DNA from: Candidatus Dojkabacteria bacterium | Lineage (GTDB): Bacteria; Patescibacteriota; Dojkabacteria; SC72 | Reading direction: 5' to 3' | NCBI GenBank assembly: GCA_016182915.1 | Contig: JACPFP010000003.1 | Location: 251,685 to 315,684, forward strand | Length of the DNA stretch: 64,000 nucleotides | Shown here: piece by piece, positions 1 to 64,000 of the stretch | Numbering within the stretch: the first letter of the stretch is position 1 | Layout of the letters: each line of letters opens with the position of its first letter | The notes under the pieces: generated by a model | Told to the model about the DNA's origin: nothing | The model's input: only the letters and a program-made list of their open reading frames with translations | The model's database searches: none | Position numbers and translations under genes: made by a program

Positions 1-1054
1 GCCAGTAGTTTATACCCAGCTTTTCAACTTCCTCAACCATCTTTTTATAACCAAGTGCAACAGGAGTATCTTTATTATAAAAGTTTCTTTGATAAGTAAA
101 TTGATCTAACTGAACATAGTCTACTCCATAACTATGTAGTCTTTTAATCGTTTCAATACACTTTGAATACCATTTTTCATTATTTGGGTTCATTACATAG
201 AAAGGATGAGCTTTATAAAGTTCTACTACAGGAGTACTTTCCAAACCATTTGATTTTATCGTAGCATCATAAAACTCTGGATTTTCTTTTACCCAATCGT
301 AATCAGCAATTCTTGGAATAAAATGGTGACTTGTGAAAAGACCTTTTGAATGAATATATTCTAAGAGTTCTCTAAATCCTTCCTCACCTCCTAAATCCTC
401 AGCTATTTCATACCTAGGAAACATCCTATCAAAGCCTGAAGGATCAGTACCAAAGAAATGGACTATATGTCCGTGTCCGACATGCTCAGCATACTTATCA
501 ACTATGTAGTTTAAATCGCTAAACTTCTTGAACTTAGGAACACCATCAGGGGCAATGACACCTATTTGCAGTAAATACTTTGGAGTATCGAAATTAGTAG
601 CTACTTCAGGCACAATTCCATAGAAATCTTTATATGTTTTTATAGCGTTCTTCCAATCACCAACAAACGGTATAAATATGAAATCATGTTCACATGAAGT
701 GATTGTTATTTCAACTTGATTTCCTTCTATGCGTCTGATACTAAGTTTGCAAAACTTCTCAGTAGGTTTTCCACCGATGAAAATACCATCATTTCCCTTT
801 GTGAATAAGACAAGGGACTTTGTGGATGCGGTACCAGGATAACTTAAGGAATAGCTGAATTTTGTAGGCAAAGAGGTAATATCTTTTATGAATTCACCCT
901 CCTTAGACGGCCAAATAATAGCTTCAAGATCGATACAGAATGAAAAGGTGGTCTGTTCATCAAAAGTCTTAACAACTCTGAGGCTATTTCCATGAATCTG
1001 AACCTCTACTTCACGGAAAATTGACTTTAAATAGCTAATCGTTTCAGCTGGCAT
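1..1054 (-). CDS. Putative glycoside hydrolase, DUF6259-like TIM barrel; 3' end lies outside the window
   Basis: Not in the ORF track. Hand translation gives an open frame from ATG 1054 (MPAETISYLK...) to the window edge, with GFDRMFPRYEIAEDLGGEEGFRELLEYIHSKG and GVDYVQLDQ, which resemble DUF6259/GH TIM-barrel motifs. Confidence 0.6.
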   Translation of the reverse strand, partial: MPAETISYLKSIFREVEVQIHGNSLRVVKTFDEQTTFSFCIDLEAIIWPSKEGEFIKDITSLPTKFSYSLSYPGTASTKSLVLFTKGNDGIFIGGKPTEKFCKLSIRRIEGNQVEITITSCEHDFIFIPFVGDWKNAIKTYKDFYGIVPEVATNFDTPKYLLQIGVIAPDGVPKFKKFSDLNYIVDKYAEHVGHGHIVHFFGTDPSGFDRMFPRYEIAEDLGGEEGFRELLEYIHSKGLFTSHHFIPRIADYDWVKENPEFYDATIKSNGLESTPVVELYKAHPFYVMNPNNEKWYSKCIETIKRLHSYGVDYVQLDQFTYQRNFYNKDTPVALGYKKMVEEVEKLGINYW

Positions 1055-1138
1055 AACTAGTTTTTCAAAATTATCCCACTTACATTACAAGTCGTTAAAC
1101 AATCAATGATTAACTATTTATAACTTGAGTACTTCTTC

Positions 1139-1167
1139 ATAGTAATTCTACAGATACTTTCTGTCAA
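1139..1167 (-). promoter_or_regulatory. sigma70 promoter of the GH-like gene
   Basis: Minus strand TTGACA-N17-TACTAT. Confidence 0.65.
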
Positions 1168-1195
1168 GCAATATTTCTAATACTATACAATATCA

Positions 1196-1639
1196 CTACT
1201 TAACCACCAGGAATTCAACGGAAGCCCCTTCACTGGCTGAAAACACCCCCTCATACGTATACTCTTTTATAACTTCTACACATGCTTGAAAGGTTTGTGG
1301 TTGGGAAACCTTCAGTTTAATTGATACCTGTTCAGGAAAACTCTCCCTCACTATAGCTGAAACATCGGTTAGATAACAGGGAGTAGGGAGGAAACCCGTG
1401 ATTACATATGTCCATTGACTGTTCCCTTCGTAACGATACTTAAGCGTGAAGTCACCAGAGGACTGAGTATTGTAATCCCCTGAGTCTGTACTCGTTCCCG
1501 GCGATGGGACAGGATCAACAGTATTAGTATCTGTATCAGGATTATTCAGAGTATAGTCATTTGAGAAATATAGATAGGCGGCTAAACCTCCAAATATCAC
1601 AATCAAGGTAACAAGGGTATAAATAATAATCTTTTTCAT
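1196..1639 (-). CDS. Membrane-anchored hypothetical protein
   Basis: N-terminal TM, D/T/S/P linker, and a small domain with a Cys pair (LPTPCY...CVEVI). Confidence 0.7.
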   Translation of the reverse strand: MKKIIIYTLVTLIVIFGGLAAYLYFSNDYTLNNPDTDTNTVDPVPSPGTSTDSGDYNTQSSGDFTLKYRYEGNSQWTYVITGFLPTPCYLTDVSAIVRESFPEQVSIKLKVSQPQTFQACVEVIKEYTYEGVFSASEGASVEFLVVK

Positions 1640-1700
1640 AAAGTTTATGATTAACTTATATCCTTCAATCTAGCACAAAGTTGTGGATTTGTATCTTGTA

Positions 1701-1728
1701 TTGCAACTTGTGCTGATATTGGTATAAT
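1701..1728 (+). promoter_or_regulatory. sigma70 promoter with extended -10
   Basis: TTGCAA-N16-TATAAT with TG one base upstream of the -10. Confidence 0.55.
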
Positions 1729-1772
1729 GGCGAACACGTTATAGGATAACTTTAAAGTATTATTTTGTATAT

Positions 1773-2057
1773 ATGACAGAAGGACAAAAATGGCCGGAAA
1801 GTCCAGAGGAATTAAGAGCCCTTGCAAAGGAGATTCTTCAAAATGCTGAAGATAGTAGTCGTGGCGTTTTTACATACACATACGACATTGGTGATCCAAA
1901 GGCAATAACAATTTCGGTTACGGCCGATTCAAGAGTGAGTTTAATATTATTTATTGGAAGCCTTGAAGCCGAAATCGCTCAGAGAGATTTTTATTCACAC
2001 TCCAGTGGGTTAGACGAGAAGAATACCTATTGGACAACAATCACTCCCAAGAATTAA
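1773..2057 (+). CDS. Hypothetical protein
   Basis: 94-aa ORF downstream of a good promoter; family not recognised. Confidence 0.65.
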   Translation: MTEGQKWPESPEELRALAKEILQNAEDSSRGVFTYTYDIGDPKAITISVTADSRVSLILFIGSLEAEIAQRDFYSHSSGLDEKNTYWTTITPKN

Positions 2058-2094
2058 TAGATTTTAAAGACGTAATCCTGTTATAATAGCAGAT

Positions 2095-2544
2095 ATGAAT
2101 AAAGAAATATTTGAATTTCTAAAGCATAATAAGCTGATAACCCTTGCAACAAGTGATAGTGAATTTCCGTGGGTATGTAACCTATACTACGTTGTAGATG
2201 ACAATCTCCACTTCTATTTCCTCTCTTCACCTCAGACTATCCATGCAAAACAGTTGATGGAAAATAACAAAGTCGCATTTACGGTGACAGATACCCACCA
2301 AACCCCTACAGACAAAAAAAAGGCAATACAAGCAACAGGTATAGCAAAAAAAGTAACTGATTTAAAAAAGGTTATCTGGTTTATATCCCAATTTACAAAA
2401 GATCCCAAGAAATATAACGCCAAGGAAATTGTTAAAAGTATAGGGAGGGTCGTATACGAGATAACTCCGACCAAAATGAAATTTTTCAATCAAGAACTTT
2501 ATGAAGAAGAGGGCGGTTTTAAATGGGTTGAAATTAAAGAATAA
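2095..2544 (+). CDS. Pyridoxamine 5'-phosphate oxidase-like (split-barrel, YhbP/UPF0306-like) protein
   Basis: Motifs LITLATS..PWVCNLYY, FYFLSSPQTIHAKQL..N.KVAFTV and AIQATG. Confidence 0.8.
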   Translation: MNKEIFEFLKHNKLITLATSDSEFPWVCNLYYVVDDNLHFYFLSSPQTIHAKQLMENNKVAFTVTDTHQTPTDKKKAIQATGIAKKVTDLKKVIWFISQFTKDPKKYNAKEIVKSIGRVVYEITPTKMKFFNQELYEEEGGFKWVEIKE

Positions 2545-2607
2545 CCAATATGAATAAGCCCTCCTTAACAACGATTACCCATTAAGACATTATCTTTATC
2601 CAACATT

Positions 2608-2970
2608 ATGTCACCATTCGTATTAAGACAAACATTATCCAAGGATCTTCCTTCCGTGAGTGATAAATATGGTGCTGAAAGTATTAACTCTGCACTAAAA
2701 GGAGTACTACCTATAAAAATTACTCTAGATAAAAAACCATACTGGCAATACAACGGTCCTGGAACTAACCCGATTAACGTGAGTGCTGAAGCCGGAGAAT
2801 CCGATAGTATTGATATTAACCTAGGAGAACATGTTGTACATTTCGTTTCAGGATCACTAATCGGAATTGAATACAGTAAACTGGAAAATAGGGACACCGT
2901 AAAAGTAAGCATAATTTCCAAAGACACGGCAGAAGGTATTAACCTAACGATATGGGGAATAATTCCCTAG
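2608..2970 (+). CDS. Hypothetical protein; start uncertain
   Basis: 120-aa ORF codirectional with the upstream genes; its stop overlaps that of msrBA. Confidence 0.5.
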   Translation: MSPFVLRQTLSKDLPSVSDKYGAESINSALKGVLPIKITLDKKPYWQYNGPGTNPINVSAEAGESDSIDINLGEHVVHFVSGSLIGIEYSKLENRDTVKVSIISKDTAEGINLTIWGIIP

Positions 2971-3872
2971 TTCTTTCTTAATTCATGCAATACTTTATCT
3001 AGTTTAGGTTTAATTACAACTCTGCAGTAGCTTCCATTACTATTATTCTCGTAATAGTTTTTATGATAATCCTCAGCCTCGTAAAAGGTATCAAGCTTTC
3101 TCACTTCCGTTACAATTGGAGCCGTGAATTCTTTGCTCACTTTCTTAATAACTTTTTGAATAGCTATTAAATCCATATCTTCACTGTAAAGTATTATAGA
3201 CCGATATTGAGTACCAACATCATTTCCTTGCCTATTAAGGGTTGTTGGATCATGAGCAAGATAGAAAACTTCTAAAATCTTCTCTAATGTTATGATACTC
3301 GGGTCAAAAATCAACTTGGCCACTTCGGCATGTCCTGTCCTACCCGTCGTTACCTGCTCATAGGTTGGATTTGCAACAGTTCCGCCTGCATAACCCGAAA
3401 TAGTTTCCAAAATACCTGGAACCCTTTTATATACAGCTTCGATACACCAGAAACATCCTCCTCCAAGAACAATCTCTCTCTTTTCTACAGTCTTCGCCTT
3501 TATATATTCCCCCGCTCTCTCAACAGGTATGAATCTAATTGATATGGAATTGACACAGTGCCGTGTATCCTTCTCCGTCATATTTTCACCTTTAAAGACG
3601 TGACCTAGATGACCACCACATCTATTACAAACAATCTCAGTTCTATATCCATCGGAATCTACAAGCTCTCTTACAGAGTCAGGGAAGGTATCATCAAATG
3701 CAGGCCATCCACATCCTGCTTCAAACTTAGCTTTAGAGTCAAATAACGGGTTGTCACACTGTTTACATACATATATCCCGTCCTTAAAAAAATCATCATA
3801 CTCCCCTGTAAAGGCTCGTTCTGTAGATTTCTCGAGTATAACCTTTCTCTCCAGCTCTGTAAGTTTATTCAT
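2967..3872 (-). CDS. msrAB: Bifunctional peptide-methionine sulfoxide reductase, MsrB-MsrA fusion
   Basis: MsrB motifs TERAFTGEY, CxxC, GCGWPAF, GHLGHVF, RHCVNS; MsrA motifs GGCFWC, GYAGG, PTYEQV, RQGNDVGTQYRS, AEDYHKNY. The likely start is ATG 3872 (MNKLT), 6 nt after TATAAT; the track starts at 3899. Confidence 0.95.
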   Translation of the reverse strand: MNKLTELERKVILEKSTERAFTGEYDDFFKDGIYVCKQCDNPLFDSKAKFEAGCGWPAFDDTFPDSVRELVDSDGYRTEIVCNRCGGHLGHVFKGENMTEKDTRHCVNSISIRFIPVERAGEYIKAKTVEKREIVLGGGCFWCIEAVYKRVPGILETISGYAGGTVANPTYEQVTTGRTGHAEVAKLIFDPSIITLEKILEVFYLAHDPTTLNRQGNDVGTQYRSIILYSEDMDLIAIQKVIKKVSKEFTAPIVTEVRKLDTFYEAEDYHKNYYENNSNGSYCRVVIKPKLDKVLHELRKN

Positions 3873-3902
3873 ACTTCCATTATATGATACACTGAACAAT
3901 AT

Positions 3903-4844
3903 ATGAATATACTGCCTACAATACTCTCACTCATAGTCTTAATATTTTTTCTGGTCAAATCTGCAGACCTGCTAGAAGATTCTTTCGTAGGAGTATCAAA
4001 AAAGCTCGGAGTCAATACATTTGTAGTCGGCTTCCTAATCCTTGCGATGACCTCATCCCTTCCCGAAACCTTTGTGGCCATCAATGCCGCCGCCAATGAT
4101 TACTCATCTCTCTCAGTGGGTAATATTGTTGGAGCAACAATTCTAATCCTCACACTAGTACTGGGATTAAGTGCTATAAAAAATGGTAGGACACCTTTTC
4201 GAGGATTATATAGTACTAAAGAGGTACTAATCTCACTTGCAATTATCTACGTTCAGATAATTGCCCTGATAGATGGGAAACTTGTATGGATGGAAGGTTT
4301 CTTTCTCATTACCATTTATACAGCCTTTCTCATATATATAATTGGAAAAAGTAGGGTACTTGATCTAAGTAAACATAGAAACGGGGCTTCGGTTCCCTTA
4401 ATTTTTGCCAAGGGTGTATTGGGAGTTTTTGGATTAATAATCACATCAAACCTAACTGTAGCCCAATCTATTTCCCTTGCCCACCAGATTAGCATACCAC
4501 CAGTATTAATTGGTCTTCTTGGAATAAGCATTGGAACAAGTCTTCCTGAATTAACAATACTACTTAGGAGCCACAATAAGGAAACAAACACCCTAGCGGC
4601 AGGTAACTTCATTGGAAGCGCAACGTTTAACACTGCAGTTCTGGGACTCCTTACAATCCTAAACCCAACTATACTAAGGAACTTCACAAGTTTAGTTCCT
4701 GCGATTATGGTACTTTCAATAGTTATCTTTATGTTTTCTTTAATGGTAATAAACGACAGGGATATAACCAGAAGAGAAGGCTTTATTCTCCTCTTTACAT
4801 TTATTTTGTACATAATCCTCGAAGTATTCCTAAATTTTCGATAG
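3903..4844 (+). CDS. Sodium:calcium antiporter (CaCA, YrbG-like)
   Basis: Two alpha repeats (TSSLPET...GNIVGA; GTSLPEL...GNFIGS) and about 10 TM segments. Confidence 0.9.
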   Translation: MNILPTILSLIVLIFFLVKSADLLEDSFVGVSKKLGVNTFVVGFLILAMTSSLPETFVAINAAANDYSSLSVGNIVGATILILTLVLGLSAIKNGRTPFRGLYSTKEVLISLAIIYVQIIALIDGKLVWMEGFFLITIYTAFLIYIIGKSRVLDLSKHRNGASVPLIFAKGVLGVFGLIITSNLTVAQSISLAHQISIPPVLIGLLGISIGTSLPELTILLRSHNKETNTLAAGNFIGSATFNTAVLGLLTILNPTILRNFTSLVPAIMVLSIVIFMFSLMVINDRDITRREGFILLFTFILYIILEVFLNFR

Positions 4845-4849
4845 ATATC

Positions 4850-4886
4850 TTGACAGGCGTTAGCACTCGACGTTATACTCTGCTAA
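4850..4886 (+). promoter_or_regulatory. sigma70 promoter overlapped by a CIRCE-like (HrcA) operator
   Basis: TTGACA (4850)-N18-TATACT (4874). TTAGCACTC-N9-CTCTGCTAA at 4860-4886 matches the CIRCE consensus TTAGCACTC-N9-GAGTGCTAA except three bases of the right arm, and lies upstream of Hsp20. Confidence 0.75.
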
Positions 4887-4941
4887 GAGGATATATGTGT
4901 AAACATCTACCTCGTATTTAATTTATTATTTATTAAATACT

Positions 4942-5391
4942 ATGCAAATAATCAAGAGAAATAGCGACGGAAATAAGGTCGTTTACAGACCATTCAGGTC
5001 TGCCTTTGACGATTTATTTATGTCACCGCTTGATGACTTCTTCTCTGTAACTCCAACATTAAGCACAAGAAATATAAGTGCAGATATGTGGGAAGAAGGA
5101 GAGAATGTCTTCGTTAAGATGGCGCTTCCTGGTATGAAAGAGGAAGATGTAAAGATTAGCATTGAAAACGATGTCTTAACCGTTTCCGCCTCAAATAAAC
5201 AGGAGGAGAAGGAAGAGGATAAAAAGACATACCTATACAGAAGTATGGAAACCTCGTATGAGCAGAGGTTTAATCTTCCATGCAAGGTCAATGTCGATGC
5301 TTCTGAAGCTAAGCTTGATAATGGTGTTATAACAGTTAGAATGCCAAAGTCAGAGGAGCAGAAGGCAAAAGAGATTAAGGTTTCGAAGTAA
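4942..5391 (+). CDS. Small heat-shock protein, Hsp20/alpha-crystallin family
   Basis: DMWEEGENVFVKMALPGMKEEDVKISIENDVLTV...A.LDNGVITVRMPK. Confidence 0.95.
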   Translation: MQIIKRNSDGNKVVYRPFRSAFDDLFMSPLDDFFSVTPTLSTRNISADMWEEGENVFVKMALPGMKEEDVKISIENDVLTVSASNKQEEKEEDKKTYLYRSMETSYEQRFNLPCKVNVDASEAKLDNGVITVRMPKSEEQKAKEIKVSK

Positions 5392-5414
5392 TCAAAGGAT
5401 TTTCCATTGATTTG

Positions 5415-5443
5415 AAAAGAGGAGGTATATACCTCCTCTTTTT
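5415..5443. terminator. Bidirectional intrinsic terminator between hsp20 and copA
   Basis: Perfect inverted repeat AAAAGAGGAGGTAT/ATACCTCCTCTTTT with a T-tract on both strands, between convergent genes. Confidence 0.85.
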
Positions 5444-5450
5444 CTCCGTC

Positions 5451-7802
5451 CTACTTACCTACTTTATAAACTAACTTAAGCCTAAGACTGTTAAGAACAA
5501 CCGAGACAGAACTGAACGCCATAGCAATTCCAGCAATAATTGGGGAGAGCAATACACTTAAAAATGGATACAGAAGACCGGCAGCAACCGGGATTCCAAC
5601 AATATTGTATCCGAAAGCCCAGAAGAGGTTTTGTTTAATAACCCTGAGTGTTTTCTGGGAGAGTGTTATTGCATCAACCAGCTTATTTAAATCGCCTTTT
5701 ATGAGAATAATGTCTGCAGATTCTATTGCAACATCCGTCCCAGTCCCCATAGCAATACCTAAATCTGCCTGAGCTAGTGCAGGAGCATCGTTAACCCCAT
5801 CCCCAACCATTGCAATTATTTTACCTTTGTTCTGCTCCATGAGCTCTTTAATTACCCTAGCTTTATCTGTTGGTAAAACATCCGAGATAACATTGTCTAT
5901 ATTCAATTCCCTTGCAATCTTCTGGGCTACTCCACTATTGTCTCCCGTTAACATTATCGTTTTGATTCCCATCCTGTGAAGCCTTACAAGAGCCTCTGTT
6001 GATTCAGGCTTGATAATATCTGCAATACCTATTACAACCACAGCTTGCCCATCTATAGCGGCTATAACTGAGGTCTTTGCCTCCTCACTTAGCTTCGAAA
6101 CCTTTTCCTTTATATCTTCCCCCATTTTCATATTTAACTTCCCATATAATTTCTCATTACCAATAGTTACAAGTTTTCCCTCAACATACCCACTAACCCC
6201 CATACCTTCGTGATTTTCAAATTTCTCAACTTTGATTACCTTAGAATCCGTCATCGTTGAAACAATATATCCAGTTACCGCAGTTGAGAGTGGATGCTCT
6301 GAAAGATCCTCCACACTCCTAATCATAGATACTTCCTCATTACTCAAATCCCTTATCTTAAGGAAGTCAGTTACCTCAGGTCTACCAATTGTGAGGGTGC
6401 CTGTCTTATCGAAGACTATACTATCGATCTTATGAGCAATCTCTAGTGCCTCTGCATTTTTAAGAAGAATTCCATTTTCAGCCCCAAGTCCAGATCCAAC
6501 CATTATCGCAGTTGGGGTTGCGAGACCAAGAGCACATGGACATGCAATGATGAGAACGGTAGTAGCAATATAGATAGCAAGTTGAAGAGTATTTACGTCT
6601 GCACTAATGATTCCTAACATCGGAGCAATAAAGAACCAGAAAAGGAAAGAGAGTGCAGAGATAGCTATGACAATGGGAACAAATATACTCGATACCTTAT
6701 CCGCCAACTTTTGGATTGGAGCCTGAGAAGCCTGAGCCTCTTCAACGATCTTAATAATCTGAGAGAGCATTGTATCTGCCCCAACCTTCTCAACCTTAAA
6801 CTTTAGTGATCCGGATCTATTTATAGTTCCTCCTATAACCGAATCTCCCTTTCCTTTTGTAACAGGAAGTGACTCCCCAGTTACCATTGATTCATCAACG
6901 GTTGATTCGCCTTCAACAATTACACCATCAACCGCAATCTTCTCTCCAGGTTTTACAATTACAATATCCCCCATAACCAGTTCCTCTAATGCTACTTTGA
7001 TAACCTCACCATCCCTCTCTACCATTGCATCTTTTGCCTGTAGTTGTAGAAGTTTCTGGATTGCACTATTTGCCTTTCCCTTTGCCCTCGCTTCAAGAAG
7101 CCTACCTAGAAGGATAAAGAATATTATAAAGACGGAGGCTTCAAAAAAGACTTCAGCTTCTCCCGTTACCCCTACAAAAAGAGATGGAAAAAATGTTACA
7201 ACTGTGGAGAAAAGCCAGGCGGTGAATGTTCCGACAGCAATCAAGGTATCCATATTAGCAGTTCGAACTTTAAAGGCGGTAAGGGCACTTTTGAATATTC
7301 TACTTCCTGCCAAAAAGAGAATTGGCGTCGCAAGTATAAACTGGAGCAGGAAGAAAAGAGGAATTGCATATCCCTGAGGACCAAAGACAACCTCTCCAAA
7401 AAATTCCATCGGACTACCTGCACTTCCACTCTTAAAGAGAAGCATCCAAATCATAAAAACAAGAAAAGGGATAGATCCAAGACCACTCCATAAGACACTT
7501 CTTTTGAGTGCTTTCAAATCTTCCTCTTTTAACATGGCGGCATGGTCGTGAGCAGAATGTCCATGGCTTTGTGCACTCTCACTCTCATCTCCGGTAACTA
7601 GTTTATAACTTCCTACGCTTGATACAGCCTCTTTAATACTCTCTAAACTTGTATTCTTCTCATCGTATTCCACACTAAGCTTCTCTGCTGCGAAGTTAAC
7701 CATAGCACTCTGTACACCTTTCAGTTCACCTACACTATCCTCAATCAGCGCTTTACATGATGCACAGTGCATACCTATAACTGGATATATCTCCTTTTTC
7801 AT
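5451..7802 (-). CDS. copA: Copper-translocating P1B-type ATPase
   Basis: GMHCASC HMA domain, His-rich linker, [27 protein letters not shown], and YN and MAFSS Cu+ ligands. Confidence 0.97.
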
Positions 7803-7819
7803 TTTAATCTTTGATAAAC

Positions 7820-9283
7820 TTAGATTACCTCAACAGTTACCGGTGAGACCATTCCCATCGTACAGGTTATCTTGTAGACACCTTTCTGGGGTGTACCAAG
7901 GTCAATTTCATTCCTTCCTGGTTTAAGTTGAACATAGTTATTCATAAGTCCTCTAGCTAGTAGGTATGATCCGCAGCCTTGAATGCCATTATTCTGAACA
8001 ACAAGCTTCGTTGGAACTCCAGCCTTAATCTTGCTTCCACTTTTAATTTCATATTCAAAACCGCTAGCAGTGAGATTTATAATCTGATATCCCTCTTTGT
8101 CCGGCTCTACCACAGAAGTACCACTTGTCTTTGGAGCACTGTATGAAGGAAGTTTAATATCACTTAGACTTTTAAGACCTAATACATTTAACTGAGCATT
8201 GAAGTTGTATAGTGCGAAGAACAATACCAGTGCACCAGCAACATAGTTAAAAGTTGCATTAAGTTTGGGTCTCTTTGAAACCTCTACACTTGTAAGGCTG
8301 ATGAGGGCAAGGATTGGGAGGGTTCCTAGAGAGAAGAAAAGCAGAATCATTGCACCAGAAAGGAAGGACCCAGAGGTTAAAGCTAATGCCTGTGCAGTTA
8401 TAGTAAAGCCACATGGGAGAAAGAATGTTAAAGCTCCAACCACTAATGGCATATACTTTCCCTGAAAGTCTTCCTCAGATGTTATTTTTCTGGATATAAA
8501 CTTGGGGACTTTAAACTGAAACTTGCTGGCCCACTCAATACCAAGCATCTGCAATCCAAGAATTGCCATAATTAAAGAGACAAGAACGACTCCGATTGTT
8601 GTAAAGGTAGAGGACCCTTCTATTGTTAATCCTAGTGTTCCACCGAGTAACCCAAGAAGTCCACCAAGGAGAGTAAAAGATATAATTCTTCCAATATTAA
8701 ACATGGTAAATGGAATTAGTTTCTGAACTTTGGAGCTAGAGTATATATATACTTCTGACCACTGTTTAGAGAGTGAGAGAAGAAGTCCACCAATTAATGC
8801 TGCACAGCTTGAAAGTCCTGCGACAATCCCAAAAAGGAAGAATGCAGGATATGAGGAGGATGAGGAAACAGATATTCCTGAGGCTAATCCACTCTTTTCG
8901 AGGGTCTTGAAAAGCACAACAAAGACAATGAAAAGAAAAAGAGTCCTAAGAAGAGTCTTCATCTTATCTGTATTGATACTAAGAAAACCATTCTTAATTG
9001 AGATTAATGGAGTTAGATCTTTATAGTATTTTTTCTGTGAGAACATATATCCTGTCTCGTGAAAGATACTGTTTAGTTCCTCTTCAGTCGGCTTGCTCCC
9101 TTTATAGCTAATATTCAATTCTCCCTTTGCAAGTGAGGCATCTACAAATTCCAAATCATCATACTTTTTAAGAAGTTTCTTCTCAATTAGTACTTCACAT
9201 GATGCACAGTGCATTCCGTTTACATAGTATTTACACTGTTTAATCTCAGATTGAAACACTTTTTTTCTTTTGCTCTTACTCAT
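7820..9283 (-). CDS. HMA + DsbD_2/TauE-like transmembrane + cupredoxin-like copper homeostasis protein
   Basis: N-terminal GMHCASCE; TM region with SSCAALIGG and LPCG; C-terminal GC...ITCTMGM cupredoxin-like motif. Confidence 0.85.
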
Positions 9284-9291
9284 AACTATTC

Positions 9292-9549
9292 TTAGTTTAA
9301 TTTATAAATATCGAGAAGTTCTTTAACTGCACTTTCACTTTTACCTTCTTTAATCTGATCTACTAAACATGTGGTCATATGGTTTTCAATGATGACCATA
9401 TCTAGTTTCTTTAGGGCTTTCTGTACAGCAAGAGATTGCAATACTATATCCACACAGTATGCATCTTCTTCTATCATTCTTTCAATAGCGTTGACATGTC
9501 CTTTGATTATTTTCATTCGGTGAACTACCTTTTCTTTATGTGTTTTCAC
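9292..9549 (-). CDS. csoR: CsoR/RcnR-family metal-sensing repressor
   Basis: RMKIIKGHV.AI.RMIEED.YC.DI..Q...H...C (C-H-C Cu ligands); first gene of the copper operon. Confidence 0.92.
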   Translation of the reverse strand: MKTHKEKVVHRMKIIKGHVNAIERMIEEDAYCVDIVLQSLAVQKALKKLDMVIIENHMTTCLVDQIKEGKSESAVKELLDIYKLN

Positions 9550-9569
9550 TATAAATATACCTTTATGTT

Positions 9570-9623
9570 ATATCCCCCATGGGGGGACTAGATATTTATA
9601 ACAAAGTTTAAAAAGAATTGCAA
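9570..9623 (-). promoter_or_regulatory. CsoR operator and csoR promoter
   Basis: C/G-tract pseudo-palindrome TATCCCCCATGGGGGGACTA (9571-9590) just downstream of minus-strand TTGCAA-N17-TATAAA; C/G tracts are characteristic of CsoR operators. Confidence 0.75.
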
Positions 9624-9629
9624 ATGGAA

Positions 9630-9878
9630 TTAGAGAAGCTCTATGAGAAACTCACTATCACCAGGTGCATAGCGGATAAGGGCGGTGAATGCATCCCCCA
9701 CTACGGAATCCCAGCCTAAAACTTCAAGAGTGTCTTGACCACTAGCAAACCTTGCCTGGTCACCCGAAATAATTTGAAGATCCGTAACTTCGCATCCTTT
9801 CTTGGACGCTAGTTCTGCTAGCGCATTTTCAACGACATCATTTTGAGGTTTTTCAAGATTTGGAAAGTAATCAGACAT
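9630..9878 (-). CDS. Small acidic hypothetical protein
   Basis: 82-aa ORF between the tRNA and csoR; family not recognised. Confidence 0.55.
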   Translation of the reverse strand: MSDYFPNLEKPQNDVVENALAELASKKGCEVTDLQIISGDQARFASGQDTLEVLGWDSVVGDAFTALIRYAPGDSEFLIELL

Positions 9879-9938
9879 AAATACTTACATAAAAAATATG
9901 TGAGAAGGATTATAGGATACAGATGAGTGGATTGGCAA

Positions 9939-10014
9939 TGGTGGATGTGCTGGGATTCGAACCCAGAACCTAACGGTTAAGAGCCGCTTGCTCTACCAGT
10001 TGAGCTACACATCC
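9939..10014 (-). tRNA. trnK: tRNA-Lys(CTT)
   Basis: Minus strand GGATGTG TAGCTCAACTGGTAGAGC AAGCGG CT CTT AA CCGTT AGGTT CTGGGTTCGAATCCCAG CACATCC A CCA: 76-nt cloverleaf with encoded CCA. Confidence 0.97.
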
Positions 10015-10064
10015 ACGGCTAAATCTGTAGATAATATCAATATTATCTCATTTTTTCAATATCT

Positions 10065-11885
10065 TTACTTCATCCCTATATTCAATCTTATAACAGCTTT
10101 CATATAGAAACCGAAGGCAGGAATATAGAAAAGGAGGAGAATGAGGTTAAACAAGTTAGTACTTCTTTCAAAGGTATGTATTGCAACTACCAAACCCAGA
10201 AGTGTTACGAGAAGATTCAAGTACTTAATGAGGTGTATCGCTTTAAGTTTAGCCCTTTCTGACTTAACTTCTTTAGACATCATATCCATTGGATCGATAG
10301 GGATGGAGATATTCATTGGGTTACGCTTAGAAACAATTACCACATTACCTCTATATACCCTTTCATACTTCTCATCGACATCTTTTTTAACAATTATACT
10401 AGGAAATAGGTAACCTTTTCTTGAGACTATAATCCTATATCTACCTGTATCAAAATTACCTGTAAACCTTCCCTTGCCATCTGTAATATCTCTTCTAATT
10501 AAAGAATTATTATGATTATAGATAGAGACAAGAGCAAATCTAATTGGTTTTTTGCTCTCTCCGTCATATACAATTCCACACGGAGCTCCAGGTTTAATTA
10601 AGCCAATGAATTTCCAGATACGAGAGAAGAAGTAGGCTACAGCCATAGGCACAAGAGAAAGTCCTCCAAATAGAACGTAGATTGAAAGTATAACGGAGAG
10701 GAAAAGGAGAATAATACCTATTATAGTTAGATATATAGCCTTTATACTTACAAGATACCCAGTTATTAAGCTATCGAAATCATTAAGGAGAGAATTTGTA
10801 TTTTTAAACACATAGTTTATTACCTCAGTAAAGATGGGAATATCTATATCTGTATACTCTTTTAAGTGTATTTCAAATTCACAGTTTTGTGCCATATTCC
10901 CAGCCTGGTCTGAGGCCTCTACGCAGAAAACATACCTATCCCTGAAGTTCTGAAACAACCCTTTTTCAAGTTCGTCGAGAGATATAAGGGCAGTATAACT
11001 GCTACCTGTGGATTGTAGCGTTCCACACTCTTCCAGACCTCCAGTATTTTGACAATATAGACTTACAGACTGCAAAGTTAGATTATCAGTAACATTAAAC
11101 TTGAAAACTACTTGGTAACTCCCCCCTACTTTCTCAAGATCAGGAAGCTCAGTAGCAACAATAACTGGTGGTGTTGCATCTTGAACACTGAAAACTGAAT
11201 CAGACCACTCACTATACTCCCCTCCCGTATTGAGAGATCTAACACGATAGAAGTACATTTGAGAATTAGTGAGATTAGTAAAGGTGTATGATAATCCATC
11301 AAGTAGTGGCGAGGTTTGAACAACAGTACTGAAATCAGATTTATTTGAAACTTGCACCTGATACTCGTATACGGTATCAAGACCGTCTACTTCGAGCCAT
11401 TCTACAAGATTGCTTGATCCCTTTGTGTAGTATGGTTCAGGCTTGAATACTGGGGAAGGGATTGGAAATACGTATACATCAGCACTTACCTGGATAAGGA
11501 TATCTTCATCGTAGGTTGTATCCTTTGCTTTAACAGTGTAGACGCCAGGTGAGAAGTACCTAACCTTCCCGACTGCATATCCATCACTATCTGTCACAGG
11601 GGGTTGAACAAATTCAACCTCTTCAGAGGTATCTGAATATATGGAAACTGAATGTCCGGAGAGTGGGTTACTATTTCTATCCGTTATCCTAACCCTTACG
11701 TTCCTCCAAAGTCCAACCTCAGTATTCTCATTATCTATCTCTACCGTAGAATATGGATCTATATCTATAAATCCAGAAACCTGAGTCACAAACTCCTCAG
11801 CAGAGACATTATTCTTTAATGAAAAGAAACCAAGAAAAAGGCAAAGGAGAGTAAATATAATTTTATAGGCAGTTATCTTCTTCAC
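10065..11885 (-). CDS. Membrane-anchored surface protein with Ig-like, FN3 and carboxypeptidase-regulatory-like domains
   Basis: Signal peptide (VSA-EE); Big_1-like TDSDGYA; FN3 YFYRVRS...SEWS; TM segments; GIVYD..SKKPI...TDGKGRF domain; C-terminal TM hairpin. Confidence 0.75.
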   Translation of the reverse strand: MKKITAYKIIFTLLCLFLGFFSLKNNVSAEEFVTQVSGFIDIDPYSTVEIDNENTEVGLWRNVRVRITDRNSNPLSGHSVSIYSDTSEEVEFVQPPVTDSDGYAVGKVRYFSPGVYTVKAKDTTYDEDILIQVSADVYVFPIPSPVFKPEPYYTKGSSNLVEWLEVDGLDTVYEYQVQVSNKSDFSTVVQTSPLLDGLSYTFTNLTNSQMYFYRVRSLNTGGEYSEWSDSVFSVQDATPPVIVATELPDLEKVGGSYQVVFKFNVTDNLTLQSVSLYCQNTGGLEECGTLQSTGSSYTALISLDELEKGLFQNFRDRYVFCVEASDQAGNMAQNCEFEIHLKEYTDIDIPIFTEVINYVFKNTNSLLNDFDSLITGYLVSIKAIYLTIIGIILLFLSVILSIYVLFGGLSLVPMAVAYFFSRIWKFIGLIKPGAPCGIVYDGESKKPIRFALVSIYNHNNSLIRRDITDGKGRFTGNFDTGRYRIIVSRKGYLFPSIIVKKDVDEKYERVYRGNVVIVSKRNPMNISIPIDPMDMMSKEVKSERAKLKAIHLIKYLNLLVTLLGLVVAIHTFERSTNLFNLILLLFYIPAFGFYMKAVIRLNIGMK

Positions 11886-12517
11886 TATGTCATCTCCAAA
11901 AGTAGGTTATCTATGTACTTATCAAGTGCAATTGTAAATTTAGTATTTGAGTAAAGCTCTCCATTAACGGCAATAACGTCATTAGTAGACCACTTTTTAC
12001 TACTATAACAATTTTCACATAGCAATACAAAAATAGAGAGCTGGAGATGGTTGAGTCCATCAGGCGCCCCACATATTCCACAGCTATGCATGCTATTTAT
12101 GAGCCCCTCTTCAATTAGGAAGAGTAGTCTAAACCTATTTGTAAGATCAGTTGTCAGATCTGACTTAATGGCTTTTACAAGGGCTTCATATATTTTCACA
12201 TACGCTTGTTCGTCAGGGATTAACCTACTTATTAATCTAAGAACTCTCGTACTATTTTTAACTTCAATCGTTGTGAAATCTGGAATATGCACAGATTTAG
12301 ATTCCAGAAGCAATGCCAATCCTTGCGCCTTGTAAAAGGAGATATCCGCAATAGAGAGGGTCTGCATATTCCCCCTATTCTTACTACTCAACCTCCTCAT
12401 TCCCTTTGCTAGTATTGAAAATTTACCGAATTCACGACCAAAAACCGTGAGTATTTTATCTGCTTCAGAGTAATTATTTGATTTTAGGATTACAATTTGA
12501 TCCCTATGTGTTCTCAT
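11885..12517 (-). CDS. recO: DNA repair protein RecO
   Basis: YSEADKILTVF....GK..I.AKG.R...SK OB-fold motif and C-terminal CxxC...CxxC. Confidence 0.93.
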   Translation of the reverse strand: MRTHRDQIVILKSNNYSEADKILTVFGREFGKFSILAKGMRRLSSKNRGNMQTLSIADISFYKAQGLALLLESKSVHIPDFTTIEVKNSTRVLRLISRLIPDEQAYVKIYEALVKAIKSDLTTDLTNRFRLLFLIEEGLINSMHSCGICGAPDGLNHLQLSIFVLLCENCYSSKKWSTNDVIAVNGELYSNTKFTIALDKYIDNLLLEMT

Positions 12518-12521
12518 TCAT

Positions 12522-13169
12522 CTATTCTACCGCACCTCTTCGGGTAATCATAACAATTGGAGTTTGAATGATGATTTTTATATCCTCAAGTATATTACGC
12601 CTACGAGCATAATCCGCTTCCATCTTATATCGTGCAGGAATAGTTATTGAGTTTCTACCGGAGACCTGCCATACACCTGTAAGCCCAGGCTTTACAGAGT
12701 ATGCTACGTTAACATCCTTCTCTGTGTCTGGGAACTCCGCAATATATCTATCAAGCTCTTCAGGGTATGGTGCACGTGGACCAACAATACTCATCTCGCC
12801 TTTCAAAACATTAAATAGCTGTGGAAGTTCATCTAGATCTGTCTTCCTTATAATTCTCCCAACCTTCGTTATTCTAGGGTCTTTATCGATATGTAGCTTT
12901 CCAATTTTCTTCCACTCCTTTTCAACCTCTTTTAATTCAGGATGGTTTTCCCAGAAATCTACATGAGCACCTGGAACCATAGATCTAAACTTATACATGT
13001 AGAAAGGCTTCCTTCCTTTCCCAATTCTAGTCCCAATATCGACAAAGACAGGGCCTTTTGTCCCATCAAACTTCACAGCTAAAGCAAAGAGAAGAAGTAT
13101 TGGGGAAAAAACGATAAGGGCAACAATGGCAACCAGAAGATCAAGAGCTCTTTTTAGAAAGGAATACAT
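12522..13169 (-). CDS. Polyprenyl-phosphate sugar phosphotransferase (Bac_transf, priming glycosyltransferase)
   Basis: KRALDL, YKFRSM, DPRIT, R.T.LDELPQL.NVLKGEMSIVGPR, KPGLTG.WQVSGR. Confidence 0.95.
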   Translation of the reverse strand: MYSFLKRALDLLVAIVALIVFSPILLLFALAVKFDGTKGPVFVDIGTRIGKGRKPFYMYKFRSMVPGAHVDFWENHPELKEVEKEWKKIGKLHIDKDPRITKVGRIIRKTDLDELPQLFNVLKGEMSIVGPRAPYPEELDRYIAEFPDTEKDVNVAYSVKPGLTGVWQVSGRNSITIPARYKMEADYARRRNILEDIKIIIQTPIVMITRRGAVE

Positions 13170-14304
13170 CTTTCACATATGCATCAAATTTATATCTGAA
13201 AAGTTCAGAGGAAAACTGTTCCGCCTGCTTTCTACAATTATAGGGGTCGAACTGCTCAATATCAAATTCCTCAACAATCTTTGCAAGCTCTAACGCATTC
13301 CATTCATTGAAAAAAACACCTGTCTTTGGATTACTCTCAGATATAGTTTCCATAGTTCCCCCACTTCGAAGAGCGATAACTGGGACACCAGCAGCATTTC
13401 CTTCTACAGCTACAATTCCGAAATCTTCTTCTTTAACGGGAAAGATTAGTGCCTTGCATTTAGATAGGTGTTCGTATTTCTGTTCGTCTGGAAGAGGGCC
13501 TAGGAATTTTATAAGTCCCTTAGCATTAAGCTCTGTAACAAGGTTTTTCATATCTTCAATCTGAGTACCTGTACCAAGGATTTTTAATGGGACTCTTGCC
13601 TGTGCACACGCTGCAATTGCAAGATTAACCCCTTTATATCTCTCAACCCTCCCGACGTATAGAAACCAATTCTCTCTCTCATCGCTCTTTTTAAAAAAGG
13701 GTATACTTGCAACTTCCACAGGGGGATATATAACCTCTGTATCCAAGCCGTAGTACTCTTTAACCCTTTCCTTTACCGTATTTGATATTGAGATAACATA
13801 ATCGGCTTTCCTTGCAGCTTTTCTATCCCAATACTGCCATATCTTTTCAAGAACAGTATCCATGAAAAAGGCGTAGAAACGGTATGAGAATTTGGAGTCA
13901 TCTTTATGCGCCCTTCCCTCCTTCATCCAAAAGAATTTAGGGGGAGTTAAACAGTACAGGATGTGCTTAGTTTTTCGTCTCCATGGTCTTACATATTTAG
14001 CAAAACCTGATGAGACGGAAATTACAATATCAAAGCTAAGAAATGGAAATAGTCTGTATGCCCACGGATACAAGAGATATAACTCTTTTCTAAGGTACTT
14101 TTCAAAAGGTAGGTATTGGATAAAAGATTTAATAACTCTATTCTTTGGGAAGTTCTCTTTAATGAACTTAGGATCTGCAATTGAGGTATACAGCGTAGCA
14201 TCTGGATATAACTTTATAAGCTGGTGTACAACCTTTTCTGCACCACCTGATGTAAGGAGAGCATCTGATACAATTGCTACTCTAGGGTTTTCACGCTTTC
14301 TCAT
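13141..14304 (-). CDS. Glycosyltransferase family 4 (WbaZ-like)
   Basis: GGAEKV, VGRVERYKG, EDFGIVAVEGNAAG.PVIA. Confidence 0.93.
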   Translation of the reverse strand: MRKRENPRVAIVSDALLTSGGAEKVVHQLIKLYPDATLYTSIADPKFIKENFPKNRVIKSFIQYLPFEKYLRKELYLLYPWAYRLFPFLSFDIVISVSSGFAKYVRPWRRKTKHILYCLTPPKFFWMKEGRAHKDDSKFSYRFYAFFMDTVLEKIWQYWDRKAARKADYVISISNTVKERVKEYYGLDTEVIYPPVEVASIPFFKKSDERENWFLYVGRVERYKGVNLAIAACAQARVPLKILGTGTQIEDMKNLVTELNAKGLIKFLGPLPDEQKYEHLSKCKALIFPVKEEDFGIVAVEGNAAGVPVIALRSGGTMETISESNPKTGVFFNEWNALELAKIVEEFDIEQFDPYNCRKQAEQFSSELFRYKFDAYVKDVFLSKKSS

Positions 14305-15430
14305 AAATTCCTTTAATGTAATCTGTTATTTCTGATATAAAAATATCTTCTGTAAACTTTCGTGCTCTAATTATACACCATTCTGGTTTAATCTTGCTCC
14401 ATAGTTGTTTCTTTAGTAATTTTACAAGTTCATCGTATGTAGAGAAGAAGAAACCTGTCTTCCCTTCTACAACGGTTTCATTTAATCCTCCGACATTAAA
14501 TGCGAAAACAGGACTTCCTGAAGCCATCGCCTCAACGGGAATCAAACCAAAGTCTTCAATACCGCAAAAAAGGAGTACAGAGGAAAGTTTATGAATTGTA
14601 TGAGACTCCTGGTCATCAATATCATCAAGGAATATTACCTGTATACCCTTCTTATTGTTTTTTCTCACTATCTTTTTAAGATATGAGAGGTCAGGACCAC
14701 GACCAACAACAACAAGGTTCTGGCCTGCTTCAATGGATGCTCTTATTGCCCAATCCACATGTTTATAGTCAAAGAGCCTTGAGACAACAAGATTAAACTC
14801 ATCAGGAAGGTTATACTTTTCCTTAACCCTTTTCTGTTCCGCTTCCGAAATCTCTTTAAACCAGAATGCTTTTATTCCTGGGTATATAACCTTTGAGTTT
14901 CTTCTGTATCTTTTAAAAACTTTTCTTCGAATAAAGTTTGAAATGGATATAATATGATCCACTCTCTTTACTGCGGTCACATCCCAAATACGTATATAGC
15001 TCGATATAATTTTAGATCCAAGATAGTATATATTTCTAAGTATAGAGCCGCGTACATTAATATCATTGTCCCACTGATGACGTGGGGGGGTACATATGAT
15101 TGAGATATGTTTCTGGCTAGGGTATGTAATTACACCTTTTGAGGCTCCTGCGGAAACGGAAATAACTAGATCAAATCCTCTTAGATCAAACTGTTCGAAA
15201 AGGAAAGGGAGTAATACTGTAATCCTTCTTCCAATGCCCCATTTAAGAATACTACCAAAAAACTTAGGTACATGAACTTTGTTTTGCAAATTAGGATAGT
15301 TCGCTTTACTAAACGTAGAGGTATAAATCTCCGCTTGGGGAAAGATTAGAAGCAGGGATTCAATAACTCTATCAGATCCTCCAATGCTGTTAATAAATTC
15401 AGTTACAATAGCAACTTTTAGCTCTTTCAT
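14291..15430 (-). CDS. Glycosyltransferase family 4 (WbaZ-like)
   Basis: GGSDRV, VSRLFDYK, EDFGLIPVEAMASG. The likely start is ATG 15430 (MKELKVAIV), 7 nt after TGtTAAACT. Confidence 0.93.
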   Translation of the reverse strand: MKELKVAIVTEFINSIGGSDRVIESLLLIFPQAEIYTSTFSKANYPNLQNKVHVPKFFGSILKWGIGRRITVLLPFLFEQFDLRGFDLVISVSAGASKGVITYPSQKHISIICTPPRHQWDNDINVRGSILRNIYYLGSKIISSYIRIWDVTAVKRVDHIISISNFIRRKVFKRYRRNSKVIYPGIKAFWFKEISEAEQKRVKEKYNLPDEFNLVVSRLFDYKHVDWAIRASIEAGQNLVVVGRGPDLSYLKKIVRKNNKKGIQVIFLDDIDDQESHTIHKLSSVLLFCGIEDFGLIPVEAMASGSPVFAFNVGGLNETVVEGKTGFFFSTYDELVKLLKKQLWSKIKPEWCIIRARKFTEDIFISEITDYIKGIYEKA

Positions 15431-16287
15431 TGCAAGAAGTTTAACAAGACAGCAGATATAGCACAAGAGAGAGGAAAAACTTAGAGTTCAACTACATTAG
15501 CTCTCTTTCTGAAAAGGAAGAATGAGACCCCAGCAACTAATAGAATAGCAACAAGAACAAGAACTACGGTATTAATATTTAGTCCTTGGTCTGTATCCTC
15601 TTTAATCCTAATGACTATCCCCTTCTCCTGACTATCCTCGGCTATGACAATCTCCTGTTTTACAACCTTAGCACCGAGTACAAACTCTATGGTATACGTA
15701 CCAGGATCTAAATTCTCTACATAGATATATCCATTGCTATCTGTCGTATATACAACATTATCTATTTTAACCTGGGAATTTCTCAATGGAGTTCCGCCTG
15801 GGGATAGAATCTGCAATCTAGTTATATCAGGAGCAGTAGTATCAGGCTCAGAATCTTCGCCTTCTTCACCATCCTCCTCAACAGGAGGGGTTTCTCCATC
15901 ATCATCCGTATCTCCACCTGAGCCATCTTGATCATCTATCTCATCACCAAAAAGGTCATCAGGGAAAAATTCTTCACCTATAATCAAAGTTAAGGTACGT
16001 TCATCAGATTTATTTTCAACAGTGTCGGTAGAGTAGTAGGTTATTGTGTTTTCACCTAAGGTAAGTTCTGGAGTATCTAGCGTAATAGTGAAGTTACCAT
16101 TTGAATCTGCGTAGACAATATAACTTGTGCTTCCTTCTTTAAATACAACTTTTGAACCTGCTTCCGCCCTACCACTTATTTTAGGTGTTGTAGATGTGAA
16201 ATAGTATAGAAGATTATCAAGGTCTGGAATCGTAGTAATCAATCCTATACTTGTTATAACAACATGATCTGGTGCAGAATTATCAAG
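15428..16287. repeat. Diverged direct repeat, copy 1: GT4 promoter/ATG plus the C-terminal anchor module of the surface protein
   Basis: Aligns by eye with 19861-20743 at both DNA and protein level (VVITSIG...NKSDERTLTLIIGEEFFP...VYTTDSNGYIYVENLDPGTY...TM). Confidence 0.9.
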
Positions 16288-19200
16288 AGTTATACTGTCT
16301 GAAAACGTACCGGATATATTACCCGCCCAATCCTTAAATTTAACATAGACAGTTTTCAAACCATCACCAGAAGGGAGTGTTATATTCTTTGATGTACTAT
16401 AATCCTCCCACTGAGCACCCACAAAACTCGAGCTTGTAGAAACCATCATCTCAGATACACCTGGGTTTGCATCAGTCGCATTGATTGTTAGAGATGCACT
16501 TCTTGAGGAGGTATTGGTTGCTCCTCCATTTATAACAACAGAGCCGACAGGAGCAGTTGTATCAAAACTAATCCTTACAAAGTTGGAGGCATTAGTTCCA
16601 TTTATTGTAGAGAAGCTTCCTGCAATATAAAGATCTGAGCCTGAACGCAACATATCCTGAATTGTTCCTAGGATAGAGATATCTCCATCCACATCTTCAA
16701 CATCAGTAGTTTGATCTATTCTAGAGAAAGTTTGGATACCACCAAGTAGGATATCAGAGCCATCTGGCAGTAGATCAAATACAGAGGAGACTGTTGTGGG
16801 GTTAAAATCGGCATCAGGATAGTTTGTAGACAAAGGCACCTTCGAAGCGAATGAGTCACTCTCTCCGTTTACCATTGAAGTATAGGCACCTCCTACGTAT
16901 AGGTCAGAACTACTTTTAGCAATTGATCTTACACTGGACTGGGCACTAGGATTGAAGCTCAAATCTGCTGTACCTGACGTGGTTGAAAGTTTTGCAATTC
17001 TGGAACGAGATTGGCCACCAATAGTGGTGAATTCGCCACCAACATACAAAGAAGATCCTGAAATGGCAAGAGTGTTTACCGTATTATTAGAGTTTGGACT
17101 AAATGTTCCATCAACTGCTCCTGTTGAAGCATTTAACTTAGCAAGCCTACCACTCGCAACACCATTAATCACACCAAAGGCACCGCCAACATATATATCA
17201 GAGCCAGAAACCTCCAAAGTACGGACAGAGCTTCCACCATCACTAGATCCAGAGATATTAAACGTAGTATCTAACGTTCCGCCTATTGTATCTATTTTCG
17301 CCAGACGCTGCCTTCCAGTCCCTCCAACTGTACTAAAGTATCCTCCAATATATAAGTCCGAACCGACCAATTGCATAGCGTATACCCAATGACTGACAGA
17401 AATAGTGAATGTAGCATCGCCAACTCCTGTATTTGCATTTAATCTTGCAAGATACGGTTTCGCCAAACCTCCAATTGATGTGAAATCCCCTCCCACATAT
17501 AAGTCAGAGCCTGAAATTGCAAATGACCTTACATAATTATTGGACGTTGCATTAAATCCTGTATCAGCCACTCCAGTTGTTCCATCTAGTTTTGCAATAT
17601 AGTTCAATGCTTCCCCTCCAATATTTGTAAATGCCCCACCTACATAGAGGGAAGAACCAGAAAGAACCATCGAAAGCACAGTACCATTGGAATCAGGATT
17701 AAAGTTACTATCTACAGACTTATCGGAGTTGATGTGAGCAATTCTGTTTCTGGCAACCCCACCTACCGAGGTAAAACTTCCTCCGATATACCATCCCCCG
17801 TTTCCATCGCTTATAACCTTCTCAATAGTTCCATTTGGCCTTGGCCAACCTGATTCAGGCATCAAAGAATCTATCTCATAATCAGCACCATATGCTACAT
17901 TTCTCCCGAGTTGCGAAAAGTGACCGCCTAAATATAAAGTGTCGTCAGTTACGGCAATAGATTCAACCCAATGGTTTGTAATCAGATCAAATCCAGAGTC
18001 ACCAGCTCCGGTCGTTGTATTAACTTTTGCTATAAACCTTTGGCCAGTAAGTCCTCCAATTGACTGAAAGTTTCCTCCGGCATACAAGCTGGAACCAACC
18101 AAATCAATCACGTAGACATCACCACTGGCATCAGGATTAAAGGTTGCATCGAGTACTCCTGTTGCATGGTTAACCTTTGCTAAACGATTTCGGCTCTGTC
18201 CATCGATAGAGGTGAAACTACCTCCAACATAGAGACTAGTTCCATCAGTATCAAAATCAAACACTTGAAAATTAGGGTTCAAAGAAAAGTTTGCGTCAGC
18301 CGCACCTGTAGTGATATTAAGTTTAGCAAGGTTAGTCAAAGTTTCTCCACCTATTGATGTAAAAGACCCTCCTACATATAAGTCACTCCCTATAAGCTCT
18401 AACGCATTTACAACGCCACTAGAATTGAGATTAGGATTAAAAGTTGTATCAAGAACCCCAGTATCAATATCAATTTTTGCAAGGCTTTTTCTTGTCGTTA
18501 CCCCAAGAGAGGTGAAAGCCCCTCCAATAAATAAGTTAGAGCCGTAAGTATCCACGGCTATAACATCATTATTTACCCTTGCGTCGAGGCTAGAATCAAC
18601 CAACCCCGTTAAAGGGTTAACTTTAATAAACGAGCCTACAAATTCGGTGTCAGAGTAATCGAAATATCCACCCAAATAGATATTATTTCCACTAATAAAA
18701 ACTTTTAATACCACATCGTCAAGAAGTGCGTTGAAATTGGGGTCTGCAACTCCAGTAGTAGGGTCAAGTTTAGCAACCGAAACAAGGTCTAAACCTCCTA
18801 TATAAGAAAACCATCCACCCACATATAAAGATCCATCAAGTAAGGCAAATGATTCAACGACAGAATCTGGGCCAGGGTTAAAAGTCAAATCAACTACCCC
18901 TGTGGTAGCATCTAATTTAGCTGCATAATTAAGCGCTTCACCACCAATTGTATCGAACGAACCGCCTACATATAAATCTGATCCTGACAGCAAAATAGTA
19001 ACAACTTCATCGTTTGGCTCAGGTGTAAAACTCATATCTACAACTCCAGTAGTAGAATTCAGTTTTGCCAAGGCAGTAACATTTTCCCCTCCTATGCTGA
19101 AAAAACCTCCTCCAACATATAGTGTGGAACCACTAAGAACCATGGTTCTGATAGCATCATCAGGGTTGGGTGCAAAGCTAGTGTCTACGACTCCCGTAGT

Positions 19201-19749
19201 AGAATTCAATTTAGCAAGCCCAGTAATTGACTCTCCACCAATCGTTGCAAAATATCCGCCAACATAAAGATTGCTTCCAGATAAGATTAATGATGTGACT
19301 GTACTATCAGCACCTGGATTAAAATTCGGGTCAACCGTACCATCTGATAATATATGCGCAAGACTCACTCGGGCTACCTCTCCCACTTCTGTAAAGTCTC
19401 CACCAATATACCAACCCCCGCTACCATCGCTAACTGCAGAGTAGACTACAGAGTTTGGAGTTGGCCAGTCAGGGCTTGGTTCCCCTGTAGAACTGTTTAT
19501 TTGGACACCATAAGGAATATGCGGCCCAACAGAATTAAAACTTCCACCAATATAAATATAATCATCATCTTTTACGACTGCATTAGTCTGTCCATCGACA
19601 ACCCACATATTTTCAACAACTGTTCCGGCTGAAACAGGTTGCGAGAAAATAAAAAAAAGAAAGAAAAAGGACACAACCTTTACTAAGGGATTTAATCCAT
19701 GCATAATCCTCATCGTAATCTTATCATGGATTGTACAGGGCTGAGACAC
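15481..19749 (-). CDS. Giant surface protein: 21 beta-propeller-type repeats (delta-60/Rax2-like), Ig-like domains, acidic linker and C-terminal TM
   Basis: Signal peptide (VSA-G; true start probably near 19703); ~49-aa LYVGG.F..IGG....LAKL..TTG..D..F.P repeats; C-terminal TM followed by RKR. Confidence 0.85.
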   Translation of the reverse strand: MSQPCTIHDKITMRIMHGLNPLVKVVSFFFLFFIFSQPVSAGTVVENMWVVDGQTNAVVKDDDYIYIGGSFNSVGPHIPYGVQINSSTGEPSPDWPTPNSVVYSAVSDGSGGWYIGGDFTEVGEVARVSLAHILSDGTVDPNFNPGADSTVTSLILSGSNLYVGGYFATIGGESITGLAKLNSTTGVVDTSFAPNPDDAIRTMVLSGSTLYVGGGFFSIGGENVTALAKLNSTTGVVDMSFTPEPNDEVVTILLSGSDLYVGGSFDTIGGEALNYAAKLDATTGVVDLTFNPGPDSVVESFALLDGSLYVGGWFSYIGGLDLVSVAKLDPTTGVADPNFNALLDDVVLKVFISGNNIYLGGYFDYSDTEFVGSFIKVNPLTGLVDSSLDARVNNDVIAVDTYGSNLFIGGAFTSLGVTTRKSLAKIDIDTGVLDTTFNPNLNSSGVVNALELIGSDLYVGGSFTSIGGETLTNLAKLNITTGAADANFSLNPNFQVFDFDTDGTSLYVGGSFTSIDGQSRNRLAKVNHATGVLDATFNPDASGDVYVIDLVGSSLYAGGNFQSIGGLTGQRFIAKVNTTTGAGDSGFDLITNHWVESIAVTDDTLYLGGHFSQLGRNVAYGADYEIDSLMPESGWPRPNGTIEKVISDGNGGWYIGGSFTSVGGVARNRIAHINSDKSVDSNFNPDSNGTVLSMVLSGSSLYVGGAFTNIGGEALNYIAKLDGTTGVADTGFNATSNNYVRSFAISGSDLYVGGDFTSIGGLAKPYLARLNANTGVGDATFTISVSHWVYAMQLVGSDLYIGGYFSTVGGTGRQRLAKIDTIGGTLDTTFNISGSSDGGSSVRTLEVSGSDIYVGGAFGVINGVASGRLAKLNASTGAVDGTFSPNSNNTVNTLAISGSSLYVGGEFTTIGGQSRSRIAKLSTTSGTADLSFNPSAQSSVRSIAKSSSDLYVGGAYTSMVNGESDSFASKVPLSTNYPDADFNPTTVSSVFDLLPDGSDILLGGIQTFSRIDQTTDVEDVDGDISILGTIQDMLRSGSDLYIAGSFSTINGTNASNFVRISFDTTAPVGSVVINGGATNTSSRSASLTINATDANPGVSEMMVSTSSSFVGAQWEDYSTSKNITLPSGDGLKTVYVKFKDWAGNISGTFSDSITLDNSAPDHVVITSIGLITTIPDLDNLLYYFTSTTPKISGRAEAGSKVVFKEGSTSYIVYADSNGNFTITLDTPELTLGENTITYYSTDTVENKSDERTLTLIIGEEFFPDDLFGDEIDDQDGSGGDTDDDGETPPVEEDGEEGEDSEPDTTAPDITRLQILSPGGTPLRNSQVKIDNVVYTTDSNGYIYVENLDPGTYTIEFVLGAKVVKQEIVIAEDSQEKGIVIRIKEDTDQGLNINTVVLVLVAILLVAGVSFFLFRKRANVVEL

Positions 19750-19819
19750 TATCGTAATTTATGAACTTAAAAAACTATTACATCAATAATAGATTACCTC
19801 ACTTGATATATCAATGCAA

Positions 19820-19859
19820 TATTGGAGATTATTCTAAAGTTCTGGTAAACCGTCTGACC
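19820..19859. repeat. ~40-bp copy of the 3' end and downstream flank of the 24573-25082 gene
   Basis: tattggagattattctaaagttctggtaaaccgtctgacc versus tattggaattattctaaagttctggtaaaccatctggcc at 24560-24598. Confidence 0.9.
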
Positions 19860-19860
19860 A

Positions 19861-20743
19861 CATACAAGAAGTTTAACAAGACAATAGATATAGTACAGGG
19901 GAAAAGTGATGATTAGACTTCAGTTAAATTGGATCTCCTTCTGAAAAGGAAGAATGAGACAACTGCAACTAAGAGAATAGCAACTAGGGCAAGAACTATT
20001 GTATTAATATTTAGTCCTTTATCCGCATCTTCTTTAATCTTTATAACTATACCCTTTTCTTGACTATCATCACCAATGACAATATCCTGTTTTACAACTT
20101 TGGCACCAAGTACAAACTCAAGAGTATACGTCCCAGGATCTAAATTCTCCACATAGATATATCCGTTGCTATCTGTAGTATATACAACATTATTTATTTT
20201 AACTTGAGAGTTTTTCAATGGTTTCCCATTGGGAGTTATAATTTGCAATCTAGTTAAGTCCACTGTATTACCGTTATCGCCATTATCACTTACTTCTTTA
20301 TCTTCACCGGTAGTAGTATCTTCGTCCTCCGAAGGATTCTCTTTCCCTCCTTCGTCATCACTTGTATCTCCACCAGTACCGTCTTGATTCTCTACCTCAT
20401 CTCCAAAAAAGTTCTCTGGAAAGAACTCTTCTCCAATTATTAATGTTAATGTTCGTTCATCAGATTTATTATCTGAACTGTCCATAGAGTAGTATGTAAG
20501 GATGTTTTCACCTAATGCCAATGCGGGGGAATCAAGCGTGATTACGAAGTCGCCATTTGAATCTGCATAAACTACATAACTAGAACTACCTTCATTGAAT
20601 ACTATCTTGGACCCCGCCTCCGCTTTACCAGTTATCCTTGGGTTGGTAGAGGTAAAATAGTATAGAAGAGTATCTTGGACTGGTATATCGGTAATTATAC
20701 CTATACTTGTGATAACAACTTTTACTGGTTTAGTTGTATCAAG
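19861..20743. repeat. Diverged direct repeat, copy 2
   Basis: catacaagaagtttaacaagacaatagatatagtacag versus cattgcaagaagtttaacaagacagcagatatagcacaa at 15428, continuing into the shared coding 3' module. Confidence 0.9.
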
Positions 20744-23700
20744 ATTACTTTGTGGGGATAGAATTTTAAAGGCCGATAGCCCGGAATTCGCAGTAACGTA
20801 TTCGGATATACCCCCCTTAATATCTTCCGCTTTTACACGCCAGTAGTACGTTCCTCCAGATAAAATTTGCCCTTGAGTTCCCTGTGTATACGACCCTGAC
20901 CCAGCAGGTTGCCCCACTTGGAAGCTTTTACTTCCTGCTGTACCAAATTCTGAAACGTACTCTATAATTGGGGAACTAAAGTCAGCATCCGTATCTATCT
21001 GGACAGTATATTTTATAGTGTCACCAAAGTCTGAGTCAGCAATATCAAATGTTAATGTTGGGGTAGAAGTAGTAATAAAATCTCCGCTTACATAGTCAAT
21101 CGGGCCGAGTGTCGATACCGAAGGGAGATTACATGTTTCTGCAACCATCCCTTTTATATCGTTAGTTCCAAGTACGTATCCTGTAACAACATTATTTCCG
21201 TCAATTGGAAGTCGATGAAGAACAGTGAAGTATGAAACAAGGAATTTTGATTCAGGAATAGAATACATCATGGAGGTAGCCTCTCCGTAGTCTAGACCAT
21301 ATATGTAACTAATCGGAATATTTGTTACGCTAAGTGTGTTTGGGTTAATGGATTCAAAGACTGGTGATGAGTTTCCTGACAGATGGTATAACAAACCGTC
21401 TACAGGATTGTAGCCAATGGTTTCACCGCTGTCTCCTCCTCCAAGCGTAAGCTTAGATGTAGTCGAGCCATTCAATGTACTAATTGTATATAATGTAGAG
21501 GGTTGGTTGGATTCACCCTTTCCTGTTATTCCCCATAGGACTCCATCTCTTGTAAAGGCAATTCCGGCAAACTTCTTCCCGGTATTACCAACGGATGTAG
21601 CAATGCCTGTTGTAGGGTTAATTTTAACTAACTGTCTTCCCGATTGTCCCTGAAGTTGAATTACCGAATACATCTCACACGTTAAAGGGTTGTAAGCAAG
21701 GCCATTACTACCATTAACGGTATAACCAGCTAAGGTTATTGACTGAGAGCTCAATTCCTCTGCCGTAATGGCATTCAAAAGACTAAGCTGGTCAGACCAA
21801 GGGTTAACAGTATAAACATTGTAATCAAAGCCAAGATTAAGAGTTGTATCAAAGATCCAATTAATGTTATTCCCAGAGTCTATACTCCCCGTACCGCTAA
21901 GATTAATAGTTGTAGCACTATCGTTTCTGCCTCCTTTAATATCAAGATATGAAAGAGCCCTTGATCCACTTGAATTTATTCTCCAATAACAAGCATTACA
22001 AGTACCACGTAACTTAAGAAGGTTACCGGGTGTCCCAGTGAGTTCCAAGGTCCCCGAAATATCAGGAACTGTTCCTGTATTTGAAAAGGTAAGAGTATCT
22101 TCACTTGTAGTAGCCTTCTTAAAATTAAAGAAGTCTAAAGTACCCGAGCTGTGATAAAGGGATAGCGCCTGATTGGAACCGTTTAGGACTATATTTCCGC
22201 TATTATGATTAAAAGTAGCAGGAGAAGAAAGAAATATGGTTACATTTCCAGCAAGATTTAAATCCCCACCCGGAGCTGTAAAAGTTACATAAAGGGTGAA
22301 ATTTCCCGTAACAGTCATATCTCCGGAAGCCGGCGCAGTGAAACTACTACTGGTCCCAATAAGGTTGAATAGTCCCGAAACTGTCATATTTCCACTCGCT
22401 GGTGCAGTAAATGAGTTATTTGTGTTAGACATCGTAAATGAGCCTCCTACAGACATGTCCCCAGCGCTCGGAGCAATGAAGGTACAGTTTGCGTTAGACA
22501 TTGTAAATGTGGAAGCTAAAGTAACAAAACTATAACTACTTAAATCAACTGTTGTACCTGTACCTATTGACATTGAACTTCCAGTGAACGAAGAGAACCC
22601 AGAGAGGGAAAAGCTTGAGTTGAGAGTAAGAGTTCCACTGGATATAGTTAGAGTTCCCGTCCCCGTAAGTGTTCCATACAAATTTATACCGTTAGGAATA
22701 GTTGGGTTATTACCAAGGGATAAGTTACAGAAACTATTTATAGTCTTTACTCCGGTTTGTCCTGCGAAGCTGGCATTATTAAAAGTATAACCTCCACATG
22801 TTAGAGAGGCTACACCTCCGCTAAAAACAACAGCAGTGCTATTATTATTAAATATGGTCGAAGGATCAAGGGTTACATTTCCTGATAAATATAGATTCCC
22901 CCCTGGAGAATTAAAAGTTGTACCCGAACTAGAGAGAGTAAAGGAACTCGTAACTGTCATATCGCCTACAACTGGTCCGACAAACGTACTCGTTGAGTTA
23001 GTCATTGAAAAGCTTCCAACCGTTATGCTTCCACTATTTGGTGCGGTAAAGGAGGTGTTTGGGGCCGACATAGAAAAATTTGCAATAGTCATACTCCCAC
23101 TACTTGGACCTATAAAAGAACTACCTGAACTAGACATAGAAAAGGTTGAACTCAAGGAAACAGAGCTAAAACTACTCCAGTCAATGCTTGATACTAAGCC
23201 AATTGATATAGTATTCCCGGCAAAAGAAGTGAATCCTGTAACGTCGGAACTATCAGTAAGCGTTAAAGTACTTGTCGACATCGTAAGAGTCCCTGTTCCA
23301 GAGAGGGTACCATTTAAGGTTATACTGTTAGGAATTGTTGGATTATTACCGAGAGGGAAATTACATGAGCTGTTTATAGTCTTTGTACCAGTTTGTCCTG
23401 CAAAACTAACGATATTAAATGTACTCAGATTCCCACACGAGAGAGTTGCGGTGGAGCCACTAAAAACGACTGTACCATTATTGTGGTTAAATGTCCCAGA
23501 TACTGTAAAAGCTTTTGGAACAGTCAGATTTCCACCTGGAGCTGTAAATGTTGCTGTGCTACTAGATATTAGAAAAGTTCCGCCGGTATACAGGTCTCCA
23601 GTACCTGGCCCAGAAAACGAGCTATTACTACCACCCATAGTAAAAGAGTTAAATATTGAACTCAATGTTACAGAGTTCAAACTACTCCAATCTACAGTTG

Positions 23701-24481
23701 CTCCTGCACCAATATCCAGCTGATATCCTGAAAAATCCGTAAATCCCGAGATAGAACCGCCAGTCATGGACAACGTCCCAGCTGTCATTGTAAGGGTTCC
23801 CGTACCACTAAGAGTTCCTGCTAAAGAAATACTATTGGGAATGATCGGATTGTTCCCGAGAGGGAAATTACATGTACTTTGTATCGTTTTTGTGCCGGTT
23901 TGTCCCGTAAAGCTTACATTGTTAAAAACTTGATTCCCACATGAGAGTGTTGCTGAGGCTCCACTAAAAATGACAGTACCATTGTTATGATTAAAAGTTC
24001 CCCCTGAAATTGTAACAGCAGAACTAATTGTTGTTGTTCCGCTGGTAGCTGTAAATGTTCCTGAACTCAAAGTGAATGAAGTAATCGATAAAGTTTGATT
24101 ATTCGCATCAAAAGTGCCGGAATTTTGTGTTAAGCCATTAGATGTAAACGAAAATGTTTTATTTAAAGTTACAACTCCTGTATATCCTGAGTTAATCTGT
24201 AACCACGACACTGATGATGCAGAGAAATCTATATCGATAACCGAGTCTTTACTTGAGGTAGCATCAAGGATCACTGTATCAATAGATACAGGGCATATGT
24301 CTGAGCTCCAGTTCACACAGTCACTCCAGTTGTTTGTGGTTCCTCCTCCATCCCACGTTCTCGTCGACGCATAAACATTTGTTTCATAAAATCTAATAGG
24401 GATAAGCACGAAAAATAGGGTTGCAATGAGCATTACAAATAATTGGAGTTTACCAAATTCAGTCTTTCTTTTCACAAACAT
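19913..24481 (-). CDS. Giant surface protein: Ser/Thr/Gly-rich beta-solenoid repeats, beta-propeller, FN3/Ig domains and C-terminal TM
   Basis: Signal peptide (VYA-S); RTWDGGG..NNWS...NWS start; FNHNNGTV.F and FTAP.SG.MTV repeats; YYWRVKA FN3; anchor module shared with the neighbouring gene. Confidence 0.85.
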   Translation of the reverse strand: MFVKRKTEFGKLQLFVMLIATLFFVLIPIRFYETNVYASTRTWDGGGTTNNWSDCVNWSSDICPVSIDTVILDATSSKDSVIDIDFSASSVSWLQINSGYTGVVTLNKTFSFTSNGLTQNSGTFDANNQTLSITSFTLSSGTFTATSGTTTISSAVTISGGTFNHNNGTVIFSGASATLSCGNQVFNNVSFTGQTGTKTIQSTCNFPLGNNPIIPNSISLAGTLSGTGTLTMTAGTLSMTGGSISGFTDFSGYQLDIGAGATVDWSSLNSVTLSSIFNSFTMGGSNSSFSGPGTGDLYTGGTFLISSSTATFTAPGGNLTVPKAFTVSGTFNHNNGTVVFSGSTATLSCGNLSTFNIVSFAGQTGTKTINSSCNFPLGNNPTIPNSITLNGTLSGTGTLTMSTSTLTLTDSSDVTGFTSFAGNTISIGLVSSIDWSSFSSVSLSSTFSMSSSGSSFIGPSSGSMTIANFSMSAPNTSFTAPNSGSITVGSFSMTNSTSTFVGPVVGDMTVTSSFTLSSSGTTFNSPGGNLYLSGNVTLDPSTIFNNNSTAVVFSGGVASLTCGGYTFNNASFAGQTGVKTINSFCNLSLGNNPTIPNGINLYGTLTGTGTLTISSGTLTLNSSFSLSGFSSFTGSSMSIGTGTTVDLSSYSFVTLASTFTMSNANCTFIAPSAGDMSVGGSFTMSNTNNSFTAPASGNMTVSGLFNLIGTSSSFTAPASGDMTVTGNFTLYVTFTAPGGDLNLAGNVTIFLSSPATFNHNSGNIVLNGSNQALSLYHSSGTLDFFNFKKATTSEDTLTFSNTGTVPDISGTLELTGTPGNLLKLRGTCNACYWRINSSGSRALSYLDIKGGRNDSATTINLSGTGSIDSGNNINWIFDTTLNLGFDYNVYTVNPWSDQLSLLNAITAEELSSQSITLAGYTVNGSNGLAYNPLTCEMYSVIQLQGQSGRQLVKINPTTGIATSVGNTGKKFAGIAFTRDGVLWGITGKGESNQPSTLYTISTLNGSTTSKLTLGGGDSGETIGYNPVDGLLYHLSGNSSPVFESINPNTLSVTNIPISYIYGLDYGEATSMMYSIPESKFLVSYFTVLHRLPIDGNNVVTGYVLGTNDIKGMVAETCNLPSVSTLGPIDYVSGDFITTSTPTLTFDIADSDFGDTIKYTVQIDTDADFSSPIIEYVSEFGTAGSKSFQVGQPAGSGSYTQGTQGQILSGGTYYWRVKAEDIKGGISEYVTANSGLSAFKILSPQSNLDTTKPVKVVITSIGIITDIPVQDTLLYYFTSTNPRITGKAEAGSKIVFNEGSSSYVVYADSNGDFVITLDSPALALGENILTYYSMDSSDNKSDERTLTLIIGEEFFPENFFGDEVENQDGTGGDTSDDEGGKENPSEDEDTTTGEDKEVSDNGDNGNTVDLTRLQIITPNGKPLKNSQVKINNVVYTTDSNGYIYVENLDPGTYTLEFVLGAKVVKQDIVIGDDSQEKGIVIKIKEDADKGLNINTIVLALVAILLVAVVSFFLFRRRSNLTEV

Positions 24482-24572
24482 TCGCCAATTAATTGATATA
24501 TGCGTTTAAGAATAACAGTCCGAGAATTTGGAGTCAAACCTCACTCGCTAGGGTACAAGTATTGGAATTATT

Positions 24573-25082
24573 CTAAAGTTCTGGTAAACCATCTGGCCCT
24601 AGATCCTCAAGATCTTTTGTTACATCTTCCTCCTCTTCATCTAGTGCGCTTAAGGCCTTCTGAAAATCTACATCTGGTTCTAAGCTACTTGGAGCACCCT
24701 CATCAGGAAAAATATCTGTAAGTCCTGGAGTATCTTCAAATGTATCTTCGGGAATCCCTCTTATAGGTATATCTAAACCGTCAAGATCATCATCTCCAAT
24801 TCCACTATCTTCATCGTCATCATCTTTCTTCTTTGGAGTAACTGAGTCTGAGCTCCATACGCCTTCTCTTTTAAGATGCGCAAGGTAGCTTTCTGCATCT
24901 TCACCGAATTTTTCAATAACCTGTACAACCTTCATTGTCGAATTACACTCTTTACAGAGTTTTAATTCTTCCAATTCTTCACCGCAGTTTGAGCAACCGA
25001 ATACAACTATATGTATACTTTTTACGGGTTGTACAACCTTTTTATCGGTTGTCTTTGTATTTGAGGCAGTCATTTGAAACAC
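24573..25082 (-). CDS. Zn-ribbon protein with a long acidic tail
   Basis: CSNC...CKEC followed by a D/E-rich low-complexity C-terminus; alternative start ATG 25073. Confidence 0.75.
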   Translation of the reverse strand: MFQMTASNTKTTDKKVVQPVKSIHIVVFGCSNCGEELEELKLCKECNSTMKVVQVIEKFGEDAESYLAHLKREGVWSSDSVTPKKKDDDDEDSGIGDDDLDGLDIPIRGIPEDTFEDTPGLTDIFPDEGAPSSLEPDVDFQKALSALDEEEEDVTKDLEDLGPDGLPEL

Positions 25083-25231
25083 AAAGAACTTAATTATTTA
25101 TTACATTTCAGGATATTATGGACACTATACGGTTGTCAATTGACCTATAGATAAACATTTATGCAAAACGCCTTTAAAAAAGGATATTCCTATCTCTACC
25201 CATTAGGAATAATCACATTCTTTAATTAGCA

Positions 25232-28195
25232 TTATCTCCCAGACATGAGCTTTCTATGCTCAGGGGTATTTAGAAGGCCACACTTCTTATATTTCTTACC
25301 GCTTCCACAAGGGCAAGGATCGTTCCTACCAGCCTTTACACTATTTGTAACTGTTACTTGTACCTTTCCTGCATCTGAGGCCTTCTGTGCCATCTCAAAC
25401 GGTTTCTTTACATCTTCCTTTACCTCTTCCCCCTCTACCTTCTGTTCACTTACAACCCTAACCTTGAAGTATCTAGTTACTAGGCTTTCATCTATACTTA
25501 ACATTAGGGTATCAAAGAGCCCAAACCCCTCATTCTTATACTCAACTAGTGGATCTCTTTGAGCAAGGTTCCTCAGGCTGATTCCTTCTCTTAAATCTTG
25601 CATATTATCAAGATGGTCCATCCAGAGATTATCGATTGTTTGTAAAGTTAGAAGTTTAGTAATATCAACAATTGCTTTATGCCCAAGGGAATTAACATGG
25701 AAGACAAATCCTGTGACGACAAGGTGAAGTAGCATATCCAACTTCTTAGTTCCTTCCGATCCCTCATAGAACTTCTTTATGAAGTCATCACTATCCTTAT
25801 ATCCAAGAAGCTTAACAGAGATATTAAATAGCTCTTCGGTCATAAAGGATTGAACATGGGAGATAGATTTCTTCTCCTCACTACTATCCACCTTCATATC
25901 ATCACTGAGCTGATCAAATATAACCTCTCTTGTATGGTCAATTACTTTTTTGAGGAGCCAGAATATAATTGGGTGATCTATCTTTACTACCTTTTTCACA
26001 TATCCTAAGTTCCACTGTTCAGGATTACTTAACATAAAGGAGCTAAGTTCGTCTTGGAGTTTAGAGATATCAATATCCCTGATATCACTCTCCTTTATTT
26101 TGATATCCCTATCTACAATCTTGATACTCTCAGATGACTGAAGAATCTTTCTCCTTATGTCATATATAATATCTCTCTGTTTGTTTAGGACATCATCATA
26201 GTCAACAAGGTTCTTTCGAATATCGTAGTTATATGCTTCAACTCTCTTCTGTGCAGACTCAATACTCTTTCCAAGGATCCCCAATGAGACAGGTGTGTCA
26301 TCACCTAGCCCCATTCCTGTCATAAGGGCGTTCATCTTTTCTCCACCGAAAAGCCTCATCAGTTCATCTTCAAAAGAAACATAGAATCTAGACATACCAG
26401 GATCTCCCTGTCTTCCAGATCTTCCTCTAAGCTGATTATCGATTCTTCTGGACTCATGTCTTTCAGAGCCAATTATGTACAGTCCACCAAGCTCACGAAC
26501 TCCCTCACCAAGAGAGATATCAGTTCCTCTACCTGCCATGTTTGTAGCGATAGTTACCTGACCTTTAAGTCCGGCCTCAGAAACAACTCTTGCTTCCTGT
26601 TCATGTTGCTTTGCGTTTAATACGTTATGTTTAATACCTTCTTTTGAAAGCATCTCGGAGATAATCTCGGATCTTTCGACAGAAGTTGTACCTACTAGAA
26701 TTGGCTGTCCAACCTTATTGTGTTCCTTAATATCTTCAACAATTGCTTTGAATTTAGCATCTTGAGATCTAAACACAATATCGGAAAGATCCTCTCTAAC
26801 CATAGGCCTGTTGGTTGGGATAACGACAACATCAAGACTGTAGATTTTGGAGAATTCCTCCGCCTCTGTAAGGGCGGTACCGGTCATTCCAGCCATATAT
26901 TTATAGAGACGGAAATAGTTTTGAAGAGTGATGGTAGCGAGGGTTCTTGATTCTCTCTTAACTTCAACTCCCTCTTTAGCTTCAATGGCTTGGTGTAATC
27001 CCTCACTGTATCTCCTGCCTGCAAGCACACGACCTGTAAACTCATCTACGATGAGAACTTCACCATCTCGAACAATATACTCCTCATCAAGCTTATACAA
27101 TTCTTTAGCCTTAAGGGCATTCTCAAGATGGTATGCAAGCTGAGCATCCTCATATACATTCTCTACCTCTAAAGCTTTCTCGACCCTATCCATACCACCA
27201 TCTGTTAGGGAAACGGCATTTGACTTCTCATCAACAGTATAATCTTCCTCTCTCTTAAGAGCCCTTACAACCTTGGCAAACTGCTTATACATATCATTTG
27301 AGGCTTGAGCACTTGTAGAGATAATGAGAGGGGTCCTAGCTTCGTCAATCAGGATTGAGTCTGCCTCGTCAACGATTGCAAAATACAGTGGGCTTTGAAC
27401 AATATCTCCAGTGTTCTGAGCCATGTTGTCCCTTAGGTAATCGAAACCGAATTCGTTATTAGTTCCATATACCACATCACATGCATACGCTTCTGTTTTA
27501 CTACACTCAATTAGGTTAACCCCTGTCATATGATCATATTTTAAACGACCCGCTTCTTTAGCCTTCCTCTCTCTTTCCTTAATGAGTTTCTTGGCTTCAT
27601 CACCCTTCAGTTTTATAGCTTCTGTATCAGAGATATATCTAAACTGTTGACTATTGTTTATGACACCTACGGTAATTCCAAGAGAGTTTAGAATCTGTCC
27701 GTTCCACTCTGCATCTCTTCGTGCAAGGTAGTCGTTAACTGTAACAAGATGAGCTCCTCGACCAGTCAAACCGTATAGGTATAGGGGCATATTTGCAGCA
27801 AGTGTCTTTCCTTCTCCCGTAAACAGCTCGACAACCTTATTTTGATAGAGGAAGTATCCTGCCAACATCTGCACATCGAAGTGCCTATGGTTGGAAACTC
27901 TTTTTGAGGCTTCACGAACTGTTGCGAATGCCTCAGGAAGAATACTATCGAGCATACTCCTCTCCTCTGCTAATCTCTTCTTAAGCTGGGTGTCGGAGAG
28001 CGTTAGGAAATCGGTTCTTCGTTTCTCCTCACTATATTTAATTCTCTTTCTAAATTCGAGAGTTTTTTCCTTCAACTGCTCATCACTTAACTTTGACATC
28101 TTATCCTCGAAAGTGTTAATACTATCTATAATTGGTTGAGATTTCTTCAACTGTTTCTCATTAGAATCGAATAGTCCTGCGAGTAGTTTAAACAT
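25232..28195 (-). CDS. secA: Preprotein translocase subunit SecA
   Basis: TGEGKT, VTVNDYLARRD, DEADSILIDEARTPLIIS, ATNMAGRGTDI, RRIDNQLRGRSGRQGDPG and SEC-C GRNDPCPCGSGKKYKKC. The likely start is ATG 28195. Confidence 0.98.
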   Translation of the reverse strand: MFKLLAGLFDSNEKQLKKSQPIIDSINTFEDKMSKLSDEQLKEKTLEFRKRIKYSEEKRRTDFLTLSDTQLKKRLAEERSMLDSILPEAFATVREASKRVSNHRHFDVQMLAGYFLYQNKVVELFTGEGKTLAANMPLYLYGLTGRGAHLVTVNDYLARRDAEWNGQILNSLGITVGVINNSQQFRYISDTEAIKLKGDEAKKLIKERERKAKEAGRLKYDHMTGVNLIECSKTEAYACDVVYGTNNEFGFDYLRDNMAQNTGDIVQSPLYFAIVDEADSILIDEARTPLIISTSAQASNDMYKQFAKVVRALKREEDYTVDEKSNAVSLTDGGMDRVEKALEVENVYEDAQLAYHLENALKAKELYKLDEEYIVRDGEVLIVDEFTGRVLAGRRYSEGLHQAIEAKEGVEVKRESRTLATITLQNYFRLYKYMAGMTGTALTEAEEFSKIYSLDVVVIPTNRPMVREDLSDIVFRSQDAKFKAIVEDIKEHNKVGQPILVGTTSVERSEIISEMLSKEGIKHNVLNAKQHEQEARVVSEAGLKGQVTIATNMAGRGTDISLGEGVRELGGLYIIGSERHESRRIDNQLRGRSGRQGDPGMSRFYVSFEDELMRLFGGEKMNALMTGMGLGDDTPVSLGILGKSIESAQKRVEAYNYDIRKNLVDYDDVLNKQRDIIYDIRRKILQSSESIKIVDRDIKIKESDIRDIDISKLQDELSSFMLSNPEQWNLGYVKKVVKIDHPIIFWLLKKVIDHTREVIFDQLSDDMKVDSSEEKKSISHVQSFMTEELFNISVKLLGYKDSDDFIKKFYEGSEGTKKLDMLLHLVVTGFVFHVNSLGHKAIVDITKLLTLQTIDNLWMDHLDNMQDLREGISLRNLAQRDPLVEYKNEGFGLFDTLMLSIDESLVTRYFKVRVVSEQKVEGEEVKEDVKKPFEMAQKASDAGKVQVTVTNSVKAGRNDPCPCGSGKKYKKCGLLNTPEHRKLMSGR

Positions 28196-28247
28196 TATAT
28201 TTATATTCAAGATTAGATATCTTTCGGATTATACCACTTGGGAGAAA

Positions 28248-28688
28248 CTAGTCACTAACAATACTAAACTCTTTTGTGAGTTCATTAGCTCCCTCTAATG
28301 TAACAGTTAAAAGATACTTACCTAAAAGCCAACCGGTAGTAAGGTCTTTTTCAAGTTTAAGCTGTATAACTTCATCATTGAAAACATCCTTGTCAGCCTC
28401 CGCTATTACGCTTTTACTTCCACCCTGTATGAATTCCCATTTTACCTTTAGTACTGAGTTTGTAATATCTTTAGGTTGGATAGTTGCATAAATATCCCCG
28501 TTATCCTGCGATATTTTAGTGGTATCCTGTGCACATGCAGAGTTATACGAAACGAATTCACATACTCTTAAATCCTCTATCCTTGGTCCCTCAGACTTTC
28601 CCTCTTCCACCTTGTTTATCCATGTGTATCCTACATATGTTAGGCCGAGAAGAAGAATGATAACGATTGTGGTTAGAAATTTTCCCAT
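28248..28688 (-). CDS. Membrane-anchored hypothetical protein with an Ig-like domain
   Basis: N-terminal TM, a Cys pair, and a W..GKY.LTV beta-sandwich-type ending. Confidence 0.7.
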   Translation of the reverse strand: MGKFLTTIVIILLLGLTYVGYTWINKVEEGKSEGPRIEDLRVCEFVSYNSACAQDTTKISQDNGDIYATIQPKDITNSVLKVKWEFIQGGSKSVIAEADKDVFNDEVIQLKLEKDLTTGWLLGKYLLTVTLEGANELTKEFSIVSD

Positions 28689-28794
28689 GCTGTTTCTCTA
28701 TAAGTTAGTACTTCATTATACACAGGAATTGAGTTCAGATAAATTTCATTTCTGTTTGAGAGAATATATATAACTAAATTATTAGACATACCTT

Positions 28795-30666
28795 ATGAAA
28801 AACCTCCTTGTACCGATTTTCATATCACTTTTCTTTCTACATTCCTCGCTAAATGTATTTGCGGGAGAGAAAGAGATTAAGATACCAATTAGAGAGGATG
28901 CATATGTAGAAAGTATATTCTTTGATGAATCCTTTGGAATGCTTAAGCAACTACTACTTGGCTTTAACAACAGTTCAAGAGAAGGTATAACAAGAATATA
29001 CGTCAAATATGATACAAGAGAACTAGGGAATGTTTTTGTTGATAACATAAAGAGTGCCAGTTTGAAATTGTATCAGTATAAAGTGAATAGTACTTTCGAT
29101 TATCCAATTAGAGTTGCATACCACTTTGAGCCGTGGAGTGAAAATACCATAATGATGATGAACACATTGATTAACCCAACACGACAGGAAACAACTTCCG
29201 TTATCCCAGCAACCGTAGGTTGGACTTCAGTAAATATAACCGAGAAGTTTTTGGAGCATATGCTTAATCCAGAAAGTAACCGTGGAGTGGCCCTTCTCAT
29301 GAAGAATGAGGAAGAGAAAGGAGGGGTATTCTGGTCAAAGGATTGCGTTACTCTTCCCGCCTCATGTAACCCTGAATATATCCCCTACGTTAGTGTTATT
29401 GTAAAAACTGTAGATGAAGTTCCAGCGGAAGAGAATGAAGAAAAGGATGAAGAGAAAGATGAAGACATTGAAAGCAAAACGGATTCTGATATTGAAAAGC
29501 TCACTGAATCAATTGATAGTTCCACAGATAGAATTGTTGAAGCAATATCTGATATAGAAGAGACTCCTGAAACAACCCCAAGTATAGTTAAGGAAGAAAG
29601 CAATATTACAGAAGATAATGTAGTAGATACAACAAGAACGACATCAGGAGTACTGGGAGTTAGGAGTCATCAAGGGTGTAAATATATTTGGAACGCGACT
29701 ACCGATGTAGTTAGAAAATTCGTATGCACATTGGATACTCCAGTTATTAAATCTACCAAAATTGAGTACAGGAAGAACACCGGTACCTACATTACAACAA
29801 ATATAACTCTCCCCAAAAGTTTAGAGGTTACACTAGAGAAAAGAGAATGTTCTAAGGCTTCCATAACAAATCCCATTACACTCTTTAAATGTGTAGAGAA
29901 ACAAATTTCAACAAGGAACATAACAGATTCCTCACCTTATATCGACATATATTTAAATATAGATGGGAAATGGTATCCAACCTTTAAAAAGGAAACTTCA
30001 ACCGGCTATACAACCTCTCTCAACCTATCGTTTAAGCCTAAAAGCGAGCTGATACAGGCAAAATACCTACTAAGCAGTTCTACAAAACTTAAAGAGAGGG
30101 TATGGTTAGATATATTCGAAATGTCCCCGCACTCTGTACAGAGTAGTTTTAAAATAATTGAGCAAGCCTCTCCAACATATGTATTTCCACTAAAGACCCT
30201 TTCCAATGTAACTCAGTGGCATGGGAAAACGGCATACAGCAACCATACAGGAATAGATTTTGAAGCAGGAAGAGTTCCCGTGTTAGCAACCTCAGATGGA
30301 ACAGTAGATTACATTGGCTGGGATAATTCCTCCGGAAAGTGCCTCTCTGGAGGGAACTATATTAAACTAAAACATAGTGATGGGAAATACTCCACCTATC
30401 TTCATCTCAACAGCTTCACAAAAGGGCTAAAGAAAGGAAGTCCCGTTAAAAAGGGAACAGTCATTGGCATATCCGGAAACTCTGGAATGTATAACTGTGA
30501 ACCCCTTACAAATCATCTTCATTTTGAGGTTAGAAAATCCCCTCCTCTCTCATCTCACATAAATCCTGTACCTCTAATTAACATTGACTGGGCAAAGGTA
30601 AAGACGGCTAGAGCAAACATATATCCTGTTAGGCTCACGGGGGATAATCCTCATCCAAAGTATTAA
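28795..30666 (+). CDS. Secreted DNRLRE(CBM96-like)-domain protein with a C-terminal M23 metallopeptidase
   Basis: Signal peptide (VFA-G); EDAYV...RIYVKYD...SASLKLY DNRLRE-like domain; acidic linker; M23 motifs HTGID, YLHL, G.SGNSG and HLHFE. Confidence 0.85.
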   Translation: MKNLLVPIFISLFFLHSSLNVFAGEKEIKIPIREDAYVESIFFDESFGMLKQLLLGFNNSSREGITRIYVKYDTRELGNVFVDNIKSASLKLYQYKVNSTFDYPIRVAYHFEPWSENTIMMMNTLINPTRQETTSVIPATVGWTSVNITEKFLEHMLNPESNRGVALLMKNEEEKGGVFWSKDCVTLPASCNPEYIPYVSVIVKTVDEVPAEENEEKDEEKDEDIESKTDSDIEKLTESIDSSTDRIVEAISDIEETPETTPSIVKEESNITEDNVVDTTRTTSGVLGVRSHQGCKYIWNATTDVVRKFVCTLDTPVIKSTKIEYRKNTGTYITTNITLPKSLEVTLEKRECSKASITNPITLFKCVEKQISTRNITDSSPYIDIYLNIDGKWYPTFKKETSTGYTTSLNLSFKPKSELIQAKYLLSSSTKLKERVWLDIFEMSPHSVQSSFKIIEQASPTYVFPLKTLSNVTQWHGKTAYSNHTGIDFEAGRVPVLATSDGTVDYIGWDNSSGKCLSGGNYIKLKHSDGKYSTYLHLNSFTKGLKKGSPVKKGTVIGISGNSGMYNCEPLTNHLHFEVRKSPPLSSHINPVPLINIDWAKVKTARANIYPVRLTGDNPHPKY

Positions 30667-30672
30667 ATTTAA

Positions 30673-31380
30673 ATGAATAGAACTATGTTTAGAATAATTT
30701 TGATAGTGTCCCTAATTGCATCGTTTGTAATCTGGCTAAATATGCCCAGAAGAGATAAAGAGGAAAAGGTGAGGTATTCAAATATAGTAGTTTCAAAAGA
30801 TGGTGACATCGATGAGGTCTCCTGGATTAGTAACGAGAAGTTACAGTATAGATCAGGTGAACAAATAGTGAGATATAACATAAAAGAGAGGGAGAGCGAA
30901 GAGATATATAAAAACAGTAGTGAAAATACACAACTAATTATGAATCAGAAGAATCCTGATCTCTTCTGCACATGGGAAAACCACATCAAGAAAGAGGTAT
31001 CGGATATTGGAACAACTATAAAAATAGTTCACTCAAAAGAAGGGGCTAGAAAAGAGTTTAGGATTAAAGAAACTGTTAAGATTGAGGTCTGTGACAATGA
31101 AAAAGTATATCTATCAGAGGCTTTTCCATTCATGCAGTCTCAAAGTTACATATTAGATATCAATTCTGGTATGGTTAAGAAAGGTGATAACTCCGACAAA
31201 AATGATGAGTATAGTTTAGTGAGGAAATCGGGATGGTGTGAGGTATTTGATGGTCAGAGAAAGAGAATACTTGGCTTTAAGTGTATCGGTAATATAACTA
31301 TGTTCAAACTTTCAGCAAATAAACAATCAATTGCATATATAGATGAAAATGGAAACCTCTGGGTTTACGGACCTAACTGA
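30673..31380 (+). CDS. Membrane-anchored hypothetical protein, possibly a partial beta-propeller
   Basis: N-terminal TM; TolB-like ending LSANKQSIAYIDENGNLWV. Confidence 0.65.
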   Translation: MNRTMFRIILIVSLIASFVIWLNMPRRDKEEKVRYSNIVVSKDGDIDEVSWISNEKLQYRSGEQIVRYNIKERESEEIYKNSSENTQLIMNQKNPDLFCTWENHIKKEVSDIGTTIKIVHSKEGARKEFRIKETVKIEVCDNEKVYLSEAFPFMQSQSYILDINSGMVKKGDNSDKNDEYSLVRKSGWCEVFDGQRKRILGFKCIGNITMFKLSANKQSIAYIDENGNLWVYGPN

Positions 31381-31831
31381 TTATTGAGATGAGGGTTAGA
31401 GACATCCCGATAGTTATAACAACCTTCATAAGAATACTGCCCAATAATCCGACCACAGTACCGAGTCCTGCCTTAAAAGCAATATCTGAGGGTTTCTTGG
31501 CTATGAGGTATTCAAAAAGAAATGCTCCAAAGAAAGGTCCTAATATTCCCCCTGCTAGGTTACCTATTAAAATTCCTACAATTAATCCAACCACCGCACC
31601 AATCATCCCCCATTTCCCACCTCCGAACTTCTTTGCCCCAAGGATAACCAAGAGGTTGTCAACAATAGAAGCAAATACAGCAAGGAAAATAAATATTGCA
31701 TAGGTACTTGGTTTAATATCAAAACTACTTGAAGCAAAGAGAGTTGCAATGAATATAATCCAAGGGCCTGGAAGGTTTAGGAAAGAGATTAAGATTCCAA
31801 ATATAATCAAAGCATATATTAGTATCTCCAT
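31373..31831 (-). CDS. DUF456 family membrane protein
   Basis: LPGPW...GAKKFGG.KWG..GA.VG...GPFFGAFLFE. Confidence 0.88.
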   Translation of the reverse strand: MEILIYALIIFGILISFLNLPGPWIIFIATLFASSSFDIKPSTYAIFIFLAVFASIVDNLLVILGAKKFGGGKWGMIGAVVGLIVGILIGNLAGGILGPFFGAFLFEYLIAKKPSDIAFKAGLGTVVGLLGSILMKVVITIGMSLTLISIIS

Positions 31832-31840
31832 TTGTAGTAT

Positions 31841-33046
31841 CTAATTATTTAATGATTTAGATAGTACATTATACGTCTCTTCGGCTGCTTTTTCCCAACT
31901 GTAGCTTGAAGCTATAACTTTTCCCTTTTCGGAGAGGCTTTCCGCATATTTCCTATCTTCAATTATCTTCTCAATCGCCTGTACTACAGAATCTATGTTA
32001 CCTGCATCTACAACATGTGCACCATCCTTTACAACCTCAGGATAACAGGAGGCATTACTTGCAATTGTAGGGGCTCCCGCTTTCATCCCTTCAAGGAGTG
32101 CAATTCCAAAGCCTTCGTAGGCAGAAAGGTTGATTGTTAGAAGGCTATTTTTTAGTAGTGAATACCTATCGTCATCTTCATAACGCCCAGGGAAATGAAC
32201 AAGGCCTTCAATGCCAAGACTATTTATTTTTCGATGAAGGTTTCTAACATCCTTTATAGATCTATCCTGAAAGTTTTTCCCTGCGATTACAAGGTATGGT
32301 GGGACTTTATTCTTACCCTTGCAAACCTCCACGTACTTTGCGTATGCATCTATAATTCCTCCCGTATTCTTATTCTTTGTATATCCTCCACCTAGATTAA
32401 TAATGTAGCCTTTTTCACGCCAATCTTGAGGGAGAAGGCGGTTTACATCCTTCTCCACCAGCTCGATATCAAGTCCAAGATAAATGGGGAACATCTTCTC
32501 CCTAGGATATTTGGGAAGGTAGTGGAGATATTCATCAATTGTAAACTGAGCATCGGTTATAATGGCCTTCGCTTTTAAAGTTTTAAACATCTCAATCCAG
32601 TATGTAACTCCTCTAGCGATATTATGTAGAAAAGAGATCTGTGAATATATATTGAATCGTGGGAAGGCAAGGTCGTGTATAGTCACAACAAATGGGATTG
32701 AGGAAGGAATGCCACCCCAGAAAAATGGTGAGAAAAAGAGGTCTCCCTCTTTATATACCCTCTTCAAGGTTTTCAGCATATCAATACCGGGAAGCAGCTG
32801 ATTTAAGTACCAGATGGGATTAAAGAGGTTTTTCTTTTTAAAACCACCGATTCTAACTACCTCAAGATTTTCAAGATTACTACTGAGCAATCCTTCTATT
32901 TCCGAAGGGTTGTCGTACATAAGGAGTATGAATTTTGTATCTGAAAACTGTGTTACAAGGTTACTTACAATATTTCTAGTATAGAAACCAATACCGTTGG
33001 ATCTCCATTCGTTCTGCGTAGTTGTTGCATCAATTAAAACTCTCAT
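31841..33046 (-). CDS. Glycosyltransferase family 4
   Basis: GIGFYT, VTIHDL, KNKN, YEGFGIALLEGM.AG.P, YSWEK.A. Confidence 0.92.
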   Translation of the reverse strand: MRVLIDATTTQNEWRSNGIGFYTRNIVSNLVTQFSDTKFILLMYDNPSEIEGLLSSNLENLEVVRIGGFKKKNLFNPIWYLNQLLPGIDMLKTLKRVYKEGDLFFSPFFWGGIPSSIPFVVTIHDLAFPRFNIYSQISFLHNIARGVTYWIEMFKTLKAKAIITDAQFTIDEYLHYLPKYPREKMFPIYLGLDIELVEKDVNRLLPQDWREKGYIINLGGGYTKNKNTGGIIDAYAKYVEVCKGKNKVPPYLVIAGKNFQDRSIKDVRNLHRKINSLGIEGLVHFPGRYEDDDRYSLLKNSLLTINLSAYEGFGIALLEGMKAGAPTIASNASCYPEVVKDGAHVVDAGNIDSVVQAIEKIIEDRKYAESLSEKGKVIASSYSWEKAAEETYNVLSKSLNN

Positions 33047-33049
33047 ATT

Positions 33050-34072
33050 TTATGAATTGAGTTTAATATCGTGCTCTACCATGATTTTAACAAGTTGATC
33101 TAACTTTGTCTTTGGTTCCCAACCTAAAACCTTCTTCGCTTTAGAAGCATCTCCAGTTAAAATATCTACCTCTGCGGGTCTAAAGTATGAAGGGTCTACA
33201 ACCACTAGAAGTTCACCTGTCTTTGAATCATATCCCTTCTCCTCTACTCCCTTTCCTTCCCATCGTACTTCCACATTTATTGCATTAAATGAATAGTTTG
33301 TGAAATCCCTTATGGAGTGTGTTTCCCCAGTTGCAAGAACGAAAGTATCAGGTGTCTCATGTTGCATCATCATATACATTCCTTCTACATAATCTTTTGC
33401 ATATCCCCAATCTCTGCTGCTATCAAGATTACCAATTCGTAATTCCGCCTTGTTTCCTAAGGAGTACTTTGCTACATGGTCTGTAATCTTTCTAGTTACA
33501 AACTCTTTCCCTCTAAGCTCGGATTCGTGATTGAAGAGGATACCGCAGGTAGCAAATATATCGTAGCTTTCACGATAGTTGATCATCATCCAATGGGCAT
33601 ACTGTTTCGCAACGCCGTATGGGCTTCTTGGGTACAAGGGAGTTTTCTCTGTTTGTGGTGTCTCCTGAACCTTTCCGTATAGTTCTGAAGTTGAAGCCTG
33701 ATATATCTTTGTTTTAGGAAGGAAGGTTTTTACAATATCAAGGATATATGCAACCCCGATTCCATCAATCATGCTTGTAGAGATTGGTTGTTTAAAGCTA
33801 GCTGCAACGAAGCTTTGGGCTGCAAGGTTGTATATCTCATCTGGTTGGATTGAAGTGATGACATCGTGAATATTGCTGTAATCGAGAAGGTCAAAGTCTA
33901 CAATCTTTACCTTATCTTCGATTCCGAGATATTTAAGTCCATACATATTTCGATTACTGTTTCTTCTTGAGGCTCCGTATACTTCATAACCTTTATCGAT
34001 TAGAAGTTTGGAGAGCCAGGCTCCGTCTTGTCCTGTAATTCCTGTAACAAGTGCTTTTTTATTTTGAGACAT
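33050..34072 (-). CDS. gmd: GDP-mannose 4,6-dehydratase
   Basis: TGITGQDG, YNLAAQSFV, QASTSELYG, PRSPYGVAK, GILFNHES, FVTRKIT, RDWG, RPAEVD. Confidence 0.97.
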   Translation of the reverse strand: MSQNKKALVTGITGQDGAWLSKLLIDKGYEVYGASRRNSNRNMYGLKYLGIEDKVKIVDFDLLDYSNIHDVITSIQPDEIYNLAAQSFVAASFKQPISTSMIDGIGVAYILDIVKTFLPKTKIYQASTSELYGKVQETPQTEKTPLYPRSPYGVAKQYAHWMMINYRESYDIFATCGILFNHESELRGKEFVTRKITDHVAKYSLGNKAELRIGNLDSSRDWGYAKDYVEGMYMMMQHETPDTFVLATGETHSIRDFTNYSFNAINVEVRWEGKGVEEKGYDSKTGELLVVVDPSYFRPAEVDILTGDASKAKKVLGWEPKTKLDQLVKIMVEHDIKLNS

Positions 34073-34146
34073 GAAGGGTAATGCTAAAATTAAGATATTC
34101 TCTATTAAATTGTGCTAAATGATATCTTCAAGTATAATTTTTTGCA

Positions 34147-35382
34147 ATGGAAATACGAGGGAATATTAAAAATATCATATACATGTTTGGGGGAGAAGTT
34201 CTTATTAAGGCCGTATTTTTTATCGCGAATGCAATTTTAGCCAGATTCTTAGGGGTTTCCACTTATGGGGAGTTTTCAAATATTTTCTCGATAACCGCGA
34301 CAATTTCATTTCTTGCGGATTTTGGATCTTCAACAGTTGTAACAAGAGATATCGCATCCGGGAAAAGATCCCCGGAAGAAGTACTTAAAGTATACACAAA
34401 AGCAAAACTGGAGATCTCCTTACTCGTTCTCTTCTTGTTCGCAATAATTGGTTTCTCTTTTGATAGAAGCAACATGCACCTATACCTCCTTCTGGGAATC
34501 TACAATATAATTCAGAATGGAGTATTACTTTTCTATTATGCAATACTTAGAGGTAAAAAGGCCTTTAAAGAAGAGTCTCTGAGCAAGCTGATTAATCTAT
34601 CGGGAATGATAGTTGGATTTGGCATATTCATATTTTTTCAAAACATGGTTGCGGCATCCCTTATGTACTTACTTTCAGCTCTTTTCCCATTATTCTACCT
34701 ATACAAGTATCTTAACAAAAAGTACTCATTAAAATTTGAAGACCTTTGGAACAAGGTTCAATCGATTAGAAGTTTTCACTTACATTGGAAGATAGGCGTA
34801 GGCAATTTCTTTGAAGGCTTAACCCAGATCATTCCAATAATAGCAATAAACTATTTAAGTGGAGCTTACTCGTTGGGTCTCTTCTCAGCAGCATATAGAC
34901 TAATTACTCCTTTTCTGCTTTTAAATACAATTGCAAATTATTTCTTAATGCCATATATAGCAGAAAACTACGGTAAGATCTCACTCTCCAAAAAGAAAAT
35001 ACTCGCAGGTATCCTCCTCATAGTTTCTTATATAGGAATCTCGTACCTAGTTTCAGAACCTTTAATCAAAGTCATATACGGCCTTGATTATATTGGAGCA
35101 TTGCACTTGTTTAGAATTCTAATCCTGCTACCGATATTTGATATCTTTGCTCTTGTACAAATGACACAATTAGCATCAAGAGAAAGAGAGAAAACTTATC
35201 TTTTTAGTTCAATCGCAAATGTATTTATAACGGTTTTAATGATATTTATTGCTATCTCACTTATAGAGGAGACTGCCCTTGCGGTAACAATAGCCGTAGT
35301 GGCGAATAGATTTATAGCGATTTTACTACGCATTATTCTAAATAAGATTTATGATAATAAATATGAAAAAAATAATCTTTGA
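34147..35382 (+). CDS. wzx: Wzx-type oligosaccharide flippase (MOP family)
   Basis: LARFLG...YG, DFG....VTR.IA and LG.FSAAYRL motifs; about 12 TM segments. Confidence 0.85.
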   Translation: MEIRGNIKNIIYMFGGEVLIKAVFFIANAILARFLGVSTYGEFSNIFSITATISFLADFGSSTVVTRDIASGKRSPEEVLKVYTKAKLEISLLVLFLFAIIGFSFDRSNMHLYLLLGIYNIIQNGVLLFYYAILRGKKAFKEESLSKLINLSGMIVGFGIFIFFQNMVAASLMYLLSALFPLFYLYKYLNKKYSLKFEDLWNKVQSIRSFHLHWKIGVGNFFEGLTQIIPIIAINYLSGAYSLGLFSAAYRLITPFLLLNTIANYFLMPYIAENYGKISLSKKKILAGILLIVSYIGISYLVSEPLIKVIYGLDYIGALHLFRILILLPIFDIFALVQMTQLASREREKTYLFSSIANVFITVLMIFIAISLIEETALAVTIAVVANRFIAILLRIILNKIYDNKYEKNNL

Positions 35383-36577
35383 CCTAACAGAGGCCCAGCC
35401 ATATAAAAAAGTGAAATACCATGGTGGAGGAAACTACGCAAAAGAGTTTTTTGTAAAAATGGCGGAAGAGATAAAGGATACTCCAATCATAGTTGTCTTT
35501 TATAAGGAGATACCCTTTCAAGATTGGGTCTCTAAGTATTTCACAGGTAAGAATGTTGAGACGAGGCCTCTGAATAGTCTTAAAGATTATAAAGATATTA
35601 TCAGCCAATACGATAAACCTGAAAACGAATTCGTTTTCCCATTAGAAGCAATTGCATATAAGTTAATGAGACTAGGGTTAACAATTAAGAAAGCTAAGGT
35701 AACAATAACAATACATGGGTTACGAACGATTGAACTCCCCAATGATAAATACGAATACCTGTATGAATATCCAAATTTCCCCAGAGTTATACTTAGATAT
35801 ATAAAAAGTGTCCTTCCAAATAAACTTCTTACACTGAAAACTAAACAATTTTATGAGACCATTCTAAGGTTCCTTAAGATGGGAGATCAGATATTGACCG
35901 ACTCAGAGTACTCAAAAACTTCAATCCTATTGAACTTTCCTTCGTTAGTAGTACCTGAACAAATTCAGATTGTTTATCCACCTATTAGGGTGATAAAGAA
36001 TCCTAAAGTATCGCCTGAAATCGAAAGACTCGTTAAAAGGAATCCTAAATATATGCTTTTCATAAGCGGAAACAGATATGAAAAAAACCTTGTCAGGGTA
36101 CTTGAATCCCTGGAGCTGTTCAACCTATTCAAATATCATTTTTCTGATGTGAAATTAGTCGTAACGGGAGTGAATACTGGATTACAGAAACTACTAAACT
36201 CCAGGTATAAGAATTTAAAATCAAATATTATACTTCTAGACTACCCTTCTTTGGAGGACTTAAATTTCCTATTTGCAAAAGCAACCTTATTTTTATATCC
36301 CTCACTTAACGAAGGATTTGGTCTTCCACCTCTTGAAGCCATGTCCCATGGGATACCTGTGATAGCTTCCGCTACAACTTCAATTCCAGAAGTAACACAA
36401 GGTGCCACCCTTTATATAAATCCATACAGTGGCGACGACATATCAAATGCAATATATCGCGGACTTACAGATGGTGAACTTAGAAAGAGATTAATAAAAG
36501 CTAGTCACGAGGTATTAAGAGATATTAATATAGAAACTGAGACACAGTGGAGTTACCTACTTAAAAGGATTAGATAG
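35363..36577 (+). CDS. Glycosyltransferase family 4
   Basis: YEKN, YPSLNEGFGLPPLEAM, SIPEV. The likely start is ATG 35363 (MKKIIFD). Confidence 0.92.
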   Translation: MKKIIFDLTEAQPYKKVKYHGGGNYAKEFFVKMAEEIKDTPIIVVFYKEIPFQDWVSKYFTGKNVETRPLNSLKDYKDIISQYDKPENEFVFPLEAIAYKLMRLGLTIKKAKVTITIHGLRTIELPNDKYEYLYEYPNFPRVILRYIKSVLPNKLLTLKTKQFYETILRFLKMGDQILTDSEYSKTSILLNFPSLVVPEQIQIVYPPIRVIKNPKVSPEIERLVKRNPKYMLFISGNRYEKNLVRVLESLELFNLFKYHFSDVKLVVTGVNTGLQKLLNSRYKNLKSNIILLDYPSLEDLNFLFAKATLFLYPSLNEGFGLPPLEAMSHGIPVIASATTSIPEVTQGATLYINPYSGDDISNAIYRGLTDGELRKRLIKASHEVLRDINIETETQWSYLLKRIR

Positions 36578-37298
36578 AGGTTGAAGTTGATTTTACAATC
36601 ACAACTCCATTGCTAGTAAAGGTATCCCTGTCAAATTTGAAATCTTTCATTTCCTGTACCCTCACTTCTTTCCAGTTATTTGTCGATGGAACTTTGGCTA
36701 AGCATATAACATTTTCAAACAAATTTTCATTGAATAACATATTATCGAGCTCTGGATTATACCCAACAGGGAAAGAAAACATAATAATACCTTTAGGAGA
36801 TAACATTGATTGCATATGTAGAAGTGCTTTTCTAACTTTACCAGCCTCTACAATAGCTTCATCAAGGCCAACATGTTCTAAAGTTGAGATACTGAAGATA
36901 GTGTCATATTTTTTACCAGGAGAGTAATCAATAATATCTTCGTTAACAACATTAGTTCCATGTTCATACTTATCTAGAATTTCATATTCGTTCCTGTAAT
37001 AGTGGGAGTATACATTCCCCACTTCCAAAATATTCCCTTTTCTTGCATTTAAAAATGCTTTAAAGATTGGAAGCTCAACAGTTCTTTCGTTCAACCATGT
37101 GTAATTATATCTATGAACAAAGTAGTTATATATGTCACCACCTACAACGAACTTAGTAGAGGATTTGAAAAGAGAGTTAAAAAGATACACTAGGTAGCTT
37201 CTATTAAAAACATTTAATAGAGAGCCCAATACCTTACCCGTTTTCTTTCCCAAGAGGTCAGATACAATCTTCGATACAGGATTTTTACGCTCGTACAA
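36570..37298 (-). CDS. SAM-dependent methyltransferase-like protein (DUF268-like); start uncertain
   Basis: NERTVE, ILEVG and YD.I.SISTLEHVG motifs. Confidence 0.75.
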   Translation of the reverse strand: MYERKNPVSKIVSDLLGKKTGKVLGSLLNVFNRSYLVYLFNSLFKSSTKFVVGGDIYNYFVHRYNYTWLNERTVELPIFKAFLNARKGNILEVGNVYSHYYRNEYEILDKYEHGTNVVNEDIIDYSPGKKYDTIFSISTLEHVGLDEAIVEAGKVRKALLHMQSMLSPKGIIMFSFPVGYNPELDNMLFNENLFENVICLAKVPSTNNWKEVRVQEMKDFKFDRDTFTSNGVVIVKSTSTSI

Positions 37299-37465
37299 CT
37301 TGTGATATATGGTCGTAGGGAATCAAATTTAGTTATTTTCAAGTTTTTTAAACTCTGCTCAATATTACAGATAAATTAATTCAAATTCAATACAAGGCTG
37401 TTATTGCATTATCTGTTAGTTCATGTTCAAATAGGTATTGCAATTAATTATAAGCAACCAAGTAT

Positions 37466-38185
37466 ATGTCATATCTCAATAGCCATTATCGATATATTCT
37501 GTCTAAGCGGAAACCGAACTCCCATGAGAATAGAATGTACTACAAGATTCTATCACCATATATAAGCAAAGACTCCAGCATATGTGATATCGCCTGCTCT
37601 AATGGTGATTTTTTAAGATTTCTGAAGGATAACGGGCATGAGAAGCTACAAGGGATTGACATGGATAAAGATTCGATAATTGAGGCTAGAAAAAACAATC
37701 CAGACATCTATTTTGAAGTTACATCTCTGAACCAATTTATAGATAAAGGGTTGAGAAAGGGTGAAAGATACCATCTACTAACATTTCTAAGTATTGTGGA
37801 ACATTTACCTCAATCAGATGCCCGAAGACTAATTGAAAGTCTTCCAAAGCTCCTCCACAAGGATGGCATAGCCTTTATAAAAATACCTAACGCAGGAACC
37901 ATATATAATAATCACTGGTTGTTTGATGACATAACCCACAGAGGATATTACACAGTAAGAAGTATATCTCAACTAATCCGCGAGACTGGAATAGACGACC
38001 AACATTTCGAAGTGTTAAATGATAAGGGATTGACCAATGGCCTAGTTAGAAAATGGAGATTACCTTTTATCTGGTCAGCCCAGCTTCTTGATTTCATATT
38101 CCTTGGTAAATCGATAAACATTAGCTACCAGTACCCAGGTTTGTTGGTAATAATAAAACCAAATAAACCTATTTCGGAGAAATAA
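37466..38185 (+). CDS. Class I SAM-dependent methyltransferase
   Basis: ICDIACSNG, GIDMD, VEHL, I.IPNA and DITH..YYT motifs. Confidence 0.85.
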   Translation: MSYLNSHYRYILSKRKPNSHENRMYYKILSPYISKDSSICDIACSNGDFLRFLKDNGHEKLQGIDMDKDSIIEARKNNPDIYFEVTSLNQFIDKGLRKGERYHLLTFLSIVEHLPQSDARRLIESLPKLLHKDGIAFIKIPNAGTIYNNHWLFDDITHRGYYTVRSISQLIRETGIDDQHFEVLNDKGLTNGLVRKWRLPFIWSAQLLDFIFLGKSINISYQYPGLLVIIKPNKPISEK

Positions 38186-39950
38186 TCTCATAAAGGAGAT
38201 CACCGTTAGAATTAGACCTCAGCTTTAGTTGTGTAGTTACGTAAACTATTCGCACTTTTGTGCTGAAAGGGATATATAGATATTTAAGAGTGGGGTACTT
38301 ATCTACGATATCATCAAGCAAAATTTCTCTTGAGTATTGTAACGGGCTTAGGTCTATGTAATCCAAGTTTGAGACCCCTCCTTTTCTAAAGAGAACGTCT
38401 TCACTTCCTAAAAAGGTCCAAAGACTATCTAAGTATCCGACATTTAAAATAGCCCCTTTATCGTAAGACGACAGTTTAGCGATTACTTCCAAGTCTGATG
38501 TATCACCAAAAACTCCAAATCCGCTATAGCCAAGATATTTTGAAGACAGGTAAGGATCCACTGTTGTAATTATTTGGTTCGGGTAGTTAAGTCTCCCAAC
38601 CTGTATGAATAGGCATAACAAAACAACAAATGCTGTGATTGCAAATCTTCCAACTTTTATCGATATGAAACCTAATATTGTATATGTCACAATAATAATA
38701 GGAATCGTAGTTATATAGAAATATAGTAGATTACGTGAAAGGGAAATGAAGAGTGCATCATAAGGTGCCACCCCAACAAATATATATGCTATATTTGCTA
38801 AAATATGAAAGTAGACAATTGTAGATTCGAGACTATTTAACTTGATTCTCTTCGTAACTAAATAAAGATAAAAAAGAGAGCTCGTGATTGCGAAGAAAAA
38901 CCCATTCCAGGTAAACATTGGATTCACTATAAACATAGCGATGAAATTTACAAGCAATCCTGTTATCCATATAAGGACTGATATTACTGGCTTACCAATA
39001 AAGTTAAGAATCGTTAATCTTAAATATTTCAAGAAGATTTCCTTGATAATTATGAAAGAGCTGATAAATAAGAGATACCAATGGTAAAATCCTAACCTAC
39101 TGAGAGCAAAATAGAGTGGAATGGAAACTATAAGAGAAACCATTTCAACTATAAACCATTTATTTAAAGATTTCTTTTTTTTCTCGAAAAGTCGATATAG
39201 GGAAGAGAAAGCAATAAGAACAATGAAAGTTATGCTATGACTATATAATGAGCCTACAAGGAGAATGAGATACCAGACTACTTGATCAGTTGGAGAAAGT
39301 TTTTCTTTATACATCAGAAATACGAGGAGAGAAAGGATTAAGACAGTCCCGAGATTATGTGTGATAGCGCCGTTTATTATATTATTATAAAAAGAGGGAT
39401 GTAGAATCAAAATTGAAAGTGCTAAGAGGAGATTTATATTACGAGTTAGTTTGGTGAAGAGTAAAGTGCCCCAGTATACGAATTCCATAACAAAAACGTA
39501 CTGCATTACTAGGAAAGTATCTATTAATCCCAACTTTGTGATGTCGTTAAAAGCGGACATTATTACATGCAAACTTTGAGGGTAAGGCTCCGTTAAATCT
39601 TTTGATGTCACCATAAATAGATGTAGAGCAGAATCTGCTCCTGGCGGAACTGAGTATCTTGTCAGCAATGATATATAAACAATAGCGACAATAATCAAGA
39701 AAAAGTAGGGTAATAAAGAAGTATTCCCTACATTATTGGGAGGCTTTGGTATCTGTAAGCTCCAAGAAAAAATTAGAATGAGTATTGATATCACCAACCA
39801 TATACTAATATCGTAAGAAAAGAGAAAATAGCTTATGGAACCGACTGACAGGAGGACAATCATAGGAGTGAAAAGAAATGTGCCCCGTCTTAATGAGACC
39901 CAAAGCAAGAACATATATATAAAAGTTATGATAATTAATGCAGTTAGCAT
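38169..39950 (-). CDS. Polytopic membrane protein, GT-C-like glycosyltransferase/polymerase
   Basis: More than 12 TM segments; first loop PPGADSALH...YP..LH; located in the glycan cluster. Confidence 0.6.
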   Translation of the reverse strand: MLTALIIITFIYMFLLWVSLRRGTFLFTPMIVLLSVGSISYFLFSYDISIWLVISILILIFSWSLQIPKPPNNVGNTSLLPYFFLIIVAIVYISLLTRYSVPPGADSALHLFMVTSKDLTEPYPQSLHVIMSAFNDITKLGLIDTFLVMQYVFVMEFVYWGTLLFTKLTRNINLLLALSILILHPSFYNNIINGAITHNLGTVLILSLLVFLMYKEKLSPTDQVVWYLILLVGSLYSHSITFIVLIAFSSLYRLFEKKKKSLNKWFIVEMVSLIVSIPLYFALSRLGFYHWYLLFISSFIIIKEIFLKYLRLTILNFIGKPVISVLIWITGLLVNFIAMFIVNPMFTWNGFFFAITSSLFYLYLVTKRIKLNSLESTIVYFHILANIAYIFVGVAPYDALFISLSRNLLYFYITTIPIIIVTYTILGFISIKVGRFAITAFVVLLCLFIQVGRLNYPNQIITTVDPYLSSKYLGYSGFGVFGDTSDLEVIAKLSSYDKGAILNVGYLDSLWTFLGSEDVLFRKGGVSNLDYIDLSPLQYSREILLDDIVDKYPTLKYLYIPFSTKVRIVYVTTQLKLRSNSNGDLLYEIISPK

Positions 39951-39951
39951 A

Positions 39952-42405
39952 TTAATTCGACTTTATTACTAGATTATTTAGGTGAATACCCTCTCTTCCA
40001 TACGATTTTATTTGAATATCCAGCTTCTGACCAGGTACTAACGTAAGAGATTTACGGCTTCCATTAAAATATACTTTACTACACAGTTCTGAAGGTGATG
40101 TAAGCTTTGGTTTAATATACTGGAAAGTTCCGGCATCGGTAGAATAGAAAGTATTAGCATCTTTCATACTTGAATTACTACGGATACTAACTCCAGCAAT
40201 GTTGCTACCCACCAATGGTTGGCTCTCAATTTTTCTACCACCCTCATATAAAGTGAGCCCATCAATGTTTTGGAAGTAAATCTTTATATCCTTCGGTAGA
40301 ATTGTCTCTCCCCTAAGACCTCTTAAAATCACTATGCCAGATGAAACTTCTAAAGAGTCTATACTAACAGAGCCTTTTACTCCCTTCAAAGAAATATTCC
40401 CTCCTAAGTAGTTTTCAAGGTCGTAGAAAGCTCCCTGGAAAATCACGAGATAGTATAACCCCGATGAATCTACCCTACCCTCCAGGGTGAGATCGTTGTT
40501 CTTAACACTCACTTCATAGTCTTGACTAGAATCCCATATAGTTTTATAGGACACAATGTCTCCTTCATATGAGTACAGAGCAACAGTGAGATCCCCACGA
40601 TTGAAGTAACGGTTTGTATCAGTAGAAGATATTTTCACACGGTAGTCATCTTTAAGATACACATAACCTTCTATTCCTCCAAAGTTTCCAAAGAATTTTA
40701 GATTAGTCGGCACACCTAAAGAATTCGGCACTTCAGATGAAATATAGTCTGGAATGACTCCAGAAGCTTTTCGTAAAATCGGATTTATAAAACTAGAAAG
40801 ATTTTCTCCGTAGCAAATGTCTCCCTCAGGGTTAAGCCCTGTATAACTTGCAATCCCGTTATCATAAAATTCCGGAGTTCCTTTTAGATAAGGGGAATAT
40901 AATAGGCCAGGCAGTGTCATCCCGCTAGTAGAAAATTTATAATACACACTAGAATTGATATTTTCATGATCAGAACTTAACGAGGCCTTATCAATCTTGT
41001 AATATTTATCAGCGACCCCTGTAAAATCCCTTCTATTATGAAATACCGTATCTCCAAGATATCTATCTAATTTCATAGTATGAGCAGGATAAATCAAGAA
41101 TGCAAAATCGGATGTTACCATAATAGTCACGATTATTAATGCGGCAACTGAGTATTTTACTAGTGGAGTTAAGTGATTAAAAATGCGAGAAAGGCTTTTG
41201 GCATATCTGATGTAAAGCAAGTACAGCGAGGGTAAAAGAATTGTAGTTAAGACATAGGTAAGGATTATGCTGTAATAAGGAAGGGACTCTAAGAACTGCG
41301 GAAGGAGATACTTATACTCTTCGATAATTTTGAAGAAATCAACAGTGATAGACCCAATCGCAAAATCAGGAAAAAGAAGGGAAAGAATGTAAATGAGTGC
41401 AAAAAGCAGAAAGATAACGGAGTTGGCAGCAAGAAAGAAAATAACGAATCGGTTAAAGGCATTCTTAAGATGAAACCTTTTAGGAATTAATGCATAGATA
41501 AAGGAGAAGGTAATTATCAACCCCGCAATAATAGGTAAAATAGTATCCCATCCAATTGCTTTTGAGTCTGAGAGGAGAGCGATTTTAAGATTTAAGAATT
41601 TTTCTAAAATATCGGAGTCAAGATTGAGAACTGACCTTGAGACCGCAATTACCCTCCCCTTACCTGTTGGTATCTCACAAAGATATGTCCATTCAGCAAT
41701 TGCAAACTCAAGCCCATTGGGACAGTTTAGCGAGATTAAATCCCCTAGTCGCTTAAAACCAAGATCGACAAATGGGTTACCTATTTCATCTGAGATGCTA
41801 TCCGTGTATTTTATTTTTTTATGAGAAATTCCAGCCGATTTATAAGCAGTATCTGAGTAGATAAAGACATTTCCCCCTTTTATTGCAAAGGATTTTGCAA
41901 CATCAAAAGAGTCTTCAGATGAGACATACATTACGTTACCTTTATAAGGAAACTGCGACTCAGCAATTTTTATATTTCCAACCTGGGATGTGCTAAAAGA
42001 AGCTGTCACTCTATATCGTCCTGGATTAATCTTCCATGAGCTAGTAACGGAGCCTATGTACTCAACTTTTTCACCACTCTTTAGATTCTCAAAAATAAAC
42101 ATATCCTCGTCTGAGAGTGGTATATCAGTAATTATCTTTAGGTAGGCCTTTTCCACAACAAGTGAGACAATAACAGTTCCATGGTCATTTGTAAGGTTCG
42201 CCAGAACAGTATCCCCGTCTGTAATAGTGAGGTGCTCAGAACCAAGCAAAGGGTTTAAATATGGAGAAAGGTCATTATATACTGGAAAGATAACAGGGGA
42301 AATCCAGTCAAGATCACGTCCATCCGCAAAAACAGGTGTAAAAGAAATAATGAGAATTGAAAACAGAAATAGTATGTATCGCAATATCTTTAGTATCATT
42401 TTCAC
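39952..42405 (-). CDS. Large membrane protein of unknown function with two extracytoplasmic regions
   Basis: Signal peptide (VFA-D), soluble domain, about 4 TM segments and a large C-terminal domain. Confidence 0.7.
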   Translation of the reverse strand: MKMILKILRYILFLFSILIISFTPVFADGRDLDWISPVIFPVYNDLSPYLNPLLGSEHLTITDGDTVLANLTNDHGTVIVSLVVEKAYLKIITDIPLSDEDMFIFENLKSGEKVEYIGSVTSSWKINPGRYRVTASFSTSQVGNIKIAESQFPYKGNVMYVSSEDSFDVAKSFAIKGGNVFIYSDTAYKSAGISHKKIKYTDSISDEIGNPFVDLGFKRLGDLISLNCPNGLEFAIAEWTYLCEIPTGKGRVIAVSRSVLNLDSDILEKFLNLKIALLSDSKAIGWDTILPIIAGLIITFSFIYALIPKRFHLKNAFNRFVIFFLAANSVIFLLFALIYILSLLFPDFAIGSITVDFFKIIEEYKYLLPQFLESLPYYSIILTYVLTTILLPSLYLLYIRYAKSLSRIFNHLTPLVKYSVAALIIVTIMVTSDFAFLIYPAHTMKLDRYLGDTVFHNRRDFTGVADKYYKIDKASLSSDHENINSSVYYKFSTSGMTLPGLLYSPYLKGTPEFYDNGIASYTGLNPEGDICYGENLSSFINPILRKASGVIPDYISSEVPNSLGVPTNLKFFGNFGGIEGYVYLKDDYRVKISSTDTNRYFNRGDLTVALYSYEGDIVSYKTIWDSSQDYEVSVKNNDLTLEGRVDSSGLYYLVIFQGAFYDLENYLGGNISLKGVKGSVSIDSLEVSSGIVILRGLRGETILPKDIKIYFQNIDGLTLYEGGRKIESQPLVGSNIAGVSIRSNSSMKDANTFYSTDAGTFQYIKPKLTSPSELCSKVYFNGSRKSLTLVPGQKLDIQIKSYGREGIHLNNLVIKSN

Positions 42406-43574
42406 TTGTATATAGACATTATATTCTGAGTAATGGAGTTCCAGGTATAATCCTTAATCACCATTTCAATAGCATGCTTACCATAAAAGTCTTTTTTTGA
42501 AATAGCTTCTACTATAGATTTTGCTATAGACTTTGGTTCTAGAGAGGTCAACAGCCCTGAGTTATAATTAACTATTTCAGGGAAATTACAACCATAGGAA
42601 AGGACTAGTGCACAACCACTAACAGCAGCTTCAAGAACAACCATTGAAAATCCTTCAGCTTCAGATGGGAGGCAAAAAACGTCTGCGTACTTTAGAAGGT
42701 TAACCTTTGCACTTCCTGAAATTGGGCCAATCAACTTTATATTGTTACTAATTTTAGGCTCTTGAGCAAGTCTTATACATTCACCTAAGTATCCATCATC
42801 TGGGCCAGCAATAATAATATTAATCCCCGGGAATTTATCCACTAGATACTTTGAGGCCTCAATAAGCAAATGAGCTCCTTTTATCTTATGGATACGAGCA
42901 AGAAAAAGAACGGTTGGAGACTCTGGATTAAGATTATAATCAGAAATTACCTTATTTTTATCCCTCAAAGTAAGCTCATGAGACAGGAAATCCTCAGCAT
43001 CAACTCCATTTGGGATAACGGTTATCTTTTCGGATTTGAAACCAAGAGATACAAGATTTTTCTTCTCCACCTGGGTAAGAGCGTGAATGGCTCTAAATGA
43101 AGAGGAAAGAGACCTTATTAGCTTTACCAAGATAGATTTAATCCCCTTTCGATACTTAATCCTATCAAGAAGCAGTGAGCCGTGAGGAGTAATTACGGGT
43201 CTAATACCTTTAAGCTTACAAACTAGCAAAGAGAAGATACTAAAAGGATTAAATACACTGTGCAAATGCACAACATCGTACTTCTTTATTCCGTTAAATA
43301 ACCATATTGCATAACGACAACTCCCAGTATAAAGATTAAACCGATTTGCCAAGTAGTTGCTTAGATTCTTAAAATAGTAGACTGTAATACCTTTTAAATT
43401 AGTAGGAGATGAGGACGGTTTATACCGAGTATTTCTGTTGAACACATCTGTTGTTACAACCGTAACCTCATTCCCCTGCTCCAACTGTTTTTTGGAAATA
43501 CTAGAAACGACAGTTACGACACCTCCATAAGAGAATGCTGGCTCAAAGTATGGGGTAATATGAAGAATTCTCAT
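42402..43574 (-). CDS. Glycosyltransferase family 4
   Basis: MRILHITP...YGG, VIPNG, LARI..IKG, EGFSMVVLEA. Confidence 0.93.
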   Translation of the reverse strand: MRILHITPYFEPAFSYGGVVTVVSSISKKQLEQGNEVTVVTTDVFNRNTRYKPSSSPTNLKGITVYYFKNLSNYLANRFNLYTGSCRYAIWLFNGIKKYDVVHLHSVFNPFSIFSLLVCKLKGIRPVITPHGSLLLDRIKYRKGIKSILVKLIRSLSSSFRAIHALTQVEKKNLVSLGFKSEKITVIPNGVDAEDFLSHELTLRDKNKVISDYNLNPESPTVLFLARIHKIKGAHLLIEASKYLVDKFPGINIIIAGPDDGYLGECIRLAQEPKISNNIKLIGPISGSAKVNLLKYADVFCLPSEAEGFSMVVLEAAVSGCALVLSYGCNFPEIVNYNSGLLTSLEPKSIAKSIVEAISKKDFYGKHAIEMVIKDYTWNSITQNIMSIYK

Positions 43575-44377
43575 TATCGCTTTACTATTTTAAGCAGGTA
43601 ATTCCCAAAAACCTTTTTATAATCCTGAAACCGACTCTTTATTAGTAACAGGGGATTAGAAGTATATTTCTTTGTTATAGAGAAGTGTTCATTAATATGT
43701 GAAAATGCCCCAGATCCAGTCTTTGATTCATCATAAAATCTAAAATCAGATAAATAATCCTCAATTAAACCAAGTGGGTACTTAACACCTATCCTACACC
43801 AAAAATCGTAATCAAACGAATAATTTAGACCCGTATTAAAATACCCGATTTCGTCATGTAATGACTTTCTCCAAAAGGTAGAGGGTTGAGATATAAAGTT
43901 ATTTTCAGTTAAAAGTTTTGTATAAGTATAAGACAAAAGTCTTTTGTTTTTATACTTCGTGATAAACTCTCTTGAAAGATCAATATTTCCCTCTCTATCC
44001 ACAATATTGCAAAATCCAGTTAACCATTTATATTCGGGGTTTCCAATAAAAAAGCAAGCTACTTTATCAAGAGCCCCTTGTGTATACCTGTCATCAGCGT
44101 TAAGAAAAGCCACTACATCTCCTGACGCAAGTTTAAGTCCCTTATTAATAGCATCAGCTTGACCGCTATCTTTTTCACTAACAAGGACTATTTTATCTGA
44201 ATACCTTTCTAAAATCTCAAGGGTACCATCTGTAGATTTAGCATCCATTACAATATACTCAAGGACAAAATCCCCATTTTGTGAGAGAACGCTTTTAACG
44301 GTATCCTCTATAAAAGGGACCATATTATAAACAGGAGTTATTATCGAGATTTTCAGCTTACTTTTTAGATTTCCCAT
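43574..44377 (-). CDS. Glycosyltransferase family 2 (WcaE/WfgS-like)
   Basis: SIITPVYN, S.DGT, D.GQADAINKG, LNADD, QPSTF. Confidence 0.93.
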   Translation of the reverse strand: MGNLKSKLKISIITPVYNMVPFIEDTVKSVLSQNGDFVLEYIVMDAKSTDGTLEILERYSDKIVLVSEKDSGQADAINKGLKLASGDVVAFLNADDRYTQGALDKVACFFIGNPEYKWLTGFCNIVDREGNIDLSREFITKYKNKRLLSYTYTKLLTENNFISQPSTFWRKSLHDEIGYFNTGLNYSFDYDFWCRIGVKYPLGLIEDYLSDFRFYDESKTGSGAFSHINEHFSITKKYTSNPLLLIKSRFQDYKKVFGNYLLKIVKR

Positions 44378-45332
44378 ACTTAAGACTTTTTATTTCATAT
44401 AGAATTTTTTCCTGATTATGGAGTAGTCGATCCTGCATATCAGCAAGAAACCCTAAAAGCCAAATAACAAAGGATACAGACAGAATATATATGGAAGCGA
44501 AACCTAGATATTTATACGGGGTAAAAGAGCCTGTTCGAATCCAATGAATAAGTACAAATATGGCGGCAACAAAACCAGTCACAAAAGGGACAAGCCCTAG
44601 AAGGCCAAAGAACTTAAGGGGGGCATAATCTCTAAAGGAACTCATTATTGAAATTCCTGATTGTAAAATGTACTGCAAAATACTCACTACAACCCTCGAC
44701 TTCCTCCCTTTGAAATACTTAACCTCTACGGGAACGAATTCTATATTCATTTTTTTAGAAGCAAGAACCAGGAAGGACTCTTGAGTGTATGTAAACTTCC
44801 CATTTATATTCAAGTTCAATAAAGCCTCTTTTGAGTATGCCCTAAACCCACAGGTCACGTCTGGATACTTTTCTCCTGTAATCGTACTAACCAACCAAGC
44901 CCCCACTCGATTACCAAAATATTTAGCAACAGGCATATTATCTGGTTTAACTGTTTTTCCGGTCTCAGGATTCTCGAACCTATTAGCAGAAACAAAATCT
45001 GCTCGACCAGAGACGATAGGTTCAACCATTGTAGGAATGAATTCTGGAGAGAACTGCAGATCCGCATCTATACTAACAGCAATATCGGCTCCCATATCCA
45101 ATACGGTCTCTATCCCTTTCATATGCGTATATGCCACTTTTTTCTTCCTCTTGTTTTCGATTACTTTTACGCCAAGGTTTCTAGCAATAGCAACCGACTT
45201 ATCAGTACTACCATCATCAACCATCAACAGTTCAATACTATCAATTCCCTCAATCTTCTTTGGCATCCTTTTGAAAAGCTCACTTAAAGTGGCTTCCTCG
45301 TTTTGACAGGGGGTAAAAATTACAAGCTTCAT
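44358..45332 (-). CDS. GT2 polyprenol-phosphate glycosyltransferase (DPM synthase-like) with two C-terminal TMs
   Basis: P..NEE, VDDGSTD, DADLQF, DVTCGFRAY and a C-terminal TM hairpin. Confidence 0.9.
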   Translation of the reverse strand: MKLVIFTPCQNEEATLSELFKRMPKKIEGIDSIELLMVDDGSTDKSVAIARNLGVKVIENKRKKKVAYTHMKGIETVLDMGADIAVSIDADLQFSPEFIPTMVEPIVSGRADFVSANRFENPETGKTVKPDNMPVAKYFGNRVGAWLVSTITGEKYPDVTCGFRAYSKEALLNLNINGKFTYTQESFLVLASKKMNIEFVPVEVKYFKGRKSRVVVSILQYILQSGISIMSSFRDYAPLKFFGLLGLVPFVTGFVAAIFVLIHWIRTGSFTPYKYLGFASIYILSVSFVIWLLGFLADMQDRLLHNQEKILYEIKSLKYGKSKK

Positions 45333-45382
45333 TTAAGGTAAATATTCAGATTATCAATACAGAATATATCATTAAAAAAGGC

Positions 45383-47440
45383 CTAATTAAAGTCCGAGAC
45401 CCTATATAAAAACAACAACTTTTCACCTTTTACATACTGGAGAGGGATAATACCTTCACAGTAGTTACCTAATAAGCCTACTGGGCAAAGTGGAATTGAC
45501 CTGTAATCATAACTATATTTCACAGAAAAATTAGGAATACTCCTCTGCGTAGACATAAAATGCGTTCTATATTTAATTGTATAAACATAACTAATACGAT
45601 TACTTGAAGAAGCCACTTTGTAAGAAGTAAGGAGATAGTACTTATCTATTGAAGATATCTTTCCAAACTCTTCAATATCTCTTAAATTCTCGATAACAAC
45701 GATTTGACCATTATAGAAATATTTCAAAGGAGTCAGCAGAAAACTGTTCGGCCATGAAGGATCCTGTAAATAGAATACTACGGTCTTGGAGTCTATGATG
45801 TTACTAATCGTTTTAAAGGAAGTATCATCAGCTCCATAAGTCTTACCTATTTGCGGGAAAGAAAAAATGAGACTATATACAACCCATAAAGCTATGACAA
45901 GATACCCCAAGATTCTTCTTAATCCAAAAGATGATATCATCTGTGAAATACCAAAGGAGGCAAGAATAATTCCATATGGAATTAACTCAGATACTTGATA
46001 CCGAACAAAATAATAGTGGTGTGGGATAAACTTTAATATAATAATTGAATGCGATAGGAATACTAGAAACAGAACATTAATATATACTAGGAACGGTTTA
46101 CCTAAATATCCTTTGTTCAAAATAAAGTATAAATATCCGATAACTCCTAACGGAGAGACATAAAGGACTAGAGAAAAGAGCGACAGATCCTTTATTGCAG
46201 AAAATCCAGACTCAACTATTTTCCAGAAAGTATCATAAATACTTCCAGAAAAAACATTAGTAAAGCCAAATAAGTACACTAGGATCATCGAGTATATAAC
46301 TAAGCAAGTCAGTATAAATACAGTAAATAGATCTTGTCGTATAAATAGACTTTTTATAATCGAGATATATTTTGGATTCCCTCTTAATGTTCTTTCTCCC
46401 AAGTATATTCCTAGTATGACAAATCCAAAGCATATGATTAGAACCAAATTTAGGATAGAAGTTGACATGAAAAACGACGTTAATAGAGTCGGAATATTTG
46501 TTAGATAGAATAATAACGAAGTAATCCAGAGTGCAGAAAGTCCGAGAAAGAACTTCTGGAAAGCAACTCTATTTATATCTCTATTTTGCATCAAGGAAAG
46601 GTACATAAAAGCGAAAACTGGCATCATAATTACTGAAGTTATTCTGGTGAAAAACGATAGCCCAAACAGTAATACAGATATTAGAAGGGATAAAGACACC
46701 CTATTAGGCCGAACCACGGTTGCTTTATACAAGTAGTAAAATCCTCCTGAAGTAAGGAATAGCATCAATATTTCTGTTACCGGGAAGTTTGAGAAGAATA
46801 TATGCGCAGGATTGATTGCTAGCAAAAGAGCAGATAGATTACCAACAACCCGACTCTTTGTGACACCTCTCGCGAGGAGATAGATATTGAGAATTGATAG
46901 AATAGAGACAAGTGTTAGATATTGAGCCCTATTTCCATCTCCAGCTAAAAAGCCTGTTAATGACATCCATAGAGGATGTAGTGGGTAAAATGAGAATTGA
47001 TAATCGAATTCAGAGTTATCACTACTTTTTAGGGCCGTAACTTTATTGAGGTCGTTCCTTTTGTATAGTTCCTTTTGGTTAGAATTTAACTTATCTAAAA
47101 GAGAGTCCTTTATATATAAACTTTTATTCACCTCATACTGTTTTGACATTGATACATATACCCCCTGATCCTGTCCTCCTTCTAAATACAAGCTAGGAGA
47201 CAACCTGAACCCAGTAGCCAGAATTAGTATGGAAACGAGAATAAAATCTACCTTTATCTTTAAAGGTGAAATCTTAACTTTAGTTAGGATAAGAACAAAA
47301 ATAATACATAGGGAAATTAAAAGCGTAGTACCAGGGGAATATTGCCTCACAGAAAGGAGAATCATTCCGACAACACTAATAACTACAAATGAAAGGAGAA
47401 AGAATTCGTATAGATTAATTGGATACTTTTTGTTTATCAT
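45383..47440 (-). CDS. GT-C fold glycosyltransferase (ArnT/PMT-like)
   Basis: GGQDQGVY loop, YPLHP, A.NP.H.FF....TE and many TM segments. Confidence 0.75.
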   Translation of the reverse strand: MINKKYPINLYEFFLLSFVVISVVGMILLSVRQYSPGTTLLISLCIIFVLILTKVKISPLKIKVDFILVSILILATGFRLSPSLYLEGGQDQGVYVSMSKQYEVNKSLYIKDSLLDKLNSNQKELYKRNDLNKVTALKSSDNSEFDYQFSFYPLHPLWMSLTGFLAGDGNRAQYLTLVSILSILNIYLLARGVTKSRVVGNLSALLLAINPAHIFFSNFPVTEILMLFLTSGGFYYLYKATVVRPNRVSLSLLISVLLFGLSFFTRITSVIMMPVFAFMYLSLMQNRDINRVAFQKFFLGLSALWITSLLFYLTNIPTLLTSFFMSTSILNLVLIICFGFVILGIYLGERTLRGNPKYISIIKSLFIRQDLFTVFILTCLVIYSMILVYLFGFTNVFSGSIYDTFWKIVESGFSAIKDLSLFSLVLYVSPLGVIGYLYFILNKGYLGKPFLVYINVLFLVFLSHSIIILKFIPHHYYFVRYQVSELIPYGIILASFGISQMISSFGLRRILGYLVIALWVVYSLIFSFPQIGKTYGADDTSFKTISNIIDSKTVVFYLQDPSWPNSFLLTPLKYFYNGQIVVIENLRDIEEFGKISSIDKYYLLTSYKVASSSNRISYVYTIKYRTHFMSTQRSIPNFSVKYSYDYRSIPLCPVGLLGNYCEGIIPLQYVKGEKLLFLYRVSDFN

Positions 47441-47873
47441 CAGAAGTATTATAACTTCCCTTCACCTGTCTGTACAATCTCCAACTGTAATATGCCAACG
47501 CAACCATCACAACAACAGACCCCCAACACCATACGCAGAAAGCTCCAATCTTAAAGTATTCTACATACCTAAGATATACTGTATATGAAATACCAAAGAT
47601 AACGCCTAAGAAATACAGGTTAAACAACCCCTTACTCTCCTTCTTAAACAACATCATGGCCATTACAAACATTCCAAAATAGTAGAGGAGACCCCAAAGA
47701 GCTACAGGGATCCCGAGCATATAGGAGTATGGACTTGCATCAACAATATCGCAACCCGAGTTAGGACAGATTACAGATACATTCAGAGCCTTAGAAACAT
47801 ATAAATAGCCAGATAATAATACCCCTACACTAAGCAGGAGTATTATTATTTTTAGAAGCTTACTTCTACTCAT
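47415..47873 (-). CDS. Vitamin K epoxide reductase family protein (DsbB substitute)
   Basis: C....GC..V..S.YS..LGIP...CVWC. Confidence 0.92.
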   Translation of the reverse strand: MSRSKLLKIIILLLSVGVLLSGYLYVSKALNVSVICPNSGCDIVDASPYSYMLGIPVALWGLLYYFGMFVMAMMLFKKESKGLFNLYFLGVIFGISYTVYLRYVEYFKIGAFCVWCWGSVVVMVALAYYSWRLYRQVKGSYNTSDDKQKVSN

Positions 47874-47875
47874 TT

Positions 47876-48712
47876 CTATTTAAGAAGTTTATCCAAAACA
47901 TTTTGGAAATCTGCATATGGATATGCACCTGCAAGAAGTGTTCCTTCAGTTACATTACCCTTACTGTCTAATTTCCCTATAATGAATCCTGGAGTTCCAG
48001 TTACACCTGCAGCGCTACCATCTGTGATATCTGCTTTAATTTCATCTGCAAATTTCTTAGAACTGTAACATGACTTATACTTACTTACATCAGCACCGGC
48101 CTGTTTTGCATAACTTTCCATAGTTGCATCTCCACCAGGTACTCCTTCACCATTAGCAACTGTATTTGTGAAATATAGATCGTGGAATTTGAAGTATGCT
48201 TCGTTACCCTTCTGTTCAAATACACACTGAGCTGCTAAAGCTGCATTAGTTGCCTTAGGATCATGGAAGCTGAGTGGGAAGTCTCTGAATACGAGGATTG
48301 CCTTTCCAGTATCAACATAGTTCTTAACTAAATCTGCATGTGTTTCTGTGAAGTGTCTCTGACAGAATGGACACTCATAATCACTGAACTCAACAATTGC
48401 AACTTTCGCCTTCTTCTTATCTCCTAGGTATGGGTCATCATCAATTGTTATTTTTGCAGTCCCATCTCCGGTTGTTCCAGTATCGTTTCCAGTGTCGGAA
48501 CCTGTATTTGTATCCGTTCCTGTATCTTTTCCGTCATTATTTATACTTGTACCTTTGAGGGTGAAGATAATAGCAAGAGCTATCATCAATCCTGCAATCA
48601 AGATTGAAAAAGGAATAAGGAGCTTATCCATATCAAGAACCATTACGTTCTCTTTCTTCACAGGAGCAGAAACTGCTTCAGGTTTACTAACTTTCTTAGT
48701 GGTCTTAGCCAT
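47876..48712 (-). CDS. dsbA: DsbA-family thiol-disulfide oxidoreductase
   Basis: TM anchor, EFSDYECPFC, RDFPL..H and GTP (cis-Pro loop); adjacent to VKOR. Confidence 0.92.
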   Translation of the reverse strand: MAKTTKKVSKPEAVSAPVKKENVMVLDMDKLLIPFSILIAGLMIALAIIFTLKGTSINNDGKDTGTDTNTGSDTGNDTGTTGDGTAKITIDDDPYLGDKKKAKVAIVEFSDYECPFCQRHFTETHADLVKNYVDTGKAILVFRDFPLSFHDPKATNAALAAQCVFEQKGNEAYFKFHDLYFTNTVANGEGVPGGDATMESYAKQAGADVSKYKSCYSSKKFADEIKADITDGSAAGVTGTPGFIIGKLDSKGNVTEGTLLAGAYPYADFQNVLDKLLK

Positions 48713-48771
48713 TATTTACGTATTTAAGAAATTAAATGTACACACTAGGTTATCGAATACCTTCAATTATG

Positions 48772-49578
48772 TCAATCAAAGAACACCAGAGAGTTGAATA
48801 TCGTGCCCAAATCTGCTTTAACTTTATCATTAGTACTGTGAGAAAGTGACGAGACCAGGTATATGTGTTCATCTGTTACATAAAGATATGCATCATATTT
48901 TGAGGCATCAACAGCAGTATTGTACTCTACATTAATTTTCTGAACTGTTTTCCCCCACATAGTGACAGCCCCTTTATCTGTATACTTAACCCCACCAAAT
49001 TCTGTCATTTGTATATTCTGTTCATCTAAGTACTTTTTATAGTCTGTTATTAATGTTGCAAGAGTATACTTATCCTTATTGTCTCCGCACTGAACAGTTA
49101 CAAGACCAGGTATAAATCCACTCGCATCATCATCAGAGAGAAGAGATACGCTAAACAAGTTTCTCATCTTCCCCATTAGTGGGTTAACATCACCTTCCTC
49201 TCTTTGACGATTACTCGCTCTCCAAGTTCTTGATAGTTCACCATCAACATAAACGGTATTCCTGTCAGGAATTTGCATGCCTGCATTACACTGTGAGTTT
49301 GCTACCATTACCCAACCAACCTTTGTCACTGGAAGAGCAACCTTCTTCTCAACAATAACTTCCTTAACAGTCTCCTCGCACTTATTGTCACATTCCTTTT
49401 TAACTACTTTAGAATTCATATACATATATCCAGCTGCACCTAATCCTAGAAGAGTTGTTATAACGAGGAGAATAATCAAACCATTCTTCTTGGTTGCGCT
49501 TCTGTGCACAGGAGTTTCAACAACAATAGGTCCAGGGGTTACATCGGGCATAGGAGATACTTCATTTGTTGGATTCAT
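48772..49578 (-). CDS. Membrane-anchored hypothetical protein, possibly a PsbP-like fold
   Basis: Pro-rich N-terminus, single TM, extracellular domain ending IFNSLVFFD. Confidence 0.7.
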   Translation of the reverse strand: MNPTNEVSPMPDVTPGPIVVETPVHRSATKKNGLIILLVITTLLGLGAAGYMYMNSKVVKKECDNKCEETVKEVIVEKKVALPVTKVGWVMVANSQCNAGMQIPDRNTVYVDGELSRTWRASNRQREEGDVNPLMGKMRNLFSVSLLSDDDASGFIPGLVTVQCGDNKDKYTLATLITDYKKYLDEQNIQMTEFGGVKYTDKGAVTMWGKTVQKINVEYNTAVDASKYDAYLYVTDEHIYLVSSLSHSTNDKVKADLGTIFNSLVFFD

Positions 49579-49639
49579 TCAACTATAGAAATAATTTTAT
49601 CTACTTTTCATATTACCTCTACCAGGCACCTAGCTACAA

Positions 49640-50812
49640 TCATCCTATAATATATAATTCCTCACTTGCACGGGTTACGGCAGTATACAACCATCTTTTC
49701 CACATATCATGCTCCATGCTTGAAAACTTTTCTTCGAAGACAACAACCCTTCTTGCCTGACTTCCCTGTGCTTTATGAACAGTCAGTGCATATCCGAAAT
49801 CAAAAAGGTCAACTTCAGGAGTTTTCTCTGCATGAATTGTCTCCTTCGCACCAAATTGGTTGTATGAGATTAATCCCTCAAAATCATAACCTTCTCGATC
49901 ATCCAAGGATATTCTCGCTTTATAGTACTTTCCCCAATCGTCAGTTATGGTTTCAATACTCTTAATCCTTCCCATCATCCCATTTGATAGATGTTTGTCG
50001 TAGCTATTGCGAAGACATATAACCCTGTCACTAACCTGGGGTTCTTCACTTTCAAATCCAAGAAGCCCTCTAATTGCCTTGTTAAGTTTAACCCTCGTAT
50101 TGTTATATCCAACCAATACGAGCATGTCATCATCATAGCTAAGAAAGAGATCTGAGAGAAACTCTTGAGTATCTGGATTTGTTCTACTCATCTTCACGAC
50201 CCCTTTTCCATACTCCATTGTCGGGATTATTCCCCTTGTTCTAGCCATCTTTGAGACAAAAACGATTGGATTATCTTTCTCCTGACGATATATCTCCTCT
50301 AACCTCAATTCAGGATCATCCATAAGGTTGAACCTTCCTTCTATAGGGGGAAGCTGACCGTGATCCCCTATAGCGAGGATTGGGACATCGCACTGTAGGA
50401 GGTCTTCCCAAATTGTTTGGTTAACCATTGAAGCCTCATCAACAATTATCAATCCATACTTAAATTCTTTCTCACTCTTTCTTCTCCATCCAATTACAAC
50501 CCCATCATCATTTAGCTGAGGTTCATATATTAGTCTGTGGATTGTACTTACACTATCGTCAGGAAATATTGATTTTGAATCCTGTAACTTCCTATCCATG
50601 ATTCTAACCGCCTTTCCAGTATAGCTGCAAAATGCAACTTTAAGCTGTGCATCTCCCTCTCTTAATTGCTTGCTTATAAAGCCTATGAGGGTTGTTTTAC
50701 CTGTTCCAGCATAACCTCCAAGGGTTATGTACTGTTTTCGTGCAGGGCTTTTAAACCACTGAAGTATCTTAGTTATAGTCTCCTGCTGTTGCATTGAAAG
50801 CTCTATCTCCAT
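49640..50812 (-). CDS. SF1B RecD-like/Dda-like ATP-dependent DNA helicase
   Basis: GYAGTGKTT, TIHRLIY, VDEASMV, GDHGQLPP, YALTVHKAQGSQ, YTAVTRA; no RecD2 N-terminal domain. Confidence 0.92.
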   Translation of the reverse strand: MEIELSMQQQETITKILQWFKSPARKQYITLGGYAGTGKTTLIGFISKQLREGDAQLKVAFCSYTGKAVRIMDRKLQDSKSIFPDDSVSTIHRLIYEPQLNDDGVVIGWRRKSEKEFKYGLIIVDEASMVNQTIWEDLLQCDVPILAIGDHGQLPPIEGRFNLMDDPELRLEEIYRQEKDNPIVFVSKMARTRGIIPTMEYGKGVVKMSRTNPDTQEFLSDLFLSYDDDMLVLVGYNNTRVKLNKAIRGLLGFESEEPQVSDRVICLRNSYDKHLSNGMMGRIKSIETITDDWGKYYKARISLDDREGYDFEGLISYNQFGAKETIHAEKTPEVDLFDFGYALTVHKAQGSQARRVVVFEEKFSSMEHDMWKRWLYTAVTRASEELYIIG

Positions 50813-50992
50813 ACATCAATTTTAATCCATTTATACTAAGTATACAAACCGTCGACCTATCTTGAGGGCGAAAAAATGAACTTTCATAACTAAACATAGT
50901 AACTTTCACCAAAGTCCCCATTTAATAACCCTGAAGCTCTGATTAGCAGGTTCATCAGGATAGATTCCACAGGTTCACAGCGACATAGCCGG

Positions 50993-53900
50993 TCATACTT
51001 CAGATACCCTTTTCCTTCCTTTTATTACAACGAGGGTAATAATAGATAGTATGGCGACTCCCAAAACTACTAGTAAGATTATATTATTCGAGATAAGATT
51101 GCTCAATGAAAAATCCTCTTCTGATATATCTTTATTTGGATCCTTGGTATCACTATCAACCGGCTTTGTAGGGGAATTGTCACCTTCAACCCTCATACTA
51201 TACATATCAGTGTAATGATTTGAGCCATCTATAATGTTAATTGTTATTTTATGATCCCCCTCTTCTAAATCCTCATCAGGAGTCCAGACCCAATACCCTT
51301 CACTATCTGCCACGGTTTCTCCCTCTATTAGCTTGGAATTAATCGTTATTTTAACAATCGCATTTGGATATGTTTTTCCACTAAAGGTTGGACGTTTTTC
51401 GGATACAATCAAAATATTATCTACAATTTTAGAATTAAGTATTGTGAAGGTAGACTGAGAGTTAGTATCATCAGGAACTTGACCATCCCCCTCTCCATTG
51501 TCTTCGTTTACATCCGGTGAGGTACTTTCAAGGAGTTCAATTGTGTCACTATATACCTCACTTGTGTTTCCTTCGCTATCTCTATACTGTGCAAACACCT
51601 CACGAACCCCCGTTCCCGCAAGTAGTGCCCAATATCCGCCCTCATTATAGTTTTTCCAAGTACAACCAGTGAAAGTATCATTATTACATACCCTCATACT
51701 TGTAACCGTCGAGAAATCATCTTGGGCAATAGTTGTAAGCCAGACGTATGGCCAGTCAGTAGATTCTGCATTCCCACCAATTACAACACTCCCTTCGGGT
51801 GGGTATGTATCAGTGTCATAGTTAATCTCTACTGACTGAATGATAGGAGTAAGTTCTTCGTTAGTGGTGCTCAAAACGAATTTATACTGCAGATACCTAC
51901 CATTTGGAGAGACAATACTATCACCATCAACTAACTCCCAACTACTCCACGTACTATTTGGGGTAGATGAATTCCCTGTACGTGTATATTTTACAATGGA
52001 TGTACCAACCGGAACTGTAGAAGAGTCCACAACTTCGTTCCACTTTGTATTACGTCCTCCATCAATAACCTTCGATATGTACTCCCCGCTCGGTTGATAT
52101 CCAGAGTTAAACGAGACCTCAGTTACTGAAGGAGTAACGGAAGTGTTTGTGGTTGTAAGGGTTAACTTATACTGAATGTATTCATTTCCTACCAAGTCTG
52201 CGGGATCTATATAACAGCCATAACGATTAAAGCAAATATCATTCCATGAAGACCATTCACTATTGGGGAGTTCAACTGTAATCCAATCAATTTCATAACT
52301 GTCAGAAGGCTGCCAAGTATACGACGAAAGCGGGTCAATATATGGCTCAACCCCTATCTTACTAAATGGGAGAGTTGGAATTAATGTCAGGTACACCCAA
52401 TCGTTTACGGTATAGTAGTACGACGATCCATCTTCCCATTCGTCTGTGAATAGGTAATCAGAATAAGAGAAGGGTTCACTCGATTGGTCTACACCAACAT
52501 TACTTCTAACCTTCATTCTAACCATGGAACCCGCTGGGAAATAATCATCCGCCTTTCCGGTATCAATCCACATTGTAGCCCATTTATTATCGACAGGATC
52601 ATCCATAGTAAGAATGCCATTGATAGTCTCTACACTATTGAAGGGGGCCCCCCAACCATAGAAATCGGTAATATAACTTACATCATTACTGTTAAAATTA
52701 TCCTCCCAAACACCATTGACATCGGCTGTTCTATATTGAATTCCAACCGTCGTATTTGCAGGAAGGTCTGAGGTAAGGGAGAGTAGATCCGATGGCGTTT
52801 CTGAAATCTTTTTCGCTTTCGAAATATACTCACCATACTTTGTTTTTCGCCCATCTAGATAAACGGAGAATAGGCCCTCAAAAGTATTAATATATAATCT
52901 CGAATCATTTTTATCTAAATACGTAGCGAGACTATAGGTATCCGGATTGCCAATTCCATCTTCCCAATTGTATGTTCTGTGGATTGTATCGTCGGAGGGA
53001 TCAACAGTTAAATGAGTATCAATGATTGCAATCCCGTATGTCGGAGACGATAAATATAACATTCCCTCGTCACTATCAAGGAGTGTACTATATGTCCAGC
53101 TTGGATTAGTTAAAGAACTTGATCCTATGGCTGGTGTACTCGAAGTGTTATATGATACTAATAGCTCATCATCTGAGGGGGCAACGGTACCCTTCCGGTC
53201 AATTACATCAACCCCACTTCTTGAACTAAGGTAAAGTAAATCATTAGCAGAATCGATTGTAAGATGGTACATATTATTATCAGTAATTGCGGGTGTGGAG
53301 CTTGAGGTATATGTAAATATTCTTTCATCATCTGCAACTGAAGTCGTTCCCTTTGTATCTATAACATTAAGTCCTGCATTGAAGCTTACAATATATATAA
53401 GGTTGTTGGCAGAATCAACTACGGAATGGGTTACCCCATTTCCTGCTATGGAAGGGGAAGAGGTGGTCCGGTATGTAATTAGAAGCGTATCATCAATTTG
53501 AGTAGTTGTTCCCTTTGTATCAATTACACTAAGTCCCCCACCGTTCTGAGATATATACAACAAATCTGTAGTTTGATCTAAGTATGAGTGATAGACTCCA
53601 CTGGTCGAAATTGCTGGAGATGAAGTGGGGGAATATGTTGCGACAATAACATCATCACTCATGTCCAAAGTATCATTTGTGTCAATCACTTTTAATCCTG
53701 ATCCAAAAGCTGATACATATAGAAGACCGGTCACAGTATCTAAATATGTATGGCGAACCTGATCCGCTCCCAAGGAAGGAACTGAGGTCGAGGAATAGTG
53801 TGCAACGACTACATCATCACTAATATCATTTAGATTGTTTTGATCAATAACAAAAAGACCCTCATATGAACTAAAATATATAACGTTATTTATTTCATTA

Positions 53901-54256
53901 ACCCAAATATTTAAGCCCTGAATACCTATATCATATCCAAAAAACTCATCACTATAATGCACAAACTCTGAAAGTTCTAAATCTGCATCTGATGGAGCAA
54001 TATTAACTTTCGAGCCTGCCTTCAAACCTTCTTCAAGGGTATCACTCAAAACATTCCTATTCTGTTTCAACGATATGCTTCCAGGGGATAGATTTGTTTC
54101 GAGTGTATTACCTACAGTCCCCTGTTGAAAATCACTTTGTGTAGTATGAACTACTGAAGATGATACGGCATAAAGGGGAGTTATACACCCTCCTAGAAGG
54201 ATAAACATAAGCCCTCCCCCAAGAAAGCTTGTTATGTAATATATTATTTTTGACAT
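50993..54256 (-). CDS. Giant surface protein: LVIVD-like propeller repeats, beta-sandwich/Ig domains and C-terminal TM
   Basis: Signal peptide; about 6-7 GL.VIDT.GT....DD...TY...S.P repeats; two Y.QYK..L.T...TP domains; P.FSG.T.PNA Ig domain; TM followed by RKR. Confidence 0.85.
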   Translation of the reverse strand: MSKIIYYITSFLGGGLMFILLGGCITPLYAVSSSVVHTTQSDFQQGTVGNTLETNLSPGSISLKQNRNVLSDTLEEGLKAGSKVNIAPSDADLELSEFVHYSDEFFGYDIGIQGLNIWVNEINNVIYFSSYEGLFVIDQNNLNDISDDVVVAHYSSTSVPSLGADQVRHTYLDTVTGLLYVSAFGSGLKVIDTNDTLDMSDDVIVATYSPTSSPAISTSGVYHSYLDQTTDLLYISQNGGGLSVIDTKGTTTQIDDTLLITYRTTSSPSIAGNGVTHSVVDSANNLIYIVSFNAGLNVIDTKGTTSVADDERIFTYTSSSTPAITDNNMYHLTIDSANDLLYLSSRSGVDVIDRKGTVAPSDDELLVSYNTSSTPAIGSSSLTNPSWTYSTLLDSDEGMLYLSSPTYGIAIIDTHLTVDPSDDTIHRTYNWEDGIGNPDTYSLATYLDKNDSRLYINTFEGLFSVYLDGRKTKYGEYISKAKKISETPSDLLSLTSDLPANTTVGIQYRTADVNGVWEDNFNSNDVSYITDFYGWGAPFNSVETINGILTMDDPVDNKWATMWIDTGKADDYFPAGSMVRMKVRSNVGVDQSSEPFSYSDYLFTDEWEDGSSYYYTVNDWVYLTLIPTLPFSKIGVEPYIDPLSSYTWQPSDSYEIDWITVELPNSEWSSWNDICFNRYGCYIDPADLVGNEYIQYKLTLTTTNTSVTPSVTEVSFNSGYQPSGEYISKVIDGGRNTKWNEVVDSSTVPVGTSIVKYTRTGNSSTPNSTWSSWELVDGDSIVSPNGRYLQYKFVLSTTNEELTPIIQSVEINYDTDTYPPEGSVVIGGNAESTDWPYVWLTTIAQDDFSTVTSMRVCNNDTFTGCTWKNYNEGGYWALLAGTGVREVFAQYRDSEGNTSEVYSDTIELLESTSPDVNEDNGEGDGQVPDDTNSQSTFTILNSKIVDNILIVSEKRPTFSGKTYPNAIVKITINSKLIEGETVADSEGYWVWTPDEDLEEGDHKITINIIDGSNHYTDMYSMRVEGDNSPTKPVDSDTKDPNKDISEEDFSLSNLISNNIILLVVLGVAILSIITLVVIKGRKRVSEV

Positions 54257-54268
54257 AACGATAGTTAG

Positions 54269-54297
54269 ATAGTATCAACGTAGATATTCTATGTCAA
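54269..54297 (-). promoter_or_regulatory. sigma70 promoter of the 1087-aa surface protein gene
   Basis: TTGACA-N17-TACTAT with extended TG, 12 nt before the ATG. Confidence 0.7.
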
Positions 54298-54401
54298 ACT
54301 TCTATTTTAGCTCCAAATTTGAAAAACTATTATTTTGTAACACATCGTAAAAATAGGTTTATAACTTATACATGCTAAATTAATTTAATGTATAATTGAT
54401 T

Positions 54402-55250
54402 ATGAAAAAATATTTCATAATACTAGCAGCAGTTCTTGGAGTTATATTTCTTGTCTATGTTATACAACTTTTCTGGCCCAATAAGGTGGAGAAGAGCAAG
54501 GATACAAAGAGTAACGAAGGGGTTGAGAATAAGGTAGAAGATACACCGAGAACAGGAATTTCAGAAGCTCCACCACAGCTAGTATACGACGAAACTCCTG
54601 TATACGAAGGAGCAGGATACTTTGAAAAGTTTCCGGTTATAGAAGGGCAACAGGCATACCTAGCCTATCCTCGAGTTATCAATCCAGAAAAGCCTCCAAG
54701 ATTGATTGTATACAGCCACGGTTCGAATACAACAGTCACAGCAAACATAAATGACCTATTCATGCAGGACCTTCAACTATATGGAGCATTTTTCACGGAT
54801 CTTGGTTACGCATTTGCAGCATCAAATCAGCATGGTATGAACTATGGAAACCAAACATCAATTAACGATACAAAATATATGGTTGATTGGATTGGAGGAA
54901 AGTATAAAATCCAGGAGAAAGTTAATCAGATTGGATTTAGTATGGGTGGACTTCCTGCTATCTACTTTACAACCCAGTATCCAAATCGTGTTAATGCAAT
55001 GGCCCTCCTCGCCCCCGTTACCTATGAGTGGGGTTCGAAGATCTACACTCCTCTTGAAAATATCCCTATAAAGATATGGCATGGGACTGCTGACGCAAAT
55101 GTTGGATATAGCGCCAGTACAGGTTTCATTCAAAGAGGGAGTGGGTATAAGCTGAAGGTGGAATTAAGAACAATTCAGAATGTAGGTCACTTTGCCGTTG
55201 ATACAGAGTATATGAATGAAATCTCAGAGTTCTTTAAGGCCAATGAATAG
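54402..55250 (+). CDS. Membrane-anchored alpha/beta hydrolase (esterase/peptidase)
   Basis: HG oxyanion motif, GFSMGG nucleophile elbow, HGTAD and GH triad residues; N-terminal TM. Confidence 0.85.
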   Translation: MKKYFIILAAVLGVIFLVYVIQLFWPNKVEKSKDTKSNEGVENKVEDTPRTGISEAPPQLVYDETPVYEGAGYFEKFPVIEGQQAYLAYPRVINPEKPPRLIVYSHGSNTTVTANINDLFMQDLQLYGAFFTDLGYAFAASNQHGMNYGNQTSINDTKYMVDWIGGKYKIQEKVNQIGFSMGGLPAIYFTTQYPNRVNAMALLAPVTYEWGSKIYTPLENIPIKIWHGTADANVGYSASTGFIQRGSGYKLKVELRTIQNVGHFAVDTEYMNEISEFFKANE

Positions 55251-55983
55251 GGTTATAAGTCTGTATAAACCTATTGGCGTCTCCCCCGTAGAATTAATCA
55301 ATCAGTTCAAGGCCGAAAATCCAGAGTATAAAGATGAGGTAGTTAGTTATGCAGGGAGACTGGATCCTCTTGCCCATGGAGTTATGGTTCTTTTAATCGG
55401 AGAAGCAAATAAACAGAGACGGGAGTATGAGAAGAGTGATAAAACATATGAGTTTAAAGCTATCTTAGGTTTTAAAACTGATAGCTACGATATATGTGGA
55501 ATAGTTCAAGCAGAACCAACCGTAAAGATCTTTACAGAAGAATCTTTAAGACCAACTATAGAATCCTTCAAAGGAAAGCAGGAACAGTATTTCCCTCCTT
55601 TCTCTTCTTTCCGAATAAAGGGAAAACCTCTTTTTAAATGGGCTAGAGATGGGAAGTTAGATGAGATTGAGATACCCAAGAAGAATATTGAAGTCTACAA
55701 CATAGAACTTCTTAAGATTGAAACCATAAAGGGAAAGGAACTGCTTAACAAAATAGTTTCCAGAATTAACCTCCTTAAAGGAGATTTCAGACAGGACACT
55801 ATCATTGAAAAGTGGAATGCGGTTATGGATGCGAATAGAGAGTATCAGATACTTTCAATGAAAGCAGATGTATCGTCTGGAACATATATAAGAGGAATAG
55901 TTGATGAACTTGGGAAAAGGTTGGGATATATGGCAACTACATTTGAAATACAGAGAACACGAAGTGGTAAATACACAACATAG
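55243..55983 (+). CDS. truB: tRNA pseudouridine(55) synthase TruB-like, without PUA domain
   Basis: YKPIG.S, YAGRLDPLA.GV, K.YEF...G..TD..D..G, Q..PPFS, SSGTYIR. The likely start is ATG 55243. Confidence 0.85.
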   Translation: MNRVISLYKPIGVSPVELINQFKAENPEYKDEVVSYAGRLDPLAHGVMVLLIGEANKQRREYEKSDKTYEFKAILGFKTDSYDICGIVQAEPTVKIFTEESLRPTIESFKGKQEQYFPPFSSFRIKGKPLFKWARDGKLDEIEIPKKNIEVYNIELLKIETIKGKELLNKIVSRINLLKGDFRQDTIIEKWNAVMDANREYQILSMKADVSSGTYIRGIVDELGKRLGYMATTFEIQRTRSGKYTT

Positions 55984-55999
55984 TGATATAATAATTTCG

Positions 56000-57118
56000 A
56001 TGGTTAAAACTCTTTACAAATATATTCTTAAACCAATACTCTTTCGATTTGATCCAGAGTTTATTCACAACCTCTTTACATCCAGAGGACGGCTTCTAGG
56101 TAGATTTAGGTTAACAAGAAGTATTCTAAAGAACGCATTTCGATATGATTCCCCTTCCCTACATCAAGAGATTGCGGGAATTAAATTTAAAAACCCCGTC
56201 GGTCTGGCTGCGGGTTTTGACTATGACGGAAAACTAACAGAGGTACTTGAAAGTATAGGGTTTGGATTTCAATCAATTGGTACAGTTACATACTCCCCAT
56301 ATGAAGGGAATTCGAAACCGAGGCTCGCTCGGCTTCCAAAATCTAAGTCTCTTCTTGTAAACAAGGGATTTAAGAGTGATGGAATTGAGAAGGTATTAAA
56401 TAGGAATGTAAGGGAATGGAATGAGACATTTAAAGTTGGGATTTCAATTGGTGCTACAAACTCTAAAGAATGTTCAACTCCTAAGGCACAAATTGAAGAT
56501 ATTATTAAAAGTTTCTCCTATCTTAAATCACACAAGCTTCTTGAAAGGTTTTCATATTTGGAACTAAATATTTCATGCCCTAACGTTTTAGGTTCGGGTT
56601 CACTTGCAGATACAGAGAATTTGGAGGATGTACTTAGTAAGATAAAGGAACTAGGAATCGATAAACCTATCTTTGTTAAGTTTCAACTTGAAATTGAGTG
56701 GGAAAAGGCAAGAAAACTTATAGAGATTATTATTAAGTATGGGGTGGAAGCCATTATAATTGCTAATCTTCTCAAGCAAAGAGAAGGGAGTGAGATTAGG
56801 AAAGAGGAACTAGAGAGTGTTAAGAATCTTAAAGGGAACTTCAGTGGAAAACCAACCTTCAATCTTTCAAATGAACTTATAGAGAAAACATATAGAGAAT
56901 TTGGAGATAGGATTAAGATTGTTGGTTTAGGGGGTATTTTCAATGCCGAGGATGCTTATGAGAAGATAAAAAGAGGGGCTTCGCTTGTACAGTTGATTAC
57001 AGGTATGATTTACGAGGGTCCACAGGTCATTGGGGATATTAATAGGGGTTTAGAGCGATTATTACGCAAGGATGGATATAAGAGTGTAGATGAGGCTGTA
57101 GGGAGTGCAGTTAAATAG
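56000..57118 (+). CDS. pyrD: Dihydroorotate dehydrogenase, class 2 (quinone)-like
   Basis: DPE..H, NPVGLAAGFD, GN.KPRL.RL, ELNISCPN, SGKP, GGI...DAYEKI..GASLVQL.TG. The likely start is ATG 56000. Confidence 0.93.
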   Translation: MVKTLYKYILKPILFRFDPEFIHNLFTSRGRLLGRFRLTRSILKNAFRYDSPSLHQEIAGIKFKNPVGLAAGFDYDGKLTEVLESIGFGFQSIGTVTYSPYEGNSKPRLARLPKSKSLLVNKGFKSDGIEKVLNRNVREWNETFKVGISIGATNSKECSTPKAQIEDIIKSFSYLKSHKLLERFSYLELNISCPNVLGSGSLADTENLEDVLSKIKELGIDKPIFVKFQLEIEWEKARKLIEIIIKYGVEAIIIANLLKQREGSEIRKEELESVKNLKGNFSGKPTFNLSNELIEKTYREFGDRIKIVGLGGIFNAEDAYEKIKRGASLVQLITGMIYEGPQVIGDINRGLERLLRKDGYKSVDEAVGSAVK

Positions 57119-57761
57119 TGTCTTCGCTTATCTTTCGGTCTACTAGGGCTATTCCTTTTTCAACGTTCGAGGTTTCGACTATAAATCTATGACAAAAAGA
57201 ACCTAAATGATGAATGAAATCTGGTGCAGAAAAAATATCATTACGTTCTTCTTCGGTGAGCTTCTTTCCTTCAATCTCTTCCTGATATATGATTAATCCA
57301 TCCCTTATCTTTTCAAGAAGGTATGAATGAAGAGCTTGAGGAGTAAACATATTTTTGGGGATATCAGGAAAGAGGACGGGAATATGTAATCCGCTAAATG
57401 CACTATCATATCTGCAGTAGAATTGCATCTTTGCTTCATCATTTAAAATCCTTGGACTGATGTGAAGACCCATAGGGGAATGACCAGATGTAAACATAAA
57501 CGATCCTTTTTGACTTGAATCAGGGACCCCCATAAGTTCATCGTAAATAATGATATCTTTTAACTGTGGTAGTGCTCGAACTTCAATCGTTGGAAGTGAA
57601 TCTTGGTAATCATCTCTGTATCTATGGACCCTAATAAATATTGCACATTGTGCAGATTCAGAGGCCTCTTCTTCAATAGTTTTAACAAATTGTTCATGGA
57701 GACCTTTTATATTGGTAACGTGGTTAGGGAGATCAAAGGGTAGGAAATCAGAAGAATACAT
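57111..57761 (-). CDS. Hypothetical protein
   Basis: 216-aa ORF; family not recognised. Confidence 0.6.
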   Translation of the reverse strand: MYSSDFLPFDLPNHVTNIKGLHEQFVKTIEEEASESAQCAIFIRVHRYRDDYQDSLPTIEVRALPQLKDIIIYDELMGVPDSSQKGSFMFTSGHSPMGLHISPRILNDEAKMQFYCRYDSAFSGLHIPVLFPDIPKNMFTPQALHSYLLEKIRDGLIIYQEEIEGKKLTEEERNDIFSAPDFIHHLGSFCHRFIVETSNVEKGIALVDRKISEDTI

Positions 57762-57861
57762 CTGTTGTATAGAGGAGAATAAATAAAAGGGTGGGCTAAT
57801 CCTATAACATATTATACATCATGAGAAAGTATTATGTATAGAGGTTTTTAGGCATCTTTAG

Positions 57862-58503
57862 CTACTCTACCTTGTCTCCTACAACAATTACCCGTTTAAA
57901 GTTAAAACCAGCAGGCCAACAGGTCATAAGGGTAACTGTATCCCTATCTTTATACTTTCCAAGATATTTTACATCTGTAGGGGAAAAGATTTTAACTTCA
58001 CGAACGCTGTACTTGTAGACAGTACCTTTGTAACTGAGGTATATCTCGTCTCCTTTCTCAAGTTTGTTTATGAGGTAGAAGTATACGTTATATTTTCTCT
58101 GCTCATAGAAGTTTACAGCAGAGTGTGCAAAGAGGAATGTATTTCCTTTCTCATTAGGTAGGGCGGTTCCTTTAGCATGGGCCACACCTTTTGTAAGGGC
58201 GCTTGTATACTCTCTTTCTGCATATGCATTTACATTGGGTATTACTACAGAGTTTGCCCCTATCTTGGGAATATAGATACCGAAGTTTGAGTCTATAATT
58301 ACGGGGTCTTTCTCCTTCTGAACTTCCTCTTCTTTTACAACCTCCTGCTCAACCTTCACGATAACATTCTTAGAAACCTTAGGTGAGAATGTATATGTTA
58401 TGTATGCAGATAGATAGTCTTTGTAGGTGAGAAATATTATAGCGAAACCGAGAAGTAAAAGGAGGCCACCAATAATTTTGATAGGCCTCCTTTTCAAATT
58501 CAT
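57862..58503 (-). CDS. Sortase (class D/E-like)
   Basis: N-terminal TM; IPKIG, AL.KGVAH..G..LP...GNTFLFAHS (His), TLMTCWP (Cys), KRVIV (Arg). ATG 58503 lies 1 nt after the pilin-gene stop; the track's start is 58542. Confidence 0.92.
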   Translation of the reverse strand: MNLKRRPIKIIGGLLLLLGFAIIFLTYKDYLSAYITYTFSPKVSKNVIVKVEQEVVKEEEVQKEKDPVIIDSNFGIYIPKIGANSVVIPNVNAYAEREYTSALTKGVAHAKGTALPNEKGNTFLFAHSAVNFYEQRKYNVYFYLINKLEKGDEIYLSYKGTVYKYSVREVKIFSPTDVKYLGKYKDRDTVTLMTCWPAGFNFKRVIVVGDKVE

Positions 58504-58504
58504 T

Positions 58505-61500
58505 TTACTTAATCGTTGGCTTATTGTTTCTATTTCTGACATAGAGATATGCTACACCACCAGCTCCAAGAAGGGCAACTGCGAGGAGAACATATTTTAA
58601 CCAATCCCAAACAGTATTCTCATCTTTCTTATTAGAATCACCATTTGTACTCTCTTTGTCTCCAGTTCCTTTAACATCCTCTTCTTCATTATCACCATTG
58701 TCACTTCCATTTCCTCCATTCTCTTCCTCATTTCCACCGTTATTGTTATTTCCTGTTCCAGCTCCTTGAACCTCTCCACCTTCATCGATGATGGTTCCAG
58801 GAACAACTGTTACAACTGTGTCTGCAGTGAAGTCTGAGCTGTTATCTGCATCATCTACTGCTCTAACGGCGTAGAAATACTCAAGGTCGCAGTTAGGAAC
58901 GGTATCGGTGTATGTGACTTCTTGATTTGGTGTTGCTGATATAACTGTAACTAGGGTTGAACTGTTCGCAACAAATGATTTCTCTGTTGACCTGAATACC
59001 TGTACTTTTGATGTTTCTCCATCATTTGCGGTTGTAAAGGTGAGGGTATATGTACATGTACCCTTTGTCTTCTCGTAGTTCTTAACTAGTTCTGGTCCTG
59101 TGAGGTCTAGAAGCATTGAAACTTCAGAAGAGGTTGTAGTATCAGCACCTGCATTAGCTACAACTCTAAATTCATATGTTCCTTCAGTTGAAAGAACTGA
59201 GCTATCAACTACACAGTCTGCGCTATCTCCACCTGCTCCAAGATCAAATGTTGATCCGAAGTTTGAGAAGGATCCTTCTCCTGGTTTCATAACCTGACAG
59301 TCTGCGGTTACGTCTCTACCCTCTATGTCTAAAGCTACGAATCCTAACTTCATACTTGTTTTATTAAATACTGTCTTTGGTTGCTCAACTCTAACGGCTA
59401 GGCTGTCTGCGGCATTTGCCTGCATTGGATTCATTAGTGAAAATACACCTGCAAGTATTACGAATGATGCAAGTACTCCTTTTTCCAATCTTCTCTTATG
59501 TGGTCCTACTGCAAATAGTATTAGACCAACGAGAAGAGAGATAATTCCGAGTATAGTTAGAAGGGTTTCAGCTCCTGTATTTGGGAGGGATACTCCTAAT
59601 ACTTCTGCATTTCCTTCTTCAATATCATTTACAACTCTTACGTTAGAGTCTGCGAAGAACCCTACTTCTCCATCTCCAATAACTGGATCGGAAACTACAT
59701 CGTCACCCTTTACCCATGCTAGATCTTCATACGTTCCTGCATCTTGTGATGTGGAGATGTTAGCAAGGTATGTAAGGACAACTTCGTCTCCTTCTTCCAT
59801 ATCGCCTACCAACCATGTTCCGAGTGAACCATATGATGGCTGAGGTACAGGGATTGAGACTCCATTCTTCTTAGCCGTCCAAGTGCCTGACTCATAGCTA
59901 AATCCTTCAGGCATAAGGTCTGTAACAACTACGTTACTCAAAAGGTATGGAGAGTCCGTAGAAGCGACTTCTACATCTGTTGGTATAACCGCTTCTTCAG
60001 TTGCAGGAGGAGCGGTTACAACTAATGTGTATGTAACGGCATCACCAGCCAAAAGATCGACACCACTCTTATCGTTGAACTTTGTAATCTTAAGTTCAGG
60101 ATTTACTACTTCGTTTCTACACTCATATGTAACAGGCTCGTTGCTTCCAACTTCAACGTTGAAGTCATTAACTACATCAAGAATTTTTTCCTCTTCTTTA
60201 ATATTGCATCCGTGGAATATAAACCCATCCTTTTCAAGCTCAGTTAGGTTGTATGACCCAGGATTGAGGTAATATACAGCTACTTTACTATCATCGCCGT
60301 TATCTGAAATGTATGGACTGTCTTCCACTGCAGAAACTACCTGTCCCTCAGAATCTCTAACTTCAGTTTCAAATTCGACTGAAGAGATAACTTCTTCTAC
60401 TCCTTCTTCAACCTCTCTAAAGAGATCCTTCTCAACTGTCAATATTGCAGGTAATTGCTGGTTTACGATTGTAGCGACAGTTGTTTGATTAGGAACGACG
60501 GTTACCTGGACTCCATCTTCACCAGCTTCCTCATCTCCTTCATATCCATAGATCTGGTAATCAGAGTTCTCTAATTCTGTTACGTCGTACTGTCCTGGGA
60601 GTAGGTTAATATATTCAACGTAGTTTCCTGGAGTTACAGTCTCTGTGTTAGAACCATTTAACTCAAATTGGAACTCAGTTGTATCACCAGCTACTAACTC
60701 TCCATTTACATCAACAAGTTGCTTATATACTTGAATTGACCCTACTTGTACTCTGTTTACACAATATACAGTAACGGAATCGCCACTTGTTAGGTCGTTA
60801 AGTTCTAATTCAGCCGCGAGTTCTCCCTCTCTACCAACTCTACAACCCATATTCTCATATCCATATTCAGAGACTTCTGTAAGGTCATAATCACCAGGAA
60901 CAACTGACAGTACAGCGACCTTTGGTAAATCTTCATCATCAGAAATAACGCCAGAGTCTGAATCCGTAGTATCATCTACTCCATCAAGGTTTACAGTGAA
61001 CTCAGTATTATCGTTAATGTCCTGGTCGTCATAGTTGATAACATCTTTATATACAGTTACTGTTGCATCGTTCTGCCAGTTTGTACATGTAACAACATTA
61101 CCTGTTGTATCATTTGAAGATAGAGTTACACCAATTCCACATCCCATTTCAGTATAATCTGGATTATTTGTTTCCTGAACATAGTATGACCCTGGATTTA
61201 CTACCACATTCAAGTATGGATTCTCTTCCGAGATTGTAATCCCTTCATATCCTACTACTGGATCGTTTGTAGCACTATCATAAACTGTAACTGTGAATTC
61301 TTCATTATCTACAACATCTCCTACTCCATTTGGTCCTAATACATTCTTTTCAATATCAAAACTTGCAACTTTCTGTTTATTAATACATGTTACAGAATTT
61401 TCATGGTCATTACTTTCAACAACAATTTCTAAGTTATCACAGTTCATTCTCTCATAATCATCATTTGGAGTTTCTGTTAAGTAGTATGTCCCAGGATTAA

Positions 61501-64000
61501 GATCTTCAAATGTGGCGTCACTTAATTCTGAGATTGTCTTTGTACTTTCGTATGCATATGTTCCTTCTGTAGTTTCTAGGTTTGCAGTTAAGGTCACATC
61601 AAAAGTCGTTGCATCTGCCACTTCACCACCGTCTGGATTTATAACGTCTTTACTTACAGTTATTGAACCAACCATCTGCTGGTTAGTACAGGTTACAATG
61701 GTTTCTGTTGAACCTGAAGTAAGGGTAACTTCGCTTTCGACACAACCTAATGATGCATAATTTTCATTACCTACTTCTTCTACTGTGTAAGTTCCAGGAA
61801 CCAGCCCATCAACTACCAATCCTGTCTGAGATTCCAAAGCTGCTATTAAACCTGACTCGACGGTTTGGCCTTCGAAAAGAATATTTACAGTAAATTCAGT
61901 ACTATCGTAGACTACACTACCATCTGGATTTAACATCAACTTAAAGATTGTCATCATTGCCAACTTTTGATCATTGACACATGTAATACTTACTTCAGAA
62001 CCGCTTGATAACTCACCTGTTGATAAGTTGTTACAATTTACACTTGTATATAGAGGATTCTCTAGCTCGTTTATGTAATATGTATATCCTGGATAAACAT
62101 CATAATAGGCGCTATTTGCTGTCATCCCTTCGTAAATCTCTTTTGTTCCAAGAGCAACTATTACGTTTAGATCAAAGTCTTTAATTTCAACATTGAAGTG
62201 AGTGTCATCACTTACATCTGTCACTCCATCAGGAGCCATAACCTCTTTATCTACATAGATCCTAGCCCAATCCTGACTATTTGTAATGGTAAGGTTAGTT
62301 GATGTATCTTTAACAACAACTAACTGCGCTCCGGAGGTGTTAACGTCTAGATCAGTACTAAATCCAACAAAGTTATAATCGGAAGGAACAATTTCTGTAA
62401 TAGTGTGATTACCAACTCTTACGTTGAAGAACGTTACGAATTCTCCCCCCTGAACAACCTGAGCTGTTCCCATATTTCCATCAAGTACTACTGTGAAATT
62501 TGTATCATCATTTGTAACTTCGAATAGTCCATCTGGAGTTGTCAAAACTTTTGTAACAACAATATCGCCAACTTGGACTTTATTTACACAGTAAATATCT
62601 ACACTTTGGTTGCTTCCGAGTGTGAGGTCTAATGTAGTATCTAATGATCCGGTTGTGGAAATCTTACAACCCATGTTATCAAATCCAAATTCTGCATCCT
62701 CGGTTAGTAGATAATCTCCAGGTACAACAGTGAAAGTTTCAGGGGTCTGTAACGAGAGATCTAGAGATGTATCTTGAATTGTTCCAGTACCTTCATAAAC
62801 AGTACTGTTAACGCCATCTAGGTTTACAGTGAATTCTGTGTTGTCTACAATATTTGAGTTATCATAATCTCTAACGTCTTTATAAACATTTACGGTTGCA
62901 TTCTTTTGAGCGTTTACACATGTAAGAGAAGTACTTCCTCCTGGTGTAATCGTAAATTCATAACTATTACATTGAGATGCATTTGTTTGGTCGTAGTTAG
63001 AGTTACTATCTTCATTAATCGTATACGTACCTGGGTTAAGGGAAAGTACTGCTGGTGAATTTTCTGAGATAGGTTCATTTGAAATAACCTCTGTACCAGA
63101 AAGATCTACTGTAAAGGTGGTATTATCAACAACCTCTGTTATCCCATCAGGTGCAACTACGTTCTTGTTAATAGTTAATGTCCCTTCGCTCTGTCTGTTT
63201 ACAATTATGATCTCTCTTGTCTGTGCTTCTCCTACAAGAATTTCAGCGCCATCGGAAAGGTCTGAGTCTAGTAGATTTCCCTCCATATCTGTAACTGCAT
63301 ATGCAGTGTAACCAGAAGGCATATTCGTTTCGTTTACAGTATAAGTATCAGCTGCAAGGTCTGTATAATTTACAGATCCTCCGTCAGTTAAAGTTTGTCC
63401 GTCTGCTCCATCTAATGTAACAGTAAACAACTCTGAAACGTCTACAATGTCCTCACCGTTTGGTCCCTGAACATCTTTATAAACAACTAATCCACTAGGA
63501 CTAGGGGTGTTATTAAACTGACATGTAGCATCTACAGCAGTATTTGCAGCAGTAACAGTAGCAGTTGCAATAGATCCATCAAACGTACAATTGGTTCCAC
63601 TTCCGCTATCGAAACCGTAGCCAGGAATAGATACTTCCGTTACTGTGAAATTTGTAGGAGTGTCTGCTATAAGATCAATATTCTGAATAACAACTCTATC
63701 GACTCCATCACCATCTCCAATAATACAGTATGATGATTTTCCGTTTATAGAAGGGCTAACATTAAAGCACCATTGGTTTGGGTTTGCCGTTCCATTTACA
63801 ACATCTTTTATAATTGTAAGGTCAGGAAGCTCAATTACTTGATTCGCTGGTACTGGAACATTTTGCTGTCCAGACTGTTCTAAAACCCCGCCAGATGCGT
63901 TTAATCTACTGTGCTGTGAAGATCCATTACAACCACCAGCCTCTTCTGAAAGCTGTAAAGTATACTCAACTAAAGCTGAACCTGTTGGGTGTGAGAATGT
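58505..64000 (-). CDS. Giant pilin-like CnaB/SpaA-repeat sortase substrate with an internal LPNTG signal and a fused second exported protein; 5' end lies outside the window
   Basis: The frame stays open from 64000 (TFSHPTGSALVE...), giving at least 1831 aa. About 12 repeats of ~95 aa (V.K.V...F.V.L...PG.Y.V.E...C.N), a DUF11-like domain, LPNTG at 59573-59587, TM, signal-peptide-like segment, Ig/FN3 domains and a final TM. Confidence 0.9.
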   Translation of the reverse strand, partial: TFSHPTGSALVEYTLQLSEEAGGCNGSSQHSRLNASGGVLEQSGQQNVPVPANQVIELPDLTIIKDVVNGTANPNQWCFNVSPSINGKSSYCIIGDGDGVDRVVIQNIDLIADTPTNFTVTEVSIPGYGFDSGSGTNCTFDGSIATATVTAANTAVDATCQFNNTPSPSGLVVYKDVQGPNGEDIVDVSELFTVTLDGADGQTLTDGGSVNYTDLAADTYTVNETNMPSGYTAYAVTDMEGNLLDSDLSDGAEILVGEAQTREIIIVNRQSEGTLTINKNVVAPDGITEVVDNTTFTVDLSGTEVISNEPISENSPAVLSLNPGTYTINEDSNSNYDQTNASQCNSYEFTITPGGSTSLTCVNAQKNATVNVYKDVRDYDNSNIVDNTEFTVNLDGVNSTVYEGTGTIQDTSLDLSLQTPETFTVVPGDYLLTEDAEFGFDNMGCKISTTGSLDTTLDLTLGSNQSVDIYCVNKVQVGDIVVTKVLTTPDGLFEVTNDDTNFTVVLDGNMGTAQVVQGGEFVTFFNVRVGNHTITEIVPSDYNFVGFSTDLDVNTSGAQLVVVKDTSTNLTITNSQDWARIYVDKEVMAPDGVTDVSDDTHFNVEIKDFDLNVIVALGTKEIYEGMTANSAYYDVYPGYTYYINELENPLYTSVNCNNLSTGELSSGSEVSITCVNDQKLAMMTIFKLMLNPDGSVVYDSTEFTVNILFEGQTVESGLIAALESQTGLVVDGLVPGTYTVEEVGNENYASLGCVESEVTLTSGSTETIVTCTNQQMVGSITVSKDVINPDGGEVADATTFDVTLTANLETTEGTYAYESTKTISELSDATFEDLNPGTYYLTETPNDDYERMNCDNLEIVVESNDHENSVTCINKQKVASFDIEKNVLGPNGVGDVVDNEEFTVTVYDSATNDPVVGYEGITISEENPYLNVVVNPGSYYVQETNNPDYTEMGCGIGVTLSSNDTTGNVVTCTNWQNDATVTVYKDVINYDDQDINDNTEFTVNLDGVDDTTDSDSGVISDDEDLPKVAVLSVVPGDYDLTEVSEYGYENMGCRVGREGELAAELELNDLTSGDSVTVYCVNRVQVGSIQVYKQLVDVNGELVAGDTTEFQFELNGSNTETVTPGNYVEYINLLPGQYDVTELENSDYQIYGYEGDEEAGEDGVQVTVVPNQTTVATIVNQQLPAILTVEKDLFREVEEGVEEVISSVEFETEVRDSEGQVVSAVEDSPYISDNGDDSKVAVYYLNPGSYNLTELEKDGFIFHGCNIKEEEKILDVVNDFNVEVGSNEPVTYECRNEVVNPELKITKFNDKSGVDLLAGDAVTYTLVVTAPPATEEAVIPTDVEVASTDSPYLLSNVVVTDLMPEGFSYESGTWTAKKNGVSIPVPQPSYGSLGTWLVGDMEEGDEVVLTYLANISTSQDAGTYEDLAWVKGDDVVSDPVIGDGEVGFFADSNVRVVNDIEEGNAEVLGVSLPNTGAETLLTILGIISLLVGLILFAVGPHKRRLEKGVLASFVILAGVFSLMNPMQANAADSLAVRVEQPKTVFNKTSMKLGFVALDIEGRDVTADCQVMKPGEGSFSNFGSTFDLGAGGDSADCVVDSSVLSTEGTYEFRVVANAGADTTTSSEVSMLLDLTGPELVKNYEKTKGTCTYTLTFTTANDGETSKVQVFRSTEKSFVANSSTLVTVISATPNQEVTYTDTVPNCDLEYFYAVRAVDDADNSSDFTADTVVTVVPGTIIDEGGEVQGAGTGNNNNGGNEEENGGNGSDNGDNEEEDVKGTGDKESTNGDSNKKDENTVWDWLKYVLLAVALLGAGGVAYLYVRNRNNKPTIK

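Follow-up and report, generated by a model that had tools for sequence, protein, structure and literature searches.

The window analysed here is a stretch of 64,000 nucleotides from a Candidatus Dojkabacteria bacterium, a tiny uncultured groundwater organism. On its minus strand, direct translation gives a single stop-free frame running from 58505 to beyond position 64000, with a sortase gene at its 3' side (Table 1). The ATG of this frame lies outside the window, at the window-equivalent position 64471, and the complete product has 1988 aa. It begins with MKNIFKLLGKYRQ followed by a hydrophobic stretch, a combination that looks like a signal peptide as judged by eye only. Further on, the frame reads EVLGVS-LPNTG-AETLLTILGIISLLVGLILFAVG-PHKRR-LEK-GVLASFVILAGVFSLMNPMQANA-ADSLAV without interruption. 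An earlier reading of this DNA, made from the sequence only, had pointed to an internal LPNTG about 360 codons before the stop of a frame that simply continues, and the translation bears this out: the motif starts at residue 1629 of 1988, 360 residues from the stop codon. The part preceding this point is called here the fibre, and the exported protein that follows it the partner.

Table 1. Features of the fused gene and of the adjacent sortase gene (window coordinates; residues numbered on the complete product)
Feature	Coordinates	Strand	Residues and remarks
Fused fibre-plus-partner ORF	58505..64000, clipped by window end	-	1988 aa in genome
Eleven tandem SpaA/CnaB-like repeats	60107..63490	-	aa 328-1455; Pfam SpaA and SpaA_2
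DUF11 base domain of fibre	59588..60106	-	aa 1456-1628; ends EVLG; PF01345 and alignment
LPNTG sortase motif	59573..59587	-	aa 1629-1633
First hairpin helix (hydrophobic segment of sorting signal)	59504..59572	-	aa 1634-1656; helix in model
Basic cytoplasmic loop PHKRRLEK	59480..59503	-	aa 1657-1664
Second hairpin helix and c-region	59411..59479	-	aa 1665-1687; homologous to signal peptide of stand-alone partners
Partner ectodomain, two beta-sandwich (Ig/FN3-like) domains	58799..59401	-	aa 1691-1789 and 1797-1891
Disordered G/N/E/D-rich linker	58616..58789	-	aa 1895-1952
Last membrane helix and basic tail of partner	58508..58615	-	aa 1953-1988
Dedicated sortase gene	57862..58542	-	start 58542 (overlapping) or 58503

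The fibre consists largely of SpaA/CnaB-like repeats (Pfam matches PF17802 and PF19403), for which a sequence search against solved structures gave zero matches. In the repeat alignment, all eleven repeats display a Lys/Glu/Asn triad. This fits the motif expected for an intramolecular isopeptide bond; the 'isopeptide-stabilised' filament of the sequence-only reading therefore holds at the level of motifs, the bond itself being predicted. The DUF11 domain that follows scores 34.2 bits with PF01345 (cut-off 24.6), a model matched in all 11 aligned relatives, and in the same 11 relatives the L, P, T and G of the sortase motif and the next A are invariant. The sorting signal just reaches the cut-offs of two models (PF00746, 20.0 bits vs 20; TIGR01167, 16.0 bits vs 15.9). 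As in LPXTG substrates, LPNTG is followed by 23 hydrophobic residues and then PHKRR, but the signal does not stand at the extreme C-terminus.

Beyond this signal, an AlphaFold2 model built from an 11-row alignment displays three helices (model residues 17-38, 46-62 and 337-366), two beta-sandwich domains (75-173 and 181-275, pLDDT about 90) and a disordered stretch (279-336). Each domain carries a conserved pair of cysteines, and the four Cys, spread over about 200 aa, are invariant in the 11 aligned relatives, so that the two-domain Ig/FN3 region with two Cys pairs recognized earlier from sequence is corroborated. The ectodomain matched no family among Pfam, NCBIfam and PDB sequences, and family scans for a peptidase in the downstream part of the frame gave no match either. 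The tail after the final hydrophobic helix is RNRNNKPTIK.

The fused frame is not an artefact. Positions 59000-60000 are spanned with zero differences by a 10.9-kb contig of sequencing run X1, possibly the source sample, and a 187-nt contig from X3, another sample of the same study, covers 59390-59576, including the junction, again with zero differences. A misassembly around 59400-59600, against which a read-level check had been advised, is thus countered by identical junctions in the contigs of two samples. The fusion must also be considered real because, among 51 distinct related modules (drawn from loci L002-L077, with L034 and L036 classed as fused), 42 display it, across several families of the phylum, the other 9 being split into two genes. 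The architecture that the sequence-only reading proposed to look for in relatives, i.e. LPxTG, membrane helix, signal peptide, Ig/FN3 domains and membrane helix beside a sortase, is therefore found repeatedly, and the fusion is neither unique nor an exception among homologs that would normally be two genes. With the 327-aa partner as query, 17 near-full-length matches were found in 16 of 60 relatives, all of them within frames of 707-2854 aa. In the phylum sample, such matches occur in 26 of 401 genomes: the frame that holds the match measures 707-3324 aa in 23 of them and 309-326 aa in the other 3. Among metagenome contigs, the N-terminal part was matched in 36 non-duplicate modules, of which 22 are fused, 10 split and 4 of another kind (2 long frames in which the regex found no LPxTG, and 2 modules clipped by contig ends). 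All 12 examined loci, including that of the window, display the same order of LPxTG, helix, basic loop, helix, x-A, domains, linker and helix. An LPxTG-like motif, whose conservation had also been proposed as a check, is kept in 40 of the 42 fused forms, one of the two exceptions being clipped by a contig end. Nevertheless, the fused lineages at L042 and L109 have no recognizable LPxTG, and no sortase was found within 14.6 kb at L042, which indicates that a fused gene can be maintained even if no sortase processes its product.

The split modules provide the key to the organization of the fused ones. Their partners open with Met, Lys/Arg, a hydrophobic stretch and A-x-A, i.e. a signal peptide located at the position homologous to the second helix, and their upstream neighbour is a giant protein ending with EVLG..LPxTG, a helix and a basic tail. 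The stop codon of this fibre gene abuts or overlaps the ATG of the partner gene (TAA-ATG in the same frame at L039, an ATGA overlap at L035). In all 9 cases, the partner gene abuts the gene of an LPxTG fibre, with a sortase gene in the vicinity. The IQ-TREE tree of the modules involves 4 changes between the fused and split states (bootstrap range 4-4), forced by well-supported branches. It is thus shown here that the fusion originated from abutting genes for fibre and partner, and that at least four switches between the two states have occurred.

The loop PHKRRLEK plays two parts, as the charged tail that ends the sorting signal and as the n-region of a second signal. Indeed, the segment has the pattern of a signal peptidase I (SPase I) substrate (PHKRRLEK / GVLASFVILAGVFSLM / NPMQANA), with a predicted cut after ANA (ANA|A), between 59411 and 59410, and the genome carries an SPase I gene (148.8 bits). 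Cleavability was judged from the -3/-1 pattern and from homology to N-terminal signal peptides. Position -1 is Ala in 51/51 modules, position -3 is V, T, A, I, S or M, and Pro or Gly is found at -7 to -4 in 41/51. The predicted +1 position is variable, with 14 different residues. The uncharged span (median 20) and the preceding positive charge are similar in fused and split forms. The internal signal-peptide-like segment announced by the sequence-only reading therefore matches the true N-terminal signal peptides of stand-alone partners. A simple site-picker selects a neighbouring A-x-A-type site in a few rows, the window's own sequence giving MQA|N vs ANA|A.

The sortase gene (Pfam Sortase, 2.6e-25, 89 bits) has two possible starts. 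From its first ATG, it would share 38 nt with the fused frame, and the second in-frame ATG lies 1 nt past the TAA stop; the start 1 nt after the stop reported previously is thus that of the second ATG, and the catalytic residues reported as intact (the His of HS, the Cys of TLMTC and the Arg) occupy columns retained in at least 90% of 45 related sortases. Class C is the nearest curated class, and the closest solved structures bear the names of class C or fimbria-associated sortases, but the score with the class C model NF033745 (80.3 bits) is below its cut-off of 160. The lid motif of class C sortases is Asp-Pro-aromatic, and no conserved motif of this kind is found in the 45-sequence alignment. 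The sortase gene lies directly downstream of the module in 38 of 48 assessable cases and with a longer overlap in 3 more, whereas it is upstream of the fibre gene at L043, L044 and L045; short sortase frames are found at L034 and L021. In the sortase tree, 44 of the 45 module sortases stand apart from the three other sortases of the genome (SH-aLRT 92).

Taken together, these data are best explained, with a probability of roughly 0.7, by a single frame whose product, a giant surface fibre and a membrane-tethered partner joined by a two-helix hairpin, is predicted to be split by the adjacent sortase, and probably by SPase I, into the same two proteins as arise from two adjacent genes in relatives. 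The putative N-terminal signal peptide would export the fibre through Sec, and the hydrophobic segment past LPNTG would act as a stop-transfer sequence, leaving the basic loop in the cytoplasm. The second helix, similar to a signal peptide, would restart export, and the last helix would anchor the partner. The sortase would cleave LPNT|G and hand the fibre on, most simply to a peptidoglycan precursor since the genes for lipid II are present, and SPase I would cleave after ANA, leaving a hairpin peptide of about 54 residues. The partner probably acts either at the fibre's base or together with the sortase, in a constant 1:1 ratio, a role proposed from a Rosetta-stone argument based on gene order and fusion. 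The sequence-only reading had one product split into a fibre and a tethered partner through the action of sortase and SPase I; this gains support from the comparison, both cuts being predicted.

If the sortase cut LPNT|G but helix 2 stayed uncleaved, the partner would be a three-helix protein comprising the hairpin, the ectodomain and the last helix, with helix 2 serving as a re-insertion anchor. In most fused forms, a loop of as few as 4-8 residues separates the two helices, and an internal signal peptide so close behind a membrane helix may be cleaved inefficiently; furthermore, helix 1 is at least as conserved within the family as the ectodomain, which is unexpected for a discarded remnant. 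This outcome is nonetheless rather unlikely in view of the constant Ala at -1, the small or aliphatic residue at -3, the Pro/Gly of the c-region, the positional homology to the true N-terminal signal peptides of the 9 split modules and the four state changes, which argue for equivalent products of both states. The sequence-only reading had also assigned to the partner the role of sortase acyl acceptor in place of peptidoglycan: the Thr of the fibre would be joined to a Lys of the partner or to its new N-terminus, and this tether would replace or supplement wall anchoring. Such a role would suit the nearest sortases, i.e. pilus-type class C enzymes, which join proteins to Lys, the long flexible linker, which would allow outward reach, and the 1:1 ratio fixed by the fusion. 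The best candidate, the Lys of a Y-x-K motif at the hinge between the domains, is kept in 44/51 modules; however, it is V in 5 and R in 2, and no Lys of the partner is invariant among the 51. The variable mature N-terminus, the low class C score and the lid motif sought in vain also argue against this role. Besides, the proposed check for mur and mraY genes found MraY, MurG, FtsW/RodA and PBP genes, which make a peptidoglycan acceptor plausible, even if complete synthesis of the precursor is only a possibility since Mur_ligase_M has a single match in the genome. The acceptor role therefore receives no support and appears improbable. It is quite improbable, too, that after both cuts the dedicated pilus-like sortase rejoins the fibre Thr to the co-translated partner outside the cell, giving a covalent, membrane-tethered and wall-independent organelle; in this scenario, the hairpin peptide left over, which is conserved, might remain bound up with the sortase and regulate it.

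Two further explanations were weighed. That the internal sorting signal goes unused, the whole chain forming a membrane-anchored adhesin with several passes, or that the fusion is a recent accident, either pseudogene-like or of assembly, would account for the fused layouts devoid of recognizable LPxTG (L042, L109) and for the short sortase frames (L034, L021). The near-general retention of the motif in fused forms, with its invariant residues, the co-inheritance of a dedicated sortase lineage and the occurrence of the fusion in many independent assemblies and families, with a junction identical in two samples, make it very improbable. Separate synthesis of the partner by internal initiation at an in-frame TTG of the window's loop (59488-59486), with or without ribosome drop-off and without any proteolysis, is scarcely credible: an ATG, GTG or TTG is found in the loop of 14 of the 42 fused forms but is absent from the 28 others, so that most partners could be produced only via the long frame, and full-length chains would arise anyway as the upstream product has no stop.

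Annotation pipelines and predictors of sortase substrates depend on the usual view that sortase signals occur strictly at the C-terminus. In the layout described here, an entire lineage of ultra-small bacteria has the signal in mid-chain, and its sortase would be a polyprotein-splitting enzyme alongside signal peptidase. The analysis also defines a partner family for which Pfam and NCBIfam hold no model and which has been inherited together with a dedicated sortase and a fibre based on DUF11. The repeated fusion strongly hints that the two proteins work as a 1:1 pair, at the base of the fibre on which the cell probably relies most for adhesion. Bacteria of the Candidate Phyla Radiation presumably live attached to other cells, which gives their attachment organelles, poorly known as they are, a central place in their biology. 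The system is small enough for testing in a heterologous Gram-positive host.

The upstream half of the precursor shares with the canonical LPXTG signal (PF00746/TIGR01167) the pentapeptide, hydrophobic segment, basic tail and adjacent sortase, and it opens with a stretch that, read by eye, resembles the N-terminal Sec signal peptide of canonical substrates. Unlike canonical C-terminal signals, the chain runs on into a second exported protein. Likewise, the class C-nearest sortase, the SpaA/CnaB-like substrate with isopeptide-type triads and the tight operon recall Gram-positive pilus operons, from which the module differs by a sortase below the class C cut-off and with no conserved lid motif seen, by a single LPxTG protein per cassette and by a partner with neither LPxTG nor invariant Lys. 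With lengths that range over 707-3324 aa, the fibres look more like single-chain adhesins than like polymerised pilins.

One described bacterial parallel to the hairpin layout was found, the streptococcal Zmp/IgA1 proteases, whose layout reportedly goes back to a model paper by Bender and Weiser (2006). In IgA1 protease (ZmpA), ZmpB, ZmpC and ZmpD, two membrane segments come after the LPXTG, and a putative signal-peptidase site belongs to the second of them (PMC3518915), which has been proposed as a second signal peptide (PMC3518915, PMC7939560). The LPXTG of Zmps lies near the N-terminus, after a short piece, and a zinc metalloprotease follows the hairpin, whereas here about 1,580 fibre residues precede the motif and the protein that follows is of the Ig/FN3 kind, has 300 aa and carries a membrane anchor of its own. 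Unlike in the Zmps, the two halves also exist here as separate adjacent genes, beside a dedicated sortase, and the family scans found no sequence relationship to Zmps. The sequence-only reading knew of no description of such a system; its hairpin has this precedent, while the partner family, the dedicated sortase lineage and the two-protein precursor appear to be undescribed. A last comparison concerns the SlpA precursor of Clostridioides difficile, which a dedicated protease cuts outside the cell into two associating surface parts present in a fixed ratio. Here too, one precursor would give two surface proteins in a fixed ratio, but the predicted cutters are a sortase and a signal peptidase that flank a membrane hairpin.

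A single minus-strand frame of the window encodes a giant SpaA/CnaB and DUF11 fibre that ends in LPNTG and, beyond this motif, a C-terminal module (the partner) made of a second helix, two Ig/FN3-like domains, a linker and a last helix. It is the only frame of the genome (G000; 889 kb in 4 contigs, 94.9% complete) in which a regular-expression scan of 1356 frames found the canonical LPxTG, hydrophobic segment and basic tail. The sequence-only reading regarded this frame as encoding a polyprotein, one product being split into fibre and partner, and comparison with relatives in which the two are fused (one frame) or split (two genes) supports this well. Its starting observation, an internal LPNTG followed by a signal-peptide-like segment in the same frame, was confirmed, as the junction was read and the fusion is conserved.

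Features of the fused cassette, of the genome that carries it and of related loci (L numbers) in other genomes or contigs
Feature	Position	Strand	Remarks
Fused open frame, 3' part in the window	58505-64000	minus	start at ATG at window-equivalent 64471; 1988 aa; signal-peptide-like N-terminus
Head of fibre	~280 aa	minus	
Eleven tandem SpaA/CnaB-like repeats	aa 328-1455	minus	Pfam SpaA and SpaA_2
DUF11 base domain of fibre		minus	34.2 bits; cut-off 24.6
Junction		minus	EVLGVS-LPNTG, 23-residue hydrophobic segment, PHKRR-LEK, 16-residue hydrophobic segment, NPMQANA, then ADSLAV
First hairpin helix	59504-59572	minus	
Partner part		minus	two beta-sandwich domains with four Cys, G/N/E/D-rich linker, last helix, basic tail
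Partner linker	58616-58789	minus	
Sortase gene			start at ATG giving a 38-nt overlap with the big frame, or at a second ATG in frame, 1 nt past TAA; Pfam Sortase 2.6e-25
dcw-like cluster	G000:C2:16577-26513		FtsW, MurG, MraY, one Mur ligase, PBP
Other sortase and 309-aa protein	G000:C4:56429-58163		divergent genes
Fused frame with degenerate motif	L042:3835-5889		
His-rich polytopic membrane protein	L030:8257-9153; L035:10473-11351; L037:4194-5036; L039:10487-11335; L042:5963-6934		

In the repeat alignment, the first strand of each of the eleven fibre repeats holds a Lys and the last strand an Asn, and a Y-x-L-T-E-like motif provides a Glu; this pattern is expected for intramolecular isopeptide bonds, which these repeats probably form. 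A PDB sequence search with three of the repeats gave no match. The AlphaFold2 model of the module, built from an 11-row alignment, displays helices at model residues 17-38, 46-62 and 337-366 and two domains (75-173 and 181-275) with a pLDDT of about 90, residues 279-336 being disordered. The linker includes G-E-V-(A/K)-G-E-E-like repeats that echo the EVLG found ahead of LPxTG. The first hairpin helix is near-identical, T-Y-(L/I)-T-L-G-A-L-I-S-M-I-L-G-F, in eight of eleven genera, a conservation that seems unusual for a sorting-signal helix thought to be discarded.

An assembly artefact or a one-off fusion can be ruled out, as the junction is spanned with zero differences by contigs from two samples, both belonging to one study and one of them perhaps the source of this DNA, and the fused layout recurs in relatives; conservation is stronger evidence for a real fusion than contig coverage. 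A search with the C-terminal module (327 aa) gave 17 near-full-length matches in 16 of 60 relatives, all within open frames of 707-2854 aa, and the LPxTG lies 341-365 residues from the end of the frame in the 12 loci inspected, that of the genome itself included (12/12). The 11-row alignment shows invariant V, L and G ahead of the motif, invariant L, P, T and G within it and an invariant A right after it. Four Cys are invariant too, and so is the Ala at -1 of the predicted signal-peptidase site. When 401 genomes of the phylum were searched with a profile, 26 had near-full-length matches, a count that excludes 14 further genomes matching the FN3-like half only. The frames are long (707-3324 aa) in 23 of these 26 genomes (families f1, f13, f15, f35, f55 and f133) and short (309-326 aa) in three (families f116 and f148). 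Pooling of all loci leads to 51 distinct modules, of which 42 are fused and 9 are split, L034 and L036 being counted as fused despite other labels from a length rule. Metagenome contigs, after removal of 5 duplicates and 7 partial matches, add 22 fused and 10 split modules, 2 long frames without an LPxTG recognized by the regular expression (one carries IPKTG) and 2 modules cut by contig ends.

In public records, the relatives are labelled WS6/Dojkabacteria, Woesebacteria, Collierbacteria or Patescibacteria, some bearing tags (Saccharibacteria or Pseudomonadales, for instance) that look automatic, and the fused proteins bear generic names such as 'hypothetical protein', 'LPXTG cell wall anchor domain-containing protein' or 'SdrD B-like domain-containing protein'. 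Two fused frames, in L042 and L109, have a degenerate sorting motif (…EVLGAATGSPT…) and retain both helices, the basic loop and the A-x-A site; in natural cases of this kind, the chain could be split by signal peptidase only. In L034, the big frame has 381 aa, the fibre frame being broken upstream of LPKTG, and the sortase frames are short in both L021 (155 aa) and L034 (159 aa); these two loci are possibly decaying copies or assembly errors.

The split relatives show what the two halves look like as separate proteins. Stand-alone partner homologues of 312-325 aa, retrieved by a word-index search, open with ordinary signal peptides at the N-terminus, and their A-x-A site is aligned with the internal ANA of the fused form. 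In seven genome loci (L028, L030, L035, L037, L039, L043 and L045), the module is a separate gene. The gene directly upstream of it encodes a giant protein, 564 to 1983 aa long in the complete cases, whose C-terminus consists of EVLG..LPxTG, a helix and a basic tail. In all seven, the stop of the fibre gene overlaps or abuts the ATG of the module and a sortase gene lies nearby; the two genes overlap as ATGA in L035, and in L039 they share one frame with nothing but TAA-ATG between them. A careful IQ-TREE tree of the module requires four changes between fused and split states, all forced by well-supported branches (bootstrap range 4-4), and a quick tree agrees. As the tree is unrooted, it gives the number of the changes and not their direction.

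The split partners of L035, L037 and L039 end with (A/E)VLG..ST, a helix and a basic tail, which looks like a sorting signal minus its LPxTG. In split-type loci, the sortase gene is also followed by one that encodes a conserved polytopic membrane protein (~280-320 aa) whose N-terminus is His-rich (…HPHNNHKAK…), and then by rfbA/rfbB-like sugar-nucleotide genes. The cassette of those lineages may include this protein as an extra member; in the window, no such gene comes after that of the sortase.

The second hydrophobic segment has the features of a cleavable signal in fused and split forms alike. Indeed, the -1 residue of the predicted signal peptidase I site is Ala in 51/51 modules, position -3 is occupied by V (17), T (11), A (11), I (5), S (4) or M (3), and a Pro or Gly occurs at -7 to -4 in 41 of the 51, although the site-picker is crude and chose a neighbouring site in a few rows, including that of the window. 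The uncharged span has a median of 20 in both sets, a measure broken by a c-region Lys in many rows, and the eight residues ahead of it are net positive (medians +3.5 for fused and +3 for split forms). Cleavage would take place after the predicted ANA site, and a signal peptidase I gene was found in the genome. An internal translation start as a general route to the partner is ruled out for most forms: the loop is devoid of ATG, GTG and TTG in 28 of the 42 fused forms, and therefore the module can be made there only within the long chain.

The sortase belongs to the same unit. The sequence-only reading made its gene begin 1 nt after the stop of the big frame; an in-frame ATG does exist there, but an alternative start lies within the big frame. 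The sortase gene directly follows the module in 38 of the 48 assessable cases; in L004, L055 and L061 a sortase is also present, its overlap with the module exceeding the threshold, and in L043, L044 and L045 it lies upstream of the fibre gene. No sortase was found in L065 and L071-L073, which are short loci, or in the 14.6 kb of L042. In the sortase tree, 44 of the 45 module-linked enzymes fall into a single group (SH-aLRT 92) that excludes the three other sortases of the genome, the sole exception, L076, coming from a weak-match locus. The enzyme is nearest to class C, although its score with the NCBIfam class C model (80.3 bits) is below the cut-off of 160; the best matches among solved structures bear class C or fimbria-associated names, class A matches being much weaker, and the sortase alignment contains no conserved lid-like motif. 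Elsewhere in the genome, another sortase gene is divergent from that of a 309-aa protein ending with a hydrophobic helix and a basic tail, with LPESAG ahead, and the two may be a further sortase and its substrate, the motif being a variant one.

The partner has no known family in the databases searched. Pfam gave only scattered weak Ig-type matches, NCBIfam none, and the PDB sequence search nothing better than E 0.5. Foldseek comparison of the model with the PDB retrieved generic tandem FN3 and beta-sandwich structures (such as neogenin FN5-6, transglutaminase barrels and FimC), and the ESM Atlas yielded nothing beyond generic Ig/FN3 clusters, none above 0.90. Descent from the DUF11 base domain of the fibre by duplication is ruled out (hhalign probability 0.2%). 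It had also been proposed that the partner is the acyl acceptor of the sortase, in place of peptidoglycan, but this less likely idea is unsupported: at the Y-x-K motif that lies between the two domains and holds the best-conserved Lys of the partner, 44 of the 51 modules have K, 5 have V and 2 have R, and the predicted new N-terminus of the partner varies among modules. Furthermore, a dcw-like cluster contains MraY-type, MurG, FtsW/RodA and PBP genes, so that peptidoglycan is a plausible acceptor, and wall anchoring of the fibre is the default reading. Mur_ligase_M, the Mur-ligase middle domain, has a single match in this 95%-complete genome as a whole, and the stem peptide of peptidoglycan may therefore be made by a reduced or very divergent pathway. 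We argue that the partner would rather act in a 1:1 ratio at the base of the fibre or with the sortase, because it has been fused repeatedly, the genes are tightly coupled and a dedicated sortase is inherited together with it.

Full-text literature searching retrieved no account of this cassette, nor of an internal LPXTG in bacteria of the Candidate Phyla Radiation. A family of sortases occurs in nearly all Microgenomates according to the accessible part of Meheust et al. 2019 (PMC6744442), the main text of which, to the same extent, does not report the partner; its supplementary tables may list it among unnamed families. The sequence-only reading was aware of no description of such a system; this holds for the cassette as far as these sources go, but its novelty is tempered by the streptococcal zinc metalloproteases (IgA1 protease/ZmpA, ZmpB, ZmpC and ZmpD), which, in the descriptions available, carry an internal LPXTG followed by two membrane segments and share the same hairpin logic. 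Unlike these proteases, as they are presented there, the system described here carries a fibre of ~1,580 aa ahead of the motif and a self-anchored Ig/FN3 partner after it, exists as two genes in relatives, and includes a dedicated sortase in its cassette.
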